NCBI GenBank assembly: GCA_043799545.1
Contig: JAZDNO010000018.1
Coordinates: 1 to 33,692 of the forward strand
Length of the DNA: 33,692 bases
Reading direction: 5' to 3'
DNA from: Methanobacteriota archaeon
GTDB lineage: Archaea > Thermoplasmatota > Thermoplasmata > SG8-5 > DAIRED01
The number at the start of each line of letters is the position of its first letter. Position 1 is the first letter of the stretch. Both the position numbers and the translations under genes were made by a program. Positions 1 through 33,692 of this stretch are shown in pieces. The notes beneath the pieces are model-generated. The model was given only the letters and a program-made list of their open reading frames with translations, did not search any database and was not told where the DNA came from.

Positions 1-543
1 GGTAGAAGCAATCTCACTCAAACGAAAGCACCATCTCCAAGTCAATATGTCAAAAATATCATCAAAGGATTTGAACTAGCTGAAAATTTAGGAATTATTA
101 TAAATCATCAAGATCTATCATTAGATTTGAAAAAATCCTATTGTGGTGCAAATGGGACTAATCTAATATTAACCTCAGATGGCTATATAAGTTCCTGTTC
201 AGAAATAACCGAATCTTCACATCCAGATTCATCGACATTTATCTATGGAAAAATAGAAGGTCAAAAATTAAAAATAAATGAAAACAAATTACACATACTA
301 AAAAAACGAACGGTGGATAATGTTATTGGATGTAACCATTGCTTCGCTAGATATATTTGTGCTGGAAAATGCTTCATTCGATCTTTAAATAATACACAAT
401 CAATTTTCATTGCTGACAAAAGTACTTGTACTATTCAACAGGAATTGTTAAAATATCTGTTGGCTCGTTTATTACGAGGAAATATAAATATGGAATCGTA
501 TGATTTTCTAACGAAAGTAGTAAAATTTAAGACAAACGCCTAA
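1..543 (+). CDS. Radical SAM/SPASM-domain protein, C-terminal part (5' truncated by window edge)
   Basis: Frame is open from base 1 (GRSNLTQTKAPSPSQYVKNIIKGFELAENLG...), so the track's TTG start at 127 is internal. SPASM motifs are CGANGTNLILTSDGYISSC and CNHCFARYICAGKC...C (CxxCx5Cx3C). It is colinear with the C-terminus of the 5063-6418 enzyme. Confidence 0.85.
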   Translation, partial: GRSNLTQTKAPSPSQYVKNIIKGFELAENLGIIINHQDLSLDLKKSYCGANGTNLILTSDGYISSCSEITESSHPDSSTFIYGKIEGQKLKINENKLHILKKRTVDNVIGCNHCFARYICAGKCFIRSLNNTQSIFIADKSTCTIQQELLKYLLARLLRGNINMESYDFLTKVVKFKTNA

Positions 544-1546
544 TAATATACTGGATTTGTTTCTTCTCATTTTTATCACAACTTTCACGTAACTTAACCT
601 TTAGCATGTCCACAATATCCTTAAGATTATCTAATGAAGGCAGTTTAACAACCAATTCTTCGTCATCAATAAGCCTATTGATATATTCCTCAATAATCTC
701 AACCTCTGGCTTTTTATTTGACAGACTAACTTCCTTCCTTAGAAATACGTGAGCAAAATTGTTAATGAATCCGCACTTACTACGACGCGATAAGTTTTCA
801 ATTGCTGAAAAAAGTCTATGTAATGCGAGTACTTGAAATTTTGGTTCTGTATTTTTCATCAATCCTTCCCATGTACCACCGTATGTAGGTTCAAAATCTG
901 CTATTTCGCCTTCAGATGTTATGTTATTAATCTCCATAGATCCATGATATAATTTAGCATCAAACATACACCTTACACTCCTCCCTAACACGTTCCCAAG
1001 ATATCGGCAATATTCAGCCTCATCTATTTGACGTAATTCCAAATATTGTTTTAATATAGTCTTATCAAAATGAAAATTAGAAAGTCTTAACGGAGAAATA
1101 AACGATCTGACAATTACAGCTAAAGGCATACCATTTAAGGATCCATAATTATAACATGCAATTGGTCGTTGGCAGAAAGCTCCAGATTTTATGGCGACCT
1201 TAGAAAAGTAATGCTCATCTAATGCGCGCTGTTTCTCAACACCACCCCACGCAAACTTTCCAAGAGATTTAATCTGACCACCATTATAACCTATACCCTT
1301 ATATTCAATTCCAGGATAATAAAAAGCATCACTTTTCCACAAATTAAATAGCCATACGGCTCTCTGCGAATGACTTTGATAAACCTGGATCTTACCAGGT
1401 TTTGATGATAATGCATCAAATTGAGGAATACCCTTGTCTTTTAGCAATGATGTATTATCGATTCTAGAAAAGAGGAATTTATTTTTATAAATTATTCTAC
1501 TTAGTTGCCATAACTTATAAACATATTTTTTACCAGTCGTCACCAT
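527..1546 (-). CDS. SelO/YdiU-like pseudokinase-fold protein (putative AMPylase/adenylating enzyme), 339 aa
   Basis: Ordered motifs match the SelO pattern as recalled: YKGIG (LKGAG), LDE (IRE), VIVRSFISPLRLSNF (MLMRVAPSHLRFGHF), HGSMEINNITSEGEIADFEP ([20 protein letters not shown]). GAGGT SD upstream of the ATG; 17-nt convergent overlap with the radical SAM gene. Confidence 0.65.
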   Translation of the reverse strand: MVTTGKKYVYKLWQLSRIIYKNKFLFSRIDNTSLLKDKGIPQFDALSSKPGKIQVYQSHSQRAVWLFNLWKSDAFYYPGIEYKGIGYNGGQIKSLGKFAWGGVEKQRALDEHYFSKVAIKSGAFCQRPIACYNYGSLNGMPLAVIVRSFISPLRLSNFHFDKTILKQYLELRQIDEAEYCRYLGNVLGRSVRCMFDAKLYHGSMEINNITSEGEIADFEPTYGGTWEGLMKNTEPKFQVLALHRLFSAIENLSRRSKCGFINNFAHVFLRKEVSLSNKKPEVEIIEEYINRLIDDEELVVKLPSLDNLKDIVDMLKVKLRESCDKNEKKQIQYIIRRLS

Positions 1547-1555
1547 TATTAACCT

Positions 1556-2497
1556 CTAATACTTATTATCTAACTCTTTTTGTTTCTTAAATTTCCTTAA
1601 TATTATAATTTCTGTCTCTACCTTAAATCCACAACTTGAATATAACCTTACAGCACTTGGAACCTCTAAATCTACATCCAGTTCTACTCGCTTTACTCCT
1701 TTTTGTTTAAACCAATTTAGACTATTTAAAAGTAATGCTTTACCCAAACCTTTATTCCTATCCATCTGTAAAACAGTTAACCAACTTATAATTCCCATCG
1801 ATGAAATTTCTGGATGTATAACATTGATGATAACGCCCACAATATTATTATTTCTTTTAGTTACGAATACACCGTTATAATCAAAAAACTTTTCAGTGTA
1901 GAGTCCTATAAAACCATTTATAATATTAGTAGTATCATCCACAACATCTTGAAACCCTAACTCTAATGTGTTAATAATCGATTCTTTATCATTTGGGAAG
2001 ATTGCACTTTCCAAACTATAATTTTTACTTATAAAAACATCCTTAGGTTCAAATGTATCTGTTGTAAAAATCATATGGTATCCAGATTTCCAATATGTAA
2101 AATTATTTTCATGTAACACATTATTTAGATTGTCGAATTTTGAAGGGATAGAAATTCTATACTCATTAATATCTCGATAACACTCATTCATAAGTATGGT
2201 GTCAAGTAATTTTTTCTCTATACCAATATATCTAAAATCTGGCTTCAATAAAATTGATAATTCTACAACATTCGCTTGATTAGTTTTAATCATATAGATA
2301 CTGCCAATAATTTTATTCCTCGAAATTGCTAATAAATGTGATTTTTCGTTAAAATCTGGATTTAAAAAATATTGTTTACAGATGTCAACGGTTAATTCGA
2401 CATGTCCGGGATAATCTGCATGGGCTTCATTTGCAAACTTGACATAGTCCTCAATATCTGATTCCCTTGAAAATGTCCTTATCATTACATCAATCAT
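1556..2497 (-). CDS. Tandem GNAT-family N-acetyltransferase (MshD-like two-domain architecture), 313 aa
   Basis: C-terminal acetyl-CoA motif A (LQMDRNKGLGKALL) and motif B (AVRLYSSCGF); degenerate N-terminal repeat (DFRYIGIEKKLL...NNFTYW). Stop lies 9 nt before the SelO-like start. Confidence 0.85.
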   Translation of the reverse strand: MIDVMIRTFSRESDIEDYVKFANEAHADYPGHVELTVDICKQYFLNPDFNEKSHLLAISRNKIIGSIYMIKTNQANVVELSILLKPDFRYIGIEKKLLDTILMNECYRDINEYRISIPSKFDNLNNVLHENNFTYWKSGYHMIFTTDTFEPKDVFISKNYSLESAIFPNDKESIINTLELGFQDVVDDTTNIINGFIGLYTEKFFDYNGVFVTKRNNNIVGVIINVIHPEISSMGIISWLTVLQMDRNKGLGKALLLNSLNWFKQKGVKRVELDVDLEVPSAVRLYSSCGFKVETEIIILRKFKKQKELDNKY

Positions 2498-2539
2498 TGA
2501 AATCCCTACCAGCTTACAGTATAATCGTTGATACGCTAT

Positions 2540-2668
2540 TTAATACTTGGCATATATGTTATTATCTAACATCCTAGTATTAGCCCTACCCGAAAAGTAG
2601 AATATCTGGTTTGGTATATCACATTGTCCGCATACATTCCTTGGCGGATTATCAAATGTTGAACCCAT
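2540..2668 (-). CDS. Small ORF, 42 aa, MGSTFDNPPRNVCGQCDIPNQIFYFSGRANTRMLDNNIYAKY; candidate RiPP precursor or leader peptide
   Basis: ATG at 2668, TAA at 2542-2540; fills most of the 214-nt gap between the divergent GNAT and ABC genes, same strand as and 42 nt upstream of GNAT; CxxC and FYF motifs. No SD visible; below the ORF-track cutoff; could be chance. Confidence 0.3.
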   Translation of the reverse strand: MGSTFDNPPRNVCGQCDIPNQIFYFSGRANTRMLDNNIYAKY

Positions 2669-2711
2669 ATGTTGGAGGCTATAATAAACAAAAGATCAAG
2701 TTAGGTGAAAA

Positions 2712-4481
2712 ATGTTCAATAATGGAGATAATTATAAAATAAATAAATCTACAGTACCGAATTCGCAGTCAAAGAGGATTTTAGGGTATGCAAGACCTCA
2801 TATTCGTCTCCTTTTCTTAATTTTTATTCTATCTATTCTTATGATAATATCTAGTTTGATTAACCCATACCTTTTAAAAATTTTAATAGATGATGTTTTT
2901 ATCGCGCGTGAATATTCCCTTCTGATGTATATTTTAGCAGCATTTATCTGTGTACTTATTTTAGGGACATGTTTGTATATTATATATAATTATTATATTA
3001 CGTTATTTGCAGAAAAAATTATTAAAGATATACGACAGGAATTATTTGATCATGTCGAGTCTTTAGGTTTGGACTTTTATTCTCATAATAAAACAGGTGA
3101 CATAATTTCGCGGATACTTGGCGATACGCAAGGTGTTCAAGAATATATTCTACTTACTTTTAATGGTATAATATTAAACATAATAACCCTTATAGCGATA
3201 TTTATTATTGCTTTTACTATTTCATGGCAACTTACATTAATATCTCTATTCATTATGCCTTTTTATTTTTGGTCAGATACCTATTTCGGTGCGAGAATGA
3301 AGAAACAGAAGAGGGATATTAACATAGAAATAGCAGGTTTTATTAGCTTCTTAGAAGAGCACACAAATTTTATAAAACTTATTAAGAGATTTAATATGGA
3401 AAAATATGAAAGTAACATGTTTAATACAAAGGCTGATGGTTTATTACGACAAAATGTAGGGATTGCATTAACACGGGGATATAATTCCAGTTTTATCGCA
3501 ATAGCTTCATTTTTACCACTCCTTCTAATAATGCTTATAGGGAGTTACGAAATTTTTATCGGAATACTTACCATAGGAGGATTCATAGCTGTGTACACAT
3601 ACATTAGTAAAATGTTTGATCCAATTGGAGGTTTGTATATTGCTCGAGTAAATCGACAGGCTTCATTAGCTTCTGTTCAACGAGTATTTGAATTTCTTGA
3701 TCAGAAACCAAAAATATGTGAAATAAAAGAACCGATTAGTGTAGAACAATTAAAGGGAGAAATAGAATTTAAAAATGTTAAATTTAGTTATGGAAAGAAA
3801 GTCGTGTTTGATAACATTTCTTTTAAAGTAAAGATGGGCGAGAAAATTTATATTTTAGGACCAAGCGGAATTGGAAAAACATCAATTGTTGATTTGATAT
3901 TTCGATTATACGATGTAGACGAAGGACAGATATTCATTGATGGGATTGATGTAAGGCATTATAAAATAGAAACCCTCCGTCAAAGACTAGGCGTTATTGG
4001 TCAAGAAATAATGTTATTTAACAATACTATTTCCTATAATATAAAATTTGGCAAAATTTCCGCTTCGGATGATGAAATAAAAAAAGCTGCTGATAGATCA
4101 TGTGCATCATATTTCATTAATGAACTGTCAAGTGGGTATGAAACAAATGTAGGACCAAATGGCGCAAATTTATCGGGCGGGCAGAAACAATTAATATCTA
4201 TTGCACGAACTGTACTAAAGAATCCCGACATTTACATATTTGACGAAATTGCCACAGGTCTAGATCCTGTTTCGCAGAAACATATATACGAGTCTATTGA
4301 TAAAGTAACACAAAACAAAACAACTATTTGGATAACACACAAGTCCATATCCGCCCATGGGAGTGCTAGAATCTTATTCATCCATGATGGAAAATTAGTT
4401 GAAGATGGATCATATAAAGAATTGATGGAACGTAAAGGTTTCTTTTATAATTTTTTTGTGAATGATAATATCAAAGAATGA
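2712..4481 (+). CDS. ABC exporter, fused TMD+NBD (MsbA/peptide-exporter type), no N-terminal C39 peptidase, 589 aa
   Basis: Hydrophobic N-terminal half; Walker A GPSGIGKTS, signature LSGGQKQ, Walker B IYIFDE, H-loop ITHK; AGGTGA SD before the ATG. Confidence 0.95.
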   Translation: MFNNGDNYKINKSTVPNSQSKRILGYARPHIRLLFLIFILSILMIISSLINPYLLKILIDDVFIAREYSLLMYILAAFICVLILGTCLYIIYNYYITLFAEKIIKDIRQELFDHVESLGLDFYSHNKTGDIISRILGDTQGVQEYILLTFNGIILNIITLIAIFIIAFTISWQLTLISLFIMPFYFWSDTYFGARMKKQKRDINIEIAGFISFLEEHTNFIKLIKRFNMEKYESNMFNTKADGLLRQNVGIALTRGYNSSFIAIASFLPLLLIMLIGSYEIFIGILTIGGFIAVYTYISKMFDPIGGLYIARVNRQASLASVQRVFEFLDQKPKICEIKEPISVEQLKGEIEFKNVKFSYGKKVVFDNISFKVKMGEKIYILGPSGIGKTSIVDLIFRLYDVDEGQIFIDGIDVRHYKIETLRQRLGVIGQEIMLFNNTISYNIKFGKISASDDEIKKAADRSCASYFINELSSGYETNVGPNGANLSGGQKQLISIARTVLKNPDIYIFDEIATGLDPVSQKHIYESIDKVTQNKTTIWITHKSISAHGSARILFIHDGKLVEDGSYKELMERKGFFYNFFVNDNIKE

Positions 4482-4501
4482 TATACCGCAGCTTCGCAAT
4501 A

Positions 4502-4509
4502 TTATTATA
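4502..4509 (+). promoter_or_regulatory. Putative archaeal TATA box for a leaderless YkgJ-radical SAM transcript
   Basis: TTATTATA located 25-32 nt upstream of the ATG at 4534, which has no SD. Weak because the context is AT-rich. Confidence 0.35.
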
Positions 4510-4533
4510 TAGCTCGTTACTTTCCCGTTCATA

Positions 4534-5073
4534 ATGAAGGACTATTCAGACTGCGTAGATATAATGTTACACAATGACTTTCTATGTTATTACAAATGTG
4601 GAAAATGCTGCTTTTTCGCTCAATTTGATAAACAATTGAAAGGACCGTTTTATCATAAGCAGGAAAATGTAAATACAATATTAAATTTAATATCGAAAAT
4701 GATAAAAAAACCAGTACAGGAATATGCATTTTACTCAAAAAAAGAAGAGCGGTGGTATCTTAGAGTAAAAGTAATGAAAATGCCGGAAGATACATGGGCG
4801 GCTCCATTTCTATCATTTAGTAATCCTCTTGGTATTGATATAAATAATCCTAGAGCATGTGTTTTCCTAAACTCCAGTAGCATGACATGTGATATTTATA
4901 AATATAGACCATTTATGTGTAAAAAGTACACCTGTAAATATGCGTTAGTTCTTGGAGTATTGATTAATAATAAAATGATATCTAAAAGTAAATTATTAAA
5001 AGAATTTACTGGCCGATCATTAAAAAACCAATATAAGTTGGTTATCGAGGAGGTTAATAGAATTGCCTCCTAA
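4534..5073 (+). CDS. YkgJ-family cysteine-cluster (Fe-S/Zn) protein, 179 aa
   Basis: CYYKCGKCC near the N-terminus and CVFL...CDIYKYRPFMCKKYTC, the CxxCGxCC / CxFL..CxIYxxRPxxC signature. Confidence 0.85.
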   Translation: MKDYSDCVDIMLHNDFLCYYKCGKCCFFAQFDKQLKGPFYHKQENVNTILNLISKMIKKPVQEYAFYSKKEERWYLRVKVMKMPEDTWAAPFLSFSNPLGIDINNPRACVFLNSSSMTCDIYKYRPFMCKKYTCKYALVLGVLINNKMISKSKLLKEFTGRSLKNQYKLVIEEVNRIAS

Positions 5074-6418
5074 AATATTTAAAACTGTTAAGATTTTTTA
5101 TTCGAAGTATAGTAATATTAAAGGGAGAGCTAGACATTTTATCATTCCCATTGATAATAACAGATATATAATTTATGTACCGAGAAAAGGTATTTGTTCA
5201 TTAGTAAACAAATCATTTATAGATTCAATGAATTCAAATGATAAAAGTGTACGTAAGTTATTTACTTATATTGACAGTCAATATCCAGTACCTCGCTTAT
5301 ATAATTGTGGAAAAATTGCACAAACAAAGATGAGAGCATTAATTCTCTATTTAACAAATCAGTGCAATATGCGATGTACCTATTGTTATGTGACTGGACA
5401 GGAAAAACCAATCATTATGGATTTCCAAACAGCAAAAAACGCGGTTGATATTTCAATAAAAGGATCAGTAAAAGAGCTCTCTCTAACTTTTCATGGCGGG
5501 GAACCATCGCTCGTTTTTAATCTAATGAAACAAATATTTAATTATGCGAAAATGACATGCAATACTAAAAAAATAAAATTAAGTGCGATTTGCATATCAA
5601 ATGGAACATATGATGAAAAATTTGTGAAATGGATAAAAATAAATGATATTAAAATTTATGTCACTATTGATGGCCCATCATTCATACATAATCGGCAAAG
5701 ACCTTTCAAGGATGGGACTGCATCTTTAACCAAAGTTATTCGTGGTATTAATCTATTAAAAAAAAATAAAGTAAAAATCTCTTGTGGAACTACTATCACA
5801 AAATATAGTGCCCCATACATGGTGGATATTATTAAATACATTCATAAGTTAGGAATTATGGAATATAATATCGGTCCATTGATACCACTAGGGAGAGGAC
5901 AATGTGATAATATCCCGAATGGATTTACATATATCAAGGGATATAAGAGATGTCTCAAATATGCAAATAATAACGATTTTTTTATCCAAACAATAGGGCA
6001 ATCTTTTGACCTTTTATGCACAAAATGTAGCGCATCAACGCAATCAATCATGGTAATATTACCGGGTGGCGAAGTAACTGCTTGTCATATGATAGTCTCC
6101 CCGTATTCAAAGTTATCAGATAAATTTATTATTGGGAATATTCATGATAATAAACTAATTATTCATCAAAATAAGGTGAAAGCGCTTAAAAGGTCTATAC
6201 ACAACATAACTGGTTGTAAAGAATGCTATGCTAAATGGACATGCGGTGGAAATTGCATGTTATATCCGTTGGTAGAAAATAAATCCTTGAACGAACCAGC
6301 AGGAGAGAACATATGTAATATAGAAAAAGAATTATTAAAATTCAGTTTGTTGTCTCTTATTAATAATGATAGAAGTTTCTGGCAAAAAGATTATGTAATT
6401 AAGGAAATAAAAATTTAA
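5063..6418 (+). CDS. Radical SAM/SPASM peptide-maturase-like protein, 451 aa
   Basis: CxxxCxxC (CNMRCTYC), FHGGEP motif, SPASM cysteines (CSAS...GGEVTAC; CKECYAKWTCGGNC...C); ~90-aa N-terminal extension; TTG start with GAGGAGG SD, overlapping the YkgJ stop by 11 nt. Confidence 0.93.
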   Translation: MPPKIFKTVKIFYSKYSNIKGRARHFIIPIDNNRYIIYVPRKGICSLVNKSFIDSMNSNDKSVRKLFTYIDSQYPVPRLYNCGKIAQTKMRALILYLTNQCNMRCTYCYVTGQEKPIIMDFQTAKNAVDISIKGSVKELSLTFHGGEPSLVFNLMKQIFNYAKMTCNTKKIKLSAICISNGTYDEKFVKWIKINDIKIYVTIDGPSFIHNRQRPFKDGTASLTKVIRGINLLKKNKVKISCGTTITKYSAPYMVDIIKYIHKLGIMEYNIGPLIPLGRGQCDNIPNGFTYIKGYKRCLKYANNNDFFIQTIGQSFDLLCTKCSASTQSIMVILPGGEVTACHMIVSPYSKLSDKFIIGNIHDNKLIIHQNKVKALKRSIHNITGCKECYAKWTCGGNCMLYPLVENKSLNEPAGENICNIEKELLKFSLLSLINNDRSFWQKDYVIKEIKI

Positions 6419-6642
6419 TCCATTTTGAGATTGATAGAAAAGGACACAACGGTGCTCGCATCGTAGGAAATATTTCTTATGATTATTATATCATTGTTGA
6501 TAGTGTGACCTTTACCTGGCATGCTTACTAAAGTGCCTACAATCGTACGCAACACCTCGCGTCCTGCCGAAGAGAGACAATATACCTTTTTCATCCTGCA
6601 CATCCCGTTCTCGCGTCCTAGGAAGTAAGCCCACTATCCCCA

Positions 6643-7881
6643 CTACGTAACCATCTTCCCGCGCTTCCAAACATCCCGCACGACGTTCCCCCCCCACCTG
6701 TATGGTATGGCGTCCACCGTCGGCGCGTCCAGCACCAAAAAATCCGCCTGCTTTCCAGGCTCCAGGCTGCCGACCTTCGAGTCCATGCCGATTGCATGCG
6801 CTGCGTTTACGGTGGACGCGCACAGCGCCTCCGCCGGCGTCATCCGCATCCTGTAGCAGGCGAGCGACTGGACCATCTGCATCGATTCGAGCCAGCAGTT
6901 CGGGTTCAGGTCGGTGGCGAGCGCGACCGCCATCCCCGAATCAATCATTCCCCGCGCGTCTGCGTACCGGTCCTGCATCAGAACGTACGGAGTACCAGGC
7001 AGCATGACGCCGATAGTGCCGCGCTTGGCGATGTATCCAAAATCCTTCGCCGGCGTCACGAGCATGTGGTCCGCCGAAACCGCCCCCATCTCCGCTGCCA
7101 GGCGCCCCCCCCTCAGCGGAAACACCTCGTCCGCGTGGAGCTTGAGGCCGAGCTTCAGCTTCCGGGCGGCCATGAGTATCTCGCGGGACTGCGGCACGTC
7201 GAACACCCCTTTCTCGCAGAAGACATCGCAGTATCGGGCCAGCTTGCGCTTCGCTATCGCGGGTAGCATCTCGTCGACGATGTGCTCCGCGTAATCGTCG
7301 AACTTCTTGAAATCCGGAGAGAGCGCGTGCGCCCCGAGGAACGTGTGTGCGATGTCCAGCCCGGTTTTCTTGCGCACTTCCTCCGCCGCTTCCAGCATCT
7401 TTATCTCGCCCTTGGTGTCAAGGCAGTACCCGGTCTTGGCCTCCAGGGTGGTCGTTCCGAGGGAGAGCATCCTCCGCGCCCGGGCCAGGCCCTCTTCCAC
7501 TAGCTGCGATTTCGATGCCTTCCGTGTCGCACGGACCGTGCTGTAAATCCCTCCGCCGCGCTTCATTATCTCCATGTACGAGAGCCCTTGGAGCTTCATG
7601 GCCAGCTCGTTCTCGCGCGAGCCCGCGAAAATCATGTGGGTGTGCGCGTCCACGAAGCCCGGTACGACGGCCATGCCCTTCGCGTCTAACACGTCTTCCG
7701 CTTTGAATCTCGAACTGGCCGATGACTTCCCAACCCAGAGAACCTTGCCATCTGCGACCGCCATTGCACCATTTCGGATTATTTCGGCGCCCGACATCGC
7801 ACGGCCTTTCCTCAACCCGCCCGCAAGGGTGGCCAGCTGCCCGACGTTCTTCACAAGCAGATCGCATTCGGTGGTTGTCAT
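6643..7881 (-). CDS. hutI: Imidazolonepropionase, 412 aa (start reassigned to MTTTEC at 7881)
   Basis: DAHTH, KTGY, FLGAH, DVFCE, KLHADE, SADH, LPGT and ATDLNP motifs of HutI. The track's extension to 7977 overlaps the upstream gene. Confidence 0.92.
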   Translation of the reverse strand: MTTTECDLLVKNVGQLATLAGGLRKGRAMSGAEIIRNGAMAVADGKVLWVGKSSASSRFKAEDVLDAKGMAVVPGFVDAHTHMIFAGSRENELAMKLQGLSYMEIMKRGGGIYSTVRATRKASKSQLVEEGLARARRMLSLGTTTLEAKTGYCLDTKGEIKMLEAAEEVRKKTGLDIAHTFLGAHALSPDFKKFDDYAEHIVDEMLPAIAKRKLARYCDVFCEKGVFDVPQSREILMAARKLKLGLKLHADEVFPLRGGRLAAEMGAVSADHMLVTPAKDFGYIAKRGTIGVMLPGTPYVLMQDRYADARGMIDSGMAVALATDLNPNCWLESMQMVQSLACYRMRMTPAEALCASTVNAAHAIGMDSKVGSLEPGKQADFLVLDAPTVDAIPYRWGGNVVRDVWKRGKMVT

Positions 7882-7889
7882 TCTTACCC

Positions 7890-8273
7890 TCACGCCTTCT
7901 CGACCGTGCCGGCCTGCGCGTCCACCTTCAACCTGTCTCCGGTCTTGATTGAGGATATGTCTATCCCATCGACGCACGGGATTCCAGCCAGGATTACGCC
8001 GGTCGCGACGATTGTTTCAGTCTCCTTGTTGATTATGGCCGCTGGACCGGCCTTGTTCGTGGCCAGACCGTAAATCACGTACGAACCGACCGTCGAGCCT
8101 TTGCCGTTTGGGAATACCAGAATCTTGCCTTTGACGCTCTTGCCCTCAAGCTCGTGGCCCTTCTCGATTACGATTCCGGTTTTAGCGTCGATACCGCCGT
8201 AGAACCCCAGAGGTTCCCTGGAGACTATGGCCTCCGCCTCGACCTTCCCCGGAAAGATGCAGCGGCCCTTCAT
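7890..8273 (-). CDS. Phosphomevalonate dehydratase small subunit (AcnX swivel domain, DUF126), 127 aa
   Basis: FPNGKGSTVGS motif with the conserved Ser; ATGA overlap with the large subunit; located in an mvk/UbiD operon. Confidence 0.9.
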   Translation of the reverse strand: MKGRCIFPGKVEAEAIVSREPLGFYGGIDAKTGIVIEKGHELEGKSVKGKILVFPNGKGSTVGSYVIYGLATNKAGPAAIINKETETIVATGVILAGIPCVDGIDISSIKTGDRLKVDAQAGTVEKA

Positions 8274-9457
8274 TCCGTCACCTCCTTCACGAGGTCGTCG
8301 ATGTTGCGGTACACAACGCTCTGCTTGCAGAAGCCAGGTAGGTAGTTACCAGCCTTTCCCGAGTTGACGCCGGTTGTCTTGTAGCCCATGTCCTCTATCG
8401 GCGAGACGACCATGCATGTGTCCGCGACGACCTTGCCTCCGGCCTTCTCGATTTCCGCCACAATCCCCATCTGAACGGCCGTGTCCTTCGTGGCCCGCGC
8501 GGTGCAAATCCAGAGCGCCTTCTTGACCTTCCTCCCCCTGAGCTTCGCGGCCAGCGCAATCATCTCCCTAAGCGACGCGTGCGGGCAGCCGAGGATGGCT
8601 ATGTCCGCCTTCGCTCCGGTGTTCAGCTTGGCATAAGCCTCGTCCATCTCCTTCTTGCCGAAGTGGATTGCCTCTAGGCCGTCAGTCTTGTGGAGGTGCG
8701 CCTCAGGCGTCTGATTCTCGACGTGATATACACCAACGGCTCCAGATGCGGCCATCGCAGCGCCCAGCGCCTTGAGCATGTCCGTGTCCGACTCTGGCAG
8801 GCCGACGAAGTACGGCACCTTGTTCTTCACGATTTTACCAACGTGGTAGCCGAGCGCTCCGTAGTCGGACATGCCGTCCATCGCCGCCTCGACCTTGACT
8901 ATGTAGTTCGGCTTGCGGTTCTCGTCCAGGTGCAGGCCGTAGTTCGGCGTGACTCCGCATAGCGCCGCCGCCAGCGCGCTCGGTCCGCCCTCCCGGTTCG
9001 ACCTGGCGCCTATGACCGAGTTCGCGAACGAGACGGCCGACGATTCGGACCAGGCGATGTGCTCTCTGAACCTCGGAAGGTTCCCTGCCAAATATGGGGT
9101 GCAGGTGGCGCTCGTCACTATGCCCATCTGCGCGAAGGCCGCCATGATGCGCTTTTGCTTCACTGCGAAATCCTTCGGAAATCCGAGAGCCTGCCAGTCC
9201 TCCATGTCCATCCCGGCGGGGTTGAGATATGTCAGGGCCTTGACGCGGGCGCCCTTCTTCGCGTAGTCCTCGAGGAAATCGAGCCCCGGGTCTCCGATTG
9301 ACTTGTACGAAACACCTGCGACCTGGACGGAATTCACGGGGAGCATCCTGTCAGCGCCGTAGATGTCTCCGAGCCTCGCCAGCAGCATCATCGAGCGTTG
9401 CAGGACCTCCCCGCGCTCGCCTGCGAGCGTCGCCTCCTGCTTCTTTGTCAGATGCAT
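8270..9457 (-). CDS. Phosphomevalonate dehydratase large subunit (AcnX, DUF521), 395 aa (start MHLTKKQE at 9457)
   Basis: Three Fe-S cysteines (TCTPY, GCPH, DTCMV), WSESSAV..ANSV.GARSNREGGP motif; paired with the DUF126 gene. Confidence 0.92.
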   Translation of the reverse strand: MHLTKKQEATLAGERGEVLQRSMMLLARLGDIYGADRMLPVNSVQVAGVSYKSIGDPGLDFLEDYAKKGARVKALTYLNPAGMDMEDWQALGFPKDFAVKQKRIMAAFAQMGIVTSATCTPYLAGNLPRFREHIAWSESSAVSFANSVIGARSNREGGPSALAAALCGVTPNYGLHLDENRKPNYIVKVEAAMDGMSDYGALGYHVGKIVKNKVPYFVGLPESDTDMLKALGAAMAASGAVGVYHVENQTPEAHLHKTDGLEAIHFGKKEMDEAYAKLNTGAKADIAILGCPHASLREMIALAAKLRGRKVKKALWICTARATKDTAVQMGIVAEIEKAGGKVVADTCMVVSPIEDMGYKTTGVNSGKAGNYLPGFCKQSVVYRNIDDLVKEVTE

Positions 9458-9765
9458 TTCGCCAACTCCCTGCAATTCGCGACCAGGATGTCGATTTCCT
9501 CCTTGGTCGCATCGTCCACGTGGACGCCTCCCAATGCCGCTACGGTCATATTGTATTTTCGGGAGACTGCCTCCGCAATCGGGCGCAGCACCTGCTCGTC
9601 GTAATGCCCCTCCAGAGAGAGAGCGACCGCCTCCTTGCCAGGCTCCTTCACCACGACGCCTCCGACGTGCGAGCGCTCACCGCCTCCCAGGATGCAGACC
9701 ATTCCGTCATCCAGCCGCTCGACCTTGAGCCATACCCTGTACCTTCCCTCACCGGACGTAATCAT
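9448..9765 (-). CDS. LpdD-like small protein (putative prenylated-FMN chaperone, PAC-like fold), 105 aa
   Basis: His-containing motifs GGGERSHVGGV, GHYDE, GGVHVDDATKEEI resemble the LpdD family as recalled; overlaps both the UbiD stop and the PMDh-L start. Confidence 0.65.
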   Translation of the reverse strand: MITSGEGRYRVWLKVERLDDGMVCILGGGERSHVGGVVVKEPGKEAVALSLEGHYDEQVLRPIAEAVSRKYNMTVAALGGVHVDDATKEEIDILVANCRELAKCI

Positions 9766-11056
9766 CCAGCTTCACATCCCCGTATCGCACCTTCTCGTAC
9801 TTCTTCGGACCTATGTCGGCGGGTATCGTGGCGTCGAGGCCGACCTTCGTGGTCAGCGCCTTCTTTCCAGAGTGGTCCCCCGACGGGTCCAGCGACGAGC
9901 CGGGCTGGCGGGCCATCACGACCGCGTCCTTGTCGGCCTGGAAGCGCGTTGCCAGCGCCCACTCGATTGCAATCGGGTTGAAGATGTCAACGTCTTCGTC
10001 CACGACGACGACGTGCTTCATGCTGTTGTGTCCTTTGAAGGCCGCGTCTATGGCCTTGCGCCCGTCGTCCGGGTTCCTCTTCTTTATCTGGACTATCCCG
10101 TGAAGCCAGGAGCCTCCGCCCATAGTCACCTGGACGTTCCTGCACTCGCAGACCTTGCTGACCTCGTCGAATATCGTCGGCTCCTTCGGCATCCCCATGA
10201 GCAGCTTGTGCTCCAGGCGGCCGGGGAGGAGGCACTGGTACATGGCGTCCTTGCGGTGCGTGATGCAATCGACTACGAAGACGGGCTCCTTTCTCTCGAA
10301 GTCGCGCGTCTCCGTCAAATCCACGAACGGTCCCTCGGCGTCGACCTCCTTGACTAATCTCCCTTCCAAGACAAACTCTGAATCCGCCGGCACCTCCAGG
10401 TCCTTCGTCGCGCACTTCACGACGTCTGTCCTGGCCAGCGCGTTCGCGATGGAAAGCTCGTCCGCTCCCGGCGCAGGCCCGAGCGAGGCCGCAACCATCA
10501 TCGGCATCGAGTTCCCTATGCATACCGCCATCTCGAGGTCGCCCTTCAGCTTGTCGTATGTAGTGCGGGTCTGGCGCTTGGGGATGAGCCTCGCCGTGAA
10601 GCGGTTCCCTCCGCGGAACATGAGCCTGTGGTACGAGACGTTTCGGCCGGTCTCAGGGTCCTTGATGACTGCGCACGTTGCCGTCGCGTAGCGCCCGCCG
10701 TCCCCCGGCAGGTGCGTCAGCATCGGCAGCTTCGCCAGGTCCGGGCTCCTCTCCACGACCTCCTGGCACGGAGCCCTGTCGACCAGCGCTGGCGGGACCG
10801 GCTTGCGGAGCGATTCCACGAGCTTAGACAGCAGCCCCTCCTTCGTCGTGCCCAGCCCTTTCGCGATGAGCTCTCTCGTGGACGTGATGCCCCCGAAGAC
10901 CGGAAACTGGCTTCCGCGGACATTCTCGAACATCGTGGGCTTTTCCCCGAGCGCGTTCAGGACGTTGGCAATCTCGAACTCGGTGCTCACCTCCCTCTTG
11001 ACTCGCACAAGCTCTCCGTCCGCTTCCAGCATCTTCAGAAAATCCCGCAGTTTCAT
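9749..11056 (-). CDS. UbiD-family prFMN decarboxylase, probably trans-anhydromevalonate 5-phosphate decarboxylase, 435 aa (start MKLRDFL at 11056)
   Basis: UbiD motifs (EGPF, SYHRL, PGRLEH, WALATRFQ, SSLDPS, KVGLDAT); flanked by mvk and PMDh genes. Confidence 0.9.
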   Translation of the reverse strand: MKLRDFLKMLEADGELVRVKREVSTEFEIANVLNALGEKPTMFENVRGSQFPVFGGITSTRELIAKGLGTTKEGLLSKLVESLRKPVPPALVDRAPCQEVVERSPDLAKLPMLTHLPGDGGRYATATCAVIKDPETGRNVSYHRLMFRGGNRFTARLIPKRQTRTTYDKLKGDLEMAVCIGNSMPMMVAASLGPAPGADELSIANALARTDVVKCATKDLEVPADSEFVLEGRLVKEVDAEGPFVDLTETRDFERKEPVFVVDCITHRKDAMYQCLLPGRLEHKLLMGMPKEPTIFDEVSKVCECRNVQVTMGGGSWLHGIVQIKKRNPDDGRKAIDAAFKGHNSMKHVVVVDEDVDIFNPIAIEWALATRFQADKDAVVMARQPGSSLDPSGDHSGKKALTTKVGLDATIPADIGPKKYEKVRYGDVKLDDYVR

Positions 11057-11060
11057 TTCA

Positions 11061-12041
11061 TCACACACCTATCGTGGTCTTCAAAGCCTTGTACCCAGCC
11101 TTCTCCATGGCGGCGGCGACCCCGTCCTGGACTCCCTTGCCCGGCGTCAGCGCGACCATGTAGCCTCCGAGCCCGCCTCCCGTCATCTTGGCACCGGCCG
11201 CGCCGTTCGCCCTGGCGATTCCCACGAGCTCGTCCAGCTTCGGGTGCGAAACCTCTATCTGCTGCAGGAGCGCGTGGTTCTCGTCCATAAGGCGGCCCAG
11301 TTCTGCCACGTCGTAGGCTTCGAGCGCCGCCCTTGCCTTCAGCGCGATGGCCCTGGCCCGGTTGAAGATGGCCTCGTACTTCTCCGGCTGCTCCCCTTTT
11401 CGTTTTCTCACGCCCGCGACTGCCGCCTCCGTGTTCGTCGTCAGGAGCGTGTTGCCCATGACGATGCGGAGAGGCTCTTTGATTCTGAGACGCTCCATCG
11501 TGCTTGCCGCTCCGGGGTTCTTCACGAACCACAGGAGGCCGCCGAAGGTGGAGGCCGTGTTGTCTATGCCCGACGGCGTGCCAGCGTAGGCGCTGTCGCC
11601 CAGGAACGCTATGTCGTTGATGCGCTTGTCGTCGAAGCCGAGGCCGAATTCGCCGCTGAGCGCCCGCGCCACGGAAACGCAGACTGCCGCGCTCGCGCCC
11701 ACGCCGCCTACGGCGATGAGGTCTCCTCCGAGGTGTATCTTCACCGGGTTCTTCCTCGGGTCGAATCCAGCGCCCTGGAAAACAAGCTCGATAGACCTCT
11801 TCTGCTGCGGGTGCTTCTCCGTCTTGTACCCTGGGTTCGCCTGGCGGTCGTCCTCCATCACCCAGCCGTCGCCGGACATGGAGCCTTCGGCGCCCGACGG
11901 CTCCGGCATCTTGCCTGCGGGAACCCTGTGAACGGTCGCCACGGTCTTGGAGTCTATGGCCGAGGCGATGGACGGCACCCCGTGGACTACGAAATGCTCG
12001 CCGAAGAGAATCACCTTGCCGTACCCGATTCCTTTGCCCAT
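11061..12041 (-). CDS. mvk: Mevalonate kinase (GHMP kinase), 326 aa
   Basis: GKVILFGEHFVVHG (motif I), GGVGASAA (motif II variant), GTPSGIDN, AKMTGGGLGG (motif III). Confidence 0.95.
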   Translation of the reverse strand: MGKGIGYGKVILFGEHFVVHGVPSIASAIDSKTVATVHRVPAGKMPEPSGAEGSMSGDGWVMEDDRQANPGYKTEKHPQQKRSIELVFQGAGFDPRKNPVKIHLGGDLIAVGGVGASAAVCVSVARALSGEFGLGFDDKRINDIAFLGDSAYAGTPSGIDNTASTFGGLLWFVKNPGAASTMERLRIKEPLRIVMGNTLLTTNTEAAVAGVRKRKGEQPEKYEAIFNRARAIALKARAALEAYDVAELGRLMDENHALLQQIEVSHPKLDELVGIARANGAAGAKMTGGGLGGYMVALTPGKGVQDGVAAAMEKAGYKALKTTIGV

Positions 12042-12051
12042 TGCAGACCCG

Positions 12052-12092
12052 CTCCTGTTCGAGGAGATAATCTGACGGCCCCAATAAATTTT
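12052..12092 (-). promoter_or_regulatory. Promoter region of the mvk operon, with AAAATTTATT box and CTCCT-N5-AGGAG inverted repeat
   Basis: Minus strand reads AAAATTTATT (12092-12083) about 45 nt upstream of the mvk ATG; perfect 5-bp inverted repeat at 12052-12066 whose downstream arm is the AGGAG SD. Confidence 0.45.
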
Positions 12093-12111
12093 GCTATGGA
12101 ACGGAATCAGT

Positions 12112-13842
12112 TCAACGCTGCCCCGACAGGCTCTCCGCCAGGCGGCGCCGCTCGTCCACGGTCAGCACGACACCGCAACCAGGGCATCTGGTAACCTCGG
12201 ACTCTATCGCCTCACCGCACGTCGAGCATGTGAACAGCGAGTCGAACTCGGCCTTGTCCTCCCCGTACCACTCGCCCTCGTACTCCTTGTCCAGGCGGGC
12301 GGACTTCAGGTAGCAGTCCCTCGCCTCGTCGCCCTTACCCTGGTCGTAGAGCAGGTGGCCGAGGTCGTACCACGCCTCCGCGTTTTCCTCGGATATCTCT
12401 ATAGCCCGCCGCAGGTTGTCCAGCGCCGCACCAATGTTGCCCTCGGCCGACGAATTCTTGGCCTTCGCGACCCATTTCCTGCTTCGCTCGAACAGCATGC
12501 GCTTGGCGTACTCGATGGAGTGCATGTAATCGTAGAGCCTGGCCGCCGCGTCCGCGCCGACTATCCCTTTCAAAGCCGCGGTGTCGACCTTCTCCAGCTT
12601 CTCCACCGTGTGGTATCCAGCGTCGAACAGCGCCCGCGCGAGCCGCTCGTCCACTCCAGGCAGCGACCGCAATTCCTCGATTGCAGCACCCTCGTCGATT
12701 GCCTCCGTCGCGATGGTTATCCCCCGCTTCGTTTGCACCAGCTGGAAAACCCCTTTGTTGAAGCGCGCCCCCCTCAACGATGCGACCTCCAGCGTGCTTC
12801 CCACTGTTTCGGTCGATGCGCCCTTCCGGATCGTCAGAACGGCGTCGGCCAGGTTGTGCAGCGAGGATATGGTCTTCGTGTCCAGCCCTTTGGGGTCGAA
12901 CGCCCAGACGACGATTGCGCCGCCCGTCTTCATCTTCCCCGAGACGCTCTGGATGAAATCATGGGTCTTGGCCGCGCCGTGCGAGTTTATGGCCGGAGAA
13001 ACGACGTCGGAGATTATCCTCGTGCGCGGGGCGAATTCTATCTGGCCGAGGGCGCGCTCCATAGCCAGCGCGAGGTTCGTCAGGTCTCCGGAGGCGAGGA
13101 AAGCTCCGCTCTTGTCGGTTTCGACCCCGTTCACAGCCCTCTCGCGGTACGAGAACCAGTCGACGAAACGCAGCATGCCCTTGGATTCGTGGCTCCCGGC
13201 CTTCATCCCGGATTCGGCCAGCGCCTTCCTCAGGTCCGAAGGGGTCCTCGTGCCGAGCACGGCGACCACTGCACCGCCGCATTCCAGCTCGTTCCGAATC
13301 ATGGACCGAAGAATCATCTCGCGCTCCGCTCCAGAAGGTGATTCCAGCAGCAGCATCGAGTTCCTGGGCACGCCGTCAGGCAGGGCCAGCTCCTCGCCGT
13401 TCACCCCCAGCGGAGCGGTGTCGCCCAGGTATCCCCTTAATAGAGATGCCTTCACTGGGTCGCAATATTTCGAGTTGGAGAACTGCTTCAGGACCGCGCG
13501 AGAAATCCTGCCCGCGTCCTCGTATGCCGTCTTCTGGCCCTTGGAAAACGCAGTCACGTCGACTATGGCGTCGAACGCAGCCGACATGTCCTTAATCATT
13601 TCATCAGGCAGCATCGTCGAGGAGTCTATGGTCACGGACCCCTCCTTTCCCAGCGTCAGCGCGGACACGCCCGGCCTGGTCTTGGACAGCAGGCGCAGCT
13701 TGTTGGAGAACATCGCGACCGGCTGCGCCTTCAGGGCTTCACCCAGATAAGCGGAGAAGAGCCTCTCGAACAGCAATGCCAGTTCCGTTTCCCTCCGCTC
13801 GCCCGTTTCGCTACCCCCTTCAATCCCAGAAAACACCACCAC
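12112..13842 (-). CDS. Multidomain protein: N-terminal helical region, degenerate RAD55/KaiC-like ATPase, helix-hairpin-helix, TPR, C-terminal double zinc ribbon, 576 aa
   Basis: KaiC/RAD55-like core (GVPRNSMLLLESPSGAERE, RFVDWFS, IISDVVS, LADAVLTIR) lacking the Walker A GKT; HhH (LPGVDERLARALFDAGY); TPR (AWYDLGHLLYDQGKGDEARDCYLKS); CxxC..CxxC (CSTC, CPGC). Exact start uncertain (GTG). Confidence 0.75.
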   Translation of the reverse strand: MVVFSGIEGGSETGERRETELALLFERLFSAYLGEALKAQPVAMFSNKLRLLSKTRPGVSALTLGKEGSVTIDSSTMLPDEMIKDMSAAFDAIVDVTAFSKGQKTAYEDAGRISRAVLKQFSNSKYCDPVKASLLRGYLGDTAPLGVNGEELALPDGVPRNSMLLLESPSGAEREMILRSMIRNELECGGAVVAVLGTRTPSDLRKALAESGMKAGSHESKGMLRFVDWFSYRERAVNGVETDKSGAFLASGDLTNLALAMERALGQIEFAPRTRIISDVVSPAINSHGAAKTHDFIQSVSGKMKTGGAIVVWAFDPKGLDTKTISSLHNLADAVLTIRKGASTETVGSTLEVASLRGARFNKGVFQLVQTKRGITIATEAIDEGAAIEELRSLPGVDERLARALFDAGYHTVEKLEKVDTAALKGIVGADAAARLYDYMHSIEYAKRMLFERSRKWVAKAKNSSAEGNIGAALDNLRRAIEISEENAEAWYDLGHLLYDQGKGDEARDCYLKSARLDKEYEGEWYGEDKAEFDSLFTCSTCGEAIESEVTRCPGCGVVLTVDERRRLAESLSGQR

Positions 13843-13888
13843 GCTATATTAAACTAATGCATCGAAGGCAGTCCGAAAGGATTTTAGA

Positions 13889-14566
13889 ATGGGTGCATGT
13901 TGTCGAGGCATGCGCGTCCCGACGACATGCGTTCCGTTCGACGTTTTGCTCAAGGGCGGCCTTGAGCGAGGAGCGATAACGCTCATCTACGGCGAGGCGG
14001 GGACGGGGAAGACCAACATATGCCTCCAGATTGCGCTGGCCGTCGCCCGGTCGGGGAGGAAAGCGGTCGTCATAGACACCGAGGGGATTTCGATGGACCG
14101 CATGGGCCAGATTGCGGGGGCGGACCACGACGAGCTGGTCAAGCGCCTGCTGCTGTTCGAGCCGTATGACTTCGCGGAGCAGGAGGAGATGGTGGACAAC
14201 GCGGCCAGGCTGGCCCTGAACAATCCTGACGTGGCGCTCATCGTGCTTGACTCAATCACGATGCACTACCGAATAGAAATACAGAAGGACGCTGACCGCC
14301 CCTCGCTGGTAAAGCAGATTACCAGCCTGCTGAAGGTCGCGCGGAAGTCCCACATCCCAGTCCTGCTGACGAGCCAGGTGTACACGGACATCAGCAACGA
14401 CGAGTTCAAGCCGCTCGGCGGGCACGCGCTGCTGCATAACGCCAAGACTGTAATTCGCCTGGAAAAGGTGAGCACTGGCCTACGGAGGGCGGTGGTGATG
14501 AAGCACCGGTCGCTGCCGGAGGGGACGTGCGCGGAGTTTAGATTAACGGACAAAGGTGCTGAATAA
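13889..14566 (+). CDS. radB: DNA repair and recombination protein RadB, ~225 aa (start may be the ATG at 13910)
   Basis: Walker A GEAGTGKT, Walker B LIVLDS, C-terminal KHRS basic patch characteristic of RadB; lacks the RadA N-terminal domain. Confidence 0.93.
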   Translation: MGACCRGMRVPTTCVPFDVLLKGGLERGAITLIYGEAGTGKTNICLQIALAVARSGRKAVVIDTEGISMDRMGQIAGADHDELVKRLLLFEPYDFAEQEEMVDNAARLALNNPDVALIVLDSITMHYRIEIQKDADRPSLVKQITSLLKVARKSHIPVLLTSQVYTDISNDEFKPLGGHALLHNAKTVIRLEKVSTGLRRAVVMKHRSLPEGTCAEFRLTDKGAE

Positions 14567-14578
14567 AGAATGATTTCA

Positions 14579-14634
14579 GCGCTTGCAGATTTCTGGTATG
14601 GCGATTGCTCTTCCAATCCCAGAAACTGCTGCGC
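14579..14634. terminator. Long imperfect hairpin between convergent radB and GGPP synthase genes (possible bidirectional terminator or processing site)
   Basis: GCGC-TT-GCAG-A-TTTCTGG (14579-14596) pairs with CCAGAAA-CTGC-T-GCGC (14619-14634); inner GATTG/CAATC stem with a 6-nt loop; 20 bp in total. Confidence 0.4.
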
Positions 14635-14669
14635 GGAATTCCACCTGACCGATATAGGAGCAGAATAGA

Positions 14670-15746
14670 TTACAGTTCCCGATTTACGATGAATTCAATC
14701 GCGTCCACCAGAATCGCCTTGTGCTCCTTCGACTTGTACGGAACCTTGGCCAGCGCCTTCCTCGCTTCTTGCGCGTATCCAAGGGCCCGCTCCCTCGCCC
14801 AGTCCATGCACCCGTAATCCTCGTAGAGCGCGATGACCTCCCGCACGTCGTCCCATGTGCGCTCGGCGCGGTTCTTCCTGAACAGCGCACGGAGCTCCCT
14901 GGCCTTTCTGTCCTTCCCCGCTTTTTCCAGTCTGTCGAGAAGGCGGATGAGCAGAAGGGTGCGCTTCCCCTCCAGTATGTCCCCGCCGAGCTCCTTCCCC
15001 GTCTTCGAGCTGAACACGTTCAGCCAGTCGTCGTGTATCTGGAAGGCGCGGCCCAGCGGCTTGCCGAATGTGGCGAGCGGAGCCATCGCCTTGACGTTGC
15101 CAGCGACGAGCGCCCCGAGCCTAAGCGGGCCGATGATCGTGTACCCTCCGGTCTTGCGGTCTATCATCTCGTAGTACTGGTTCTCCGTGACGAAACGGCC
15201 GCTTTGCATCCAACCTATGTCCAGGTACTGGCCCTCGCACGTCGTCTTGAGGATGGAGACCATCTCCCCAGATATAGCCGTGGATTTCCTCTCCCCGAGC
15301 TCCTTGCAGTTCGCCAGCAGCGCTTCCCACATGATTATGTGAAGGTGGTCCCCCGCGTTCACGGTGAGCTCGTCGCCGTAGAGCACCGGTGCAGCCGGCT
15401 TTCCCCGGCGCTCGAGCGAGTGGTCCTGGAAGTCATCGTGCATCAGTATCCAGTCCTCGGAAATCTCCATCGCGGCCGCGGTCGTTAGAGCGATGGACGC
15501 CTTCCCGCCGCTCACCTCGCACGAGAGCATCACGAGGCCCGGGCGCACGTACTTGCCCCCGCGCTCCGGGTAATCGCGCACCATGCCGATGTAATCGCCG
15601 ACCAGTCCGCCATTCTTGGATTTGGCTGGCAGGAAATCGAAGACCCGCTTCATTATCGCCTGGCGGTGGGCGCCGATGTAGCCCATGAAAACGCTCTCTG
15701 ACGATGAGCCGTCGACGGTCCGATATTTCACAGCTGGCCCAGCCAT
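14670..15746 (-). CDS. idsA: Short-chain polyprenyl diphosphate synthase (geranylgeranyl diphosphate synthase type), 358 aa (start MAGPAVK at 15746)
   Basis: GGKYVRP, FARM WILMHDDFQD with RRG, GQYLD, KTG, SARM-like FQIHDDWLN. Bulky Trp five residues before the FARM implies short chain length. Start overlaps the fni stop; GGAGG SD. Confidence 0.9.
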   Translation of the reverse strand: MAGPAVKYRTVDGSSSESVFMGYIGAHRQAIMKRVFDFLPAKSKNGGLVGDYIGMVRDYPERGGKYVRPGLVMLSCEVSGGKASIALTTAAAMEISEDWILMHDDFQDHSLERRGKPAAPVLYGDELTVNAGDHLHIIMWEALLANCKELGERKSTAISGEMVSILKTTCEGQYLDIGWMQSGRFVTENQYYEMIDRKTGGYTIIGPLRLGALVAGNVKAMAPLATFGKPLGRAFQIHDDWLNVFSSKTGKELGGDILEGKRTLLLIRLLDRLEKAGKDRKARELRALFRKNRAERTWDDVREVIALYEDYGCMDWARERALGYAQEARKALAKVPYKSKEHKAILVDAIEFIVNREL

Positions 15747-16777
15747 TCCTTCGCCCTCCCGGTCATTATGCATCCCTTCGAAGCCAGAGATTCCGCGTTG
15801 GGCGAAGATGTGAGGAACATCGCCCCTTTCAGCTCCGCGATTATCGACTCCAGTTCGGCTTTTACAGCTGCCGGACTTTCCATGGCCGGCCTCAGAAGTG
15901 GCCTGGCTATGCCAGCGCAAGTGGCTCCGAGAGCTATCGCCCTCGCCACGTCCAGGCCGTTGCGGACACCCCCGGTCGCGACCATCGGAAGGCCGACGTC
16001 CGCCTGGACTAGCGTCACTGGCGTGGGTATCCCCCAGTTCCAGAACGTCTTCCCCAGGCGCGCATGGAGGGCGTCGTTTATCCTGGCCGAGCGGTAGTGC
16101 TCCACGGCAGCGAAGCTCGTCCCGCCGAGCCCCCCGACGTCCAATGCCGACACCCGCGCCCTCTTGAGCTCGAGCGCCACCTCGCCGGACAAACCCGCGC
16201 CCGTCTCCTTCGCGACGACCGGCATCGCGCCCGCAATCCTGCGAATCCCCTCAAGGCATCCCTTCGCGGAGAGGTCCCCCTCCGGTTGGGTGAGCTCCTG
16301 GAGGAAGTTCAGGTGTATCGCAATCGCGTGCGCGCCAACCATCTCGGCGCAGGCCTTTGCGTCTTCGAGCGTGATGGGCTTTTTGCCCTTCTGGTGGACC
16401 AGCTGGGGGGCTCCGATGTTGCCAATCATCAGCGGCACGTCGTACCGCTTCACGACCTCGTAGCTCCTAGCCTTCTCCCTGTCTTCGAGCGCCGGGCGCT
16501 GGCTGCCCACCACCATGCCAATTCCCAGCTCGGCCGCCGCGATTGCCAGGTTCTCGTTGATCTTCTCCGACTCCGGCGACCCGCCCGTCATGGCCGCGAT
16601 TACCAGCGGGGCTTTCAAGCGCTTTCCTAGGAAGGCCACGCCAGTATCTATATCGTCAAAGTTAATCTCTGGGACAGCGTTGTGCAGCAGCGTCACGTCG
16701 TCCCAGCTGTTGCAGCTTGCCCCCACGCTCTCGATGGCGCAAATCTCGATGTGCGCGGACTTTCTCTCGCCAATCAT
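15728..16777 (-). CDS. fni: Type 2 (FMN-dependent) isopentenyl-diphosphate delta-isomerase, 349 aa (start MIGERKSAH at 16777)
   Basis: RKSAHIEIC, IAAMTGG, VGSQR, HLNFLQE, KETGAG, GGTSFA motifs; ATGA overlap with the ipk stop. Confidence 0.95.
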   Translation of the reverse strand: MIGERKSAHIEICAIESVGASCNSWDDVTLLHNAVPEINFDDIDTGVAFLGKRLKAPLVIAAMTGGSPESEKINENLAIAAAELGIGMVVGSQRPALEDREKARSYEVVKRYDVPLMIGNIGAPQLVHQKGKKPITLEDAKACAEMVGAHAIAIHLNFLQELTQPEGDLSAKGCLEGIRRIAGAMPVVAKETGAGLSGEVALELKRARVSALDVGGLGGTSFAAVEHYRSARINDALHARLGKTFWNWGIPTPVTLVQADVGLPMVATGGVRNGLDVARAIALGATCAGIARPLLRPAMESPAAVKAELESIIAELKGAMFLTSSPNAESLASKGCIMTGRAKEWLGQL

Positions 16778-17553
16778 CCGATACCACCTATCCTCGTCCA
16801 CTTGCCTTGCTTGCCTCCGAGAAGCGCGGCCAGACGTCCAGGCGCGCGCCCGTTGACTATGTAAACGTCTGCGCCAAGGGCAGCCACGTCGAGCGCGGCC
16901 TCCAGCTTGCCTGCCATCGCGCCCGTGACGTCCTCGACCTTCGACGAACCGGACTTAACGTTGAACGGCCTGAGCGGATCTATCTCCGTGAGCAGCTTCG
17001 CCTTGCAAGACTGCTTCGGGTCGGCGTCGAACACGCCGTCCACGTCGCTTGCAAAGACTGCAGCCTTCGCTTTGAACTCCGAGGCCAGGAGTTTCACGAG
17101 CACGTCCCCGGAGCAAATCGCGACGCCCTGGTCGAAATCCGGAACGACGTCGCCGAAGGTCACGGGGACGAAACCGTTCGCCACCGCATCGCTGAAGAGC
17201 CTGAGGTCGTAACCCGAAAGGCTGCCGGAAGTGAACCGGATGAAAGCCGATGGAGGGATGGAGACGGCCGGAACCTTGGCCTTGTGCAGCGCCTCGCAGA
17301 CGATGAGGTTCAGTTCGCGCACCTCGCGCTGGACCGTTGCCGCGCCGAGTAAGGATTTCTTCGAAGACAGGCCTTTCTTGAGCCCGTACTTGGCCGCGCC
17401 AATGTGCCCGAACGAGCCCGCGCCGTGGACGATGAGAAGTTCGGATGCGAAAGGCGCCAGCTCTTTGGCCAGCCTCGCGATGTCCGCGCGGCGCGCCTTG
17501 CAGCTGACGCGCTTGTCCGTTATCGCGCTGCCGCCGAGCTTGACCACAATCAA
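16774..17553 (-). CDS. ipk: Isopentenyl phosphate kinase (amino acid kinase family), 259 aa
   Basis: VKLGGSAITDK, HGAGSFGH, SGD, DVDGVFDADP, DVTGAMAGK; TTG start with AGGTG SD; directly upstream of fni. Confidence 0.93.
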   Translation of the reverse strand: MIVVKLGGSAITDKRVSCKARRADIARLAKELAPFASELLIVHGAGSFGHIGAAKYGLKKGLSSKKSLLGAATVQREVRELNLIVCEALHKAKVPAVSIPPSAFIRFTSGSLSGYDLRLFSDAVANGFVPVTFGDVVPDFDQGVAICSGDVLVKLLASEFKAKAAVFASDVDGVFDADPKQSCKAKLLTEIDPLRPFNVKSGSSKVEDVTGAMAGKLEAALDVAALGADVYIVNGRAPGRLAALLGGKQGKWTRIGGIG

Positions 17554-17699
17554 CCGAGCACCTGAGCGTCGAATGTTTCGACCGTATATATATGTATTTG
17601 TAACGCGCCAGGAGGACGGCCGGATTGCGGCGGAGGCAGTTGGGTGCGCACCCTTTTTATACTACGTCCACATTGCTCGGAATCGCCGGAGGCGAAAAC

Positions 17700-17849
17700 A
17701 TGGGCAAGTTCCCGGAGGCGGACGCGCGCCTTCTAAACAAGAAGATTTGCATGAGCTGCTATTCCAAGAATTCGGTCAGGGCGACCAGGTGCCGTAGGTG
17801 CGGCTACGTTGGCATGCGGCTCAAGGCCAAGGAAAGCAGGAAGAAGTAA
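17700..17849 (+). CDS. rpl40e: 50S ribosomal protein L40e, 49 aa
   Basis: [36 protein letters not shown] zinc-finger pattern; GGAGG SD at 17688-17692; TTTTTATA box ~40 nt upstream. Confidence 0.95.
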
Positions 17850-17865
17850 TCTTCTGGCTCGGCCG

Positions 17866-17875
17866 TTTTCGAAAA
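17866..17875. terminator. TTTTCGAAAA palindrome between convergent rpl40e and topA, giving a T-tract on both strands
   Basis: Perfect 10-bp palindrome in a 30-nt convergent gap. Confidence 0.3.
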
Positions 17876-17879
17876 GCAT

Positions 17880-20003
17880 CTACTTTTTAGCCGAGGCTTT
17901 CTTCTTAGGCTTGGCAGGGGTTTTCTTGACCGTCGCTTTCACCCTGACCGCTGCCTTCTTCTTGGGTGCGCTGGATGGCGACTCAGCCTTCCTTTCCCTC
18001 GCGCCGCAGCCCATGTTCACGCAAATCATGCGGGGCCTTCGCCCACGGAATATCAGCTTCACGGCGGGAGCGCCGCAGTTGCCGCACTTCTCGTCCGTGG
18101 TCACCAGCAGGCCGGTTTGAGGAAGCGGGTACGTGTTGGTGCACTCGGGGTAGCCGGAGCATCCGACGAACCGCTTGTTGTTCCTGGATTGCCTGATTAG
18201 GAGGTCCTTGCCGCACTGGGGGCAGGCCCCGACGCACTTCTGCTGCCTCAGCGCCTGGTTCACGTCCTCCCTTATCGTTTCCACCTTCGACTCAAGGGCT
18301 ATGAGGGCCTTCTCCAATATCTCCTGCGACTCGCGCACGACCGTCGGCAGGTCGCGCTGCCCGTCGGCGATGCGGCTCATCTCGTCCTCGAGCATGGCCG
18401 TCATCTCGGGGCGCGTTATCTCCATCGCCCCGTCCTCCAGCGCCTTGACCACCGCAGTCCCGGAGACCGTCGGCCTCAGGGGGGAGCTCTCGACGTACCT
18501 TCGGTCGTAGAGCTTCTGGAGAATCTCGTGGCGCGTGCTCTTCGTCCCGAGGCCAAGCCGCTCCATCTCCTGAATCATGTCACCCTGCGAAAACCTGCGC
18601 GGAGGCTTTGTCCTGTCCTCGAGCAGCTCGATTCCCGTGACTTTGACTGGCTGGCCATTGGCGAGTTGTGGTATGGAAATCTCCCTCGGCTTGTAATACG
18701 GATAGTAGCTGTACCAGCCAAGTTCTAGCATCCTGTGGCCGAACGCCTTGAACGGTTCTTCCGCAATCTTCAGCCAGGCCTCCGTCGCCTCCACATGGGC
18801 GTCTGGAGCCAAAGTGGCGAAGAATCTGCGGACTACGAGCTCGTAAACCTTCCAGGCGTCCCCCTTGAGCTCCGCTTCCTTCGCAGCCGCAACGGGGTAA
18901 ATTGGCGGGTGGTCCGTGGCCTCGGTCTTCCCGCGCATCGGATACTGCCTGCGCTCCCCGAGAAGCTTCTCGGCCTCCTTTCCGAGCGACGACTTGGTCA
19001 GCTCCCTTAGCACGTTGTCCAGGTTGAGGGACTTTGGGTAGACCGTGTTGTCCGTCCTAGGATAGCTGATGAATCCCGATGTGTACAGCCTCTCTGCGAT
19101 TGCCATCGCATTCGGCGCCGTTATCCCCATCCTCGTGGCCTCGGTCAGGAAAATTGTGGTATTGAAAGGTGTAGGCGGTCTCTCCGGCCGTTTCTCGACC
19201 TTCACCTCCGAAACGAGCGCCTCCGATGCCTCCTTGACCTTGGCATAAAGTGGGTCTATCTCCGCTTTCTCCCAGAAAACCCCGTGCTCGTGCCTCGCAG
19301 TGAACGCCCCTCCGGAATCGAGCTGCGCAAGCAGCTCCCAGAAAGGTTTCGGGACGAACTGGTTTATTTCGTTCTCCCTGTCGACAATCAAGGCCAGGGT
19401 TGGGCTCTGCACCCTCCCTACGGAGAGGAAATCGCGTCCGTGCTGGCCCGTCGCGAGGGACATGAACCGCGTCAGGACCGCGCCCCACGCAAGGTCGATT
19501 ATCTGCCTGGATTCGGCTGCTTTGGCTAGGTTCTGGTCGACATCCGTCAGGTTGTCGAAGGCCGTCTCCACCTCAGAGCGGGTGAAAGCGCTGAAACGCG
19601 CCCTGCGGAGCTTCACGGAGGGGTTCCTGGCGACCACGAGGTCCGCTGCCTCGACTCCGATGAGCTCCCCCTCGCGGTCAAAGTCTGTTGCGACTATGAC
19701 CTCCTGGACATCTCGGGCCAGCGATTCCAAAACTCCAGTAATCCCCCTCACGCTCGGCCGTTTCTCGGGTTCGACCCATACCAGCTTGCGGATGTGGTCG
19801 GCGTCCCACCTCGCGTACTCCTTCGGGTAATCGAGCTCGACGATATGCCCCCGGAGGCCGATGACGTGGTAGTCGTCGTTGTTTCTTGCGTAATGGTAAA
19901 TTGGGACCTTGTTGACGAAGCGCTTTTCATAGCCCCTGCCAGATAGTATGAATGCTATCTTCTGGGCGGCATCGTTTTTCTCGCAAATAACGAGTATGTT
20001 CAT
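17880..20003 (-). CDS. topA: DNA topoisomerase I (type IA) with zinc ribbons and Lys-rich tail, 707 aa
   Basis: TOPRIM ICEK, ATDFDREGE, GRVQSPTL, catalytic ISYPRTD, GLGTKSTR, C-terminal CPQC/CSGYPEC zinc ribbons. Confidence 0.97.
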   Translation of the reverse strand: MNILVICEKNDAAQKIAFILSGRGYEKRFVNKVPIYHYARNNDDYHVIGLRGHIVELDYPKEYARWDADHIRKLVWVEPEKRPSVRGITGVLESLARDVQEVIVATDFDREGELIGVEAADLVVARNPSVKLRRARFSAFTRSEVETAFDNLTDVDQNLAKAAESRQIIDLAWGAVLTRFMSLATGQHGRDFLSVGRVQSPTLALIVDRENEINQFVPKPFWELLAQLDSGGAFTARHEHGVFWEKAEIDPLYAKVKEASEALVSEVKVEKRPERPPTPFNTTIFLTEATRMGITAPNAMAIAERLYTSGFISYPRTDNTVYPKSLNLDNVLRELTKSSLGKEAEKLLGERRQYPMRGKTEATDHPPIYPVAAAKEAELKGDAWKVYELVVRRFFATLAPDAHVEATEAWLKIAEEPFKAFGHRMLELGWYSYYPYYKPREISIPQLANGQPVKVTGIELLEDRTKPPRRFSQGDMIQEMERLGLGTKSTRHEILQKLYDRRYVESSPLRPTVSGTAVVKALEDGAMEITRPEMTAMLEDEMSRIADGQRDLPTVVRESQEILEKALIALESKVETIREDVNQALRQQKCVGACPQCGKDLLIRQSRNNKRFVGCSGYPECTNTYPLPQTGLLVTTDEKCGNCGAPAVKLIFRGRRPRMICVNMGCGARERKAESPSSAPKKKAAVRVKATVKKTPAKPKKKASAKK

Positions 20004-20115
20004 TTGAGGTCAGGATGCTTAAAACTTACTTAAAGATTTGTCTGGCGTTTCACGGTAACGTATAAATATAGATGACGTATGGGGAGGGGCACAACCCGAC
20101 GGGGGCCTACCCAAG

Positions 20116-20841
20116 ATGGCTGAAAAGACCCAAACAAAGACGACCGCGAGAAAGGTCAAGGACAAGTGGAAGTCCAAGAACTGGTACACAGTGATAGCTC
20201 CGGACATGTTCAACAGGATGAAGCTTGCCGAGACGCTCGTGGACGAACCGGACAAGATGCTCGGGCGCATTCTCGAAGTTACAGTGCAGGAGCTCACGGG
20301 CGATTTCGCAAAGACCCACATCAAGCTGCTTTTCAAAATCAACAGGATAGCTGGCACGGAGGCGCACACGGAGTTCGTCGGGCACGACCTCACCAGCGAC
20401 TACATCAGGCGCATGACCCGGAGGAAGCGCTCTAAGGCGGACATCACCGTGGACGTGATAACGAAGGACGAGTTCCACATCAGGATAAAGCCCATGGCCA
20501 TCTCCGAGCGCAGAATCCAGAGCTCCCAGAAAACCGCAATAAGGAATAACATGAAGGTCGCACTCGTGGAATGGGCGAAGGGTTTGACTATTGACGAGTA
20601 TGTCAAGGCTGTCATTTCAGGCGACATGATACGCGAGCTGTCCAAGTCCTGCAAGCCCATCCAGCCGATGAACCGCGTCGAGATTCGAAGGTCCGAAGTC
20701 CTCAAGCCGGGGATAATCCCGGAGATAAAACCGGGACCGGGCGAGCAGCCAGCCGTCGAGGGAGCCGCGCCAGCCGAGACGCCCGCAGGGGCTCCTGTAG
20801 ATACCGAGCCATCAGCGCCGGTCGAGCCAGCGCCCCAGTGA
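20116..20841 (+). CDS. rps3ae: 30S ribosomal protein S3Ae (eS1), 241 aa with Pro/Ala/Glu-rich tail
   Basis: KDKWKSKNWYTVIAP, DYIRRMTRRKRSKAD, RRVEIRRSEVL-type motifs; TATAAATA box upstream. Confidence 0.95.
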   Translation: MAEKTQTKTTARKVKDKWKSKNWYTVIAPDMFNRMKLAETLVDEPDKMLGRILEVTVQELTGDFAKTHIKLLFKINRIAGTEAHTEFVGHDLTSDYIRRMTRRKRSKADITVDVITKDEFHIRIKPMAISERRIQSSQKTAIRNNMKVALVEWAKGLTIDEYVKAVISGDMIRELSKSCKPIQPMNRVEIRRSEVLKPGIIPEIKPGPGEQPAVEGAAPAETPAGAPVDTEPSAPVEPAPQ

Positions 20842-20890
20842 ATGTCGAAGACGGCGGTGTAAATCTCTTACTAGCCAATTCTATTAAACA

Positions 20891-20897
20891 TTATAAA
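20891..20897 (+). promoter_or_regulatory. TATA box likely driving a transcript that contains the two mini-elements and tRNA-Met
   Basis: TTATAAA preceded by an A-rich stretch; no comparable box between it and the tRNA at 21076. Confidence 0.5.
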
Positions 20898-20945
20898 CCA
20901 GAAAACCTTTGACGTGCCTAGAACCGTGAAAACATTTGACAGGAT

Positions 20946-20995
20946 GCCGGGGTGGCTTGCGAAGATGGTGGAAGCCACGGAGCAACAACCTCGGC
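20946..20995 (+). ncRNA. tRNA-like mini-element 1 (50 nt): 7-bp acceptor-like stem, D-stem-like helix, apical GGAA hairpin
   Basis: GCCGGGG...CCTCGGC closes a 7-bp stem nearly identical to the tRNA-Met acceptor; GCTT/GAGC mimics the tRNA D-stem GCTC/GAGC; TGGT-GGAA-GCCA hairpin. Function is inferred only. Confidence 0.5.
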
Positions 20996-21011
20996 GGGCC
21001 AACAGCAAAGT

Positions 21012-21059
21012 GCCGGGGCGGCTTGCGAGGCGACCGAAGTCGCCGAGTAAAACCTCGGC
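21012..21059 (+). ncRNA. tRNA-like mini-element 2 (48 nt), paralogue of element 1
   Basis: GCCGGGG-CG-GCTT-GCGA-GGCGAC-CGAA-GTCGCC-GAGT-AAAA-CCTCGGC; same architecture as element 1 with compensatory changes; 16-nt spacers on both sides. Confidence 0.5.
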
Positions 21060-21075
21060 TACCCAATCGCAATGT

Positions 21076-21185
21076 GCCGAGGTGGCTCAGCTGGTAGAGC
21101 GTCGGACTCATAGGGATTCACCTTGACGCTCTCAGGATTTCCCTGAGAAATCCGAAGGTCATGGGTTCAAACCCCATCCTCGGCA
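21076..21185 (+). tRNA. tRNA-Met (CAT), probably elongator, with a canonical 37/38 intron; CCA not encoded
   Basis: Acceptor GCCGAGG/CCTCGGC, D-arm GCTC-AGCTGGTA-GAGC, anticodon stem TCGGA/TCCGA with CT-CAT-A, T-arm ATGGG-TTCAAAC-CCCAT, discriminator A. G1-C72 argues against initiator; Ile2 is not formally excluded. Confidence 0.95.
21113..21149 (+). other. 37-nt tRNA intron with bulge-helix-bulge splice motif
   Basis: CTCA (21107-21110) pairs with TGAG (21144-21147), flanked by 3-nt bulges TAG and AAA; removal restores the CTCATAA anticodon loop. Confidence 0.85.
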
Positions 21186-21433
21186 CTCTATTTTTTATCC
21201 GAGCGAAGGCGTGCCAGGGATGTTGTCGATGGGTTACTTCGGACATAAACTGATGGAGTCGTAACCCACGACCCCATCCTCGCTTTTCGATGAAAATAGC
21301 CTTGCTAGAGTTCGGAAAATAGGTCGAGCCGAGCTGGGATGGCCTGAGTTTCTTTGCTCCCAATGCTTTCTTTGCGAAGGCCATTCCAGAGAGGCGAGAC
21401 TCAAAGAAAGCGTTGAACGGCGACCCCATCCTC
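21171..21433 (+). repeat. Three direct copies of ACCCCATCCTC (tRNA 3' end) at 21171, 21271 and 21423, plus an interrupted inverted copy at 21328-21342
   Basis: Exact 11-mer read directly three times within 263 nt; copies 2 and 3 share the 13-mer CGACCCCATCCTC; GCCGAG-CTGG-GATGG is the reverse complement of CCATCCTCGGC with a 4-nt insert. Confidence 0.8.
21191..21196 (+). terminator. Oligo-T terminator of the tRNA transcript
   Basis: T6 tract 5 nt after the discriminator base. Confidence 0.6.
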
Positions 21434-21622
21434 ATCATGCAAGAGCATCTATTGGCTGGCAATTTCCTTGTCCCATGCTGGCCCATGCCTTCTGAAAAAC
21501 ATTGGCGAGTGGGGTTTTGTTCAATAACTATACAATTAATATATAATATCTATAATAATATTTATATAGGAAACGCAGGATTGTGGGGCTCACCCTGTTA
21601 TAGACAGCGAGGGGGAAATGCA

Positions 21623-21883
21623 ATGGACGACATGGAAAACACGAGATCAACGAAGGTGGAATTTGAGACAGTAACCTCCGAGAAGAAGCCGTTCGGGAAG
21701 AACAACTTCCTGGAGGTGGCGAGGAAGAAGGCCAAGACCGAGGACGGCCAGGTGAACGAGTTTATCTCGGTCTCCCGCGGCTACTTCCTGCCGGACGGCA
21801 CTGAGCGCTTCAAGAAGTCGCTCACCATACCAGACGACCCGGACATAAAGAACTTCGTCGCCGATAAAATAAAGTCGATGTAA
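21623..21883 (+). CDS. Conserved small protein, 86 aa, possibly PC4/PUR-like single-stranded nucleic-acid-binding fold
   Basis: ATG at 21623 with GAGGGGG SD and TTTATATA box at 21561-21568; host-like codon usage; beta-rich pattern (FLEVARKK, FISVSRGYF, FKKSLTIP) ending in a helix. The track's longer TTG ORF runs through the AT-rich promoter and is not believed. Confidence 0.7.
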   Translation: MDDMENTRSTKVEFETVTSEKKPFGKNNFLEVARKKAKTEDGQVNEFISVSRGYFLPDGTERFKKSLTIPDDPDIKNFVADKIKSM

Positions 21884-21935
21884 CGTTGCGGTGAACCGCA
21901 ACCGTTATATCTGTTGACAGGATGTGCGATAGCGC

Positions 21936-22817
21936 ATGCGCTCTGCTGGCTCGATTCCGATATTGCCCGTGGCATTGATATTAGCGATTGCTCTAATCGC
22001 CGTCTCGCTCGGGGGCTATTTTATATATTCAAACAACACCCAGAAGCCCGCCGGGGCGGAATCGCTTATCGTCCAAACTGGGGACACAGTTTCCGTAGAC
22101 TACGTCGGGATGTTCCAGGATGGCAGGGTCTTTGACACGTCCATCGAGTCCGTCGCCATCAACGATGCCGCGTACCCGAAATCCCTCACCTACACCAGGA
22201 GGGACGCGTACTCGCCGATGAACTTCACAGTTGGCTCCGGCCAGATGATCAAGGGTTTCGATTCAGGCGTCGTCGACATGTACGTCGGCGAGACCAAGGA
22301 GATAGTAGTCAGCCCGGTGGATGGGTACGGTGCGGCAGACTCCAAGCTGATATTGACAAGGCAATTAATCGAAGAGGTGCCCGTTTACACGCACGGGATG
22401 AAGTTGCAGGATTTCACTGACAACTATTCTATCTCGCCCTCGGTGGGCGTGACAGTCAAGAACAATTATTGGGGATGGAACACGACCGTGTACAGCATCG
22501 ACACCGAGGCAGGAACGGTCACTCTGAAGGATTTGCCGGATGTCGGGATGATTGTCAAGCCATACATGATATGGAATTGCGAAGTCCTGTCTATCGACGA
22601 GTCGGCCAACAACGGCCTTGGGAAGATAACTGTCCGCAACCTATTGAACGCGGCTGACGCGAATAAAGTAACTGGTGAGGACATCCTGGGAAGCTTCAGA
22701 GTCATCGCGGTGGATCCGGTCGCCGGAACTTACACTTCAGATTACAACCGCGAGGTCGTGGGCCAGACGCTAGTTTTCAGGGTGACTATCATCTCGATGA
22801 TGAAGACGAACTCGTAG
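21936..22817 (+). CDS. Membrane-anchored FKBP-type peptidyl-prolyl isomerase with a large insert-in-flap domain, 293 aa
   Basis: N-terminal hydrophobic helix (ILPVALILAIALIAVSLGGYFIY); VSVDYVG...GRVFDTS; FTVGSGQMIKGFDSGV..M.VGETKEI; C-terminal DYN...GQTLVFRV. Confidence 0.88.
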   Translation: MRSAGSIPILPVALILAIALIAVSLGGYFIYSNNTQKPAGAESLIVQTGDTVSVDYVGMFQDGRVFDTSIESVAINDAAYPKSLTYTRRDAYSPMNFTVGSGQMIKGFDSGVVDMYVGETKEIVVSPVDGYGAADSKLILTRQLIEEVPVYTHGMKLQDFTDNYSISPSVGVTVKNNYWGWNTTVYSIDTEAGTVTLKDLPDVGMIVKPYMIWNCEVLSIDESANNGLGKITVRNLLNAADANKVTGEDILGSFRVIAVDPVAGTYTSDYNREVVGQTLVFRVTIISMMKTNS

Positions 22818-22822
22818 ATGCT

Positions 22823-23971
22823 TCAAACCCCGATTTTTATCAGTTCTTCGTACGTTTCGACAAGCATCTTTGTGCAGGCGCGCTCCTCGAACCGGCCCGC
22901 GGTTTCCAGGGCCTTTTGCTTGATGTTTTCTGGGGCATCCAGCGCTCGGCAAATCGCCGCCGCGCAACCTTCTGAAGATTCGTCGAAGAGGTAGCCGTTC
23001 TCACCGTCCTTTATCATCTCCGGTATCGCCCTGAAATTGATTCCAGCAACCGGCAGCCCCGATGCCATCGCTTCCATGACGACAATGCCCTGGGTTTCGA
23101 ACTTGGAGGCGATGACGAAGGCGTCCGCGGCCGAGTAGTAACCCGGAAGCTCCTCGTCGGGGACGAAGCCGGCGAAAACGACGCTTCGCTCCATGCCATT
23201 GGCTTTGACCAGCCTTTCGCATCCTTCCCTGGCAGGGCCGTCTCCCGCCACTACCAGTTTGGCATCTGGATGCCGCTTCAGGACCGAGGGAAAGCCCGCG
23301 ATTATCGTGTCGAGGTTTTTCTCCCTGGCCACGCGCCCGACGTGGAGCACCATCGGCGCAACCCCCATGCCCAGCCTCTCCCGGATTTCCGCCCGGCGTG
23401 TTCCGCGCGGGTTGAACCGCTCCAGGTCGACCCCCGTCGGGATGACCGCCGTGTACTTCAGCTTGGCCTCGGCCTCCAGCTCGGCGAGGATGGCGTGAGT
23501 CGGGGCCACCACGCCGTCGGCCCTGGCCAGGAAATGGCGCAGGTAAATCCACATGAGGCGGCGCATCAGGTCCTCGTCCAGGTTCCACGGCATGTAGTGG
23601 AAGGCCTCGGTTATCATAGTGTGGTAGGTCAGCAGAATCGGAATCCTGAAGAACCTGGACGCGAACATCGACTTGAATCCCATGAATGCGACGCCGTGCG
23701 TGTGCAGGACGTCTATGTCGTTCTCTCGGATGATGTCGTGCAATCCCCTGGCGGGGTAGATGGCGACCCTGTATCCTTCGTACTGCGAGAACTCTGAGGC
23801 GGGAAAATAGTAGGTCCGGTTCTCCTTCGGAGCCTTTCCCCTGGGGTCGTCGGGGGCGAACAGGAATACCTCGTGGCCCATGGCCTCCAGTATCCTCCGC
23901 GACGTGGTCAGGGAGGTCACGACGCCGTCCCTCGTGGGAAGGTAGCTGTCCGTGAACATCCCTATGCGCAT
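22823..23971 (-). CDS. GT4 family glycosyltransferase (UGDG/PimA-like; possibly a glycolipid synthase), 382 aa
   Basis: MRIGMFTDSYLPTRDGV, HVGRVAREKN, SKFETQGIVVMEAMASG (E-x7-E). Confidence 0.9.
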   Translation of the reverse strand: MRIGMFTDSYLPTRDGVVTSLTTSRRILEAMGHEVFLFAPDDPRGKAPKENRTYYFPASEFSQYEGYRVAIYPARGLHDIIRENDIDVLHTHGVAFMGFKSMFASRFFRIPILLTYHTMITEAFHYMPWNLDEDLMRRLMWIYLRHFLARADGVVAPTHAILAELEAEAKLKYTAVIPTGVDLERFNPRGTRRAEIRERLGMGVAPMVLHVGRVAREKNLDTIIAGFPSVLKRHPDAKLVVAGDGPAREGCERLVKANGMERSVVFAGFVPDEELPGYYSAADAFVIASKFETQGIVVMEAMASGLPVAGINFRAIPEMIKDGENGYLFDESSEGCAAAICRALDAPENIKQKALETAGRFEERACTKMLVETYEELIKIGV

Positions 23972-25291
23972 TCAGAGCCACCTGGCTATCTGGCGCACCT
24001 TGTACACCAGGTCGGCCGGGTTCCTGCCGAGCAACCGGACCATGGCCTCCTTGCCGTGGCCTCCGGCGTCCCATATCATGTCGGGGACGAAGCCCTTGTC
24101 CTGTATGGCCTTCGCGGTGCCCCATGCCATCGTCTTCACTGATTTTGGCTCGTCCTTCCTGTCGAAGCTGGCCTCAGTCAGTCCAACCTTCTTCGCAGCC
24201 GCGACGACCTCCTTGGAGTACTTCAGGTTGAGGACGCAGCGAACGGCTGGGTCGTACTGGATAGTGGTCAAAACCACCCTGGACATGTGCCTCGAAGCCC
24301 CGAAGGCCGGGGTGCCGACGCTCGCCGCCCTGTCCCCCTTCAGGACAATCCTCGAGTCCAGTCCGCAGACGTCCGAGACGCTGGTCGCCCCCCAGAGAGC
24401 ATATGCCAGATTGTTCCCCACCTCGGGCATCAGCTTCGGAACGAAGGCGTTGAGGAGCTCGGGCAATGCGGCGCGAATCTCCTCCATAATCTTGTATTTC
24501 TCCGAGCCAGACACGACGCGGTTCATCGGGTTGAGCGCGAGCGCGCTGCCAATCGGCTGCGCCATTTCGAGGCTCGTGTGCAGGACGTCCTTGGCCTGCC
24601 CTATCGAGTCGCGCAGACCCTCCCCCATGGCCAGGTATCCCGCTATCAGCGAGGCGTATGTGCAGCCCAACCCCCGCAGCCCTTCAAGCGAGAGGCGCGG
24701 CGAGGCGAACTCCGTGACGCGCTTTGGCTCGACCAGCAGGTCTGCCGCAAGTTTACCCCGCAGGTGCCCGCCCTTCACCAGGATGGCTCCCGGCCCGCCG
24801 CGTATCATGAGCGAATTCGCAGCCTTCTCCGCAGCCTGGAGGTTCCCGACCTTCATTCCGGAAAGGGCTTCCAGCTCCCTCGCGTTCGGGGTCACCAGGT
24901 CCGCCACGGAGAAAACATGCTCGACCAGCGCGTCAGGCAGCCCAGCATCCGCGAGCCGCGTCCCCACGCTCGCCGAGAGAACCGGGTCCACGACTATGGG
25001 GCATTCGAGGTCTTCGAGCTCGCGCGCCACGGCCTTGGCGCACTCCGGCGAGTAGAGCATGCCCAGCTTCGCAGCCGAAGGCTCGCCGTCATCGACAGCG
25101 CAGCGTATCGCCCTGGCGACCAGCCGCGGGTCGTGAGGGATAATCTCGTCCACCTTCTCGCTGTTCTCCAGGACGATGCCGGTCGTCACGGGCGCAACTA
25201 TGACGTCGAGGGTGCTCAGCGCCCTTATGTCCGCAGATATCCCCGCTATCCCGCTCGGATCCAGCCCGCCGATTACCAGCACGCGTTTCAT
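23972..25291 (-). CDS. thiD: Bifunctional hydroxymethylpyrimidine (phosphate) kinase / thiamine-phosphate synthase (ThiD-ThiN), 439 aa
   Basis: GGLDPSGIAGISAD, VDPV, TPNARE, VKGGH, GLGC (ThiD); MPEVGNN, FGASRHMSR, GGHGKEAM (ThiN). Confidence 0.92.
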   Translation of the reverse strand: MKRVLVIGGLDPSGIAGISADIRALSTLDVIVAPVTTGIVLENSEKVDEIIPHDPRLVARAIRCAVDDGEPSAAKLGMLYSPECAKAVARELEDLECPIVVDPVLSASVGTRLADAGLPDALVEHVFSVADLVTPNARELEALSGMKVGNLQAAEKAANSLMIRGGPGAILVKGGHLRGKLAADLLVEPKRVTEFASPRLSLEGLRGLGCTYASLIAGYLAMGEGLRDSIGQAKDVLHTSLEMAQPIGSALALNPMNRVVSGSEKYKIMEEIRAALPELLNAFVPKLMPEVGNNLAYALWGATSVSDVCGLDSRIVLKGDRAASVGTPAFGASRHMSRVVLTTIQYDPAVRCVLNLKYSKEVVAAAKKVGLTEASFDRKDEPKSVKTMAWGTAKAIQDKGFVPDMIWDAGGHGKEAMVRLLGRNPADLVYKVRQIARWL

Positions 25292-26355
25292 TTCCTTCCC
25301 TCCGCGATTCGTTTGACCTTCTCGAGATTCTCAGGGTGCATCTCCAGGTAAGCCCTCGTCGGAGCCAGGATGTCGGAGAGCGCCGCCGCGACTGCCTTCT
25401 TCAGGTCCATGGGGTGGACATTTCCGTCGGCGAACGCCTTCTCAAGCTCTTCGTACGTGGCAAATGCCGCGTTCCCGCCGAACTTCTCCGGGCGCACTAT
25501 TTCCAGCTTTCCGAGAATCGGGAATATTATCAGCCTGCAGTGGTCCAGCACCGGGTTTCCCTTCGATTCTTTCGCAGGGCAGTAGGCCTTGTTGAGCTTG
25601 TCCTGTATTTCCTTCGGAGAGTCGTGCAGGAAGACGCATGATTCCGGCTTCGACTTGCTCATCTTCCCCTCGCCGTCGGCTATGGCCACATCCATCCTGC
25701 CGGTGCCCTGGAGGCTCATCAGGAGAGGGGTGTGGATTGCCACGAACTTCTTCCAGCCGAGCTTGTCGGCCGCGTCCCGGGCGAGCATGTGCGCGTGGCG
25801 CTGGTCCATGCCCCCGAGCGCCAAGTCTAGCTCCTGGTGGAATATGTCCGCGGCCTGCATTGCCGGGTAGATGAGCTTTGATGCGTCCACGTCGGCCTCG
25901 TCCTCCTTGCGTCCCATCACGGTCATGGCGCGCCTGATGCGCGAGACGGAGGATGCCTTGGATATCTTCAGGACCTTCTGCCAGTAGTCTGCGGAGCCGA
26001 CCATATCCGATGTGTACAGGAAGTGGACATGCTGGGGGTCCACGCCCAGCGCCAGGAAGCAGTCCTTGAGGTAAGCGCCGCACGCCTTGATTGCGTTCAT
26101 GTCGCCGTCCATCTTGTCGTTGATGTAGGCGTGCCAGTCCGCGAGCAGGACGTTTACCTCGAAGCCCAGGGCCGTGAGGTCTTTTATTTTCTGCGACGTG
26201 ATGAGCCCCTGACCGATATGGAACAGCCCCGACGGCTCGTAGCCGATGTACGCTTTCTTCGGACCCGGCCTTGCCAGCAGCGCCACGGCTTCCTCGCGCG
26301 TGACGACTTCCTCCGTGTTCCTGAGCAGCAGGGCGAGCGCCTCTTCCTGGTTCAT
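25288..26355 (-). CDS. tyrS: Tyrosine--tRNA ligase, archaeal type, 355 aa
   Basis: YIGYEPSG..HIGQ, ADWHAYIN, YPAMQAAD, GGMDQR, KMSKS. Confidence 0.96.
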   Translation of the reverse strand: MNQEEALALLLRNTEEVVTREEAVALLARPGPKKAYIGYEPSGLFHIGQGLITSQKIKDLTALGFEVNVLLADWHAYINDKMDGDMNAIKACGAYLKDCFLALGVDPQHVHFLYTSDMVGSADYWQKVLKISKASSVSRIRRAMTVMGRKEDEADVDASKLIYPAMQAADIFHQELDLALGGMDQRHAHMLARDAADKLGWKKFVAIHTPLLMSLQGTGRMDVAIADGEGKMSKSKPESCVFLHDSPKEIQDKLNKAYCPAKESKGNPVLDHCRLIIFPILGKLEIVRPEKFGGNAAFATYEELEKAFADGNVHPMDLKKAVAAALSDILAPTRAYLEMHPENLEKVKRIAEGRK

Positions 26356-26394
26356 GGATGAGTCGAATGGGTTGAGGGGATAAATGGGTTGCGG

Positions 26395-26970
26395 TCACGC
26401 CATCTTATTCACCATCAGCCAATAGACGAACAGCTCGACGTCGAACCGATGGCGCTCCGGATACCTCTGCGCTACGATGCGCCAGAATTCCTTGTTGTGG
26501 CTCAGCTCCCTCCGGTGCGCGACCTCGTGGAATATCACGTAGTCTATCAACCGTTCAGGCAGCTGGCGCATGAGAGTGTTCACTGTGATGTTACCGTCGC
26601 TGCCGCAGCTGGCCCACTTCTCAGTCGCCTTCTTGAAGTATATCTTGTAGAAATCGACGCCGAGCGTCTTGGAGTGCTCCTCGGCGAAGCGCCACACGAG
26701 CTGGCGGAACTGCGTCTGGCTCCGGTCCTCAAGCTCCCGCTTCCTTGCGGCGGCGAGGGCGCGAACGATGCCCGCGTGAACGCTCCCGATCCACGCTGCG
26801 AACTCCTGAACCGAATCCTCGGGACGGGCGCGCTTTGGTAAGACCAGGGTCATCTGGCCCGAGTCGAACTCGACGGACGGCGATTTTACCTTGCGGAACT
26901 CTGCGCGGTACTCCGAGTCTGGGCCGACTCTGACGTGCGCGACCATTGTGCCAAGATGCGCGGAGGCCAT
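26395..26970 (-). CDS. YgjP/DUF45 (M48-like) zinc metalloprotein, 191 aa
   Basis: KWASC, IDYVIFHEVAH..ELSHNKEFW (HExxH...H). Confidence 0.88.
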   Translation of the reverse strand: MASAHLGTMVAHVRVGPDSEYRAEFRKVKSPSVEFDSGQMTLVLPKRARPEDSVQEFAAWIGSVHAGIVRALAAARKRELEDRSQTQFRQLVWRFAEEHSKTLGVDFYKIYFKKATEKWASCGSDGNITVNTLMRQLPERLIDYVIFHEVAHRRELSHNKEFWRIVAQRYPERHRFDVELFVYWLMVNKMA

Positions 26971-26990
26971 AATAAAACTAGGGGAAATGC

Positions 26991-26997
26991 AAAAAAA
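26991..26997 (-). terminator. Oligo-T terminator of the por operon
   Basis: T7 on the minus strand ~35 nt after the porB stop, preceded by a weak GTCC/GGAC hairpin. Confidence 0.55.
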
Positions 26998-27031
26998 GGG
27001 TTTAAGTCCCGTACTTGGACCTCGCGAACTT

Positions 27032-27922
27032 TCAGCCCATACCGTATTGTTCGCACTTGTCGTCGACGTCCTTCTGTATCTTCGCCAGCATCTCCTGCTT
27101 GTCCATCAGGTGCTTGAACCTGGACTGGACCTTCAGGTATTCGACGACGGGCTTGCGCTTGTCCTTCGGTATCTTCTTGGTCACGACAATCTTGCGCTGG
27201 TCGGGGCTTTCGGTCTCCCAGAGTATGGTGACACCAGTCTCGACCGCGAGCTTTGCGATTTCCATGGACTTCTCGGATGCGATTCCCCAGCCCGGTACGC
27301 AAGGCACATGCACCTGTATGAAGGACGGCCCGTTGACGGATATGGCCTTCTTCACCTTTTTCTCCAGGTCCATCGGGAACCCGATGCTCGCCGTCGCGGT
27401 GTATGGGATGTCGTGCGCGGCCACTATTGCCGCCAGTGGCTTCTTGCGCTCTGTCTTGCCCGGGATGACGGAGCCAGCCGGCGACGTCGTCGTTGATGCC
27501 CCGAACGGGGTTGAAGCCGACCTTTGGATGCCAGTGTTCATGTATGCCTCGTTGTCGTGGCACACGTAGCAAATCTTGTGTCCGCGCTCGAGCATTCCCG
27601 ACAAAGCCTGGAACCCGATATCGAACGTCCCGCCGTCGCCGGCGAAGGCGAAGATGTTCACGCCCTCGCGCTTGCCGCGGGCTTTCAGCGCCGCTTCGAC
27701 GCCCGAAGCCACCGCTGCCGCGTTCTCGAACGCGGCGTGAATCCACGGTATCTCCCAAGCGGACTCCGGGTAGCCTGTCGTCATGACCTCAAGGCAACCG
27801 GTTGCATTACACACTATCGAGTTCGGGCCGGCGGTGTTCAAAACCGTGCGGACTGCGGAGGCCATGCCGCAGCCAGCGCAGCCCCTGTGCCCCGAAGCGA
27901 ACAACTCCTTCGTCGCCATCAC
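27032..27922 (-). CDS. porB: Pyruvate/2-ketoisovalerate:ferredoxin oxidoreductase beta subunit, 296 aa
   Basis: GHRGCAGC, TGCLEV, GDGG TPP motif, DNEAYMNTGIQRS, HVPCVPGW. Pyruvate versus ketoisovalerate specificity cannot be settled from motifs. Confidence 0.93.
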   Translation of the reverse strand: MMATKELFASGHRGCAGCGMASAVRTVLNTAGPNSIVCNATGCLEVMTTGYPESAWEIPWIHAAFENAAAVASGVEAALKARGKREGVNIFAFAGDGGTFDIGFQALSGMLERGHKICYVCHDNEAYMNTGIQRSASTPFGASTTTSPAGSVIPGKTERKKPLAAIVAAHDIPYTATASIGFPMDLEKKVKKAISVNGPSFIQVHVPCVPGWGIASEKSMEIAKLAVETGVTILWETESPDQRKIVVTKKIPKDKRKPVVEYLKVQSRFKHLMDKQEMLAKIQKDVDDKCEQYGMG

Positions 27923-29121
27923 AATCCCTCCGCTTCCTTCACTGCCTCGACATCCACGTTAATCCACTCCACCTGTTTCAAGGCCTTGCCAGCGTCCAGC
28001 GACGGTTTGACCTTTCCGTATATCTGCTCGAAGTCCTTCGGGACTATGTCCCTGCCCCCGAGGCCTATGACGTAGTTCAGCAACACCGGCTTCTTGGCCA
28101 TGTTGTAGAACTCCCCGGATATGTCCGCGTACAAAGGTCCGCTGCAGCCGTATGAATACGCCCTCTCGACTATGGCTAGGACTTTGGCGTTCTTCACCAT
28201 CTCGTACAGTTCCTTCGTCGGGAACGGGCGGTAGACCATCATCTTCACCAGGCCGACCTTTATTCCCTTGGCCCGCATCGCATCGATTGCCGCCTTCGCG
28301 GTTCCGAACATCGAGCCAATCATCAGGATGATGACCTCGGCGTCCTCGGCCTTGTAACCCACGACCTTCTGGTACTTCCGCCCGAAGCGCTTCTCGAAGT
28401 CCTTGAACACCTCGTCTATGACACCTGACGCCCGCTCGATTGCCATCTGCTGCGCCATCTTGAACTCCATGTAGTACTCGGGAGTGCCGAACGAGCCGAT
28501 GGTCATCGGCCTCGCGGGGTCGAGCCAGCAGTAGGGCGAGTCGTACTTAGGCAGGAACGCATCCACCGCTGCCTGCCCCGGTATGTCGACGGGCTCCATC
28601 GTGTGCGTCAGGACGAAGGCGTCCAGTCCGACCATCGAGGGCAGGAGAATCTTTTTGTTCTCCGACACCTTGAATGCGATCAGGGTCAGGTCCAGGCACT
28701 CCTGGTTCGTCTGCGCGTAGAAGTGTATCCAGCCCGTGTCGCGCTCCGCCATCGTGTCCGAGTGGTCGCCCCATATGTTGATCGGGGCGCTCAATGCGCG
28801 ATTCGCCACTGGCATGACTATCGGCAGGCGCATTCCAGACGCGATGAAGAGCATCTCGTGCATGAGCGCCAGCCCCTGCGACGACGTCGCAGTGCATGAG
28901 CGCACGCCCGCTGCCGATGCGCCGATACATGCGCTCATGGCGCTGTGCTCGCTCTCGACAGGTACGTACTCGCATTTCATCTCGCCGTTGTTGACGAACT
29001 CGGATATCTGCTCGGGGAACAGCGTCGACGGCGTGATGGGATAGGCGGGGATGACCTCGGCCCTTGCCAGCTTTGCCGCGACCGCGGTCGCGAAGTTACC
29101 CTTTATGACTTCCTTGACCAT
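27919..29121 (-). CDS. porA: Pyruvate/2-ketoisovalerate:ferredoxin oxidoreductase alpha subunit, 400 aa
   Basis: AYPITP, VESEHSAMS, TATSSQGL, NRALSAPINIW.DHSD. Confidence 0.94.
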   Translation of the reverse strand: MVKEVIKGNFATAVAAKLARAEVIPAYPITPSTLFPEQISEFVNNGEMKCEYVPVESEHSAMSACIGASAAGVRSCTATSSQGLALMHEMLFIASGMRLPIVMPVANRALSAPINIWGDHSDTMAERDTGWIHFYAQTNQECLDLTLIAFKVSENKKILLPSMVGLDAFVLTHTMEPVDIPGQAAVDAFLPKYDSPYCWLDPARPMTIGSFGTPEYYMEFKMAQQMAIERASGVIDEVFKDFEKRFGRKYQKVVGYKAEDAEVIILMIGSMFGTAKAAIDAMRAKGIKVGLVKMMVYRPFPTKELYEMVKNAKVLAIVERAYSYGCSGPLYADISGEFYNMAKKPVLLNYVIGLGGRDIVPKDFEQIYGKVKPSLDAGKALKQVEWINVDVEAVKEAEGL

Positions 29122-29125
29122 GTTA

Positions 29126-29437
29126 TCACTTCTCCTCGGTTATCATTGTAATCGCCTTCTTGTCGGTCTTCTCGCGCTCGGCTTTCTTGTTCTGGGGGCA
29201 CTCATAAGCGCAGATGCCGCAGCCCTTGCAGTAATCGTAGTTGATTTCTATGTGCTTCTTGCCTTCCTCGACCTTCGTGATGCATGAGTCCGGGCAGAAC
29301 CTGTGGCACGTCCAGCAACCGATGCAGTTCTCCGGGTGGGTGACTGGCCTCATCGAGCGCCACGTCCCAGTGTGATAGTTCTTCGAGCTTCCGGCGACAG
29401 GATTTATTCCTCCGACGGTTATCTTCTTCTTCGCCAT
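29126..29437 (-). CDS. porD: Oxidoreductase delta subunit (2x[4Fe-4S] ferredoxin-like), 103 aa
   Basis: TGTWRSMRP, CIGCWTCHRFCP, CKGCGICAYECP. Confidence 0.94.
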   Translation of the reverse strand: MAKKKITVGGINPVAGSSKNYHTGTWRSMRPVTHPENCIGCWTCHRFCPDSCITKVEEGKKHIEINYDYCKGCGICAYECPQNKKAEREKTDKKAITMITEEK

Positions 29438-29439
29438 CC

Positions 29440-29988
29440 TCAGACCCCCTTTACCTTTTCGAAAGCTTGCTTGGCTGCCATTTTATTCTCCTCAGGCTTG
29501 ACCGGCGCGTTGTCCTGTATGGCCTCCAGAAGAGCTTTGAGACTGACGTTGCCAACGACCTTCGAGAACGCACCCAGGATCGCCGTGTTGACAATCGGGT
29601 TGGTCTTGCTGCCCAGGCGGTTCTCGACCGCTATCGAGCTCGCGTCAACAGTATATACTTTTCCAGCTTTGAGCTGGAACTCCTTCGGATCCTTCTTGGA
29701 ATTGATTATGATCGGTCCGCCAGCCTTCAGCCCGCTCGTCACGTCAACGACGTCCATGAGCGTCGGGTCCAGGACGATGACAGCGTCCGGTTCGTATATC
29801 TGGCATTTTATGTCTATCGGTTTCTCGTCAATCCTGGTGTAGGCCGCTACCGGCGCTCCCCGGCGCTCGACCCCGAACATCGGGAACGCCTGCACGTCCT
29901 TTCCTTCCTTGAAGGCCGCCACCGCGAGCACGTTGGCTGCCGTCACAGCTCCCTGCCCGCCCCTGCCATGAAAACGTATTTCGTACAT
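29440..29988 (-). CDS. porG: Oxidoreductase gamma subunit, 182 aa
   Basis: [27 protein letters not shown]; GGAGG SD and TTTAAA box (30030-30035) upstream. Confidence 0.95.
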
Positions 29989-30142
29989 CGTATGCCTCCG
30001 TTGGGCGACCCTGCATCGGAGAGGTCTGGTTTAAAGGTTGTTGCGAAGAACGGGGTTTTACCTGGCATCAATTGAAATGGGCGGTGCTATTATTACTAGA
30101 GCTGATGTGGCGCCTCACCCAAGTCCTGATTACCGTCCCTGA

Positions 30143-33100
30143 TTAATTTCGGACCCTTCTCCTCGATGTGCGCAGGGCGAGTATCAGCATGGCCAGTGCG
30201 ACGAAGAACAGCATTCCGCTGGATATTCCTCCGACGAGCTCCCATCCACCATTTTTGTCTATGGCCTTCACGCCGCCTACGGTTGCCAGGTTATCCGCCG
30301 AATGACTCGCAGCCTCTGCGGTCGCTGTGCCGGACGGTGCGCCAACGGCGTGTGTCAGCGGCACCTTCGGCGGGCCGACGGAGCGGTCCAAGACGTCATC
30401 GATGCGGCTGTTGGAAATGGCCCAATTGGAGTCGCTTGCGGTGTAAATCCAGTACCCCTGGCCGCGCTTCAGCACGTACGAGTCCTCCAGCACCCTAGTT
30501 CTGTATTCGGACAGGGCGTCGAACCCTTCCACGGTGGTCGCGCCGGTGTCAAACTTCAGATTGGCTACAGTATAGGTGCTGTCGTTCGTCTTTGGGTATC
30601 CAACCATGTTCCATCCAGTTCTGAGCGACAGGCTCATGTTCGTTGGCAGGGTTCCGTAAACGGTCAGCGTTGTGTTCGCCAGGGCGTTCAGCCAGAATCC
30701 CATCGTGCAGTCTATCGATTGCAGGTCGTTGAAACTCGCAGGCCAGACCGTGTAATACTGCTTCCAGTGGTCCGCAACATCGGTGGTGTTGTACCACATG
30801 ACCCTGTCCCACTGACCGGAAATTGACCCTAGTACGACCGGGACCGATGTATCGCTTGGGACCAGGGGTGTCGATATCAGGTTCCACCCGAATACCAGGT
30901 CTATGTCGAACGACCTTTCTGCTATTGTTACGGCGGAGCTGCTCGACAAGGATCCATTCGTCGCTGTCACCGTTCCAGCGCCAGTGGCCATCTGAGCTGT
31001 GAAATGTCCGCTTGCGTCCACACCGCCGATGTCGGTGGTCCATACGAATAGAACCCCTGATATCACGTTGTTGAGAGCGTCGTAGGCTATCGCATTAAAC
31101 GCAAGGGTACCACCGACAGTCACTGTGGCTGTTCCGGGCACAACGGCAATGTGGTCGATAACTGCGTTGATGACGTTGACTGAGGCGAAGCCGGAGAAGG
31201 TGCCGTTCGTTGCCGTCACGGTCCCAGCTCCTGGGAAGGCTTGCGCATTGAACCATCCTGCAGAATCCACCGAGCCCGCGTCTGTGCTCCATGTGAACGC
31301 GACTCCGGAAATCGGATTCCCATATGTGTCGAAACCGGTCGCAGCGAACTGCATTGCGCCGCTCACGATGACGTTGACCGGGCTGGGAGAAACGACTATA
31401 TTGGCCAAGGCGCCCGGAACGAGGTGCACAGTTGCCTCCGCGAATATCGTGCCGTTCGCGGCCCGAACAAAGCCGGATACAGCAACCGTCTGCGCGGTGA
31501 AATATCCAGTCGAATCGACCGTTCCAATGCATGTAGTCCAGACGAAACCTACGCCGACGACGACGTTGTTGAAAGCATCGTACGCCGTCGCCGCGAACTG
31601 CTGCGAGGTCGCTACCGCAAGAGTAACGCTGTTGGGAGATATTATTATATTCGACACCGGACCCACTGTGATCGTTGCGCTCGCCTGCCCGGTTACAAGG
31701 CCGAAAGAGGCGATGACTATTCCCGAACCTGGGGTAGTCTGCGCTGTGAGCAATCCTCCGGAGGTTATGGCCCCGACATCGGTTGTCCAGACGAAGGCCA
31801 GTCCGGATATCTCCTCGTTCATCGCATCGTAAGCCACTGCTGTAAACTGCATTGTCTGGCCGACGTTGACGCTCGCCGGATCAGGCGATACCCAGATGTG
31901 GTCGACCGCGTCCACCACAATCACCGTGGCCGAGTCTCCAATCGGTCCGCTCGTCACGGTAACGCCACCGAAACCGGGTGTTGCCTGGGCCGTGAATAGG
32001 CCGCCCTGGGTTATGGTGCCGACCATCGAAACCAACCAGGTGAATGCGATGCCTGTGAGCGCGTTCCCATACATGTCGTAGCCCACTGCATTGAATTGCA
32101 GGGTGGTAGAAACCAGGACGGTCACCGGGTTCGGGGTCAGAACGATGTGGTCGAGGGGACCGACGACGACGTTGACCGTCGCATTACCGGCCACAGCGCC
32201 TATCGAGGCAGTCACCGTCCCAGTTACTGGCACGTAGCAAACGAACCAACCTGAGGAATCGATGGTGCCCACATTCGAGGACCACGAAAATATCGCCCCT
32301 GAGATGACGTTGTTGTACGAATCGTAGGCCACGGCTATGAAGCCGGTGTATTGCCCAACTGCAACCGTGGTCGGGTTCGGAACTACGGCTATGTGGTCGA
32401 CCTGTCCGCTAACGATGGTAACCGAAGCAATGCCGTCTATCAGACCGCTCGCCGCCCTCACCACGCCCATGCCCGGAGTCGTCCTGGCCGTGAAATACCC
32501 GGTTCCGTCGACAGAACCTATGCTCGTTGTCCAGATGAACGTAACACCTGGTATCGGGTTGTTGAACGCATCGTAGGCCGTCGCAGAGAATTGCACGCTG
32601 TCCCCGACCGTAGTCGTTACAGGAGTCGGTGTGACGACGATGTGATCTACGGCACCGATTACAACATTAACAGTTGCCGAGCCTGTGACCATGCCGAACC
32701 TGGCGGTCACAATGCCCGTATTCGGTACGGTCTGGGATGTGAAGAATCCGGCGACGTCTATCACGCCCACGTTGGTCGTCCAGGTGAACGTCGTTCCAGT
32801 TACAACGTTGTCGTACCGATCGTATGCTGTTGCTGCGAATGCTTGCACCGCACCGACTGTCACTGTGACCGTGTCCGGCGTTATTATTATATGATCCAAA
32901 GCTCCCGCGATTATCGATACGTTGGCCGTGCCATTTACAGCCCCGACCGATGCCTGTACGTAGCCAGTTCCCATGGTTGTCTGGGCGATTAACATTCCCA
33001 ATGAATCTATGAGCCCCACGTCCGTGCTCCAAAGGAAGGGCAGCCCTGTAATCACGTTGTCGTAGAGATCGAATCCTATGGCCACGAAATATTTTGAACT

Positions 33101-33692
33101 ACCGGCATTGACCGAGTCCACCCCAGGGACGACGGTGATGTGGTGAAGCTCACCAATCACGACGGTCACTACTACCCACCCGCTTATCGTACCGTTGGTG
33201 GCAGTTACAGTGCCTGCACCAGGAGTTGTCAACGCCGTGAAATATCCGGTGGCATCAACCGTGCCAATGTTTGTGATCCAGATGAAGACAGCGCCGAAAA
33301 CCTCGTTGTTGAATTGATCGTACGCGGTTGCGCTGAATGCCATCGAGCCTCCCGTTGCCACGCTCGCCGGGTCAGGCATCACGACAATGTGGTCTACCGG
33401 CCCCGCGACGATGGTTACATCGGCATACGTAGTGATGAATCCGAAATTTACGGTGACTGCCCCAAATCCAGGCGTGGTCTGCGCAGTCAGCACACCAGTC
33501 GCGGATATCGAACCGACGTTCGTCCCCCAATCAAAGCTCATTCCCGTGATGACATTACCGTAGATATCACACCCGACAGCCGTGATTTGCTGTGCCTCGC
33601 CCACCCCGATTGTCACTGGGTTCGTCATTATCGCGATAGATGCCAGGGAACCCGTTGTAACAGTCACCGAAGCCGAACAACTCGCGGCGCCG
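30143..33692 (-). CDS. Large membrane-anchored surface protein with tandem ~83-aa Ig-like repeats (5' truncated by window edge)
   Basis: Frame stays open to base 33692; 11 repeats visible (consensus DHI.V.P...V.VG...F.A.AYD.YNN......F.W....G.ID..G.F.A); then a duplicated L..GWN(L/M)..P module, S/T/A-rich linker, C-terminal TM helix and RRR tail. Confidence 0.9.
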   Translation of the reverse strand, partial: GAASCSASVTVTTGSLASIAIMTNPVTIGVGEAQQITAVGCDIYGNVITGMSFDWGTNVGSISATGVLTAQTTPGFGAVTVNFGFITTYADVTIVAGPVDHIVVMPDPASVATGGSMAFSATAYDQFNNEVFGAVFIWITNIGTVDATGYFTALTTPGAGTVTATNGTISGWVVVTVVIGELHHITVVPGVDSVNAGSSKYFVAIGFDLYDNVITGLPFLWSTDVGLIDSLGMLIAQTTMGTGYVQASVGAVNGTANVSIIAGALDHIIITPDTVTVTVGAVQAFAATAYDRYDNVVTGTTFTWTTNVGVIDVAGFFTSQTVPNTGIVTARFGMVTGSATVNVVIGAVDHIVVTPTPVTTTVGDSVQFSATAYDAFNNPIPGVTFIWTTSIGSVDGTGYFTARTTPGMGVVRAASGLIDGIASVTIVSGQVDHIAVVPNPTTVAVGQYTGFIAVAYDSYNNVISGAIFSWSSNVGTIDSSGWFVCYVPVTGTVTASIGAVAGNATVNVVVGPLDHIVLTPNPVTVLVSTTLQFNAVGYDMYGNALTGIAFTWLVSMVGTITQGGLFTAQATPGFGGVTVTSGPIGDSATVIVVDAVDHIWVSPDPASVNVGQTMQFTAVAYDAMNEEISGLAFVWTTDVGAITSGGLLTAQTTPGSGIVIASFGLVTGQASATITVGPVSNIIISPNSVTLAVATSQQFAATAYDAFNNVVVGVGFVWTTCIGTVDSTGYFTAQTVAVSGFVRAANGTIFAEATVHLVPGALANIVVSPSPVNVIVSGAMQFAATGFDTYGNPISGVAFTWSTDAGSVDSAGWFNAQAFPGAGTVTATNGTFSGFASVNVINAVIDHIAVVPGTATVTVGGTLAFNAIAYDALNNVISGVLFVWTTDIGGVDASGHFTAQMATGAGTVTATNGSLSSSSAVTIAERSFDIDLVFGWNLISTPLVPSDTSVPVVLGSISGQWDRVMWYNTTDVADHWKQYYTVWPASFNDLQSIDCTMGFWLNALANTTLTVYGTLPTNMSLSLRTGWNMVGYPKTNDSTYTVANLKFDTGATTVEGFDALSEYRTRVLEDSYVLKRGQGYWIYTASDSNWAISNSRIDDVLDRSVGPPKVPLTHAVGAPSGTATAEAASHSADNLATVGGVKAIDKNGGWELVGGISSGMLFFVALAMLILALRTSRRRVRN

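Follow-up and report, generated by a model that had tools for sequence, protein, structure and literature searches.

A candidate RiPP-like peptide-modification and export cluster of DPANN type, with a mini SelO-like enzyme, beside hutI in a Thermoplasmata MAG

The window, a 33,692-bp contig from a Thermoplasmata MAG, begins with an AT-rich block beside hutI (bases 1-6418), and we put at roughly 55% the probability that this block is the right-hand part of a DPANN-type, RiPP-like peptide-modification and export cluster. The most likely role of the cluster is to modify a small peptide and export it. Its signature gene encodes a mini SelO-like enzyme with a protein-kinase fold, and judged by sequence searches this type of cluster is otherwise seen only in DPANN archaea. 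A sequence-only reading of the window had already proposed a RiPP-like pathway; that proposal holds at the level of the family, through co-occurrence, neighboring short ORFs, and the affinity of one radical SAM (rSAM) enzyme, whereas in the window itself no convincing precursor was found.

Results

Organization of the cluster

The block carries, in this order, a truncated rSAM/SPASM gene (rSAM1), the SelO-like gene, a tandem GNAT gene, a short ORF for 42 amino acids, an ABC exporter gene, a YkgJ gene, and a second rSAM/SPASM gene (rSAM2) (Table 1). All genes lie where the sequence-only reading had placed them, and the tight packing it described is evident in a 17-bp convergent overlap (527-543), a 9-bp gap (1547-1555), and an 11-bp overlap (5063-5073). 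The cluster is incomplete, its left part missing beyond the contig end: the window is the entire contig, so sequence left of base 1, whose recovery had been suggested as a check, is absent from the assembly, as is the N-terminal half of rSAM1.

Table 1 Features of the AT-rich block and its boundary. Positions are those of the window.
Feature	Position	Strand	Evidence
rSAM1, C-terminal SPASM half; 5' end cut by the contig end	1-543	+	TIGR04085, E = 4e-10
Mini SelO-like enzyme with a protein-kinase fold, 339 aa; the family's signature gene	527-1546	-	Fold and motifs
Tandem GNAT acyltransferase, 313 aa	1556-2497	-	GNAT domains, residues 4-92 and 206-293; PF13302, residues 4-92; PF00583, residues 206-291
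42-aa ATG ORF with CxxC, first in the GNAT/SelO-like operon; weak precursor candidate	2540-2668	-	Sole open frame in the sole sizeable intergenic gap
ABC exporter, TMD-NBD half-transporter	2712-4481	+	PF00664, residues 34-304; PF00005, residues 367-513
YkgJ-type CxxCxxCC metal-binding protein; 11-bp overlap with rSAM2	4534-5073	+	PF03692, E = 8e-7, above cut-off
rSAM2, 451 aa from a TTG start: N-terminal domain, radical SAM core, SPASM	5063-6418	+	PF04055, PF13186
Transition from the 31% GC block to 60% GC host DNA	6419-6650	.	GC profile, onset of homology

A mini SelO-like enzyme defined by fold and motifs

The SelO-like protein had no match in Pfam, NCBIfam, or PDB sequences. In particular, PF02696 (SelO/YdiU) was not matched by this protein at E ≤ 0.01, gave no hit in a whole-genome search, and was also absent from ten distant relatives of the family. 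With an AF2 model (pLDDT 92, pTM 0.88), however, Foldseek returned YdiU and SelO at ranks 1 to 9 (E = 4e-8 to 6e-7), and VIA aligned SelO (6eac) with a Z of 16.8 and an rmsd of 4.0 over 252 residues, the next fold reaching a Z of 12.5; SelO/YdiU is therefore the best structural match with two aligners. The motifs K-G-x-G, R-x6-R-(F/L)-x-x-F, H-G-x-M-x-x-x-N, and D-(Y/F)-x-P follow in the same order and spacing as in SelO/YdiU. K83 (YKGIG), E111-H112, R147, H201-G202, N207-N208, and D217-F218 are invariant in the family, and 90% or more of its members share R154. The family residues align with K107, R170, R177, D246, N247, and D256 of E. coli SelO, whose roles (flipped ATP, metal ligands) we take from the SelO literature. 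The Asp that precedes the metal-binding Asn in SelO (D246; HGxxNxDN) is replaced by Asn (N207) in 21 of 21 sequences. Comparison by hhalign with single SelO or MchC sequences was not significant (E = 0.042 and 0.29, respectively), and the predicted relationship to SelO and MchC thus rests on fold and motifs, without significant sequence homology. With YdiU/SelO as the closest fold and the motif set shared, the label "SelO-like" chosen in the sequence-only reading proved apt.

SelO/YdiU is a pseudokinase that transfers AMP or UMP. By contrast with it, the mini protein lacks the SelO C-terminal domain of about 110 residues (the alignment covers SelO 10-365), and members of its family are encoded among peptide, rSAM, and ABC-transporter genes.

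Distribution of the family and its gene neighborhoods

The mini SelO-like family is tiny: a set of 1.84 billion proteins contains 33 representatives of it. The named homologues all come from Undinarchaeales, Ainarchaeum, or unclassified "archaeon" MAGs, and a search of 40 relatives of the Thermoplasmata host gave no member. The window protein is sister to that of locus L005 (support 100/98) in the clade associated with MsbA-type transporters and rSAM enzymes.

Co-occurrence of the genes in other genomes had been named beforehand as the test of a common system, and it was found: the SelO-like gene is accompanied by rSAM/SPASM and MsbA-type ABC genes in L003 and L004, and by a tandem GNAT and an rSAM gene in L005. 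Gene context is available for 12 loci besides the window; rSAM/SPASM genes occur in these three and a tandem GNAT of the window's type in L005 alone, where a 45%-identical orthologue immediately precedes the SelO-like gene, as in the window. The corresponding proteins are also related in sequence. rSAM1 is 62% identical over 174 residues to the L005 rSAM convergent to the SelO-like gene, rSAM2 matches the L004 and L005 rSAMs along its entire length at 35-36% identity, and the exporter shares 52% and 40% identity with the ABC proteins of the SelO-like clusters L004 and L003, respectively. YkgJ, which had been counted as part of the set, was found in no related locus and is therefore an accessory particular to the window's cluster.

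An ABC transporter adjoins the SelO-like gene in 11 of the 12 loci. It is of the MsbA type in L003, L004, L009, and L040 and of the ABC-2 type in L010, L011, L014, L015, L016, L017, and L018; the sequences of L010 and L011 are near-identical. This adjacency to two unrelated transporter types, the most universal feature of the family, would also be expected if the locus were a transporter-regulation or stress module, in which the SelO-like enzyme has the ABC transporter or some other cellular protein as its nucleotidylation target and the small ORFs are incidental. Canonical SelO and YdiU have protein substrates, and such nucleotidylation has been proposed for them from their frequent ABC-transporter neighbors; ABC-transport neighborhoods have been reported for canonical SelO (PMC3281104). 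We nevertheless consider this explanation improbable. At three independent loci, two to six tandem genes for conserved Cys-bearing peptides lie precisely between the transporter and the enzyme; the window's clade has dedicated rSAM/SPASM maturases of the CteB/PapB type; and the Asp of canonical SelO discussed above is missing.

Candidate precursor peptides

Conserved short ORFs, whose absence nearby would have counted against the sequence-only reading, are present beside the SelO-like gene in relatives. Directly upstream of it are six tandem peptide genes in L011, two in L015, and three in L018. Their products, of 49-58 residues, bear Cys and share the invariant residues C9, L12, K16, E41, A43, L47, and C54. 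Further candidates are leader-type peptides beside rSAM genes in L003 and L004 and a 79-residue peptide with a C-terminal Cys in L040. The occurrence of ABC, rSAM, GNAT, and tandem peptide genes at other loci thus supports the RiPP-like reading at the family level.

The window itself yielded no credible precursor. Random 214-nt sequences of equal composition contain an ORF as long as the 42-residue one in 8-11% of cases, which is within chance expectation. This ORF did not match profiles of the relatives' peptide families, and no counterpart was found in L005, the closest relative, in which no obvious precursor was seen either.

rSAM2 resembles RiPP maturases

rSAM2 has the CxxxCxxC motif (C101/C105/C108) and seven SPASM cysteines (C322, C341, C385, C388, C394, C398, and C418), all invariant. 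Its full-length identity to the L004 and L005 enzymes favors the long start over a 362-residue gene call. Close homologues number only about four, all inside SelO-like clusters, and rSAM1 and rSAM2 are 29% identical to each other. In NCBIfam, PapB (146 bits, far short of the 340-bit cut-off), nif11, and HxsB rank above anSME as matches of rSAM2, every score being below cut-off, and in Foldseek CteB comes first over the full length (E = 4e-21), with anSME second (about 2e-16). rSAM2 is nearest to RiPP maturases; affinity to anaerobic sulfatase maturases, which would have spoken against a RiPP pathway, was the weaker one. CteB (a SCIFF maturase) and PapB (a ranthipeptide maturase) are thioether-forming rSAM/SPASM enzymes, and rSAM2 resembles them in its CxxxCxxC motif, seven-Cys SPASM domain, and N-terminal extension. 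Residues 1-100 had no Pfam match, and residues 26-83 adopt a beta3-alpha3 topology in the model at a low pLDDT of 33-61; the N-terminal domain is a putative RRE (PqqD-like) for peptide recognition.

rSAM/SPASM enzymes also serve in the maturation of intracellular peptide-derived cofactors or proteins, as with PQQ, mycofactocin, QhpD/quinohemoprotein, and anSME, and such a role, with no exported peptide, would fit the second rank of anSME in the structural search, the scores of QhpD and HxsB models against rSAM1 and rSAM2, and the lack of an identified precursor in the window. We judge it very unlikely, and less likely still than transporter regulation, given that an exporter is conserved with the system, that the cluster contains no dehydrogenase, sulfatase, or cofactor-using partner, and that variable peptides in multiple copies typify secreted products rather than cofactors.

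Comparison with known kinase-fold systems

The siderophore-microcins H47, M, and E492 are matured by MchC/MceJ together with MchD/MceI, and to our knowledge MchC/MceJ is the only peptide-maturing cousin of the mini SelO-like enzyme. MchC/MceJ is a distant SelO subfamily that is required for modification of the peptide and has the acyltransferase MchD/MceI and an ABC exporter as its partners (PMC3281104; PMC7472721), a precedent overlooked in the claim that the gene combination matches no known RiPP class. In the mch locus of E. coli Nissle, this divergent SelO-family kinase-fold enzyme is encoded beside an acyltransferase, the precursor peptide, and an ABC exporter; in the window and in L005, the GNAT gene immediately precedes the SelO-like gene. 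The likeness to MchC itself is at the level of motifs only, namely, the KGIG Lys motif and the (S/N)-N-I-x3-G-x3-D-F loop, and both MchC, which has Ser at this position, and the archaeal family are without the SelO Asp before the metal-binding Asn.

The differences are considerable. The mini SelO-like protein has 339 residues and MchC has 516. The acyltransferase of the window is a tandem GNAT (PF00583/PF13302) and not of the HlyC type (PF02794) as MchD/MceI; it belongs to the same operon as the SelO-like gene, and its architecture is MshD-like, with scores far under the equivalog cut-offs. MshD-like proteins act on small molecules, a point against the peptide-modification reading. The exporter is MsbA/HlyB-like, with scores below all cut-offs, and its sequence begins straight in the membrane domain, from residue 34, so that it has no C39 peptidase, as the sequence-only reading had it. 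Unlike the mch locus, the cluster also has no gene for an HlyD-type membrane-fusion partner. Bases 1-6418 further contain no IroB-like glycosyltransferase, IroD-like esterase, or siderophore genes, and a Ser/Gly-rich precursor C-terminus of the microcin type was not found; rSAM/SPASM enzymes, on the other hand, are present here, and the system is archaeal and not enterobacterial.

A kinase-like fold in RiPP maturation is also known from the kinase domains of class III/IV lanthipeptide synthetases and from AviCys cyclases, and the recruitment of a protein-kinase-like fold has been described for the latter in lanthipeptide pathways (PMC12291118). Those enzymes phosphorylate Ser/Thr or act as cyclases and are not SelO-like, and bases 1-6418 encode no lyase, cyclase, or LanC-type domain.

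Origin of the block

At 31%, the GC content of the block contrasts with 59% genome-wide, and no other block in the MAG is as large or as low in GC. At its right-hand edge, GC climbs from 0.29 to 0.60 within about 200 bp, and DNA homology to the same-genus genome G001 starts at 6651, which is the hutI stop codon. Given the DPANN relatives and the low-GC block at the contig end, the cluster does not appear native to the Thermoplasmata genome. It is probably a horizontally acquired island.

The other possible origin, to which we give clearly less weight, is an assembly chimera, in which DNA of a co-occurring DPANN archaeon was misjoined to the Thermoplasmata contig; the function would be the same, outside this genome. 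Such a misjoin would account for homologues that are all DPANN, with none in the 40 Thermoplasmata relatives, for a GC gap of 28 points that shows no amelioration, and for the exceptional size and GC content of the block within the MAG; the contig-end location leaves only one junction visible, and the search for an integrase, a tRNA, or a flanking repeat gave none. The junction, however, is intergenic, and the two convergent genes on either side of it are both complete, with rSAM2 aligning to its homologues through its last residues and the hutI C-terminus intact. The GC shift is also gradual. The site downstream of hutI is variable among relatives, and genome G002 has a different 2-kb insert there, of 31-33% GC. 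In genome G000, host DNA flanks each of 19 internal blocks of 32-39% GC, and the two examined (31-33% GC) hold typical acquired cargo, one a DNA methylase and a DndB-like gene and the other an OLD-family nuclease. Contigs end within low-GC blocks of this kind in six cases, four of these blocks being at least 1.2 kb long, and the contamination estimate of the MAG is 0.85%. Acquisition of an island by the Thermoplasmata host remains the favored origin.

Discussion

The gene content suggests a possible course for the pathway. A small Cys-bearing precursor, which may be the 42-residue ORF or may be encoded past the contig end, would be cross-linked by the two rSAM/SPASM enzymes with thioether-type chemistry as in CteB or PapB, the YkgJ metalloprotein perhaps serving as an accessory. 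The mini SelO-like enzyme would bind ATP in the SelO orientation and move AMP onto the peptide. Since Asn occupies the position of the SelO Asp (Ser in MchC), the acceptor is likelier to be a carboxylate or another group not requiring a base than a Ser, Thr, or Tyr hydroxyl, and a carboxylate-type acceptor would parallel the MceJ/MchC step. MceI/MchD is thought to use the activated peptide as an acyl donor; the co-transcribed tandem GNAT might do likewise or might acylate the peptide. The product would then leave the cell through the ABC half-transporter.

More tentatively, the mini SelO-like enzymes may define a new, DPANN-restricted class of ribosomal peptides. In this class, a kinase-fold NMP-transferase would adenylate a peptide carboxylate, either the C-terminus or the invariant Glu of the tandem-peptide type, and this would be followed by ligation or cyclization, for example via the invariant Lys, or by GNAT acylation, with rSAM cross-links as an option. 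The copy in the window would then have passed from a DPANN symbiont to its Thermoplasmata host.

Gene content and genomic setting of the AT-rich cluster

The window is an entire contig of the host genome (2.06 Mb in 31 contigs, 59% GC, 94% complete), and the largest and lowest-GC block of that genome lies at positions 1 to 6420, where the GC content is 29 to 32% compared with approximately 60% in the remainder of the window. The genes that the sequence-only reading had assigned to positions 1 to 6418 are present in the layout described. The N-terminal part of rSAM1 was absent from all 31 contigs of the assembly, as was a counterpart of the 344-residue gene that neighbors the rSAM gene of L005, a related locus in another genome. 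Exact-sequence look-ups of the SelO-like protein and rSAM2 of the window returned no copy on other contigs. PADLOC assigned the cluster to no defense system, reporting just generic ABC and viperin-type rSAM similarity. The host also has a tandem-GNAT paralog of its own (G000:C1:103828-104730), which shares 34% identity over 302 residues with the GNAT of the cluster.

Genes of the AT-rich cluster and the adjoining host genes
Feature	Positions	Strand	Remarks
rSAM1, C-terminal fragment with SPASM	1-543	+	Gene cut by contig end
SelO-like protein, 339 aa	527-1546	-	No family match
Tandem GNAT	1556-2497	-	
42-aa ORF with CxxC	2540-2668	-	
ABC half-transporter, MsbA/HlyB-like	2712-4481	+	Without peptidase domain
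CxxCxxCC protein, YkgJ-type	4534-5073	+	PF03692
rSAM2	5063-6418	+	CxxxCxxC and full seven-Cys SPASM signature
hutI	6643-7977	-	Host gene
AcnX	8270-9475	-	Host gene

The 339-residue protein resembles SelO in predicted fold and motifs

The SelO-like protein matched no Pfam or NCBIfam model, and a search of PDB sequences with its family profile returned only noise. An AlphaFold2 model based on an alignment of 20 homologs (pLDDT 92, pTM 0.88) retrieved YdiU and SelO as the top Foldseek matches (E = 4e-8 to 6e-7), and a second, independent aligner gave a Z score of 16.8 over 252 residues for SelO (6EAC); the next folds, namely, NIS synthetases, Bud32, WaaP, and Rio kinases, had Z scores of 12.5 or lower. 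The invariant residues of the archaeal family match the motifs of E. coli SelO in order and spacing: K83 in YKGIG corresponds to K107 in LKGAG, R147 and R154 in VRxFxSPLRLSxF correspond to R170 and R177, and HGSMEINNITSEGEIADFEP has its counterpart segment in E. coli SelO. The metal-binding Asn (N208) and the Asp (D217) are retained, and the Asp that precedes the metal-binding Asn in SelO is replaced by an invariant Asn (N207). An hhalign comparison of the family with the single E. coli SelO sequence gave a nonsignificant E value of 0.042, with the aligned segments falling on the motifs.

Unlike SelO, the archaeal protein lacks the C-terminal domain, and it is not recognized by the Pfam model for SelO. 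When 1.84 billion representatives were searched exhaustively with the family profile, only 33 proteins were collected at E ≤ 1e-3, and none of the ten distant members among them that were tested against PF02696 belong to that family. The protein accordingly belongs to a very small kinase-fold family of its own, to which SelO is the closest relative known. The earlier designation as SelO-like thus holds for fold and motifs and not for family membership.

Homologs accompany transporters, rSAM genes, and small peptide genes

Approximately 20 homologs of the SelO-like protein were found among 5.8 billion proteins, and all those bearing a name come from DPANN MAGs (Undinarchaeales, Ainarchaeum, or "archaeon"); a search of 40 relatives of the host yielded none. 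A family tree shows two clades, each with 100/99 support, and the protein from the window is included in clade 1 as the sister of the L005 protein (54% identity). The flanking context of two distant members, P0026 and P0035, was too short to inform the comparison of neighborhoods.

Clade 1 genes are accompanied by MsbA-type ABC exporters and/or rSAM genes. In L003 (Undinarchaeales), the SelO-like gene and an ABC exporter run divergently from an rSAM/SPASM gene and a gene for a 62-residue peptide. The SelO-like gene of L004 lies amid three rSAM genes, genes for two small peptides, and an ABC exporter. L005 carries a tandem GNAT followed by the SelO-like gene, which is convergent with an rSAM gene preceded by the 344-residue gene; this rSAM protein shares 62% identity with the rSAM1 fragment. 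L040 encodes a 79-residue peptide with a C-terminal Cys, and its SelO-like gene is translationally coupled to an ABC exporter; in L009, the SelO-like gene likewise adjoins an ABC exporter. The YkgJ-type gene occurs in none of the related loci compared. The L005 cluster, which is the closest relative of the one in the window, is surrounded by defense-type genes (L005:1-5231 and L005:10231-15177) for an SNF2 helicase, a PD-(D/E)XK nuclease, an HFX_2341_N protein, and a PglZ protein. The cluster may travel inside variable defense or competition islands.

Clade 2 loci contain no rSAM gene; small peptide genes lie immediately upstream of the SelO-like gene, after a divergent ABC-2 transporter (ATPase and permease). 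L011 has six intact tandem peptide genes, L018 has three, and L015 has two together with two SelO-like paralogs, and residues C9, L12, K16, E41, A43, L47, and C54 are invariant in the peptides of these three loci. The L017 peptide, present in two copies, is of a different kind, helical and Cys-free, whereas the single peptide of L016 contains two Cys residues. A complex prediction for the L011 enzyme and its adjacent peptide, both supplied as alignments, scored 0.02, which speaks neither for nor against an interaction. The tandem paralogs of L015, an Ainarchaeum locus, follow the two peptide genes at L015:3210-5265, beside a ribosomal-protein operon. Genes for Fic-domain proteins, another class of AMP transferase, lie close to the SelO-like gene at two independent loci (L004:18157-19209 and L017:5704-6615), which may be a coincidence or a functional link.

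Variable peptide genes that are present in several copies and wedged between a transporter and one enzyme gene are the classic signature of ribosomal peptide products. At the family level, the RiPP-like pathway proposed from the window alone is therefore supported: the genes co-occur, short ORFs are conserved, and the rSAM proteins do not look like anSME. In the window, the sole sizeable intergenic gap of the cluster (2498-2711) holds the 42-residue ORF, and an ORF as long as this occurs in 8 to 11% of random sequences matched in length and composition. It matches neither of the two peptide families of the relatives in profile searches, and no counterpart was seen in L005; neither the window nor L005 yielded any member of these families to the profiles. 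The true precursor may sit beyond base 1, in sequence that the assembly lacks. We put at roughly 55% the probability that the block belongs, as a truncated representative, to a rare and undescribed system of DPANN type, RiPP-like in kind, for peptide modification and export around a mini SelO-like enzyme.

rSAM2 resembles peptide maturases

Close homologs of rSAM2 are very few and are located in SelO-like clusters. Among NCBIfam models, rSAM2 matched peptide maturases of the PapB, nif11, and HxsB types best, although no score reached its cut-off, and anSME models scored lower. A model of rSAM2 with moderate confidence (pLDDT 64) and a good core matched CteB, an RRE-bearing, thioether-forming maturase, over the full length (E = 4e-21), whereas the next match, to anSME (E ~2e-16), did not cover the N-terminal domain. 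The N-terminal 90 residues are conserved and have no Pfam match, and they show the beta3-alpha3 order of an RRE in a low-confidence model. The public gene call (P0021) has 362 residues; since homologs align from residue 3 of a 451-residue form, the recorded gene probably lacks its N-terminal part (window 5063-5330), and the true start would be TTG 5063.

MchC/MceJ as a precedent and the proposed chemistry

A protein-language-model search led to clusters annotated as "MchC protein." MchC/MceJ is a distant SelO subfamily (Dudkiewicz et al. 2012, PMC3281104) that works as a complex with MchD/MceI, an HlyC-type acyltransferase, in joining the siderophore moiety to the microcin, and its cluster also encodes an ABC exporter (PMC3281104). 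The exact roles of MceI/MceJ, as well as of the homologous MchC/MchD, have been described as unknown (PMC7472721). Given this precedent, the sequence-only reading went too far in stating that the cluster matches no known RiPP class; among RiPP-like clusters, the microcin MchC/MceJ system would be its nearest analog. We found no paper in the literature tying SelO-like enzymes to such clusters, and archaeal gene clusters that pair a mini-SelO with rSAM/SPASM enzymes appear to be undescribed.

The locus of E. coli Nissle has the order mchI, mchB, mchC, mchD, a HlyD-family secretion gene, and mchF; a PF02696 search of this strain did not pick up MchC, which was located via its HlyC-type neighbor. 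MchC contains KGIG and the loop SNIAMDGRLMDF, and the loop of the archaeal family, NNITSEGEIADF, resembles that of MchC in being without the Asp that precedes the Asn in SelO. The archaeal family aligned with the single E. coli MchC sequence at a nonsignificant E value of 0.29 (hhalign), with the aligned segments falling on the motifs. The acyltransferase of the window and L005 is a GNAT, a different family from HlyC; HlyC-type acyltransferases reportedly have a GNAT-like fold.

From the MchC precedent and the missing Asp, we infer the following mechanism as a whole by analogy. The archaeal enzyme would bind ATP in the manner of SelO and adenylate a group for which a general base is not required, most plausibly a carboxylate of the peptide. 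The co-transcribed GNAT would take the acyltransferase role in the window and L005. In clade 2, the enzyme would work alone, perhaps making an intramolecular link, because Lys16 and Glu41 are invariant.

Origin of the low-GC block

The distribution of homologs, rather than low GC by itself, indicates that the block is foreign, and the cluster is of DPANN type whether it is resident in the host or misjoined. An assembly chimera, in which DPANN DNA of 31% GC was misjoined to a Thermoplasmata contig, would agree with the DPANN origin of all homologs and the unameliorated composition of the block; one junction alone is visible, and no integrase, tRNA, or repeat was found. However, this junction falls between two convergent genes, both complete, that are separated by a 225-bp gap in which the GC content climbs gradually. 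The site downstream of hutI also varies among relatives, and G002, a relative from the same order, carries another 2-kb insert of 31 to 33% GC exactly there; the site therefore looks like an insertion hotspot. Furthermore, the host genome has 19 internal blocks of 32 to 39% GC flanked by host DNA, and several of its contigs end in such low-GC blocks. Of the two internal blocks examined (31-33% GC), one carries a DNA methylase gene together with a DndB-like gene, and the other encodes an OLD-family nuclease. We consider a chimera rather unlikely and regard positions 1 to 6418 as a probable acquired island, resident in the host genome.

The AT-rich insert of G002 (L028:6195-8096, on G002:C67) lies downstream of hutI and before a DNA ligase gene and encodes a 633-residue NosD/right-handed beta-helix protein. 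In the host, the internal island at G000:C22:131456-134070 (L036:1057-3671; 31-33% GC) encodes an N6/N4 DNA methylase and a 591-residue protein with faint similarity to DndB; this island probably represents a module for restriction-modification or DNA modification that was acquired. A gene at G000:C27:22690-25344 (L037:1091-3745), with 32% GC in a contig of 60% GC, encodes an 885-residue protein in which an OLD-family ATPase and TOPRIM nuclease is accompanied by an inserted alpha-alpha toroid domain of the prenyltransferase or terpene-cyclase kind (PF00432, E = 8e-43). Such a pairing of domains is unusual in a defense-type nuclease.

Implications for DPANN archaea and the SelO-like family

To our knowledge, few archaeal RiPPs have been characterized, and none from DPANN archaea. 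The two- or three-gene systems of peptides, enzyme, and ABC transporter would offer a simple setting in which to work out the chemistry, and a second, independent peptide-linked SelO-like lineage would generalize the chemistry of MceI/MceJ and MchC/MchD. If the island is real, it documents gene flow, in the form of a secondary-metabolite cluster, from DPANN archaea to Thermoplasmata. Because DPANN archaea are host-dependent organisms with tiny genomes, a conserved exported-peptide system in them is likely to be important in interactions between symbiont and host or between competitors.

Follow-up and report, generated by a model that had tools for sequence, protein, structure and literature searches.

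Two tandem modules, U1 (20946-20995) and U2 (21012-21059), which fold on themselves and mimic the acceptor stem of the adjacent tRNA, were found in the probable transcribed 5′ leader of an elongator tRNA-Met gene. They are located on the + strand, in a locus spanning 20888-21433 of the window, which is one contig (C13, 33.7 kb) of the genome under study (G000). In the explanation that we prefer, and in which our confidence and our doubt are about equal, the units would be DNA-level duplications or insertions that were kept as self-folding leader modules and are removed by the tRNA-processing enzymes. Each module consists of a copy of the first 12 nt of the tRNA, a hairpin made up of a 4-bp helix, the GA/GA loop, a 6-bp stem and a tetraloop, and a 7-nt copy of the acceptor 3′ strand that closes the hairpin.

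The tRNA(CAU) gene (21076-21185) starts with GCCGAGGTGGCTC and ends with CCTCGGC-A, and both units start with GCCGGGG(T/C)GGCTT and end with CCTCGGC. The copies of the tRNA 5′ end are at 20946-20957 in U1 (11/12 identical) and 21012-21023 in U2 (10/12 identical), and the copies of the acceptor 3′ strand are at 20989-20995 and 21053-21059. The units are followed by spacer 1, GGGCCAACAGCAAAGT (20996-21011; family consensus nnnCCAAYnGCAAAGT), and spacer 2, TACCCAATCGCAATGT (21060-21075), which directly precedes the tRNA as its 5′ leader. The two spacers are identical at 10/16 positions, and a repeat search gave periods of 66 and 64 nt. Every sequence statement of the initial annotation on the unit coordinates, their shared starts and ends, and the tRNA as the end of the array held on re-inspection. 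The spacer motif is kept in the related genome G001 and also in G002, which comes from another family, and the final GT of spacer 2 is complementary to the AC of discriminator and trailer, with which it makes up the inverted repeat I1. The downstream gene proved to be a real tRNA-Met of the elongator type (G1:C72), detected by Rfam RF00005 with 63.7 bits but missed by ARAGORN. It contains a 37-nt intron at 37/38 (approximately 21113-21149), is 99% identical in G001 and has orthologues in 35/41 relatives.

The tRNA is followed by a T6 tract (21191-21196), and almost every tRNA of G000 has a T-rich tract behind it. Oligo-T termination is established in archaea, and on this basis the tract was read as the likely terminator of the tRNA transcript. 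Two further modules were located downstream. D1 (21213-21283) opens with GCCAGGGATG, an inverted and imperfect copy of the 3′ end of the tRNA, contains the inner hairpin GTCGATGGGTTAC/GTAACCCACGAC and closes with the direct copy CCCCATCCTCGC; its first half is conserved in G001. D2 (21328-21433) opens with GCCGAGCTGGGATGG, carries a 5′-end-like 10-mer at +143 and ends with CCCCATCCTC (21424-21433), where the tRNA 3′ end is directly copied once more. The neighbours on the contig are S3Ae, topoisomerase I, FKBP and a glycosyltransferase. A coding function of the units was rejected because the open reading frames at 20914-21126 (+), 20936-21097 (+) and 20884-21111 (-) overlap the tRNA, and both units contain 1-nt indels in the G000/G001 alignment.

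The folding analysis revealed that the preferred structure of each unit was one continuous hairpin, with an ensemble frequency of 0.33-0.81. From the base upwards it comprises the 7-bp acceptor-stem mimic, a helix of 4 bp and a symmetric GA/GA 2x2 loop, with a stem-loop at the apex. In the 4-bp helix, which adjoins the GA/GA loop, UUGC pairs with G(C/U)AA (20957-20960 with 20982-20985 in U1; 21023-26 with 21047-50 in U2). The GA/GA loop is formed by 20961-62 and 20980-81 in U1 and by 21027-28 and 21045-46 in U2. At the apex, U1 has a partly degenerate stem with a GGAA loop, and U2 has a stem of 21029-34 with 21039-44 and a CGAA loop, within a CGAG...CGAG hairpin (21026-21047). The predicted energies were -23.4 kcal/mol for U1 (z -3.3) and -26.3 kcal/mol for U2 (ensemble frequency 0.78). 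Each unit folded better than its own shuffles, with z = -3.3 here and -4.1 to -6.3 for the relatives' units. The fold is shared by all six family members. In the six-member alignment, 96.5% of the cells were paired, double compensatory changes were found in 3/6 apical pairs, and the tRNA-sense strand had six G.U cells and no A.C cells; in the G002 unit, the apical stem was re-paired as GGCAAG/CTTGTC. The three compensatory changes that the initial annotation had noticed in the apical stem are thus real, and its tRNA mimics stand as acceptor-stem mimics. The proposed “mini-tRNA” anatomy of an acceptor stem plus a D-stem gave way to the continuous hairpin; the GCUU/GAG(C/U) pairing on which it was built is a possible alternative fold, but covariation does not separate the two folds. 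Among 20 units, the sense strand folded better than the antisense strand in 16 (p = 0.007, with non-independent units), and G.U counts (52 versus 59) showed no asymmetry. This predicted difference weakly supports a reading at the RNA level.

The unit family comprises six copies from three genomes of two sister families, located ahead of tRNA-Met or of a tRNA-Ser whose acceptor stem is identical; it is a small family, and the three genomes are related and non-independent. Model R1 scored 66.4 bits on U1 and 70.3 bits on U2, and a scan of metagenome contigs with the 17-nt 5′ core yielded 120 stretches, none of which exceeded 25 bits with this model. Identity between G000 and G001 was 80% for U1 and 88% for U2, counting also the core, which is no copy of tRNA sequence, compared with 52% at the 4-fold sites of the adjacent S3Ae gene and 27-46% in other intergenic DNA. 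Counted by position, 83/99 unit positions were identical versus 48/93 4-fold sites (Fisher p = 2e-6). This comparison supports the view that the units are under selection, and together with the compensatory changes it agrees with the earlier suggestion of selection on structure rather than decay. An S3Ae-based search for orthologous loci returned 11 loci, and the tRNA-Met still follows S3Ae in G001 only. Many relatives have an orthologous tRNA-Met with no unit, and the units are hence dispensable in principle.

Several promoter-like boxes precede U1. The AT-rich, TATA-like box CATTATAAAC (20888-20897), a tentative promoter element, is 49-58 nt ahead of the unit, and the putative promoter box P1, GAAAACCTTTGACG (20901-20914), is 32-45 nt ahead, a distance equal to the TATA position of unit-free tRNAs. 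The counterpart of P1 in G001, AAACCCCTTGACA, is at a similar distance, with 10/14 identical positions. A second copy of the box, P2, GAAAACATTTGACA (20928-20941), is just 5-18 nt ahead of U1 and is contained in a 22-nt direct repeat (20892-20913 and 20919-20940); the P2 motif abuts many units and tRNAs across G000. In three genomes, a TATA-like AT-rich 8-mer was found 24-50 nt before the first unit in 24/32 arrays and at this distance before the tRNA itself in 10/32, compared with 40/64 unit-free tRNAs; the tRNA-Ser unit of G002 has GCGTTAAATACC 26-37 nt upstream. A TATA-like box ahead of the first unit suggests that transcription of the tRNA probably runs through the units, and no T-run occurs in the sequence between the promoter-like boxes and the tRNA. 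As judged from these signals, the units are likely co-transcribed with tRNA-Met, as had been proposed.

Such units are not peculiar to tRNA-Met. In G000, 13/40 tRNAs have their own first 10 nt recurring upstream, against 0.63 expected from the ends of other tRNAs; copies of the own 5′ end were likewise found upstream of 11/30 tRNAs in G002 and 9/28 in G003 (controls 0.15-0.63 over the three genomes). Copies of the own 3′ end were found downstream of 9-18 tRNAs per genome in three genomes of the order (28-40 tRNAs; controls <1), and no own 5′-end copy was found upstream of the 30 tRNAs of G033, a complete genome of another order. Apparently, this is an order-wide habit within the Thermoplasmatota, in which a third or more of the tRNA genes are flanked by self-matched modules, which occur on both sides of many tRNA genes, and it seems to be undescribed. 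The hairpin core of the units belongs, with a shortened loop, to a dispersed hairpin module that is nearly confined to tRNA flanks, with 12/14 copies in G000 within 250 nt of a tRNA gene. The core also occurs inverted within other leaders and, on either strand, behind the T-tract terminators downstream of tRNAs. A strict mirror rule, sense upstream and antisense downstream, was only partial, as the stem-loop is in the sense orientation downstream of five tRNAs, where it is bordered by different flanks. The initial annotation had counted a match to a dispersed genomic repeat against its proposal, and part of this came true; the inverted and post-terminator copies indicate a DNA-level origin and go beyond what an RNA role in the tRNA transcript explains. 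A bolder and more doubtful possibility, which we advance tentatively, is an undescribed order-wide system acting at both ends of tRNA genes, in which the arms of the GA/GA hairpin are re-templated for each tRNA and the tRNA-Met units are working copies. Such a system could be either a target-templated mobile element landing on the inverted repeat of the acceptor stem or a set of host-encoded “minihelix” RNAs cut by RNase P and tRNase Z that have a function of their own.

In the leader-module explanation, the units would have arisen when DNA was duplicated or inserted at the 5′ end of the tRNA gene, followed by tandem duplication and by exchange with the tRNA-Ser locus that shares the acceptor stem, which in G000 is at C15:18430-18760. 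The original promoter would thereby have been left ahead of the first unit. Their conservation suggests how they may be maintained: the single-copy tRNA would have to be transcribed through them, and each unit must then fold on itself as it is made, to spare the real tRNA from its strands. Each unit would also have to be removed from the transcript. By analogy with t-elements, RNase P would cut at +1 of the tRNA and probably also at the equivalent +1 of each unit, and tRNase Z, or else a different endonuclease, may cleave behind the unit 3′ strand. The type-A RNase P normally uses the T-arm and elbow of its substrate; the units have neither, which counts against the leader-module explanation. 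The idea that the lineage lacks RNase P RNA was rejected, since this RNA is missing from G000 only and is present in relatives of the order (6/8).

The strongest alternative, although we consider it rather unlikely, holds that the units are purely DNA-level, att-like modules without an integrase, which target tRNA ends and accrete in tandem, with the hairpin as a recombinase target and the RNA as incidental. The 12-nt direct repeats of the tRNA 5′ end at 20946 and 21012 are of the kind expected for att sites, and 5′-end copies upstream combined with 3′-end copies downstream have the geometry of att duplication, with the promoter remaining ahead of the displaced 5′ copy. The occurrence of the dispersed hairpin module next to unrelated tRNAs, in either orientation and also behind terminators, points the same way, as do the exchange of unit types between tRNA-Met and tRNA-Ser in G000 versus G002 and pairwise unit identities that lack clean orthology. 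G000 also has four tyrosine recombinases, three of them beside tRNA genes. However, the PF00589 profile search matched contigs C10, C12 and C25 but not C13, so that the 33.7-kb contig has no recombinase gene, and a sequence-specific integrase does not explain modules of 50-130 nt whose arms match each different tRNA. The units are not unconstrained att remnants either, because they are conserved above 4-fold sites and show compensatory changes; units at the same locus are conserved far above neutral between species, although there are just three copies per genome. In addition, each unit carries the 3′ acceptor strand, which is unexpected from a simple att duplication, and for the integrases known to target tRNA genes, the 3′ part of the gene is the usual site.

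It is improbable that the units act in trans after excision as small RNAs of about 50 nt, either as decoys or substrates (of the CCA-adding enzyme, synthetases or acceptor-stem toxins) or as partners of a GA/GA-binding protein. Neither the focal family nor the long-loop form of the module shows any variation in the GA/GA loop, and the conserved 15-nt loop of the long-loop form suggests sequence-specific recognition. Hairpins flanked by GA/GA numbered 11 in 5.1 kb of leader arrays, whereas eight other mismatch types gave 0-1, and array-free leaders likewise had 0-1. GA/GA as a general genomic motif was rejected, as the 176 such hairpins genome-wide are no commoner than those of other mismatch types (66-266) and the enrichment is limited to tRNA flanks. 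However, the inverted TC/TC copies on the sense strand are also enriched (7), the apical loop of the focal units has shrunk to an arbitrary tetraloop (GGAA, CGAA, AGAA or CGGA), and the discriminator position varies across the six units (G, T, T, C, T, G). The GA/GA is in a symmetric 2x2 loop between regular helices with no K-turn bulge, as K-turn RNAs and L7Ae sites would have, the units have no C/D or H/ACA boxes, and Rfam snoRNA matches reach at most 15 bits, far under threshold.

Still less probable is a leader switch, in which maturation of tRNA-Met would be regulated by alternative pairing of the unit 3′ strand with the tRNA 5′ strand, or of the unit 5′ strand with the tRNA 3′ strand. 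The competing folds expected by the initial annotation do exist. When the whole precursor was folded, the global optimum swapped strands between U2 and the tRNA (-107.3 versus -96.9 kcal/mol for the modular fold), and in folds of the growing transcript the 3′ strand of U2 moved onto the tRNA 5′ strand once the latter appeared. The 16-nt spacer, which would be the loop of the swapped hairpin, is conserved across families. Both units of G000 have G5 (G.U) where the tRNA has A5, so that the units might just as well impede the folding of the tRNA as assist it; this and the preference for strand swapping count against the leader-module explanation. But any duplicated acceptor strand automatically yields such alternatives, the G001 units have A5 and so lack the built-in bias, no ligand or protein sensor is evident, and the presence of this architecture at a dozen different tRNAs argues against Met-specific control. 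The already disfavoured idea of neutral, decaying remnants of tandem tRNA-gene duplications, to which the tandem geometry with the tRNA as last member, the greater degeneracy of U1 than of U2, and the loss or rearrangement of the distal half of D1 in G001 would be congenial, is very improbable given the conservation well over 4-fold sites, the compensatory changes, and the recurrence of the non-tRNA core at other tRNAs and in another family.

The absence of a match to a known family, as anticipated, was confirmed by the Rfam scan (gathering threshold, and E up to 10), which gave nothing but noise in 20946-21075 and whose one tRNA match was the true tRNA at 21076-21185, and a literature search found no paper describing such units. 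Sub-threshold noise on the units consisted of YrlA (15 bits), Proteo-phage-1 (15 bits) and RNAI (13 bits). The Y RNA-like YrlA (RF02553) was rejected at 15.2 bits (E = 2.8 over 21012-21130) against a gathering threshold of 69 bits. The units themselves are not tRNAs, as neither cmscan (RF00005, 29-bit gathering threshold) nor ARAGORN matched them and their apical loops are 4 nt. A hammerhead was rejected since CUUGCGA is not CUGANGA, and REP/RAYT or IS200-IS605 PATE elements were rejected because the three Y1 genes have no module-like hairpin or module word within 700 nt. A split or permuted tRNA gene was also rejected, because a complete tRNA is present, the units are copies of acceptor strands only, and the predicted folds have no BHB at the unit junctions.

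If the units are processed leader modules, this archaeal lineage would routinely make tRNAs from long multi-hairpin precursors, with every hairpin mimicking the acceptor stem of the tRNA concerned. A new class of substrates would then be added to those of archaeal RNase P and tRNase Z, and the t-element cassettes engineered for use in Haloferax would have a counterpart in nature. If they are mobile DNA, they would represent a recombination system that copies the ends of its target, with a bearing on tRNA genes as integration sites and on the evolution of tRNA gene flanks. The modules confuse tRNA finders and predictors of att sites and islands in metagenome-assembled genomes of Thermoplasmatota.

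Among known systems, t-elements resemble the units as non-decoding structures that imitate a tRNA, or at the least its acceptor stem, and are embedded in a longer primary transcript, at places open to cleavage by enzymes that process tRNA ends. In plant mitochondria, tRNA-like elements and acceptor-stem-like stem-loops are signals for RNase P and tRNase Z (Forner et al. 2007, PMC1920247), and in Haloferax volcanii a t-element upstream of 5S rRNA is used in vivo (PMC4326828). The units likewise have a 7-bp helix from both acceptor-strand copies at the base of the hairpin and lie past a promoter-like box in the predicted transcript. However, t-elements punctuate mRNAs and rRNAs and usually keep the T-arm, whose conserved motif GGTTCRANYCC served to find them (PMC1920247); this motif is absent from 20946-21075 and occurs only in the tRNA. 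The units instead precede a tRNA, copy its acceptor strands, are tandem, and carry a dispersed GA/GA hairpin. The att duplications made by SSV-type and pNOB8-type archaeal integrases and by bacterial genomic islands share the direct repeats of tRNA ends and arrays that can accrete, but the “cargo” of the units is 30-100 nt of structured non-coding DNA at a locus with no integrase, and the units are on the 5′ side, include the complementary 3′ strand, are conserved above the neutral rate and covary. Like the REP/BIME and PATE palindromes mobilised by Y1 transposases, the module is a short dispersed hairpin with an asymmetric conserved mismatch that occurs in both orientations; it differs from them in being tRNA-proximal and not at Y1 genes, with flanking arms templated on the neighbouring tRNA. 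The disrupted archaeal tRNA genes (split, tri-split and permuted; PMC4033280, PMC3978253) also place tRNA-end sequences in unusual order, and permuted genes share with the units the junctions of 3′ strand, linker and 5′ strand, but the locus described here retains an intact, conserved, intron-bearing tRNA for whose assembly the units are not needed.

The initial annotation had described two tandem units in the leader of tRNA-Met that start like the tRNA and end in its acceptor 3' strand, each followed by a 16-nt spacer. These starts and ends were evident in the sequence for U1 (20946-20995) and U2 (21012-21059), and a repeat search confirmed that the spacers were 10/16 identical, with periods of 66 and 64 nt. 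The five units of the window's genome (G000) and of a same-genus MAG (G001), folded one by one, gave an identical minimum-energy structure with z-scores of -3.3 to -6.3 against dinucleotide shuffles. Above a basal 7-bp helix of the two acceptor-strand copies and a small internal loop, UUGC paired with G(C/U)AA in a 4-bp helix, which was separated by a symmetric 2x2 loop (GA opposite GA) from a 6-bp apical stem capped by a tetraloop. The GCUU/GAGC "D-stem" proposed earlier was not the preferred fold; it drew on the same 3' bases, and covariation did not separate the two pairings. The compensatory changes reported in the apical stem were borne out by a five-sequence alignment, in which 3/6 apical pairs had double-sided changes. 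In this alignment 96.5% of cells were paired, and shifting the pairing partner by 1-3 columns lowered this to 30-51%. The observation stood, and its interpretation was supported in part.

The conservation of the units was measured between G000 and G001 against 4-fold degenerate sites of the S3Ae gene as a neutral yardstick, with a chance identity of 32%. These sites were 52% identical (48/93), and unconstrained intergenic DNA reached 27-46% under forced alignment. The identity was 80% for U1, 88% for U2, 62-69% for the spacers and 99% for the tRNA-Met gene, and the units differed from the 4-fold sites at p = 2e-6 (Fisher). The conserved portion included the core, which carries no tRNA-copied sequence, and all six wobble cells of the family were G.U on the tRNA-sense strand, with no A.C. 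Since the non-copied core was conserved and all wobbles were G.U, the sequences indicate that the units are under purifying selection for a structure made by the sense strand.

The archaeal G000 MAG was 2.06 Mb and 94% complete, and the window was the entire 33.7-kb contig C13. The gene for 30S ribosomal protein S3Ae ended at 20841, and the non-coding stretch at 20842-21434 contained promoter-like boxes, U1 and U2, the tRNA(CAU) (21076-21185; Rfam 63.7 bits), a T6 tract (21191-21196), and two more modules, D1 (21213-21283) and D2 (21328-21433), each terminating in a copy of the tRNA 3' end. Both lay 3' of the T6 terminator, with an imperfect inverted copy first and a direct copy of the tRNA T-stem and acceptor 3' strand last (ends CCCCATCCTCGC and CCCCATCCTC); the first half of D1 was kept in G001 and the remainder was replaced. 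In the Rfam alignment the tRNA had a 39-nt anticodon-loop insertion, corresponding to an intron of 37 nt at the canonical position 37/38, and it was not an initiator since it had G1:C72. Another CAU tRNA (C12:19769), identical to tRNA-Ile(GAU) over the first 16 nt, is the better candidate for tRNA-Ile2. For these two reasons, the window's gene was read as elongator tRNA-Met. ARAGORN did not find this tRNA correctly, labelling it Ser(aga) with the intron at position 34, and overlooked or mislabelled the intron-containing tRNAs of G000 at C13:21076, C15:50455, and C15:18633. The intron motifs (U/A)UGACGC and C(U/C)UGAGA (21113-21149) were kept in all orthologues (loci L007-L025) and faintly resembled box C and box D, with an imperfect match to RUGAUGA.

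The position of the promoter bore on how the units may be transcribed. An AT-rich TATA-like 8-mer began 24-50 nt upstream of 40/64 unit-free tRNAs, its starts peaking sharply around -40. In the arrays, it was found at this distance before the first unit in 24/32, and before the tRNA itself in only 10/32. At the focal locus, the TATA-like CATTATAAAC (20888-20897) and the promoter-like GAAAACCTTTGACG (20901-20914) were 5' of U1, and the counterpart box of G001, AAACCCCTTGACA, was at a similar distance from its unit. Because the box precedes the first unit, this unit appears to occupy the usual position of the tRNA, and we infer that the real tRNA is transcribed through the units. A 22-nt direct repeat (20892-20913 and 20919-20940) bore GAAAACCTTTGAC and GAAAACATTTGAC, respectively. 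Many units and tRNAs of G000 had the same motif, AAAAYCnTTTGAYA, only 5-25 nt upstream, too near for it to be their TATA box.

A covariance model built from the focal unit gave exactly three matches in G000: U1, U2, and C15:18567-18616, located 16 nt upstream of an intron-bearing tRNA-Ser(GGA) with the same acceptor stem as tRNA-Met. Among 22 genomes of the order, two further copies were found in G001 at the orthologous S3Ae/tRNA-Met locus, and one upstream of the tRNA-Ser orthologue in G002, a relative of a different family. The G002 unit retained GCTTGCGA...GAGCAA and the ACCAATCGCA spacer, with the apical stem re-paired as GGCAAG/CTTGTC and a loop of 16 nt. The tRNA-Met of G002 was preceded by two longer units of a type that precedes tRNA-Ser in G000. 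Since these types sit at opposite loci in the two genomes, the unit types appear to have been swapped between the two loci with a common acceptor stem. Pairwise identities of 67-86% showed no clean orthology, and scanning metagenome contigs did not extend the family convincingly. Longer units, 110-130 nt (L003, G000 C15, 1373-1500; L008, G002 C36, about 1250-1500), started with GCCGAGGT(A/G)GCTCGG-GA-[hairpin]-GA-CCG. In G002, a GA/GA loop was built on the tRNA copy itself, because the arm GCC-GA-GGTGGC paired with GCCACC-GA-GGC instead of a perfect complement. In G017, of another family, two 97-nt AT-rich units 5' of tRNA-Met (L009, about 1300-1500 and downstream) each began with the first 12 nt of the tRNA and a T6 directly after, contained an A/T-rich promoter-like stretch and ended in ACCTCGGCA; the acceptor copies were retained around an entirely different interior.

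The GA/GA hairpin was concentrated around tRNA genes. In 5.1 kb of leader arrays, GA/GA occurred 11 times and its inversion TC/TC 7 times, and the other eight mismatch types 0-1 times each; in 9.5 kb upstream of tRNAs that lack arrays, GA/GA, TC/TC, and each of the other eight types occurred 0-1 times. The GA/GA motif was not over-represented genome-wide. For CGAG...CGAG hairpins, 13/125 were within 350 nt of a tRNA, a zone covering 1.55% of the genome; the corresponding count for each of five control tetramers of unrelated sequence was 1-2 of 47-84. One closely knit family, CGAGG(G)CRAGG-15 nt-CCTYGCC(C)GAG, was found on the antisense strand downstream of many different tRNAs and on the sense strand upstream of tRNA-Gly. 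Seven copies of this long-loop module showed 98.6% pairing, double changes in 5/10 pairs (0/500 shuffles as good), and G.U pairs on the GA strand. When 121 genomes of the class were searched with a model of the module, only G000, G001, and G002 gave matches; of the 14 matches in G000, 12 were no more than 250 nt from a tRNA. The hairpin in the tRNA-Ser leader unit of G002, CGA-GGCAAG-AACTACGGG...-CCTTGTC-GAG, is by its sequence plainly a member, and the reverse complement of a Thr-type leader hairpin of G002, CCGAGGCGACCGCAGTCGCCGAGG, was almost identical to the U2 core. The focal units of genus g1 are the same module with its loop shortened to four bases. Five tRNAs were followed by a sense-strand copy of the stem-loop with different flanks, and a few copies lay at sites away from tRNAs, so the stem-loop is a reusable building block. 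The orientation in G000 was biased but not fixed, with 10 upstream-sense, 3 upstream-antisense, 3 downstream-sense, and 11 downstream-antisense copies (controls about 2.5). Two non-tRNA intergenic hairpins, AGCGAGGGTTG..CAACCCGAGCG and GGACGAGC..GCTCGTCC (G000 C1:105828-105890 and C24:78394-78416), were shared with tRNA leader units, and one was directly 3' of a TATA-like box.

Flanks matching the adjacent tRNA were found across the order. The first and last 10 nt of each tRNA (<=1 mismatch) were sought in 300 nt of its own flank, with the ends of other, dissimilar tRNAs as the control. In G000, the own 5' end was found upstream of 13/40 tRNAs (0.63 expected) and the own 3' end downstream of 16/40 (0.38 expected). 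The corresponding counts were 11/30 and 18/30 in G002, and 9/28 and 9/28 in G003 from a third family, compared with 0/30 and 0/30 in the complete genome of G033 from another order of the class. The three genomes of the order had 46 upstream units at 34 tRNAs, each a hairpin with a tRNA copy as its 5' arm; the partner arm was the acceptor 3' strand in 22/46 and a D-arm-region complement in the rest, and a T5+ run was present in only 3/46. Modules flanking tRNA-Met orthologues followed the sequence of their own tRNA, with arms GCCGAAGGTGG.../...CCCACCTTCGC and tRNA ends CCCACCTTCGGC in genus g3, and ...CCCCATCCTCGC and CCCCATCCTCGGC in G000.

These features point to a DNA-level origin of the units and modules, because gene ends were copied on the matching side, the promoter was displaced, and the hairpin was dispersed, and because both orientations, copies behind terminators, and swaps between loci with identical acceptor stems were found. 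Because the two acceptor strands form an inverted repeat, any process that lands on this duplex would insert in opposite directions at the 5' and 3' ends of the gene, and the orientation bias would follow from this. G000 had four tyrosine recombinases, three beside tRNA genes for Glu-UUC, Arg-UCU, and Val-GAC (C10:219117-219668, C12:73938-74411, and C25:2690-3220), and none on the 33.7-kb contig C13. A Y1 (IS200/IS605-type) transposase gene (C25:29957-30301) preceded tRNA-Leu(GAG) by about 200 nt, and no Y1 transposase was linked to the hairpins. Maintenance may act on the RNA: units between promoter and tRNA would each have to fold by themselves and be cut away, and this could be why the units are conserved, carry compensatory changes, and favour G.U. 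On the precedent of t-elements and acceptor-stem-like stem-loops (PMC1920247; PMC4326828), they might be removed by RNase P, and perhaps also tRNase Z. RNase P RNA was present in the order, and the absence of its archaeal form (RF00373) from G000 is probably an assembly gap. The RF00373 scores were 127-157 bits in the six order relatives having this RNA (G002-G010 examined); outside the order, nearly every genome of the class scored 164-226 bits, and on this basis the RNase P RNA of the module-bearing lineage looks unusually divergent. The thermodynamic optimum of the full precursor was a U2/tRNA strand swap (-107.3 versus -96.9 kcal/mol for the modular fold). Both units of G000 had G5 and the tRNA had A5, so the U2 3' strand is predicted to favour the tRNA over its own 5' strand as a partner; under this model, the precursor must fold kinetically or with assistance, unless the competition itself is put to use.

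The feature is real, conserved, and directly testable, with cotranscription predicted from the sequence, and no description of it was found in the literature searched. In the full-text literature, with most subscription journals outside its scope, no self-matched hairpins flanking archaeal tRNA genes were described, and it is a real possibility, although less likely than not, that the order-wide system is something new in kind. The units did not belong to the tRNAs, att scars, REP/PATE elements, K-turn sRNAs, YrlA RNAs, or split or permuted tRNAs, nor to the t-elements in the strict sense. They were filed among the tRNA-like cis elements in precursors, and in function the nearest described elements were the minimal "acceptor-stem-like stem-loops" known from plant mitochondria.
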